DNA from: Neoconidiobolus thromboides FSU 785
Lineage: Eukaryota > Fungi > Entomophthoromycota
NCBI GenBank assembly: GCA_025603075.1
Contig: MU626445.1
Coordinates: 1 to 37,877 of the forward strand
DNA: 37,877 nucleotides
Direction of reading: 5' to 3'
Below are positions 1 through 37,877 of the stretch, piece after piece (the stretch's first letter is position 1; each line of letters opens with the position of its first letter). The notes beneath the pieces are model-generated. The model searched no databases, was not told the origin of the DNA, and was given only the letters and a program-made list of their open reading frames with translations. The translations under genes were made by a program, and so were the position numbers.

Positions 1-630
1 CTTTAGCCTTAGGATCCTCTGTTCGTGTAGGCAACCTTTTAGGATCTAGTTTATTATTCAAAGCTAGACTAAATGCCAGGGTAGTATTACTATTGGCTGT
101 AGTACTTGGACTTTTCTTCAATTTTATATTATTTTATTTCCGTGCCAATTTCATTCAGTTCTTTTCAAGAGATGAGCAAGTGTATTTAATTGCTGATAAA
201 ATACTAGCTGTTGTGTCATTTGGATTGGTAATATAATTGTATATATAATTTGGGAATCTTTAATCAATTAATTATTTAGACTTTTTATTCTATTGCTACT
301 TTATCTGGAGCAATATTGAGAGGTCAAGGAAAACAAAGTATTGGTGCTTTTTTCAAATTAAGTGGATGTTATCTTGTTTCTATCCCACTTGGATGGTACC
401 TGGCTATTAAGTTTGAGCTTGGTTTGCTAGGTTTATGGGTAGGCGTAGTTGTATCTTGGATTTACTGTGCTATTGGTGAAGCATATTATGTTTTAACTAC
501 AGATTGGAGAGAAGAGATTAGGCTATGTCATTCTCGTATCCCTGATGCTGAAATCCCAGCACTAAATAATGATTTTGATCCTTTAACCAATTATGGTACT
601 ATTCCTAGTGATCCTGCTGTTGTTGTATAA
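1..630 (+). CDS. MATE-family (multidrug and toxic compound extrusion) transporter, 3' part; exons <1-227 and 280-630
   Basis: Frame from nt 3 reads LALGSSVRVGNLLGS...(MATE SVRVGNxLG motif). GT..AG intron at 228-279, then TFYSIATLSGAILRGQGKQSIGA...YLVSIPLG...GLLGLWVG (MATE C-terminal motifs), stop at 628-630. Confidence 0.9.
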
Positions 631-824
631 TTTTTTGCTAATAAATTATTTGTATTAAAGTTGAAAATTAAAATAATGTCTTTTTATCTGTTACTAATAA
701 AAATACTTAATCTTTTAAACTTTCAAGGGATTTTTTTTAAAAAGTTGAAGCTTAGTATATTAAGCAGGTGGGGTGATATTTTTTGCCAATTGTCCTTTGT
801 TATTTTTAAAAAATTTAATTAATC

Positions 825-854
825 AGTACACTATTCAAGCTTAAATAGTGTACT
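825..854. repeat. 30-bp near-perfect DNA palindrome
   Basis: AGTACACTATT-C-AAGCTT-A-AATAGTGTACT has one mismatch. It is flanked by imperfect direct repeats TGTTATTTTTAAAAAATTTAAT (~798-819) and TGTTCATTTTAAAAAATTAAAT (~865-886). Confidence 0.75.
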
Positions 855-1639
855 ACTGACTAACTGTTCATTTTAAAAAATTAAATCAATAAGTCTCAAA
901 TCACCATGATAGAACAAATAGCTGACTAAAATTCGTTATTTGTTGACACACATTCAAATTTAAATAGTTATATTAGTTAATTTCAAAGTCTTAAAAAATA
1001 GCAAAAGGCAATAAGTAGAAAACATTCCTAGGTTCATAACAAGTTGACTTTTTTGCTGTTGAAGTGTATAAATACAACAGTAAAGTATAGCATTGTTTTT
1101 TATTTTTGGATGATAAATTACATTTGATAAAAAATAAATTGGATGGGTATTCTAAAATCCTTCAAAAAATTGATTTTGTGTGAATTTTCAAAGACACTAA
1201 CCGTAATACTACAATTTAATGAAACCCCTGGACTTTGACCCCAATCTAATCTTAGCATCAATTTTAGTTAACATGTTCAATTGAAAAACACGACTTCAAT
1301 ACAATATGAAAATTTATAGTTTTTTAATTTACAAAAGTCAATCTCTCATTGAAAATAACTTTTTGCCAGCACTCTAATATTATAGCCTAGAACTTTATCA
1401 AAATTTCATACTAAAAATAATTAAAAAATCATAATAAAGATACAATTTGATTTATACCTCAGTGTTTCTTTAAAGATAATAATATAGTCGACTAATGCTT
1501 AACATTTTGTTTAATTTGGTGAAATATCAAATAGCATTGTGTTGTAACGTAAAGGCCTTTAATCATTTTACATAAATGGATTAAATTCATGATTAGTGAA
1601 CTTCCCAGTCTTTTCGTTGCACCAAAGTTTTTTTCCTGA

Positions 1640-2560
1640 TAAGATCACGTTTTTCTCAATATCATATCAAACAAGTCATAAGCCATTGAAGTTTTACTAT
1701 CACAGCCTGATGTAGTTGAGCGGTTCTTTATTAAATTTACAACATCTTCAGGAATTCTATCGTTATTAACAACAGGGAGCTAAATAACTTCAGTTTGGCA
1801 TCAATTATCTCCCTTTAATTTATAACCAGTATAAACCATTCTACAATATTGATATTTTGGTTTAAAATAAAGAAAGCAATATCACCTTTGCTTAAAGAGT
1901 GGCCAGAAGACCTCAACACTTCTTTTTCAATACTGACTTGCTTTCTTCATAGCCAGCTTCCACTGAAAATCCTTTAATTTCAAAACTTGCCTTAAAACTG
2001 AATGTCTCAACATTGGATCTAATTTCAACAGTACCGCTCTCATAGGATATTAGTGTGAAATACCGCTTTGCCAGCCCCATGGCTAATCATAGCATAATAA
2101 TCGCCTGAGCTGTTGTGTTCTCGAGCTTAGAGACAATCAATTCCACGCTATTAGTTTGATTTGCTATGAGAATTTCTAGCTTCATCTTTAATAATATTAT
2201 CTTCTCATTTTGGTATTTGTACTTGTAGAGTATAAAAGAGATTCTAGAACATAGTAGCTCGAGGCTTTCTAACTGAATTATTCACTGATATATCAAACAT
2301 CTAATAAAGCCACTAAGTTTGGTTGATAGTGTTTTACATAGATTCTAGATTGCTATTGTCTATTCTATTTGCCTTACATAGTCCATACACTATTAAGTGC
2401 TATTCTTCATAACTCAAGTCTATCTTAGTCACATAAACTAAGACCTTTCGACCTACAGTGTAGTCAACCAGGCAATAGTTGTTTTTGATTTCAATTACTG
2501 AAGTACCATATTTCACAGTATCTATATAAATACATCTGATAAAAAAGCCTGTTTATTGTA
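1640..2560 (-). pseudogene. Decayed ORF, possibly an aerolysin/ETX-MTX2-like beta-pore-forming protein
   Basis: The minus-strand translation is a long protein-like run broken by stops and a few frameshifts: ...YYAMISHGAGKAVFHTNI / SGTVEIRSNVETFSFKASFEIKGFSVEAGYEESKS / SKGDIAFFI / KPKYQYCRMVYTG...LPVVNNDRIPEDVVNLIK. It has a strictly alternating amphipathic beta-hairpin at ~1940-2002. Confidence 0.35.
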
Positions 2561-2615
2561 AGAAAACCCAAGAGAGGATACATTATGTTATTTAATTAAA
2601 ATAACATAAATATAT

Positions 2616-2714
2616 GGGGATGTTTTTTTTGGCTTCATCACTTTTTCTATCTTTTAAGCGCTATTTGAGTGAAAAAATTATTAGTAAAATTCTTAAACAC
2701 AAAAATACATCCCC
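2616..2714 (-). mobile_element. MITE copy 1 (GGGGATGT..ACATCCCC family), ATAT TSD
   Basis: TIRs GGGGATGTTTTTTT and AAAAATACATCCCC; ATAT at 2612-2615 and 2715-2718; internal sequence matches the other copies. Confidence 0.9.
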
Positions 2715-2766
2715 ATATGATACCACGATTTTTAGGATTAAGCTGTTAGGTAATATTTGTTTATAT

Positions 2767-2862
2767 AGGGATGGATTTTTGTGTTTAACTTTGGTAATAA
2801 TTTTTTCACTTAAATAGCGCTTAAAAGATAGAAAAAGTGATGAAGCCAAAAAAAACATCTCC
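2767..2862 (+). mobile_element. MITE copy 2, inverted relative to copy 1
   Basis: AGGGATGGATTTTT...AAAAAAACATCTCC flanked by ATAT (2763-2766, 2863-2866); near-identical to the reverse complement of copy 1. Confidence 0.9.
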
Positions 2863-3260
2863 ATATAATCTTGTTAGCTTTTTCATACTTAAAAAGCTGT
2901 CTTATATTTTAAGATTAATTAAATAAGTTAATTTGAAATATTTTACAAGAAACTTACATTAAAATCTTAATATTTGATTTCGACTTAGTTTATTAAATCT
3001 TTTGTAAAAAAATTAAACCTTAATATCATCCAATATTTTACTTTTTCATTCAAGTGAATAAATAAAACTTGTATTTGATAATTTATTGTAAAATTTTAAC
3101 CGTATTTAAGTATATCAACCTAGCCTTAACTATGGTTATGAGCATAGTCTCTTATATATGACTAGAGTTATTGACTTAATGGCTTCGAATCTTACGAAGT
3201 ATCAAATCACCATTTCAATATTATTTATTATAACTTTAATAGTAATAAAAATAATAATAT

Positions 3261-3351
3261 GGGGATGTATTTTTGTGTTTAAGAATTTTACCAGTAGTCT
3301 TTCCACTCAAATAGTGCTTAAAAATGGAAAAAGTAATTAAAAAACATCCCC
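3261..3351 (+). mobile_element. MITE copy 3
   Basis: GGGGATGTATTTTTGTGTTTAAGAATTTT...CCACTCAAATAGTGCTTAAAAATGGAAAAAG...AAAAACATCCCC; flanks ATAT/ATAA. Confidence 0.88.
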
Positions 3352-3548
3352 ATAATTAAAAACTATAGTCTGTTTTTTTAATAACTCAATATCTAAAATG
3401 CATGTAGTTTTTAAAAAATTTACAAATAAATTCATGGTACTAATAGTCTAATTTTATTTATTTACTATTTTGTATTATATTAATTTTATAAAACTTGGTG
3501 CAGACATGTGCCTTCAAAAAAATTAATGATAAAGTTTAAAATGATGCT

Positions 3549-4976
3549 TTATCTGGTATTAGTATTGTTACTCCAAGTATGAGAACTAGGATGAGTTAAA
3601 TCGTCATCAAAACCTGGTAGCATTGTTTCAGTATCTAATGTAAAATTAGCTTCTTTAATCTCTCCTGGATCTGTTGAGGTCCAAACGTTTCCTTCTAGAA
3701 GTGCTGGTGGGCCCAATTCCTCTTTGGTAATTGACACGTTGTCATTATTCACTATTTTTGACTTTTTTTTTAAAAGATACCATATTAAAGCTATAATAAA
3801 TAATAAAGCCAATGCACCACCTACAGATCCACCTATTATAGCAGTTAAATTCGGACTTCCCCTATTAAGATCATTTCCAGAATTTTGAGCGTTGGCTGGT
3901 AATGATTGTACAAGCTTCCATTCATTTCCATTCATATTTATAATTTGTGACTTAGACAAAAGATACCCAGTATGATAACCAAAAGTATAAATTAGATGAT
4001 CATTGTAGTAAGTAAGGGAGCCTAAATAAGCATTGAAAAAGCTACCCACTTTATATCCTTTATAAATTAGCGCTGAGTCCTTTAGCTCCAACGTATAAAT
4101 AGAAGATGAAGGAAATGAATCATAAGTATTATCAAGACTACCTCCTGCAATAATCATTTTGCTACCAACTAATGTAGAGGAATGTCCAAATCGTGGCTCA
4201 GGTATATCGCCTTTTGCAGTCATAATGCCCCAAGAATTAGATGGATAATCGTATATCATTATTTCATCCATTTTTTTTATTTCTCTAGTATAAGGGTTGC
4301 TACCGCCTACAACATATAGCTTACTATCATATACAGCTGCGACATGATCAGCAACATAGTCAGGTCCATCCTTTAACTTTCTCCATGTACCATCTACTGC
4401 ATTTAGTAATGATAGGCTTTTTCTACCATTTATTGATGTCTTATTCGAACTCTTGGTTGCTCCACCAAAATGAAAGTATAAATTTTTATTTTTGCTATCT
4501 TGAGTTAAAGATGATGAATAATAAGCGTATTTTATATCCTCATCAGTTACTGATTTATTGGATGCTGGAAAGGTATCTACTGCTACTTGATTTGATTCCC
4601 ATTTGTTTTTTAATAAATTGAATTTTTCAAAAATATCTTCCTTCGGCCTGTTTTTACCTCCTATTACAAATAAACTAGCATTATTATTATTAATAACTAC
4701 ACTTGTAAAGTCTGATATTGGTCCCTGATCATTAGATGCAACTTGCCATGGAGCATTATTGTTGTCATCCAAACTAAACCCATCTTTGAGCTTCAAAGAA
4801 TAGACTTTCAGGTTATTGTCATTTTTAGTATGTGTACCATCTGGATCAATGATACCTCCAGCATAATATAATACATCGTTATATACCCCACAACCTCCAG
4901 CATACAGTCTTGGTGCGTTTGCAGCAAAAATAATTGAATTGGATTGAATGATTAGTAGAGTTAATATTAAAATCAT
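3549..4976 (-). CDS. Kelch/galactose-oxidase-like beta-propeller, single-pass membrane protein (paralog A), 475 aa, intronless
   Basis: Signal peptide, Kelch GG repeats (YYAGG, LFVIGG, YFHFGG, LYVVGG, PEPRFGHSSTLVGSKMIIAGG), TM helix AIIGGSVGGALALLFIIALIWYLL followed by KKKSK, and a short cytoplasmic tail. Confidence 0.9.
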   Translation of the reverse strand: MILILTLLIIQSNSIIFAANAPRLYAGGCGVYNDVLYYAGGIIDPDGTHTKNDNNLKVYSLKLKDGFSLDDNNNAPWQVASNDQGPISDFTSVVINNNNASLFVIGGKNRPKEDIFEKFNLLKNKWESNQVAVDTFPASNKSVTDEDIKYAYYSSSLTQDSKNKNLYFHFGGATKSSNKTSINGRKSLSLLNAVDGTWRKLKDGPDYVADHVAAVYDSKLYVVGGSNPYTREIKKMDEIMIYDYPSNSWGIMTAKGDIPEPRFGHSSTLVGSKMIIAGGSLDNTYDSFPSSSIYTLELKDSALIYKGYKVGSFFNAYLGSLTYYNDHLIYTFGYHTGYLLSKSQIINMNGNEWKLVQSLPANAQNSGNDLNRGSPNLTAIIGGSVGGALALLFIIALIWYLLKKKSKIVNNDNVSITKEELGPPALLEGNVWTSTDPGEIKEANFTLDTETMLPGFDDDLTHPSSHTWSNNTNTR

Positions 4977-5796
4977 TGATTTTTTTAAAAAGAGCTATAA
5001 TTTTTCAATTATTTGTTGCTTCTGTTGGTTTTTTATATTACTTTTGAACGATTATTAGTTATAAACACTCCTTAAAGCTTTTAGTCCATTTCCTATTTAG
5101 GCATAGATTTGTCACAATCTAGATCAATTTAAATTTTCTAAGCTTACTAGCTAGAAAGTAATATTTTGAAAGCTTTGCTATTAATGGTGTTTTTAGTATA
5201 CTTCTTTGGTATCTTTGATAAGTTTCTACTTTTATGTTGCTTCATAGTGATATCATATATCATTTAATGTATTGATATATTATTGTATTATTAATTCGAA
5301 AAAATTCATTATTACACCAATTTTGTAAAACGGTATCTATATTTGATTAGCATAGCCCCTTGTTCAATAGTTGATGTTTCTAAAACACCATTTAAACTAA
5401 CTATATTAGTAAAATCTATGGTTTAAAATACAACACTCTCAAGCTTTTTGGTAATTTTACTCTTAACACAGTTATAAGCAAAATTTAATAACTTATAACG
5501 ATGAAAAGTGTAATATTATACCATGTAATAGATAACGCTGATGCACAGTATATTTACTCAAACATCTAAAGTTGCAAAATGTTTTTCATTTCTGAAAATT
5601 TCCTTTTATTTTTTAATGTATAGGGTTCACGTTTCAGACTCTGCTTTTTCATGCTCTTCAAATAACTGAATTTTTAATGAAGTTGATAAAGATATCAATT
5701 TATTTTTAAATTATATTAATAAAAGATTATAGAAGTATATTATCCATTTATTTAAAAGTCAATGTATAATTAATCATGAAATTTCATAAAATAATA

Positions 5797-7479
5797 TCAT
5801 TCCACTTTGGCTTTAAGTGGACTTGAAATAATTTTTTTTACCATTTTAAGTAAAAAGGTAGAAACAAAACTGAATAGCTTAAAAATCATAAAAACGAACA
5901 GTATACAAAATATCAAATTAAAAGTATAGATATCCAGCCCATTAGCAACGAAATAATTGAGCTCATTATAGACAGGTGTGAGATGTTCCATCTCACACGG
6001 CGCGCTATTTTTAGTTGAATCATAAGGCTCAATCTTTCTACAAATCTGACTAAACTTTATATGTTCAATAGCAATATCTGCAGCAGCTTGAATCTTTCTT
6101 TCACTATTCTCTATTAATACTTTATATTTCCTAAAATTGAGCGCAATTTTTTCGCCATCCTTTTCTAACAAAACTTTTATTTTCGTCATAATATTTTCTA
6201 AATTTAACTCATCTGCGTTTAAATATTGACCTATCCCCATCCTTTCTATTTTCTTAGCATTTCTAGGTTGGTCACCAGAAAAAGGCATACATAGTATTGG
6301 GGTTGAAGTAGCTATCGCTTCAAATAAGCTCTCGATTCCACCATGGGTCAAAAATAACTTAACATTCTCATGATTTAATATTGAATATTGAGGTAACCAA
6401 TTTGAAATCCTAATATTAGGATGCTTATTATTAAAGAATGGCTTTGTTTCAATAACTTTATCTGAGTTAGGGATTCGAATCTCTTTTGGTAAGTTAGTAA
6501 TATCTGACTTCCCTATACTCCAAATAACCCCATCAATTATTTTACTTTCAATAGCAAATAACATGTATTCCAAAATGGACACTATCGTTTTAGGTCCTAG
6601 TTTAACAATACTTCCAAAAGCTATAAAAATAATTCTTTGATTCTGGTCTGTAAATTCTTTCAACTCGTCATCTAACTCCGATTTGGGTAATTTTGATAGA
6701 GGTCCTACCACTTTAATATTGGGAGGCACACTGACCGGGATTTCAAATCCAAAAAAGGAGTTGGCTAAACCTAAACCATACTGGAGATCACCAAAATAAA
6801 CATTACTTTTAACTTGAAACTCTTCACGTACTTTTGATAACTCGTTTTTGACCTTTACAAAATAAAATGCTCCTTTAACTGGTTGAATAAATTTATAGTA
6901 ATATCTTTGTTTAAAACTCATATTTTTTATATCTAATGGTCCATACTCTCGAATGTTTACTTTATAGCTTGCTAATAAAGTTACTATATTATCTAAACTT
7001 TGATAATATACAATCAATGGAATACCATTGGTTCTAGCAGCATCCTGACATGCATGAGCAACGAAGTCACACATGACTAAATTATAACTTTTTTCTTTTA
7101 ACAGTTGATTTAATTGGGGATAATTCAATCTGTAAGCTTTACTTAAAAGCTTGGGTAGCACTCTTAACGTCTCTTTGAAATTCCATTGAATATCGATTTC
7201 TTTAGCTCCATCGCTTATAAATTTGAACGAGTTAATTATTTCAACATCACCCTCTAATGGATGATAGCTTATATTATATTCTTTTGTATATCTTTCATGG
7301 GATTTTTGAGATGCAAATACCACTTTATGCCCAAGTCCACTTAGGTAATCGCCTACTTCAAATATTCCTTTTACGTGAGATCTTGTGCCAACGTCATTAT
7401 TAATTAATATTTTATAATTTGGTTTATTTGCTTCAGTATTAAAAATGAGAAACAATAGCAGCAATAAATTGAAAAACAT
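5797..7479 (-). CDS. UDP-glycosyltransferase (GT1; UDP-glucuronosyl/glucosyltransferase-like), 560 aa from the first ATG, intronless
   Basis: UGT signature WLPQYSILNHENVKLFLTHGGIESLFEAIATSTPILCMPFSGDQPRNA, FIAFGS motif, N-terminal GTRSH (catalytic His), signal peptide, C-terminal TM helix and terminal KAKVE. ATG at 7477-7479; the track's 7488 start is a TTG. Confidence 0.93.
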   Translation of the reverse strand: MFFNLLLLLFLIFNTEANKPNYKILINNDVGTRSHVKGIFEVGDYLSGLGHKVVFASQKSHERYTKEYNISYHPLEGDVEIINSFKFISDGAKEIDIQWNFKETLRVLPKLLSKAYRLNYPQLNQLLKEKSYNLVMCDFVAHACQDAARTNGIPLIVYYQSLDNIVTLLASYKVNIREYGPLDIKNMSFKQRYYYKFIQPVKGAFYFVKVKNELSKVREEFQVKSNVYFGDLQYGLGLANSFFGFEIPVSVPPNIKVVGPLSKLPKSELDDELKEFTDQNQRIIFIAFGSIVKLGPKTIVSILEYMLFAIESKIIDGVIWSIGKSDITNLPKEIRIPNSDKVIETKPFFNNKHPNIRISNWLPQYSILNHENVKLFLTHGGIESLFEAIATSTPILCMPFSGDQPRNAKKIERMGIGQYLNADELNLENIMTKIKVLLEKDGEKIALNFRKYKVLIENSERKIQAAADIAIEHIKFSQICRKIEPYDSTKNSAPCEMEHLTPVYNELNYFVANGLDIYTFNLIFCILFVFMIFKLFSFVSTFLLKMVKKIISSPLKAKVE

Positions 7480-7749
7480 TTTTTTCAAGTTGAATTAGTT
7501 AAACACAAAGGACCTTGAAAATATCAAGTTCAAATTTATGCTTTATACTTTATTAGGTTTTAGTCATCTAATTCTAAAATTTTAATTATTCTTACCAATA
7601 ATATAACTTTAAAAACAATTTGTATTTAACTTCAGTAACACGAGCATTAATATTTAAAAGCTATGATTAAGAAAAAACCAAACAAATAATTAAATTAAAT
7701 ATAACACACGTAGTGTATCTTTTGTAATTTGTAAGTTAGAATTAGAATT

Positions 7750-8951
7750 TTATTTAGTTAATTCCCACACATATATACACCCATCTGTACATCCTGTATA
7801 TAAAGTAAGCGAATCTTTAGACAAAGTAAATGATAGCATTTCATTTTCTTCCTCTGCGTTTTCAACCTGGGGTGGTTTAAGTTCATGGATTATCTCCTTT
7901 GTTCCTAAATCGTATATTGTAAGTTTACTAGCTGAAAGTATATATACCCATGAGTTATTGGAATCAATTTTGAGATTTTTTACATGCTCATTAACATCAA
8001 CAAACTGCAAATATTTTAATAACTTAAGATCCCAAAACAATACCATACCATCACGTGCTCCAGAAATACATAAACTACCATCAGAAGATATGTCTAAGCA
8101 TTCTATAAAAGAACCATGTCCAATTAGCTCATCGCTTTTTGATGAATCATTGATATTAGTAATCTAGTAAAATGAGCAAAATGTAACAAATATGTAATAA
8201 ATAACATACCGTAACTTTTTTATCCCAAGAACTAAATATGACTTGGTTTTCATTGACTGGATTAAATCTTATACAAGTAATCCAATGGGATGGGGAAGAG
8301 ACCGAAAAATTGGTGGAGTTTTCACCAGTCGGTTTGAAAAATTTGATGCTATTATCACGTCCCCCAGAAATTAAATAGTTTTTTTTGGGAATGAAACGAA
8401 CTGTAAGAACATCCTGGAATTAAATTAATAATTGATCAAGTTACTTTTTTAATAAACTTACATTTTCATGCTCTTTAAAGCGACTTTCTTCTTCTAAAGT
8501 TTCAAGGTTCCAGATAATAACGCTAGAATCTAAAAAAGTTATTACGTCATATTGTAATGTTTTTCATATAATTACCCCAAGCAGCTGAAGCAGCTAATTT
8601 CTCGTTTTCAGATATGTCAATTTCTCCGACAAAGAAGTCATGACTTTAGTGGAATTATTAAATAATATTAAATAATCATAATCAAATTACCCAGTGAAAT
8701 TTTTGATAAGTTTAGCTTCGTCTAAATCCCAAAGTTTAACAGTTTGATCTTTAAGATATAAATTAACATGTTCAGCATATTTTCTAAAATAAATACCTCT
8801 TGATCCAGAAATGATCCTGTTTGAGTTTTTAAATAAGGCTAACGTTGTAACTGGGCCTTCGTGACCTAAGTTCTAAATGAATATCTACTACCCTTTAATT
8901 GAATATTCTTCTACCTTCTAGTTTTGCTTTTTGAGTGAATGTAATCGCCAT
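7750..8951 (-). CDS. RACK1: Divergent RACK1/Asc1-like 7-bladed WD40 protein, 305 aa; exons 8915-8951, 8797-8865, 8691-8748, 8576-8643, 8462-8529, 8210-8413, 7750-8163
   Basis: The spliced product (918 nt, frame-consistent) aligns blade by blade to RACK1: LEGHEGPV, SGSRDQTVKLW, TGHDFFV..AAWDSSV, HENDVLTV..SGGRDNSIK, HWITCIRFNP..SWDKKV, IGHGSFI..SSDGSLCISGARDG, DLGTKEIIHELKP..SKDSLTLYTGCTDGCIYVW. Confidence 0.85.
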
Positions 8952-10396
8952 TTTGTCCTTATTATAATTGAATAGCTTTAAAAATATAACTAAAAACAAA
9001 TAGCTTCTTTTCTTTTATATTTAGTAAATAGTTCGCAGCTGATATTAAGGGAACATTTGGCTTCTAATTTTGTCATATTATAGTGGACAGATAATATAGT
9101 TAATGTTTATTGGTTGATTTGATATTGTGATTCGTAAAGGCATTTTTTAGCGTACTTATTTATAGCTTAACGATTATACTGAGTCTATATTGATATATTA
9201 AAAGTCGCTGTATTAAAACTATTGCAAAAATGCTTTATGATATTATACATGTTGGGTTTATTTATACCATTTGAACATTCTCCAAATATCTAGATTTAAT
9301 ATTTTAACCTTATAAAATTTTATAGTTGGAGTACTATTTGATGACTTAATTATTTTTAAAAACTACGTATTCCAAATAACAAATTATCATTTAATATTAT
9401 CACAATGATGTTTCTTCTGTAACTTCATTAATTTTTTACAAAACAAATTTCATAAATATTAAAGCACAGTAATATACCAAATAAAACTTAACAATTTGTA
9501 AAGTAGCATAACCATATCAATTACTTATTTATAGTGCAAAGATTTTAAGGATTTAGAGACCAACTAATGGGATTTGTTAGTAAATTGAAATATTTGTAAA
9601 GAACCTGGAAAAAAAATAGTAAAAACATTTATAGTTTAAATTTAAATCTCCATAAAATTAATTTCACTAAAATTCCTTATTAAGGTTCCATCTCTTATTT
9701 AGAAATTTAAAAAAATAGTTTGTTATACGTTATTTAAAAAATGTTTCATTTGTAGTCTATAATACCATTCAATCCTACAATCAACCATCAACTAGTAAAG
9801 CAAGCAGCTCATTCAATAATTTATATTATTATAAGGTTTTAATTTCAACAAATCTTTATTAAAAAATATTAATCTAAAATTTGCTACTTTTACAACTATT
9901 GTAGCTCTTTTGCGACTTGACTAACTACTCATTTAAGAGAAAAAGTTATGCTAAACCCCTGTGCCAAAGGCAAAAGATTACGCTTAATAAAAAAATTGGT
10001 GATATAAAAATATAATAAAATCATCACTGAAAAAATCTTAAAAGAGTTAAAATAGCTATGTATGAAAGCCGATTTTCTAAACTAATAAATTAATAATTCC
10101 ATCTCTGCGGTTTAAAATAGCCAGATCTATAACAATAAAAATGTTACTTTCCTATTTAAACCAATAATAGTACATAAAATTAAAATAGGATAGTGAACAG
10201 TCATTGTAGAGATAAAGATTAAAATGGTTTATTTCAAAATCAAGTTACCAATTTGGTGCAATTCACAGCAGTTCAACGATTGGTTCTAAGTGTAAGGAAT
10301 GAAATTAAGGCTATTTAATTGGTTAATTAGTTCAATTCTTTGATAAGCGAAGAAATTAGCTTTCGAATAATTACTTTTTTTCATAGTGAAATTAGA

Positions 10397-13369
10397 ATGA
10401 ATATAGAAGAACTTCTTTCCAATACCCTTTCCGGAAGTAATACAATCAGACTTCAATAAAATTCAATACTAAAATTTTAATTAGACGCCGAATTACGAGC
10501 CACTGCTGAAAGATGCTTACAAGAAAAGGAACAGCTTGATTATGTACGCATTAATTAATATTCAATTCAATCTTATTAAAATTCATTTATTAGCAAGGAT
10601 TTATAGTGGAACTTATTTATGTTTTAAGAGATGATGAAAAGCAACCATTTATTAGGCAAGCAGCTGGTCTTTTACTTAAGAATACTATAAGGCCAAAAGT
10701 ATTTTTTAATCTTAATTTAAATTTTTTATACTAATACAATTTATAGTTCAATGCAGCCACTGGTTCAGAAAGTACAAAATGGAATGAGCTACAACAAGCT
10801 GTTAAAGATGATACTAAACAAGAGGTAAAACTTATTTTAACCATTCTAGTTCAATTTATTATTTTAGCTTTATGGCATTATTGACGAACCAAACGAAAAA
10901 GTGGCCCTTTCGATCTCACAGGTAATCAATTTTTACATAAAATAATGCCTTGATTAATTTTATCTAAGGTGTTTTCGACAATTGCTGCTATTGAATTGCC
11001 TAATAATGAATGGCCAGATTTAATAGAAATGCTATGTAATGCAGCTTTAGATAATAATGATCAAGCTAATCTCAATGCAATCCGTACGTTGGGTTATGTC
11101 TGTCAAGGAGCAGTAAGTATAAATGATTTTATTTAAAATTTCAAGCTAATTAAGTTAGAATTGTACTTTTCTTGCACATCAATCAAGTCGAATTTTAGCT
11201 GCCCTCCTAACTGTACTTGACCCAGCTGGAGCTAAAAAGTAAATTTGATTTATTAAGCTATTATATTCAACTTTGTTAACCAATTATTTAGAATAGAAAT
11301 TCGTATTGAAACAATCCGTGCCTTATTAAACAGTTTAGAGTTTTTGAATCCTAATATTAGAGAAACTGGAGAGCGCAATTATATTATGAATGTTATTGAC
11401 CAAAATATAAGAATACCAAATGACACTCTCCAAGCACTTATCTTTGAACTTCTTACTGAAATTACAGTCAGGCATTACGATTATATGAATTCTTATTTCT
11501 CTGGTGGTTACTTGATGGTATTTTTCTAATTGACTTATAAGATAAATATTAAAGTTTATTTAGGTGGCTGTTGACGGCCTAAAACATCCTGATGAAATGG
11601 TTTTACGTCAAGTTATTGAATTTTGGTCTAATCTTGCCATGTTAGAAGCTGAGCGTAATGAAACTAATAGCAATTTGGAAGAGGGACAAATGATGTTACC
11701 TTATTATCATTTTGTCCAAGATTATGCTACTTATGTTATAGTGGCTATCCTCCAAATCATGTCTTCTCAAGAAGAAGATGTTGATATGGAAGAAGAAAAT
11801 CCACCACGTAGTGCTACTAATTGTCTCGAAAGTATAGCCAAAAATCTTGGGAATAATATTATCCCATTTGTTGTTCCATTTGTTACCCAAAATTTACAAA
11901 ATCCAGATTGGCGTCTTAGAGATACTGCTACTGTTGCTTTTGGTACAGTTGTTGCTAATGCAGATCAAGACCAAATCAAGGGGATGGCTGATGAAGGATT
12001 ACAATTTTTTGTTGCATTGATGGATGACTCCAATAGTATAGTTAAAGATTCAGCAGCGTTTACACTTTCAAGGATTTGTGAATTTTTACCCGATATTATT
12101 AATTCACCAGAAAAACTTCAACCCCTTCTTCAAGCCTTATTTAAAGGGATTAATGCACCACAACGTATTGTTCAAAATTGTTGTTGGGGTTTAATTAATT
12201 TAACTAAAAGCTTTATGCATTCGGATGATCCAGCTAAAGTAGATGGATTTAAATCTTATATTGAACCCATGTTAAAGCAATTAGTTGCAGCAACTGAAGG
12301 TATGTATAGTAATACTGAAGCAAGAGCTAGTATCTATGAAGCTATTTCAGATATTGTTTATGCTTGTCCAGATGAACTTTTAGGATTAATAGAAGAAGTA
12401 GTACTTACAACAGTACAACGTTTAGAAGCAACCATACATATGGCATCTGAAGTAGTCAACCAAGGAGATTTAGATAATTTAACTAATTTACAAATGTCAT
12501 TATGTAATGTACTTAATACTTCTATTAATCGATTAGAAAGTAGAATTTACCCAGTACAGGATCAAATTATGCAATTACTTTTACGTATGTTTGATGGGAC
12601 TCAAAATATTAATTCAGCCGAAGATATATTAACATGTATAGGTGCAATGGTCAATGCCTTAGATAAAAATATCCAAGTTTATATAGAACAGTTAGGACAA
12701 ATTTTATTAAAAGGCACGAATCACATTCAAGAACCAAGGGTATGTTGTAAATGTATTGCTATTGTTGGAGATATTGTAAGATCTTTAAGAGAAGATTCAA
12801 TGGCATTTGTAGATATATTTATACCTAATCTTGGCAATTTACTTGGTAATGTTGAGGTACATATTAGTATTCAATGCGCTATATTATCTACACTTGGAGA
12901 TTGTGCCAGTGCTATTGGATCTTATTATGAAAAATATTTGGGATCTACAATGGAAATAACTTTACCATTTATCAATGAAATTAAAAATCAATTACAATAT
13001 ATTCGTGATCAAGAACTAGTATTAGAGCAATATGAAACCATTTTGTCTTGTTATACAGGTATCGTTGAAGCATTTTGTAACACCCAATCTTTCCATTTAA
13101 TTGAGAGTTATATACCACAAATATTTGAAACTATAGGATTAGTTACTAATATTAAAAATGTATCAAGTGAAATGTATATTTCTATAGCTACTATATTGGG
13201 GGATTTTGCGGATATTAGTATTTCTTTGGGTCGTAATTTGCAAATGTATTATCGTCAAGATTGGATCAAACAATTTCTTAAAAACGCAAGATCTAAGAAT
13301 AATCCAGAAGGTACACGTAAATTAGCTAAATGGGCTAAATCTAGAATTGCTCAACTTCCACAACAATAA
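10397..13369 (+). CDS. KAP95: Importin beta-1 (karyopherin beta, Kap95/KPNB1-like), multi-exon with a 1.8-kb terminal exon (11564-13369)
   Basis: Spliced N-terminus MNIEELLSNTLSGNAELRATAE...PFIRQAAGLLLKN, IAAIELPNNEWPDLI, IEFWS, PDWRLRDTATVAFG, VKDSAAFTLSRICE, and C-terminal TRKLAKWAKSRI; HEAT-repeat composition. Confidence 0.9.
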
Positions 13370-13651
13370 GTTAATATTTAGGTAAAAATAAATTTAACAT
13401 TTTAATAATATAATTAAATAAAATAGATTAATTTTAAACTTATATAGGAAAGTTAATCTAAAATCAATAAAAAAAAACAAAACAACTAAAAAATTTAGCT
13501 TTTGATAATCAATTTTTTAAAAAAAAATAAGCTACCTTTTTTTGCATGTGTCATTAATAAAAAGTCATTTTCAATAATAAATCATTTTTATTTTTTTTTA
13601 AAAGCATAATATAAAAATAATCGGATTTATTAATTGAAATAATAACAAATA

Positions 13652-15816
13652 TTAATTTCCACCTAATTTAATAATAAGTGTATCAATTTCTTGCTTCATT
13701 GATGGGTTGGTACATTTATCTCGAATTGTACTAAATAAAAATAAAATAAAACAAAATAAAATATTTAAATTCAAATTATAAATTTAAACTTACTTTAACA
13801 TGTCCTTATCCTTATTAATAAAAGCTTGTTTAGCCGCATCTAAAAAGGCATTAAGATTTAATAACAAATTAGGACGAATTTTCGGATCACAAAGTAGAGC
13901 ATATTTTAAAGCTTGAGAAGGCTGTTGAGCTTTTAAAGTAAGATCATAAAAAGGCTATTATATAAATAAATAGATAAATAAATACATTATTAGCAACTAA
14001 AACTCAAAAAACTTTGATCAATATAATTACCTTATATCCAATAGGTGATTTTTTGGAATTAGCAAATTTTTCTAATTCTACAAAATGATTTCCTAATATA
14101 TACCCTTGTATTTTACAATAATAATACATCTTTTCATTCACTTTGAATTCTTTTTGTATTTTATTAACTATGGAATATTCTTCATATCTAGTTGCTAATT
14201 TGATTGTTTCTGCTAAAGAGGAACCCATGATAGATTGGCCTACTTTTTCTTTTAATTGGTTTTGATAATTTAAGAGTTTGATTTGTTCTTCGACTAACTA
14301 TAGAAAAGGAATTAGTTAAAGATTAATGTTTCTAAGTATAAATTTACTTTAGTGTCTTCTGATTTAGTAATTAAATTTTTGTAATCTTTTAGTAACTCTT
14401 TCCATTTCAATTCAAATTCTTCAAAATCCTAAAATAATAATAATTATTATTATTATTAAATAAAATTAAAGTTATTGAATAAAAATCTTACTTTTATATT
14501 AAATGTATTTTTTAACTTCAATAAGATTAATTTTAATTTTTGGTCATCTTGATAATAAAAATCTTTTAATAAATCTTCATTTTCAACTTTACAATAATTT
14601 TCAAAGCATTCACTACCAATTAAATTCGGATTAATTAATTTAAAAAAATCCCCAATATTTAATTTTTGTTTTAATTGTAATAGGACTAAATATACTATAA
14701 AAAATGTTATATTAATTAATATTACTTTTAATAAGATAGATGGAATGACAAAAACTTTACCTAAATAACTTTCACCACTCAATACTGCCTTATTTAAAGC
14801 TAATTGGTCTTCTTGCATATCTAATAACATTGGTATTTGAAAATGAATACACGGTTCTTTATCTAATAACTAAATTATATTATTAATAAATTAAATTAAA
14901 TTAAATAATAAATAAATAATAAATAATAAATAAATAAATAATAAATAATAAATAATAAATACATTAATAGCTAATTGTAATTGACCATTCTGATTGGCCA
15001 CCTTAGCAATTTTATGATATGATAAACCTTGATAATTACTGATTTTATCTAGTATTATTCGCGATGTAGTCTCTTCATCTTCTAATGAATTTCTTAACTA
15101 AATAATAATAAGTATGATATTACTATATCAAATAAAAATTACTTTTTCACAAGCCCAATCAATTAAAATATCATTACAATTCAAATTTAAAAATTGAGTG
15201 ATTTTTAAAGCCAAATAATGTTGATGAATTAACAATAATCTTTTAATTAAATTTTCTATTTTCCATAGTTTTAATCTAATAAATGTATTTAATTATATTA
15301 TTATTATTATATTCAACTTACTGTTCCATAGTAATTGGTATACCAATATCAAATTGACGTACTTGATTAATAATACGATGTAATTTGCAATGATACGCAA
15401 ATTTATCTGAATCATAATTATCTAAATAAGACTTTCCAAATGCAGCTGCCTATATAAATATAAATATATAGATAAAAATAAAAACAAAAATAAAATTGAT
15501 GTTTACCTTTAATAATGCTTTTTGCAAACTCGGTTCCCATTCTTGAGATGCCGAATCCAAACATATATTAACTGCTAATTCTAAATCATTTTGTATCATA
15601 TTCATAGTTTCATCTGCTTTGGGATTTTCTTTCTATTAAATTATTAACATTTTAATTTCTATTTCTATTTCTATTACTATTTATATAAATCTTACTTCAA
15701 AATGATCTAAAGCATCAAATAATAAGGAAGAGGGATGTGTAGAACCAATATTAAATATATTTAAAGAAGAATCTAAATAGAATAAAACAAAACAAAATAG
15801 AATAGCAAGTGTTAAT

Positions 15817-15850
<34 letters not shown>

Positions 15851-17365
15851 CAGGTACTTTTTGAATAAATTCTAATTTATAATCTGAAATTATATTAGCC
15901 CCATCAATTTCACTAGATATAAAAATATTGGAATCATAATAGAATCTAATATAATAATAAGGAAATTGGTTATTATTAATTATTATTCTATTTTATATTA
16001 TTAAATATTACTTTTCATTATGACCAAATGGTCCAATAACTTGTAATTCATTTCCATAATTTAATAAAATTAAATCATTACCACACCTAGTTTAAATTTT
16101 AGAATATTATATATTATCATTGTATATTATGTATTATTATTTACCATTTAGTTTGCTGTGGTAAATCTTGATTTGTTAATTCTACTTCCGTAAATTTTTG
16201 TTGAAAGTCAGTGGATACAACCATCAATGTTAAATTGTTATTAATTAAACATAAAAAGGAACCATTGGGACTAATACTTATATGAGTAAATGGACCTTGC
16301 TCTAATCTCTAATATAAAAAACATTATTTTTATAATATGGTATTATTATTCTATTATTCTATTATTCTATTATATTATTATTACTATCATGTTATTAATT
16401 TACCTGATCAATAATATTATTATCATCAATAGAATAAATTGTATTTCCATGACAAAAAAAAATATCAATTTGATTAGCTAATTCTAATTTGGGCTCTAAT
16501 ATATCCCATTCAACAATATCATTTAGTTCTAAATAATTATAATATTATTAATAATATTAATAATACTTTTAATAAATATAATTCTATTATTTTACCATTT
16601 AAAGGTAACTTTTTAATTCTAGGTTCATTAACATTATTGATTGTTAAAAATTGATCATCATTCGTCAATATTACTATTCCACGTTTCCAACATTTGGCTT
16701 GTTTAACAAATTGACTACTAGACTAAAAAATAAATAAATAAGTCAAATAAATAATACAATGTCGAAATATCAAAAATAAATTTACTAAACCTAAAGAAAA
16801 CTGAGTATATTGTCCAAAGATAGTATATACTCTAATTATCCCTTCCAAATAGATACAAATCAATTGATCCTCTACCCAACCTATATCGATTAATTTGCCT
16901 TTTTCCCACTATATTATATTGTTTTATTGTTTATTTATTAAATTACTTCTATTATTAATATTACTTTAATTGTATTCAATAGTTTTCCACTTAATGTATA
17001 GATGGAACAACTACTACTTAAATGATCATCTACTTGAGATAATGCTAATTTTCCTGGATTTCTTATTAAAGCTGAATAAAAGAAACAATGATTAATCTAA
17101 ATAGCTAGTTATTTATTTTAATAAGACATTATAGTTACCTAATAATCCCGAATTTTTACCAATAGTTAAATTATAGTTTTCAATATTAATCTTTTTCCAA
17201 ATTAAATTATATCGTTCTTCTTTTCTACAAGTTTATGTTGTTATTATTATATTGTTATTATTATATTATTATTAGTATCTTTTATGTTGTTGATTATTAC
17301 CTGTAATAAACTTCATTCAATTCAAACCAACTACTTGTTGGTGAGACTAATAGTTGTGTTACCAT
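13652..17365 (-). CDS. VPS16: Vacuolar protein sorting protein Vps16 (HOPS/CORVET subunit), many exons
   Basis: N-terminus MVTQLLVSPTSSWFELNEVYYRK.., VKQAKCWKRGIVILT, HPLSLLFDALDHF, LQKALLKAAAFGK, LAKVANQNGQLQLA, DMQEDQLALNKAVLSGE, KVNEKMYYYCKIQ, FANSKKSPIGY; final exon ends ...DTLIIKLGGN* (TAA 13652-13654). Confidence 0.92.
14884..14961. repeat. Low-complexity (TAAA/TAATAAA)n microsatellite in a VPS16 intron
   Basis: ttaaattaaattaaataataaataaataataaataataaataaataaataataaataataaataataaat. Confidence 0.8.
15819..15848. repeat. (AAT)n microsatellite in a VPS16 intron
   Basis: About ten tandem AAT units next to the intron donor. Confidence 0.8.
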
Positions 17366-17721
17366 TTTTTTATTAAGAAATTTATCAAAAAAAGTTATGA
17401 AGTCATCAAATCAAGTTCATTTGAATTAAAATAAAATTGAATATTTAACAGATTAATTTAAATAAATATAAATATAAATAATATAACTTAAAACAACCCA
17501 TAAAACACTTTAATTTATTATATTTAATAATCCAATCTGACCTTTTATTAATATTACTTAAATTATCATCAAACACTATAAAATCATTAAAGATATCTTC
17601 CAATTATAGTAACTGCGATAATTGCAATCAGAGCTTGGATTTTGATTTATTTCAATTAATTTAACCTATACAAATTGGTTGATTTTAACATCATTAAAAC
17701 AACTATAGTAAATCCACAAAG

Positions 17722-19436
17722 ATGTTAAGAATTTATGGGTCTAGAGATGTACCAGCATTAGTCGAAAATTTAGTAGCTAGATTAAAGAGAAGGTAAGAAA
17801 AAAAGTTTATTGTTCCATACTCATTCTAGTTTCAATTTAATAAGATTTACATAGACAAGTAGTAGGCAGTTGGAATGTATCAACGGAAACATTAATAGTA
17901 TTACGACAAGTTATTTCAGTATCTAAATGGAATAATGTCAAAGCATTAATTGCTGATATAAGCCAAATTGGACAACGACTAATTGCTGCTCAACCACAAG
18001 GTAATTCTTTCTCTTACTTCGCGTAAAACTTTTTCTTAACTCCTGACTAAATTTTATCTAGAGTTGGCAGTTGGTAACATTATTCGCAGAGTGTTACATA
18101 TGATAAGAGAAGAATATAAAGTTTATGTTAAAGATTTTGAAGAAGATGAAGAAGACAAGCAATTGTCAGCAGTAGATAGATTATCTTTAAATGAAGATTC
18201 AAAAAATAATTCAGGTTTATCAACACCAAGTAAACAACAAATGAATCAAAACAGTTCCTCTCTATTCAGTTTAATGGTAGGGGATGATGAAAAAGAAGAT
18301 ATTGATTATTCTAGATCCGTGTATAATATCCTTTTTTTTTTGAAAATTAAATTACCAACTTTCAAACTATTTTAATATATTATCTTTAACTTTGTTTAGT
18401 ACCTTTCAAACCAACCATTATTCAAGGTATTGCTGAAATGTTAGATGAACAAGAAAATATGTATGTTAATGTATCAAGTCAAGCGTTAGAACACATTCAT
18501 TCCAAGTAAGTTGTTAAAATCTTAACAGATTAATAATAATAATAATAATACTAACAAATATTATAAAAGCGAAATTATAATGACATGTGGTAAATCTCAT
18601 ACAGTTGAAGAATTTTTTAAAACAGCTAGTCGTAAAAGACAATTTCAAGTAATTGTTGTTGAATCCACAAAAAAGTAAGTAGTAGTTTTTATAGTTTTAT
18701 AGATAAACCGGATTGATTGACTTAATCCAAATTTAGATCCGAGGCTTTTAATTTAGCTAAAAAATTATCCAATGCTGGTATTACCACCACTATCATTCCC
18801 CATTCAGCTGTATTTGCTGTTATGTCCAGAGTCAATAAAGTTATTTTAGGTACTCATGCAAGTAAGTTCGTTTATCTTTTTTCATTGTCATTATATTCAA
18901 ATGAATTCATTTTCTATTAATAGTTTTAGCCAATGGAGGCTTAGTATCTGCTTCTGGCTCTCAAACGATTGCAGCGGCTGCCAAACATCATGCTACTCCT
19001 ATTGTTGTTTGTGCTGGTTTATATAAATTATCACCTTTATTTCCAACGGATATTGAAAGATTAAATATTTGTGTATCACCAACTGCAGTATTAAATTATG
19101 CAGAAGGTAATTATTTTTATGAACTTGTTTTAATATTGTAAAATAGAAATGAATTATTGATCGATTATTTTTTTATAATAGGTCCATTAATTGATGTAGA
19201 AACTGTTTGTCCTTATTATGATTATATTGAACCGGAATTAGTGGGCTTGTTTATTACAAATAAGTAAGTGAATTGATTATTTTTTTATCTTGTTTTATTT
19301 CGAAACTAAATGTTATTTTTTTATTTATCATTAAATTAGTGGTGGTCACCCTCCATCTTATCTTTATCGATTAATTACTGAAAATTATGATCCAGAAGAT
19401 AATGATTTAGAAAATTCAATTTTATTAGGAAATTAA
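17722..19436 (+). CDS. GCD7: Translation initiation factor eIF2B beta subunit, multi-exon
   Basis: [134 protein letters not shown]; stop at 19434-19436. Confidence 0.95.
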
Positions 19437-19593
19437 TAAAATGAAAAATAAAAATAAAATAGAAAATTGAGATTACGGTTTATTAAATTTGTATATTTTC
19501 ATGTTTTATTTTAAAAGACATTTCATTCTTGTGATTTATTTTTTCAAATAAATCCCAAAAACTTTACTATCTTTTTCTTATTTTTATTTTCCT

Positions 19594-20121
19594 TTAAATA
19601 CATTGCTTTCTCCAATCTAAAATATCTTCCTCATTTGAAGAAGTTTCACTTTCTTGCTCAGTTTTGTTATTATTATAATTATTATTCATCTTTTCCATTT
19701 TATTTTTACTTTCCTTTATTTCATCACCTTTTCTTTTTTGTTTAATTTGATTTAATCGAGCTATTAAATCACTTTGTATTATTTCTTCTTCTTCTTCACG
19801 CTCGATCATTGATTTTATTCGAGCTAATTTTTCGATTTGCTGTAATTCTTTTTCAGTAAATGGAACTTGCTCTAATTCTTTCAAAGACTCCTCTCCTTCT
19901 TCTTCTTGATCCGTTTTGGACTTCGTTGATTCGATTGACTTGGAGGAATTCTCTTTTTTTTCCTTTTTATAATCTTGTTCTAATTTTTGCAATTCAAGTT
20001 CAAAATCTTCAATATTTTCCTCTTCTTCTACTTTATTAATTTTGGACTCCAATTTTAATGTCTTACTTTCTTTTTCTTGTTGTACTAGTCCATCATCAAA
20101 AAATCCTTTGGGTAAACTCAT
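19594..20121 (-). CDS. ZNF830/CCDC16-like acidic coiled-coil protein (splicing-associated), 175 aa, intronless
   Basis: LPKGFFDD at the N-terminus, a central acidic coiled coil and C-terminal EEDILDWRKQ resemble the ZNF830 family LPEGFFDD...DWR pattern; no zinc finger seen. Confidence 0.65.
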   Translation of the reverse strand: MSLPKGFFDDGLVQQEKESKTLKLESKINKVEEEENIEDFELELQKLEQDYKKEKKENSSKSIESTKSKTDQEEEGEESLKELEQVPFTEKELQQIEKLARIKSMIEREEEEEIIQSDLIARLNQIKQKRKGDEIKESKNKMEKMNNNYNNNKTEQESETSSNEEDILDWRKQCI

Positions 20122-20406
20122 TTTTTGTAAAAGAGATGAAAGATTGATAAAGATTAGTTGACTTTAATTTCGATTTTTTTCAAAAATTCAAAATTGATTT
20201 GTTATTTTCAAGTCCTCATGAATCTTTGGATGAAATGTCTAGTTGAAATATTTGAGAGTGATTTTATAAAAGAATAAAAATAAACGAATTTTAAATAAAT
20301 TATAAGAATCATAATATTAAATACATAATAATCTCAATAAATTTCAGATAAACTTAGAAGACTTTAATGAAAAAATAAAAATTTAACAAGAAAATTCACT
20401 ATTGAA

Positions 20407-22794
20407 TTATAACTCATTAATTTTATGACGCCAATTTATAGCTAATTTAATTAGCTTTGAATAGTCTTCATTAGACATTACATTTCTATAATCATATTCA
20501 ACAATATTTCCTTTTTTTAAATTTAGATTTTGAGTAAAATAAGAATTCCAACTTTCATTAATAATCTAAATCAAAGTATACATTCAATTAACAACTAAAA
20601 AAGAGATTCCAATATTTCAAAATTACCTTTAAATCTACGGTTATAATATTTGGTTGAATGTCCACCGATTGAATTACATGTTTAAATGTATTAGTTAAAT
20701 ATTTGTGTTCAAATATCCACAACTCACTTTTTGTTGCTTGAAATTTATACCTTTGAAGCTCATAACAATGTCGTACTTTTTTAATAATGGATCTGACTTT
20801 GATTTTAGAAGTATTACAATAACTAAATTGACCAGCGGCACTTTTAATTGACTTTGTTAATATGAAAAGTGTCTATGATTACAAGTTAGAGCTACCTTAA
20901 ATTTAAATTTTTAATAAATTCAATTAAATCTGGATTATGTATGTCTAATCGTACAGCTTTTTCTAATCCTAATTGGAAGTCAAGTGAGCTAAAAAATAAT
21001 AGCATTAACTACTTATGTTATTATAAAATATTAATAATTTACTTGTCATCTTCAACAAAACACCAATTTATAGCGGTAGTAAGTTTATAAGGAGATATAC
21101 AATCATATTTAATTAGTTTTGAATTATCAAAACATAAATTCAAATCGAATTCATTTTTGTCAAATAAATTAATACAATCACATTTTAAAGTATATATAGT
21201 TTGTGGATTATTTAAATACTCATGCCCTTCTGTTGATAGCTGTATTAATAATTCATTGAATTTATTTGATTGTCCATAAAATATACTAATTTCAGTAACA
21301 TTATTAATTTAGCTAATGATGCTATTGTTAATTAAACTTACTTTCTTGAGAAATCGGATGTAAAATTTGGATTATTTAATACTCTTTGTTGGAAATCATG
21401 ACTTGGAAATACTAATTTTTTTGGTAAATCTAAAAAACATATTTTACCAAATCTAAATTATTAACTTAAATTGAAATCAAATAGTTCTAAATATACCTTA
21501 AAGATAATTTTAATAAACCTCTATAAACTAAACAAGAACGTAAGCCGTCTTTAAGTATTTTTAGAGGTCTTAAATTTTCTTTTTGAATTCTAAATTAATA
21601 AAATATTTATATTGTTTTATTGACTATTTTTTAAAATAATTAACCTACTCTTCATTATCTATATCTTCTATAATATCTCCATTTTCCAAATTAGAACAAT
21701 TCATTAACAGACCAATTCTAGTAATATTGAAAGGTAAACGATTGTGTAAAACACTTTGTTTAATTTGAATCATATTAATATAAGATTGTATTTTAAGTAC
21801 GTTAAAAATAGTAGGTTTTCTATTTTCAAGTATCTATTAACTCAATAAATTATTATTTTCAAGTTGTTGAAATAAATTACTTTTTCAGCTGCTAAATATT
21901 GAACTTTTTTAGCTGCTATTGTTACATTTCCTTTTTTATATCCTATAATTTTATACCCTATAAGCTTTATCTTCTTTTATAATATTTAATATATACATCT
22001 TTAAAATAAGCTTATAGAATATCCCTTACCTCATTATCTTTTCCTCTATTTTCTAAAGGAAGTATCCAGACCTGTTGATTACGTCTTATACTATTTAAAA
22101 AATTTGATTGTAATTTGAAATCGGCCTCATCGATTAATTGTTCCGTTAAAAGTAAATTTTGTTTATGATCGGGTTCATTTCCAAGTTCAATAGGTTTTAA
22201 ATATGGTTCTAATTCTTTTTGTTGATCTAATTCACATTGTGTTTTACTTAATTCTTTGTTTATTTCCTCTTCATTAAACCTTCTTCGAAACCATGAATCC
22301 CCTCTTGGTTTACGTTCCACTCTCTTTATACTTTGGTAAATTATTATTTTTAAATTCATTATAAATCAATTTTACCTTTAATAGCATTTCTATTTTATAA
22401 TTTAATGCTAGTTTAACTTTTTCAACATTATCTTTTAATCCAGAAATTTCAATTTGCTATTATTTAACGTTTAAGTTATTAATATTTTGATTGAAATATT
22501 AGATACTCTATATTTATCATTGAATTTAACATCTGCATTTGCGTTTGATTCTATTTGTTTTAAAATACAACCACCTTTACCAATGATATCCTCTACTCTT
22601 AAGTTGGCTGGTAGCTTTTTATATGCTCAAATTATAATTATATTTTATGTTTGAATGGATCTTACTAAATAAGCTAGTCTTGTATGATATCGAGTATTAT
22701 CTTGTGTATATTCCGAATTCAAGTCGATTACTTGCTTCATATTTATTTTTATAAAAAAATGAATTCTTTTTTCATAAGATTGCAGTTTCGTCAT
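20407..22794 (-). CDS. Uncharacterised KH-domain (putative RNA-binding) protein, multi-exon; start could instead be ATG at 22740
   Basis: KH motif DIIGKGGCILKQIESNANADVKF...IEISGLKDNVEKVKLAL with intact GKGG loop; successive open exons with GT-AG borders; last exon ...SWNSYFTQNLNLKKG..LAINWRHKINEL* (TAA 20407-20409). Confidence 0.7.
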
Positions 22795-22991
22795 CAAAAT
22801 ATATACATAATCACTAGAATTGTTATTAGGATCAATTAAATCAATGTTACTATTAAATCAATGTATCTTCAGTTTAAAATTAATATGAAATCAATAAAAA
22901 TTAATAAAAAATTATCAAAATCAATAGAAACTCAAATAAACTTTAATCAATTAACTAATACTAGCTCATATTGAATCTAATCTCATATTCC

Positions 22992-25485
22992 TTACCAAGG
23001 TAAAGGCCAAGAAAAAAGAATTTTATCTCTTAAAGCATGAATGCCTTTATTATTCCACTCTGCAAAATTAATAAACAATTCCTGGGTAATATCTAACTTT
23101 GCCATAACGGATGCTCCTTTCCACGCTAAATTTCTTGGATCCAAATCTCGAACTGAAGATAATACTTCAACATTACAATTATTGGGTGCAAAATGGCTCA
23201 ACTTTTCTTGTAATAGTTTATCAAATCCAGAAATTAAAGCTGCTCCACCACCTGTTACTACAATCGAAGTATACCATCTTCTTAATGTAGTTTCATCATT
23301 TGTACATGTTTTTATAGACTTGGCTATTGCTTGATCTAATCCTATGACTTCATCTGTTAAATTATGGCATACACTATCCTCCCCTTCAGTCACATTATTA
23401 TCTATGGTATTAATATCATCATCAGAGCCATTCTCCTCTTCTTCTGCAATATTAGCACCAGATAGTGGGGTCGAACCTTGGTTAGGTGTAGATATTACAT
23501 TTAATGTTGATTTTTTGTTAGCATTAGGTAAATTATGACCCTAAATTTTTTTATCATTAATTTAATATTATAATTATATTGTTTATTATATTACCTGATA
23601 TAACCTATCTAAAACACTATCTAACCATTGTTGAACATAACTTTTAATCCAAGGGCTTGATTTATTAATTGAATTTAATTTATCATTTAAATTGACATCC
23701 ATCATAATAGGATTAAACAATAACATTGGAGCAATAAAACCTTCATCATAAGACTTGATATCATATCTTAATGTAGCTTGATTATACTTTGGTACAAAAA
23801 AATGAAAAATCTGGACAGCTAATTCTAATTCATTATAGTTACTTAATATTTTTTTAAGTCCTTCGCCAATTTCCCAGCCTTCAAAAGTGTTGATTTTCAA
23901 TTCGGGATAAGGAAATTTCGATTTTAATAATAATTCAAATAATAGCTTCGTTATATCATCCCCTCCATATGGTAAAGAAATTCTTGATTTAGCTATTATA
24001 GCTCCATCTTCAACACAGCTGACATTGGTTCTTGTTGCTCCTATGTTAACTACACATGCCTGTGATAAACCAGCTCCAAAGGCAGCTGCAACGGATTCCT
24101 GTATTATAAAAATGGAATAAAACCCTAATGTATTTAAAATGATATCAATAGCATTTGTTAAATAAACGGAACAATAAGTATCTGGGATAACTAAACCAAC
24201 TGAATAACCCTAAATAAAATTTAAATTTTTAATGTTGATGTTAATTATTTATTTTTAATATAATTTTTTATTACCTCAAAATACTTTTTTTGTAATCCTA
24301 ATTCATTAATAATAGCATACTCCCATAAAGCTTCCAAATCACTTCGAACTTCCATAAGAGTAGTATAATCCACCGTATTTAATTTACCATATTTTATTGG
24401 ATATCTTGATAAATATTGTTTTTCAATATTATGTGAATTTAATACCTAAATGTAAAATTAAAAATATAAATTATAATATTATTAAAGTAAATATATTTAA
24501 TAATTACATCATTTCCAAAGATAACCTCTTCTTTCTTTTCATTTTGAAACCATTTTTCCCTTAATGGATCATTATGTTCTAATAACGGAGTTGGTTGAGT
24601 ACTTGAATTATAATTTTGTACTTGATTAATTGCATTATAAACTGGTTTTCTTTTAGCATTTTGTAATCGAGTTAATACTTCTTTTTCACCAACATCAATA
24701 GCTAGATTTAACTTTTTCTATTAATTATGTTAATAAAACTCATATTTTAAAAATAGATAAAATTAACAACTACCTCTTTTTCTTCTTCATCCTCGTCTTT
24801 GTTTTCTTTTTTGACTTGTTTTTTTAATTTCCTTGCAATGACATGCGGTACTTCTTTTGGAAATGGATCCGATACAAATCCCAATCTCAAATTTTTAGAA
24901 CCTGGATGAAATATAATACAATTTTCAGATATATCTAACTCAATTTCATGGCCATTCTATGTAAATAGAATTTAAAAAATTGATTAAAAATAACTATTTA
25001 AAATAGAATCTTACTTCATTAACAAAATAAGGCAAATTAGCCAATGTATTAGTTGGATCAGTAGCTCCATAGGTATCAATATGAGCATAACCAGATGTAA
25101 CGATTTTAGTAGAAATTGTTGGGAATACCGAAAAGCTAGTTAATTTAATTTTAGGTACAGCTCTTAAACTCAACTCCTCTTTTTTAACTTTTCTCTCTTC
25201 GATTTGGTGTTTGATTTTTTTGACTTGACTATTTAATTTTTCTTCTTTTGCACCATCATAATTATCTTTTGATTGATTGTAGTCATTGTCTCCAAGCTCA
25301 CCCTTTTTTGATTCTTCTGGATATAATCTCTTTTCTTCACGAAAATTCGATTTTTTATTTTCTTCAACGGGTAATTCTAAATCCGAACTATAAGAGTCAC
25401 CTCCTACTTCTTTTTCATATTTAGTTACACCTTTGTCATCTTCTTCAGACGTTATAGTGTTACTATCACTATCTTTAGGTTCCAT
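22992..25485 (-). CDS. ARP8: Actin-related protein 8 (INO80 complex), multi-exon
   Basis: HPGSKNLRLGFVSDPFPKEVPHVIARK, YPIKYGKFNT, LVIPD, IQESVAAAFGAGLSQACVVNIGATRTNVSCVEDG, LPYGGDDITK, IVVTGGGA, DLDPRNLAWKGASVMAKLDITQELFINFAEW; likely ATG at 25483-25485. Confidence 0.92.
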
Positions 25486-25719
25486 CACAAATATATCAAA
25501 AAAAATCAAGAATGTGATGCTTTAATTTTTGTAATTGAACCAACCAATGAAGTCATCCCTTTTTACTAGTCCAATTTTATTGTTAATTGAACATAAAGCC
25601 AAAATTATCATCTTAAAAGTTGACTGAGAATTCTAATTTCCATCTATTTTAGCAACTTTTTGTGCAGTCTTTTAAAAGTTGTTATTTTCGTTATGTGGAA
25701 AAGAAAGGATAAACAAAAT

Positions 25720-25812
25720 GGGGATATATTTTGATGTTTAAGAATTTTACTAACAATTTTTCCACTCAAATAGTACTTAATGGAAAAGTAATAAAGTCAA
25801 AAAAACATCCCC
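25720..25812 (+). mobile_element. MITE copy 4 with asymmetric AAAT TSD
   Basis: GGGGATATATTTT...AAAAAACATCCCC flanked by AAAT at 25716-25719 and 25813-25816. Confidence 0.9.
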
Positions 25813-27481
25813 AAATAGTTTAATAAATAGGAGTTGAATTGTATTGAATTTCCTTAGTTTTTTATCATAATTTACTTGGGCTATTACCAATTAAAAATAA
25901 ATGTAGTAAAACAGTAGTGTTTCATAGGATTTTAACAAACATTTAAATAGATAAGACTTTAAACTATACTTTTTGTTAAATTTTGGACTTATAGTCATTA
26001 TATCTCTTTTTAAAATATGGTGATGGTTTTTATAGTCAATTATTTGTCTAATTGTTCTTATTAAAGCCCAATTCTTATTTGTAGCCAAATTTTAGCAAAA
26101 ATCGTACTCTCAAATGAACATTTAAAACTAAAAAAGCTGTAGTAGCTGTATTTGAGTATAATTTTTGCACAAATCAAGTATCAAAATAACAAAAATAGTA
26201 AAAATAACTTAATATTTTTGAATATATAAATAATTTACAAATAGTCGTAGCGTTTTAATATACACATTGTTAATTAATATGAATTACTATAACCGAGAAT
26301 ATCTTAGCTGGTTTTATGTACAATAGTTTCATTTAACTCTCAATAACATCTTAATAAAATATATGTGAATGTTTTTACTAGCTGTCGTTTTTGCTATTTA
26401 AAATCAAAATGGATAATGTTTGTATTTTATGACTTATACAACTTTAGTTTTAAAATAAATGTTCCAATCGAAAAAAACTAAGTTAATTTTTATTGAAAGT
26501 TGCAATAACAATAGATTCATTTTCAATTTGACCAATAAGATCCAATAAAATTATTAAAAATTGACTTTGATTTTTTAACTATCCTTTTGTAAAACATGGG
26601 CCAAAAAGTTCATATGAAGGTTATATAAAGGTAGGAGGAGCAATAACCCATAAAATATGCAACATTTAAAAACCCTCCATAAATATTTTTAACCCAAATT
26701 CAACTTATTATTATCCCGTTCAGTTAATTTTTGAATTTTTGAAGTAGCAAAAAAAGGAGAATTAGAAAAAATATTCTTATGTTTTTTAAAATTCTAATCA
26801 CACAGGTATTATAGACCAATTGTACAGCAGACTAGCTCTATTCATTTAAGAATAAAATTTTAGATATAAATTTTGCTAAAGCTTGAGAGTCACCCAGTTT
26901 GAAAAAAGCAAGTGAACAAATAGTAGCCGAATAAATTTTTCAAAAAATTGCATATTTGAGTTTTAACAGTTGTATAATTCTGGGTATTGCACCTTAAATT
27001 TTTATAACAGAAAATTACTCAATATAAATAATGTTTCAAAATTATGGATTTTGAACAAGGGGTATAAAAAATTATATTAGCTCTATTTTATCAAATATTT
27101 GTAGTGTTTTAAAAATGCTTTTCAATACTAAAGTATTGCACGAGACGAGGATTTATAACTATAACTATATTACTTGTAGTATATTTAAAGCTTTATATAT
27201 TATATAGGCTGAAAGCTTTAAATTATCGGAAATAGTAAAAAAATATTATCTAATGCAGAGTTCTTAAAAAGGGCCGCTTTTTGGAACCTAATAGCTAAAA
27301 ATAAAGTTATTAACCAAGTATAGTAACAACCATCCCATATTTCAATAAATTAAAGATTAAAAAAGTAATTTTAATAAGAAAATTTAAGGTAAATAATAGC
27401 CTACTGATTATTGTGAATTAATTGTAAAAATAATAGAAGTGACTAAAGAATTAAAAATTACAAATCTTTTTTTAAAAAATA

Positions 27482-28942
27482 ATGATTTTATTACTAATCC
27501 AACTAACAATTCAATTTAATTCTATTATTTTTGCTACAAATGCTCCAAAATTATATGCTGGAGGATGTGGAATCTATAATGATGTAATATATTACGCTGG
27601 TGGGATAGTTGATCCAGATGGTACGAATTCCAAGCATGACTTTAATTACAATGTCTATTCATTAAAACTCAAAGATGGCTTCAGTTTAGATGACAATAAT
27701 AACGCTCCATGGCAAATAACATCCAATGGTGGAGGACCAATCTCCGATTTTAGTAGTGTAGTAGTTAACGCTCGAAATGCGAGTTTATTTGTAGTAGGAG
27801 GCAAAAACAGGAAAAAGGAAGATAGTTTTAAAAAGTTTAATTTAGGAGATAACATATGGAAATCCAATCAAGTAACAGTCGATACCTTTCCAGCACCTGA
27901 TAAATTAGTAGCTGGTGATGAAATGAATTATGCCTATTATTTATCAACTTTAACTCAAGATAGTAACAATAAAAATTTATACTTTCATTTTGGAGGGGTT
28001 ACTGCATATCCTAATATGACTTTAGTTGATGGTAGAAAGGGTTTATCACTATTAAATGCAGTAGATGGCACATGGAATAAATTAAATGATGGACCAGAAT
28101 ATGTATCTGATCATACAGCAGCAGTATATGAAAGCAAATTATATATTGTCGGTGGCAATAATCCTTATACTGTTAAAGTAAGGCCAATGGATAAAATATT
28201 AGTATACGATTATCCTTCTAGTTCTTGGAGCAATATGACAGCAAAAGGAGATATACCTGAGCCACGATTTGGTCATTCTTCTGTAGTAATTGGTAGTAAA
28301 ATGATTATTGCAGGAGGTAGTCTCACTCCTAAATTTGATTCTTTTCCAATATCTTCCATCTATTCATTGGAACTAAAAAATTCGGCATTAGTTTATACAG
28401 AACACAAAGTCAGTAATTTTTTTAATGCTTATTTAGGATCCTTATCATATTATAATGATCATCTAATTTATACCTTTGGTTTTCATACTGGTAATATTTT
28501 ATCGAATACTCAGGTTGTAAATATAAAAGGAAATGAATGGAACCTTGTAAAATCATTACCTGCTAATACCGATAACTCTGGAAATAATCCAACTGACTTA
28601 AGTGAATCAAAGGCTAGAGGCTCAGATCTGGCTGCTATTATAGGCGGATCTATTGGTGGACTATTAGGTTTAATTATTATTGTAGTTATAATATGGTATG
28701 TTTTTAAAAAGAAATCAAAGGCAAATAATGAGGAAAACTTATCACATAGTAACAATAATAATAATGATGAGGAGTTGGGACCACCAGCTCTTTTACAAGG
28801 GAACGTATGGACCCCAACAAAACCAGGAGAATTAAAAGAAGCCAACTTTACGTTAAATACTGACACAATGTTACCTGGTTTTGATGATGATTTAACTCAT
28901 CCTAGCCAAAATTCATGGAATGGAAATACTAACACCAGATAA
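27482..28942 (+). CDS. Kelch beta-propeller single-pass membrane protein (paralog B), 486 aa, intronless
   Basis: Colinear and highly similar to 3549-4976 (same signal peptide, Kelch repeats, TM helix and tail ending NTNTR), in the opposite orientation. Confidence 0.9.
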   Translation: MILLLIQLTIQFNSIIFATNAPKLYAGGCGIYNDVIYYAGGIVDPDGTNSKHDFNYNVYSLKLKDGFSLDDNNNAPWQITSNGGGPISDFSSVVVNARNASLFVVGGKNRKKEDSFKKFNLGDNIWKSNQVTVDTFPAPDKLVAGDEMNYAYYLSTLTQDSNNKNLYFHFGGVTAYPNMTLVDGRKGLSLLNAVDGTWNKLNDGPEYVSDHTAAVYESKLYIVGGNNPYTVKVRPMDKILVYDYPSSSWSNMTAKGDIPEPRFGHSSVVIGSKMIIAGGSLTPKFDSFPISSIYSLELKNSALVYTEHKVSNFFNAYLGSLSYYNDHLIYTFGFHTGNILSNTQVVNIKGNEWNLVKSLPANTDNSGNNPTDLSESKARGSDLAAIIGGSIGGLLGLIIIVVIIWYVFKKKSKANNEENLSHSNNNNNDEELGPPALLQGNVWTPTKPGELKEANFTLNTDTMLPGFDDDLTHPSQNSWNGNTNTR

Positions 28943-29605
28943 GTTACTGATGCTAAGTTTTACTGTTATTCATTTTATTGAAATTAATAAACTAATTATT
29001 TTATTAACTATTTATCTAAAACCATTTTGCTAGTACTTATTTCTTTTATACTAATGTAACACTAACCGCAGCATTTAATACATGTACTTAAATAGTGTAA
29101 GGATTTATTTTTTTAATTATAAACAAAAGAATGTGTAATATAATATATAATTTTAGCTAATCAATATACATTTTAGAGTAAACAAATCCAGCAACCTAAC
29201 TATAAGAAAGTATATAACAAAAATATCTTTTACGGCCATTTCATCATATGATAAAATGTCTAATATATTTAACAATTTAACAATTTAATCTTCAATATCT
29301 ATAATATAGAGTACTTTGCAAAAAACTATCTATGAATATTTTAAATATTTTTACAAGGATTTGTCGACTTTTGATAAATAATTTTATAAAGAAAGTTACC
29401 AGAGAATCAATAACAAAAGAAACTGAAACGTAAGAATTCAAAGAAGGTTTTAACAAGTAAATCCATATAACAAGCTATCGCTATAAAATCAACATAAGTC
29501 AAATTCAATGGGTTTTAGATAAATTTTAAGCGATGAGTACAAAGATCAAGTAAATTTCCAATGACTATATCAATTTTCTCTTGTTAGAGGAAGTCATATC
29601 AATAT

Positions 29606-29702
29606 GGTGATGTATTTTTTCGTTTAAGAATTTTACTAACAATCTTCCCACTCGAATAGCGCTTAAAAATGGAAAAAGCAATGAAGACAAAAAAAGATCC
29701 CC
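29606..29702 (+). mobile_element. MITE copy 5 (GGTG end variant), ATAT TSD
   Basis: GGTGATGTATTTTTT...AAAAAAAGATCCCC; ATAT at 29602-29605 and 29703-29706. Confidence 0.9.
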
Positions 29703-30726
29703 ATATAATGAATTAGCTATTATAGAAATGAAATAATACCCCTATAAAAAAAGGATTAGAGTTTTAGAACTTCAACTAGCTATACATTTAGAGTATTAAA
29801 TATAGTCAGGGGAATGTATCGGGTTGCAAAATAGCAAAAAAGCAAAAATGATAACTTTCATAAAGGTGATTGAAAAATAGAATGCCTACCACTTAAGTGG
29901 CGTCCTTATTTTTTGAAGTTTGGACAAGTACCATTATCATTATTCAAAAACAAAGAGGTTAAAACTGAGGCAAAAAATTTTGAAATACGGTTTAAGAACA
30001 TGAATATTGATAATACATTTGATTAAAATTTTATAAAAACGATATAAATGAAAGCATATGATAAGATCATTATGATTTTTTTAAACACCTTAGTTATTGA
30101 TTATTCATATTTTCACATTTAAGGTCAAAAGAGAGGTTACTATTGTTAAAGCGGATTACTTAAACTAGTAAAATATTTACACTAACGCTTTTTATATCCA
30201 ATGGAATTTTAATTACTACTACTATTTCAGCTCATCTGCGAAAGCTCTAGTTATGTGTTTAGGAGTAAAAGCTTTTCTGAAACTTATCTAAATATACGGA
30301 TTGTATTTTAAAAATTATATAATCAAATAAGTTGACTATAAAAGCTATCGCCAAGTATTTCTCAAAAGAGTTGGAACAGCTGCATAACAGAGCGTTTTAT
30401 TACTATATCAGATGTATTAAGTAATGATATGAAAATACCCTGAAATAAATAAACATGACTTTAAAAAGAACAGCTGCTATGCTAGTTCATTTTATTTTAC
30501 TTATTTTAAAATAATATCTTCTTAATTTAGTCATCATAGTCACTATTTGTTAGCATTTAATCCAATAAATTGTTAGAAAATTTGAAATTATACTATAAAA
30601 AGCAATTATTTGAAATAAACTGAAAACAATATGACTTATAATAAGACTTAGCACATTTTTATTATATTCAGGTAATAAAAAATAGTATAAAAGGAAGTCA
30701 TAGATACCCCTTTACTTTATCTTAAT

Positions 30727-31332
30727 ATGAAATTTGCATATCTTTACAACTTAGCTCTTTCCGGATTAACTATTGCTCCGGTGTTTTCTGCTGCTATATC
30801 TGAGGCTACTGAATTAAAGGCTAATAAAGCAACCACCGTAAAACTTACATATTACTGGGTTGCGGATGAGAATGATTTCCCATTGGGGAGTGAAGCTACT
30901 ATCAACAACTGCAATGGAGGTGTATTAGCAAGGGTATCGCGTGAATATTGGGAACAGGTACATATAGAAGGAAGTGGAAAATTAAGGAATGGGGATTTCA
31001 TTAATTGTGGTAATGATGATTGTAGCTGCTTTACCAAAAGTAAACCAGTAGGAAGCAATGGCGATGAATTAGAGATTTATACATCCTTAGCAGCAATTGA
31101 TCATAAAATTGGTACTAAAGTGTTTCTTAAGGATTTTGCTAACTTTGTATTACCAAATGGTAAAAAGCATAATGGTTGTTTTAAAATTTTAGATGTAGGC
31201 TGGTCCCTTGGAAATAACCATATTGACTTATATGTCCAGGATAGAAAGAATTATGAAAAAATTCAAGAGACGTTTGATGCTGATAATGTTTTAGTCCAAT
31301 TTGACTCCAGTTGCACTGTCTTAAAATACTAA
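30727..31332 (+). CDS. Secreted protein with a 3D (MltA-type) double-psi beta-barrel domain, lytic-transglycosylase-like (paralog 1), 201 aa
   Basis: Signal peptide; VKLTYYW; TSLAAIDHKIGTKVFL...LPNGKKHNGCFKILDVGWSLGNNHIDLYV matches the MltA/3D pattern (LDVG..HxD). TATAAAA at 30686-30692. Confidence 0.8.
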   Translation: MKFAYLYNLALSGLTIAPVFSAAISEATELKANKATTVKLTYYWVADENDFPLGSEATINNCNGGVLARVSREYWEQVHIEGSGKLRNGDFINCGNDDCSCFTKSKPVGSNGDELEIYTSLAAIDHKIGTKVFLKDFANFVLPNGKKHNGCFKILDVGWSLGNNHIDLYVQDRKNYEKIQETFDADNVLVQFDSSCTVLKY

Positions 31333-31654
31333 TTTATGATCTTAATAATATTTTGAATGAACTTTGTATATGACAAAATAATAAATCATCTGATCAACTA
31401 GCATAGTTTTTTACTCTATAGGCTATACCCATGACTTTTTAAATTTACATTAAGTTATTAAATGAATTTCTTAAAACCATCAAAGGTGTTTATAAAACAC
31501 CTTTTCTTGAGCAAGGAAATCTTCAATTGTGCTTTGTGAAATTTGAATTTTGTTGAAGAATTAATATTTTTTAGATTTTATTACTTTGAGAAGCTTTTTT
31601 TACAATATGGTAACATTCTTTATAAAGAAATCGGATATTGTTTAAACAAGATAT

Positions 31655-31689
31655 GGGGATGTTTCTTTTGATTTCATTGATACATTCTC
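31655..31689 (-). mobile_element. MITE copy 6, internally deleted 35-bp minimal copy
   Basis: ATAT-GGGGATGTTTCTTTTGATTTCATTGATACATTCTC-ATAT: both end types are joined with the interior lost. Confidence 0.7.
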
Positions 31690-31730
31690 ATATGTTAATT
31701 TTGAAGTTTTAGCAAGCAGAAAAACGATAT

Positions 31731-31829
31731 GGGGATGTATTTTTTCATTCAAGAATTTTGTTAACAACCTTTCCACTTAAATAGCGTTTAAAAGATGGAA
31801 AAAGTAATGAAATCAAAAAAAACATCCCC
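31731..31829 (+). mobile_element. MITE copy 7
   Basis: GGGGATGTATTTTTT...AAAAAAAACATCCCC; ATAT at 31727-31730 and 31830-31833, the latter shared with copy 8. Confidence 0.92.
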
Positions 31830-31833
31830 ATAT

Positions 31834-31927
31834 GGTGATGTATTTTTTTTAAAGAATTTACTAGCAAGTTTTTCCACCTAAATAGTGCCTAAAAAATAAA
31901 AAGTAACGAAGCCAAAAAAAACACCCC
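31834..31927 (+). mobile_element. MITE copy 8 (GGTG variant), tandem with copy 7
   Basis: GGTGATGTATTTTT...AAAAAAAACACCCC; ATAT at 31928-31931. Confidence 0.9.
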
Positions 31928-32387
31928 ATATTGTCCTCTGAAACTAGCAATGCCAAATCAATCACAAGTAGCATACACTTCAAATCATGAGGTTTTAGGT
32001 CCGCGATTAAAGTATGAAGAAGCATCCTAAAAAAATGACAATGCTATTTTCAAGCTAGTAGTCCTTTGAGGATGTACAAAAAAAGCCTTAGCATAATACA
32101 GATTACACACCTCTTTTAGCATATACTTCTCTGCGGCAGCATTTATTAAATCAATAAAATGAAGATGAGAGGCTAGTTAGAGGAATACAGTTTATTACAA
32201 TCAATTGTATAACTATCAATTAGCTAGTGGAAACACTGGAACAATATCGACTAACTGTAAGGTGTTCGCCTATCAACAATAAAGAGAAAAAATAGTTATT
32301 TAGTAGATATGACAAACATTTATTTCATATTTTTGTATAATCGTTATTATTAGTAGCATATAAACAAAGCCTGAAATAGTACTTACA

Positions 32388-33590
32388 TTAAAGATAAAAT
32401 CTAGAATCATTTTTATAATTTTTCAATAAAACGTTATAGTTTATAAATTTAGAAAATCTTATGTTTTCAAAACTAATTAACGTAAAATTAATAAAAACAT
32501 TTAAATTTGAATATCTAATACAGCTAAATTTGGCTTTGGTTAAGGAGGAGTCATTTATTGTTTTATAGATTGTAAGTAGTAGGTCGGCTTCAGATTTACG
32601 GTTTATCATTTCAAGATTATATAGGCAAAAGCATGGCGTGCGTAAAAAATTCAAAAAATCAACTTATAAAGTTGAGCTTCTAATCCATAGAGTTGTTATA
32701 TTATTGATATTCTTTGGGTAAGCTTCTTTAATTAAAAAGGATAGGTTAAAAGTCTCCGTTAAGCTCAAATAAGTGATTATTGGTATACCAAGTATAGAAT
32801 ATAAATGCTTACATGAAATATTTTTGCAAGTCACTAAACTTAGTTAATTCAATAGAAATACCTTGCTTTTTACAGTTACTTCAGTTATACCAATATCAGT
32901 TGCAGTTGGTTTTTTTAAATCCAATACTCCATTAAATACTAATTTGAAACAATCTGTAATGTAAGGTATATCAAGCTTTGTATAGTTGTTAAAATTTGCT
33001 TTTATTTTTTTCGAAGTGTTTGTATGTACGTATTCGATATAGAATTTAGTTAATTGAGAGAACTGTTTGTTAAATAAAAAATTGAGTTTACTTGAAGCCA
33101 TGTTAATACGATATAACTTAAGTTCTTAAGTTGTTGAATTTATTAATAGCTTCTTGAAGAACCTATCACAGCTGTATAGCTAATATTGGGTTTCTAATGA
33201 TACAATGATTAGTGATAGATATGGTATTATTGAGATTGTAAAATAGAAGCTTGGATAACTAACTTCTAAATGGCCCAAATCTTGAAATATTTTTTCAATA
33301 AAAAGTTTGGTACTATTTGGGCATACTAAATGATGAATTAACGAAATTAGCAATGACCTAAGATCCAAATGTTTAACGTAATAGTGATATTTCTTAAAGC
33401 CATGGTAGACTTCTTTTTCATCGTTGTGATCGTGGTAGTGCCTTAGGTTTCCATTTTACCACAAGATACACACTACTAATTTGCTCCATTCTTTGCAGTA
33501 TAAAGTCAGATTGACTTTTTCTTTGTTTAATGGATGATACATTATATCTTCAATTAAACATCTTTTCGAGACTCTCAAATTTAAAATTAC
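32388..33590 (-). pseudogene. Decayed ~400-codon ORF, MULE/Mutator-transposase-like (CxnC..HxH motif and SWIM-like CKH motif)
   Basis: Track ORFs 33180-33368, 32844-33101 and 32388-32654 are all in one frame, separated only by single stops. Upstream reads YCKEWSKLVVCILW*NGNLRHYHDHN; downstream reads VTC-KNISCKHLYSIL. Candidate DDE aspartates YSCD and YITD are ~70 aa apart. Confidence 0.4.
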
Positions 33591-34250
33591 TCATTGTCAT
33601 TAAACTCAAAGAAGTACGAGAAGCTGTTATATGCTTCTTATATTTTAACATGTTAAAATAGTAAATAGGTTGCTTCATGATAAATCCTAATCCAACATTT
33701 TAAATATATTTAATATAAAGTATGACTATATTATGAAAGTAAGTTTCACAGCTTTGTGAATAAAAGACAAAGTAATTTTATCAAATATTTACTGAAAACG
33801 TTAATAGTTTTGATTTCAGTCATTAGCATCTATTTAAACATACTTAATGTTTATAGAGGTTAAATCACTTTTTTTGGCAAGCATTTTCAAATACTGATAT
33901 CCATAGCCAATCTCTATGTGGTTAAAAATATCTCATTATTATTTGTCTTATAAATATCTCCCTAGGCAAATTTAGTTTATTAGTAAAAATATGGAGGTTC
34001 TAGTTAAAATTTTATATAGTATTAAGTAGAACTTTTTTTGTGTAAAACCAAATATATAAAGGAAAAGGTTACAACAGTGTATGGTTTTGCTTAAATTAAC
34101 GTTGCAATTAGTGACTTTTATTGGATTTTTTAATAAGAAATATAATAGGGTATTGATTATATCAATATCTGATATGTTTCAAATTATTGACAATGTTTTA
34201 AATTTGAATAGCTATGTTACAAAAGATAGTTATGATTTAAAATACGATAT

Positions 34251-34342
34251 GAGGGTGTTTTTTAGCTTCATTACTTTTTGTATCTTTTAAGCGCTAGTTG
34301 AGCGGAAAAATTAGCAAAATTCTTACACAAAAATACATCCCC
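34251..34342 (-). mobile_element. MITE copy 9, ATAT TSD
   Basis: GAGGGTGTTTTTTAGCTTCATT...AAAAATACATCCCC; ATAT at 34247-34250 and 34343-34346. Confidence 0.88.
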
Positions 34343-35022
34343 ATATATTATAAAAAACATGCAATAGTTAAAAATACTCCATTAAAATCATTATAATAAT
34401 CTGAATAAAAATTTACGTTTTAGCAATTTAAATCAATACAAAAATAAATCAAATTGATCTATACAGCTAACTAGTAGATTTTCTTATAATAACATGGAGC
34501 CAACAAAAGCTTTTAAAGTTATATAGGTATTTTCTCAAGAATCTTATAACTTATAGTTATATAAAAATTAAGTTTCAAAATAATAAGTTTTATAAATTCT
34601 AAGAGCATATTAATTTAGAATTAATATACAGTTAAACTTATACTTAAACGAATATATTGTAATTCATAACATAGATATATCATTTTTAAATGTAATAAAT
34701 TTATAACTAAATAGCCTCAATCTTTTAAATTTTGATTTTTATTATTTAGAAAATTCTAAAGTGATTGACTATCCCTTAATTTGGTAATGAAATTTAATTT
34801 ATTAAATTCATGTTTGGCTCATTACCTTGAGAAAATTCATTGATTAAAATATAAAAGGTAAATATCTATTAAAAAAGGGAAGGCAATAAAATGATAAAAA
34901 TAAATAAAGGAATATACAAAAAAATCAGGTTAGAACAAAACAAATATAAAAAGGTATAAATAGACATAACTTGAATAGATAACATTATCAATTATTTACT
35001 TTAACTCTTTCAATACTTTACT

Positions 35023-35832
35023 ATGAAATTTGGACAATTTCTTTATAGCTTAGCTCTTACTGGTTTATTTGTTGCTCCAGCTCTTGCAGCTACTTTACCA
35101 AATGATAATCAACATTCATTAAGCAAGGCCCATAATGCTGACTCTCCAATCATCTATCGTAGATCGATGGGTGGTGAGGATGAAGAGGAAAATGAAGAAA
35201 AAAGCATCAAAAAACCAAAATCCAAAAAAAAGAAGGGCAAGAAAGAATCAGAAGAATCAGAAGAATCAGAGGACTCTGAGAATGAATCTGATGAAGTTGA
35301 GATAAATGCTGTTAAAGGCAGCGGTAAAGGACAAACCGTAAAGCTTACTTATTATTGGGTTACCAATGAAAAAGATTATAAGTTAGGCAGTGAAGTCGCT
35401 ATCAAGAATTGTGATGGAGGTGTGTTAGCAAGAGTATCACGAGAATATTGGGATCAAGTTCATATGGAAGGAAGTGGAAAATTAAGGGATGGCACATATA
35501 TCAATTGCGGAGATGGTGGGTGTAATTGTTTCTTTAAAAGTAAACCAGTTGGAAGTAAAGGGGATCTATTGGAGATTTACTCATCTGTAGCAGTTAATGA
35601 TCATAAAGTCGGTTCCAATGTGTTTATTAGTGAATTTGCTAATTTAGTATTGCCAAATGGTAAGAAACATAACGGATGTTTTAAAATCATTGATAAATCT
35701 TGGTCTTTTGGAGGCGATCATATTGATGTATATGTTGAAGACAAAAAGAATTACGAAAAGATTCAAAGCAAACTTTCTACTGAAAAGGCCAAAGCACAGT
35801 TTAATGCTAGTTGTAAAGTATTAAAGTATTAA
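35023..35832 (+). CDS. Secreted 3D/MltA-like domain protein (paralog 2) with putative pro-peptide and E/K/S-rich linker, 269 aa
   Basis: Signal peptide, dibasic YRR site, acidic/basic linker, then a domain colinear with 30727-31332 (VKLTYYW..GGVLARVSREYW..LPNGKKHNGCFKIIDKSWSFGGDHIDVYV). Confidence 0.8.
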   Translation: MKFGQFLYSLALTGLFVAPALAATLPNDNQHSLSKAHNADSPIIYRRSMGGEDEEENEEKSIKKPKSKKKKGKKESEESEESEDSENESDEVEINAVKGSGKGQTVKLTYYWVTNEKDYKLGSEVAIKNCDGGVLARVSREYWDQVHMEGSGKLRDGTYINCGDGGCNCFFKSKPVGSKGDLLEIYSSVAVNDHKVGSNVFISEFANLVLPNGKKHNGCFKIIDKSWSFGGDHIDVYVEDKKNYEKIQSKLSTEKAKAQFNASCKVLKY

Positions 35833-35935
35833 AGTATTAAATATAGTTTTTTAATAATCTTATAATATATATATTGACTATATATAATAAAATAATTATA
35901 ATGATATTAAAATTTATTTTTATTTATGATTTTGT

Positions 35936-37721
35936 TTAGAAATCTTTCATGTTTATATTTAAATTATTAATATGTGGAGCCATTAAAACAACAAATCTAG
36001 GTGATAAAACTAGATCTTTATCGCTCAATTCCATTGGAAAATGTTTTAATAAGTGATATATAATTAAATAAAGTTCCATCATTGCCAAACTAAAAAATAT
36101 TAATTAATATTATAATTATTGCAAACTATGATGTATTTACTTTTTGCCAATACAAACTCTTGGACCTTTCAAGAAAGGTAAAAAATTGGGATTGTTACAT
36201 TCAAATTCATTATTAACTAACCACCTTTCAGGTAAAAATTCATTGCTATTTTCCCACTTTGAACTTAAATTATGCAATGAATAAATATTACAGCCAATTA
36301 TTGTCTACAATAAATAATATTAATAAAAATAGTAAATAAAAATAATAAATATTTACTCCTTTGGGTAGATATATGTTATTTATATGTACATTATCATCAT
36401 TAACTACTCTTTCAGGAACACCACCAGCAGCTGGATACAATCTCATTGATTCATAAATAACTGCAGATAAATAAGGATGATTTGTTTTGATTGAACTATA
36501 ATTATTATTATCGTTTTCATTGTTGTTTATTTCTTGTTTTAATTTAGTGTATACTTTATCATTTTTTAATATTAAATAGAATATCCATATTAATGTATTT
36601 ATAGTTGTACCGCTTCCTGCCATACTAAAGAACATATTAGTTATATTATTGTTATCTATTATAGAATAATTATTACATTTGAGTTAATGCTTCTGAAACA
36701 ATATCTTGTTTACTAATTAAGCCATCTTGATTACACTTTATCATATAATTTAGTAAGCTATCTGAATTCTTATTGCTATTTAATGAAATGTCAATAATTT
36801 CTGAAGCAGTCTATAATGATATTTAATTATTGTTATTATTGTTATAAGTTATAGTTATTACTTACTTTTAATAACAATTTTGATTTAGTATCGTAGTATG
36901 GTTTAACAAAACTAGGTAGAATATTGGAAATCATTAATTTATTATGATTTTCATTAATCAAGTTAATCAAGTAGTGATATTTTTCAGATTCAATTAAATT
37001 AAAATCACAGCCAAATGATAATTCATAAATAATATCTAAAGCAATAAGTTCAAGATACTTAATTAGATTGAGTTCGTTTTTAGAATCATTATTTTGTATT
37101 TTTGTTATTATTTTTGCTATTTTTTTATCAACTATTTCTTCCATATGTTTCATTGAATGATTATTAAGGTATTTTAATAATATTCTCTTCTATATTGTTA
37201 TTACCATTGTTAGTATTTAGTTTAGTTCATGGAATATAAATATACTCTTTTTAAGTGGAATGCTTTATCACGGCAGTTAAACACTGTATTTCCTAATGGA
37301 TCAAATACTGCATACAATTCGCTTTTGCTAAATTTATAGTTTTTATAAATTTCGTTGACGTCTTTCTCGTCACTAAACAATACCATATTCCATCCTATTA
37401 TAATAAGTATTAGTTATTATATTAGTTATTATATTAGTTATTATATTGCTACTATATTACCTATTCTGATAACAGGACCATACAACTCATGATATTGATT
37501 GACTATAAATGGCATAACTCCCAAAACCCTTAATATAAAAAAGTAACCAGGAAATAGGACTGAAATCAATGGTCCAGGTATATCTTTCAATTTACTGAAA
37601 AATAATTGATAAACGATCTATAAAGGTAATTTTAATATCATCCTTATATTCTTATTATATACGATTATTTTACTTGTGAGATGTAATATAAGAAGAATGT
37701 TGTTAAAAGGTATAAAATCAT
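35936..37721 (-). CDS. Cytochrome P450, complete, multi-exon
   Basis: N-terminal anchor MILYLLTTFF..IPGP..HELYGPVIRIG, I-helix AGSGTT, K-helix ESMR, PERW, heme motif FLKGPRVCIG; stop TAA 35936-35938; all exons splice in frame by eye. Confidence 0.92.
37408..37443. repeat. 12-bp tandem repeat (TATTAGTTATTA)x3 in a P450 intron
   Basis: Three perfect units at 37408, 37420 and 37432. Confidence 0.85.
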
Positions 37722-37877
37722 TTTAATACTTTTATTTTTACTTTTGTTTTTATTTTTTTACTTCTAGCTTTCAATTTGTTTATATACCTTTTGAGCTATT
37801 ACTTTCGAAGGTATAAGGATATACTTAATAACATGAACAAATGTTGTTCTTTATTAATATGAGTTAATTATTTAATA

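Follow-up and report, generated by a model that had tools for sequence, protein, structure and literature searches.

Two paralogous genes in the window

The window analysed here is a 37,877-nt stretch of contig MU626445.1 from Neoconidiobolus thromboides FSU 785, an insect-associated, early-diverging entomophthoromycotan fungus. It carries two intact open reading frames on the forward strand, at positions 30727–31332 and 35023–35832, coding for proteins of 201 and 269 amino acids. Their starts lie 4,296 bp apart, in agreement with the first-pass annotation, which had described two same-strand genes separated by 4.3 kb and viewed them as a duplicated pair. The duplication is borne out by 66% identity between the two proteins over the C-terminal 170 residues that form the shared domain (BLASTP E 1e-89), and the N-termini are likewise alike. 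Among the paralogues dS exceeds 1 and dN/dS ranges from 0.12 to 0.25, the latter indicating that both genes are constrained rather than chance reading frames. Contigs assembled from RNA-like runs are gene-restricted and colinear with both reading frames: one of 784 nt over gene 2 (35007–35790) has zero differences from the genome, one over gene 1 (30709–31224) has a single difference, and further colinear contigs lie at gene 1 (30609–30804 and 31050–31318). This colinearity at both genes supports their earlier description as intronless. A blastn comparison of the window end with the first 10,000 positions of another contig, C33, revealed a 3,374-bp stretch that includes gene 2 and is present there as an inverted, 99.97% identical copy. 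The features, in window coordinates, are:

30727..31332, + strand: gene 1, 201-aa secreted-type MltA/3D-like protein, stop codon included (ORF, colinear contigs, AF2 model)
30727..30792, + strand: predicted signal peptide of gene 1, about residues 1–22, putative cleavage near VFS/AA (by eye, hydropathy)
30832..31329, + strand: putative catalytic domain of gene 1, residues 36–201, double-psi beta-barrel with reduced MltA-type insert (model, VIA, Atlas)
30847..30855, + strand: Thr41-Tyr42-Tyr43, equivalent of the catalytic-site Thr-x-Tyr in MltA, LtgG and YuiC (profile collinearity and fold match)
31192..31194, + strand: Asp156 (GAT) of gene 1, equivalent of MltA D297 / YuiC D151 (hhalign column)
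31225..31227, + strand: Asp167 (GAC) of gene 1, equivalent of catalytic MltA D308 / YuiC D162 / LtgG D343 (hhalign, 2ae0 index)
34504..37877, no strand assigned: 3,374-bp stretch including gene 2, inverted copy at the start of contig C33 (blastn)
35023..35832, + strand: gene 2, 269-aa paralogue, stop codon included (ORF, 784-nt contig, 66% identity to gene 1)
35023..35088, + strand: predicted signal peptide of gene 2, about residues 1–22, putative cleavage at ALA/A (by eye, hydropathy)
35089..35319, + strand: N-terminal extension of gene 2, in which a short pro-like segment with Arg-Arg at its end precedes an acidic/basic low-complexity linker (translation)
35320..35829, + strand: putative catalytic domain of gene 2, residues 100–269 (BLASTP to gene 1, own-genome search)
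35692..35694, + strand: Asp224 (GAT) of gene 2, equivalent of MltA D297 (hhalign via alignment with gene 1)
35725..35727, + strand: Asp235 (GAT) of gene 2, equivalent of catalytic MltA D308 (hhalign via alignment with gene 1)

Inspection by eye and a hydropathy scan upheld the earlier reading of both N-termini as signal peptides, each beginning Met-Lys and continuing through some 18 hydrophobic residues to a cleavage motif of small residues. In gene 1, residues 1–25 have hydropathy values of 0.9–1.7 and the stretch is modelled with low pLDDT. Neither protein has a lipobox or membrane anchor, there being no Cys after the hydrophobic stretch and the first Cys lying at residue 62 (gene 1) or 130 (gene 2), and both products are probably secreted. 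Gene 2 shares an Arg-Arg-[Ser/Gly]-Met-Gly-Gly motif and the charged linker with a 318-aa paralogue on contig C4, and its pro-like segment may be processed at the Arg-Arg site.

Relationship to MltA and other 3D-domain proteins

An MltA/3D lytic transglycosylase domain had been proposed for both proteins, with a Pfam search as one check. Scored directly against PF06725 (3D), gene 1 reached 15.9 bits (E 0.016), below the cut-off of 23.8, and gene 2 gave no match; the 3D homology was instead established through profiles and intermediate sequences. PF06725 is matched by 38 of 79 aligned homologues (best E 1.7e-15) and carried by about 100 of the 116 bacterial profile matches listed. Among solved structures the family profile matched Bacillus subtilis YuiC best (1e-6), followed by MltA/LtgG (0.002–0.009), and hhalign of the family against Escherichia coli MltA returned 93% probability (E 3e-7). 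The PF03562 insert domain had no match in either protein (E up to 1) or in the 79 relatives (E up to 0.01). The two domains had also been called Cys-rich and said to end in two quoted motifs; the motifs are present in both proteins, but about 32 residues lie beyond them, and with only six Cys in each domain the term 'Cys-rich' is an overstatement.

The AlphaFold (AF2) model of gene 1 has a pLDDT of 90.7 and does not fall below 90 from residue 31 onward. MltA entries fill Foldseek ranks 1–14 (best E 3e-5), and VIA alignment to MltA 2pi8_B covers 156 residues over model positions 28–195 (Z 11.2, rmsd 3.6 Å), ahead of YuiC (Z 8.4–8.7, 84–92 residues) and of expansins (Z at most 7.7, about 80–95 residues), so that the structural check suggested earlier finds MltA to be the closest fold. 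Model residues 45–118 add strands and a helix that superpose on MltA but not on YuiC; the insert is a shortened one, 156 residues being aligned out of the 335-residue MltA chain. The level at which the MltA/3D assignment is supported is that of profile and fold.

The best structural match is thus E. coli MltA (membrane-bound lytic murein transglycosylase A, GH102; PDB 2ae0, 2pi8) with its homologues LtgG, N. gonorrhoeae and A. baumannii MltA. Profile alignment of its C-terminal 3D part with the window proteins pairs both D297 and D308 with their counterparts, and the Thr-x-Tyr and [Q/E]-G-S-G motifs are collinear. The window proteins are, however, about half its size with a reduced insert domain, show no significant pairwise sequence similarity in their N-terminal half, and have a predicted eukaryotic-type signal peptide and six Cys in place of a lipoprotein anchor. 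YuiC (SpsC, a stationary-phase survival protein; PDB 4wjt, 4wli, 4wlk) is also a small protein, secreted by means of a signal peptide, and its 3D barrel has the catalytic Asp in common with the window proteins (PMC4499186); that barrel is stripped of the insert, however, whereas the window proteins retain about 60 residues of it. The Atlas structural neighbours are 3D-domain clusters, and bacterial single-domain '3D domain-containing proteins' of Myxococcota, Bdellovibrionota, Elusimicrobiota and 'Deltaproteobacteria' MAGs share the same full-length architecture (TM up to 0.77, 172 residues, rmsd 2.2 Å), match the family profile with E values as low as 1e-64, and have in common with the window family an invariant His148-x-Gly150 and Glu-Gly-[Ser/Thr]-Gly; they differ in having Asp at the first triad position, in lacking Cys62 and in lying one well-supported branch away.

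Expansins, loosenins, RlpA-like proteins, kiwellin, barwin and cerato-platanin have the six-stranded double-psi barrel core in common with the window proteins (Z 6–7.7, about 80–95 residues), but have neither the insert nor the catalytic Asp in a 3D-type context, and they score clearly below MltA. An expansin, cerato-platanin or RlpA-type DPBB identity was ruled out on these lower Z-scores and shorter alignments, together with the lack of any Pfam match to DPBB_1, cerato-platanin or barwin in the two proteins or the 79 family members.

The active site

The catalytic Asp had been placed at the GAT codons 31192–31194 and 35692–35694, the first Asp of the LDVGG-like motif being equated with MltA D308. 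A catalytic Asp is indeed kept in both genes, but in 2ae0 numbering and by hhalign those codons correspond to D297, and D308 is the Asp of 'HFD' (PMC4499186); the corrected catalytic residues, Asp167 and Asp235, therefore differ from the codons named earlier. A catalytic role has been assigned to this Asp in MltA, YuiC and LtgG (PMC4499186, PMC6667503, PMC8562663), and D297 or its YuiC equivalent D151 binds the N-acetyl group at subsite -2 (PMC4499186). The Thr and Tyr of Thr-x-Tyr also have roles at the catalytic site (PMC4499186, PMC6667503); their counterparts are T99 in MltA, T128/Y130 in LtgG and T91/Y93 in YuiC, an equivalence that comes from collinear HMM and local alignments, pairwise sequence alone not being significant. 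Across the 79 members, Tyr43 is conserved in 79, Thr41 in 71, Asp156 in 77 and Asp167 in 75.

The first triad Asp (MltA D261 / YuiC D129) is replaced by Ile124 in gene 1 and by Asn in gene 2; in both, the next residue is an Asp that, given a 2-residue alignment gap nearby, may be structurally shifted. This column holds Asn in 34 of 40 eukaryote-clade rows vs Asp in 27 of 31 bacterial-clade rows. The active site is thus not identical to that of bacterial 3D proteins, since the first triad Asp is Ile or Asn. Even so, both proteins are very probably MltA/3D lytic transglycosylase family members with an intact active site.

The loss of this Asp could also suit a barrel protein without catalysis, one that binds or loosens polysaccharides in the manner of expansins and loosenins, or that acts as a secreted effector or inhibitor like RlpA-like fungal proteins, its acidic residues serving for binding only. 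Double-psi barrels are often non-enzymatic, and the weaker structural matches include expansins, loosenin, kiwellin and a Streptomyces papain inhibitor. This reading is nonetheless improbable: bacterial and eukaryotic clades alike show almost no variation at the catalytic Asp, Thr-x-Tyr and the D297 equivalent, the MltA matches stand well above the expansin ones (156 vs about 90 residues), and the Pfam families of such barrels are absent from the 79 members.

Distribution and origin

A search of the fungus's own genome returned nine matches on five contigs; the genome has seven intact copies and one broken one. Named eukaryotic relatives come from a chytrid, Zoopagomycota, Mucoromycota (including the arbuscular mycorrhizal Rhizophagus), two lycophytes and a springtail; mycoparasites (Dimargaris, Tieghemiomyces) and insect pathogens are represented, and of the roughly 30 relatives with a named source none is from Dikarya. 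In the family tree, which is unrooted and does not itself set the direction of any transfer, all 23 of the 23 named eukaryotic relatives lie on one side of a single branch from all named bacteria (SH-aLRT 99), and the eukaryotic sub-clades track fungal taxonomy. Cys62 is specific to the eukaryotic clade (38 of 40 rows vs 0 of 31 bacterial rows).

The genes had been interpreted as horizontally acquired. Bacterial 3D proteins are in fact the nearest non-eukaryotic relatives, but the phylogeny contradicts a recent bacterial import into this fungus, and such an import, or contaminant sequence, is highly improbable. Besides the tree, Cys62, the spread of genomic matches and the paralogue dS, the genes are flanked in the window by eukaryotic genes (kelch, importin-beta, UDP-glycosyltransferase, P450) and their GC content of 0.28–0.31 matches that of the contig (0.20–0.33). 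Because the family spans early-diverging fungi as one clade apart from bacteria, any horizontal transfer would be ancient and its direction unrooted. The genes are members of a family of early-diverging fungi that is old, has been spread vertically and has expanded locally.

Proposed activity and substrate

The products of genes 1 and 2 would be secreted single-domain MltA/3D enzymes, in effect a compact MltA with a shortened insert, and catalysis by both is probable. In a mechanism modelled on MltA and YuiC, the glycan would lie in the groove with its N-acetyl group at subsite -2 held by Asp156/224. With Thr41 orienting it and Tyr43 beside it, Asp167/235 would act as the single acid/base, protonating the leaving O4 and then activating the sugar's own O6, so that the beta-1,4 bond would be cut without water to leave a 1,6-anhydro end.

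With weak commitment, we favour bacterial peptidoglycan outside the hypha as the target, for antibacterial defence or feeding, at a likelihood a little short of even. The first-pass annotation had put forward an antibacterial weapon or a loosening of chitin or cuticle as candidate roles. Peptidoglycan is cleaved by every characterised relative (PMC4499186, PMC6667503), and the origin of the named bacterial sister sequences, in Bdellovibrionota, Myxococcota, Elusimicrobiota and 'Deltaproteobacteria' MAGs, also counts in its favour. Homologues in lycophytes and a springtail make it less likely that the role concerns the fungus's own wall.

A substantial though lesser possibility is that the same fold and chemistry act on chitin or a chitosan-type glycan, in remodelling of the fungus's own wall, in insect cuticle during infection or in the walls of other fungi, leaving 1,6-anhydro-GlcNAc ends. 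MltA was crystallised with chitohexaose and YuiC converts penta-GlcNAc into a 1,6-anhydro disaccharide (PMC4499186), which makes chitin chemically as possible a substrate as peptidoglycan. In the eukaryotic clade, three proteins carry an added LysM, another fusion partner is a CE4 polysaccharide deacetylase and there is a weak GH18 match; such fusions suit chitin no less well than peptidoglycan, although peptidoglycan is also acted on by LysM and CE4, the GH18 match lies below the Pfam cut-off and the fused proteins come from short contigs. The seven intact copies also suit chitin, wall-active families often being multi-copy, as do the relatives in mycoparasites and insect pathogens; against it, Dikarya, whose walls contain chitin, are missing from the named relatives and lycophytes have no chitin of their own. 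The eukaryote-specific replacement of the first triad Asp could reflect a change of substrate. It is a more doubtful proposition that the eukaryotic clade as a whole (early-diverging fungi, lycophytes, springtail) was retargeted from peptidoglycan to chitin, becoming a 'chitin lytic transglycosylase' that works without hydrolysis and produces 1,6-anhydro-GlcNAc ends; the signs of such a retargeting would be the extra disulfide and the replacement of Asp by Asn at the first position of the triad.

Implications

The first-pass annotation saw in the pair a candidate undescribed system. This holds for function, no functional study of eukaryotic family members having been found in the literature, but not for the sequences, relatives being already auto-named '3D domain-containing protein' in UniProt and JGI. 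To our knowledge, experimental work on the MltA/3D fold is exclusively bacterial, and we know of no description of a chitin lytic transglycosylase class, forming 1,6-anhydro ends, in fungal chitin turnover. The analysis here brings out a conserved, expressed and multi-copy eukaryotic MltA/3D clade with its catalytic Asp intact, found in chytrids, Zoopagomycota and Mucoromycota. If these proteins cut peptidoglycan, they would constitute a fungal tool for antibacterial action or bacterivory beside the lysozyme families GH24 and GH25 reported in fungal genomes; if they cut chitin, they would bring a new reaction type to the biology of the fungal wall or the cuticle.

Two paralogous genes and their surroundings

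The window carries two genes whose coordinates and strand, as given by the first-pass annotation, were confirmed by translation of the open reading frames:

30727-31332, + strand: gene 1, open reading frame of 201 aa
35023-35832, + strand: gene 2, open reading frame of 269 aa

The C-terminal 170 residues of the two products are 66% identical (BLASTP, E 1e-89), and their N-termini are similar too. Each protein begins with Met-Lys, a hydrophobic stretch of ~18 residues and a small-residue motif, and by eye and hydropathy both N-termini read as predicted signal peptides. Each domain contains six Cys residues; the motifs earlier described as ending the domains are present, but ~32 residues come after them. 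An Arg-Arg-[Ser/Gly]-Met-Gly-Gly motif, preceded by a short segment, is common to gene 2 (35089-35319) and a 318-aa paralogue on another contig, C4. Between this motif and the domain lies an extended low-complexity linker of acidic and basic residues (Glu/Ser runs, Lys-Gly repeats), and the arrangement hints at processing at the dibasic site and at a charged tether.

The window spans the entire contig, C188, which belongs to a 24.6-Mb assembly of 799 contigs. It is AT-rich throughout (GC 0.20-0.33 across the window), and the neighbours of the two genes are ordinary eukaryotic genes, namely two kelch proteins, a UDP-glycosyltransferase, an importin-beta and a cytochrome P450 fragment. The last, at 36288-36635 on the - strand (Pfam positions 270-364) and within an inverted duplicate, is probably a single exon of a larger gene heading to the contig end.

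Family assignment and fold

The first-pass annotation assigned both proteins to the bacterial MltA/3D lytic transglycosylases. At the level of single-sequence Pfam searches this held only in part: gene 1 matched the 3D family (PF06725) with 15.9 bits, under the cut-off of 23.8, and gene 2 had no match, but 38 of the 79 family members in our alignment of homologues matched PF06725 (best E 1.7e-15), and no second family was recurrent. NCBIfam gave no match for either gene, and tblastn none against plasmid sequences. The only match of a single-sequence phmmer search against PDB sequences, PA0423 (E 0.24), was judged spurious. An exhaustive phmmer search retrieved 496 representatives at E <=1e-3, 116 of them at <=1e-10. 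Searched against solved structures, the profile of the 79-member alignment found YuiC of B. subtilis, a minimal 3D protein, at 1e-6 and MltA/LtgG at 0.002-0.009; hhalign aligned E. coli MltA with the family over 76 columns (93% probability, E 3e-7), and nearly all bacterial proteins retrieved with the profile carry PF06725.

Structural comparison agrees with the earlier assignment. For gene 1, an AlphaFold model based on the family alignment has a mean pLDDT of 90.7, and only the first ~30 residues are poor. With this model, Foldseek ranks 1-14 are all MltA (best E 3e-5, probability 1.00); Pa4485 and YuiC come next, and expansins, barwin and kiwellin rank much lower. By VIA-align, residues 28-195 of the model superpose on MltA 2pi8_B with Z 11.2 and an rmsd of 3.6 A over 156 residues, against Z 8.4-8.7 over 84-92 residues for YuiC and <=7.7 for expansins. 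The model is thus closest to MltA, and an expansin, cerato-platanin or RlpA identity was dropped.

The window protein differs from YuiC in ~60 extra residues that superpose on MltA, and in the model these would correspond to a shortened MltA insert domain. The Pfam family for that domain (PF03562) matched neither window protein nor any of the 79 family members. In pairwise local alignment with E. coli MltA the N-terminal half reached z <=0.4 against shuffles, which is not significant, so it is the structural alignment that carries the equivalence of the insert; the best of these local alignments nonetheless land on the motifs expected there, Thr-x-Tyr and a [Q/E]-Gly-Ser-Gly with Gly-Asp after it. 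The best full-length matches in the ESM Atlas were a Mucoromycota cluster and a Myxococcota 3D cluster (TM 0.77, 170-172 residues, rmsd 2.2 A), with an MltA+3D cluster next (TM 0.63); that a Myxococcota cluster ranks among them indicates that the compact architecture exists in bacteria too.

Active site

In MltA, D308 is the single acid/base, with Thr/Tyr partners (PMC8562663, PMC6667503), and D297, like D151 of YuiC, binds the N-acetyl nitrogen at subsite -2 (PMC4499186). By the HMM alignment, in 2ae0 numbering, D261 falls in 'SVASD', D297 in 'LDVGG' and D308 in 'HFDIY', and hhalign on the MltA precursor (numbering +20) gives the same placement. The two codons that had been proposed as catalytic, 31192-31194 and 35692-35694, are indeed GAT; from this placement and the cited residue roles, they are the equivalents of D297, not of D308. 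The residues concerned are as follows.

Active-site and other conserved residues (gene 1 numbering unless stated; conservation among the 79 family members)
31225-31227, + strand: Asp167 (GAC), equivalent of catalytic D308 by alignment; 75/79
35725-35727, + strand: Asp235 of gene 2 (GAT), equivalent of catalytic D308 by alignment
31192-31194, + strand: Asp156 (GAT), equivalent of D297 by alignment; 77/79
Tyr43: 79/79
Thr41: 71/79
Glu81: 72/79
His148: 79/79
Gly150: 79/79

Asp167/Asp235 would act as the acid/base and give a 1,6-anhydro product. The column of the first triad Asp (D261 of MltA) holds Asp in 27 of 31 bacterial-clade rows and Asn in 34 of 40 eukaryote-clade rows; in the window it is Ile124 (gene 1) or Asn192 (gene 2), with Asp next in each. 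Across the bacterial and eukaryotic members of the compact subfamily, His148-x-Gly150 is invariant and Glu81 near-invariant, and the corresponding residues of E. coli MltA are Phe (for His148) and Gln (for Glu81). The conserved residues may be additions to the active site.

Distribution and descent

Named relatives occur in Entomophthoromycotina (Conidiobolus coronatus, Entomophthora muscae, Basidiobolus), Kickxellomycotina (Dimargaris, Tieghemiomyces), Mucoromycota (Gilbertella, Rhizopus, Radiomyces, Umbelopsis, Bifiguratus, Rhizophagus), a chytrid (Nowakowskiella), the lycophytes Selaginella and Diphasiastrum and the springtail Allacma fusca. A homologue search with a eukaryote-only profile gave at least 10 proteins. 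None of the ~30 relatives with a source name is from Dikarya, an impression rather than a demonstrated absence.

Unrooted trees, in which most rows are unnamed metagenomic proteins, were computed with FastTree (149 rows) and IQ-TREE (LG+C20, quick search; 71 rows). Both agree that one branch (SH-aLRT 99) splits all 9 named bacterial sequences, which come from one profile search, from all 23 named eukaryotic ones. Sub-clades mirror taxonomy, with Dimargaritales grouped and Mucorales grouped, and the window proteins fall within a 12-row clade (support 97) of Entomophthoromycotina and the two lycophytes. Cys62 is present in 38 of 40 eukaryotic-side rows and in 0 of 31 bacterial ones. These sequence data are consistent with a single old origin, after which the family descended vertically and expanded within individual lineages. 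Horizontal acquisition by this fungus, as first proposed, does not fit a single bacteria/eukaryote branch with taxonomy-like sub-clades; contamination or recent transfer was dropped, and we consider recent transfer or artefact very improbable.

The lycophyte and springtail homologues (P0033, Selaginella; P0015, Diphasiastrum; P0017, Allacma fusca) are nested in the fungal clade, both plant proteins in the Entomophthoromycotina sub-clade; the placement of these homologues is unsure on account of long branches. The Selaginella gene lies on a 4.3-Mb scaffold, which makes contamination unlikely, and eukaryote-to-eukaryote transfer is possible.

Copies, probable expression and selection

Nine family matches in the genome represent seven intact copies, on contigs C188, C33, C4, C31 and C117, and one broken C33 copy, split across two matches by TGA and TAG stops. 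The broken copy, the third of the family (C33:6292-6782; one TGA, one TAG), adjoins the 202-aa gene of C33, and the public 279-aa gene model P0001 seems to fuse that intact gene with part of it. Window positions 34504-37877 (3,374 bp, with gene 2 and the P450 fragment) match C33:1-3374 in inverted orientation at 99.97% identity; C188 and C33 share their end point, and the similarity breaks off sharply at 34504. Most probably this is an inverted (palindromic) duplication, rather than a pair of alleles, with an unassembled centre that joins the two contigs; placed head to head, C188 and C33 would form a locus with five family copies.

A comparison of 5,501 nt of the window with contigs of four small sequencing runs, whose RNA label is a guess, placed run contigs on both open reading frames and on short repeat pieces:

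31734-31834: short repeat piece, matched by run contigs
34258-34348: short repeat piece, matched by run contigs

Run contigs were absent from most intergenic DNA, including, in all four runs, 31972-32339, 32892-33443, 33628-34179 and 34364-34731. One 784-nt run contig matches 35007-35790 exactly, another matches 30709-31224 with one difference, and a further one covers 30609-30804. Because the RNA label is a guess, it is only by inference from this gene-restricted, colinear pattern that both genes would be transcribed and lack introns; neither needs a spliced model. In all four runs, contigs of very high depth join ~31820-31833 straight to ~34258-34272, skipping ~2.44 kb, so that the short repeat looks like the two ends of the 2.5-kb element between the genes, the arrangement to be expected if a MITE arose from a decayed autonomous transposon. 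Runs X2-X4, which bear a second organism label, also contain at high contig depth, beside exact pieces, a gene 2 variant ~91-93% identical within 35011-35718 (35 differences/378 nt; 56/708 nt), which is either a very similar, well-represented paralogue or the orthologue in a related strain.

Among five paralogues, dN/dS is 0.12-0.25 with dS >1 (Nei-Gojobori), values that indicate old copies kept under purifying selection.

Function and substrate

The analysis shows homology and fold, a conserved set of catalytic residues, purifying selection on the copies and an N-terminus of secretory type. We regard a non-catalytic role as improbable. The target may be peptidoglycan, a reading we prefer tentatively: all characterised relatives act on this polymer, the named bacterial sisters are Bdellovibrionota, Myxococcota, Elusimicrobiota and 'Deltaproteobacteria' MAGs, and the presence of a family gene in plants as well as in a springtail suggests that the target is a foreign wall. 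Chitin is a somewhat less probable but serious candidate, in that MltA binds chitohexaose, YuiC converts penta-GlcNAc into an anhydro product, and eukaryote-clade fusions include LysM, CE4 deacetylase and, weakly, GH18.

The literature searched (3D/MltA/GH102 in fungi, HGT, Asp308, Conidiobolus and peptidoglycan) yielded no publication that describes a fungal 3D/MltA-like family; the family named in a Mucoromycotina paper is GH104, a different one. The earlier description of an undescribed system thus holds insofar as the eukaryotic clade is uncharacterised, but its members already bear domain labels in databases, several under the automatic name '3D domain-containing protein'. The window proteins are a known kind of enzyme within an uncharacterised eukaryotic clade, rather than a new system.
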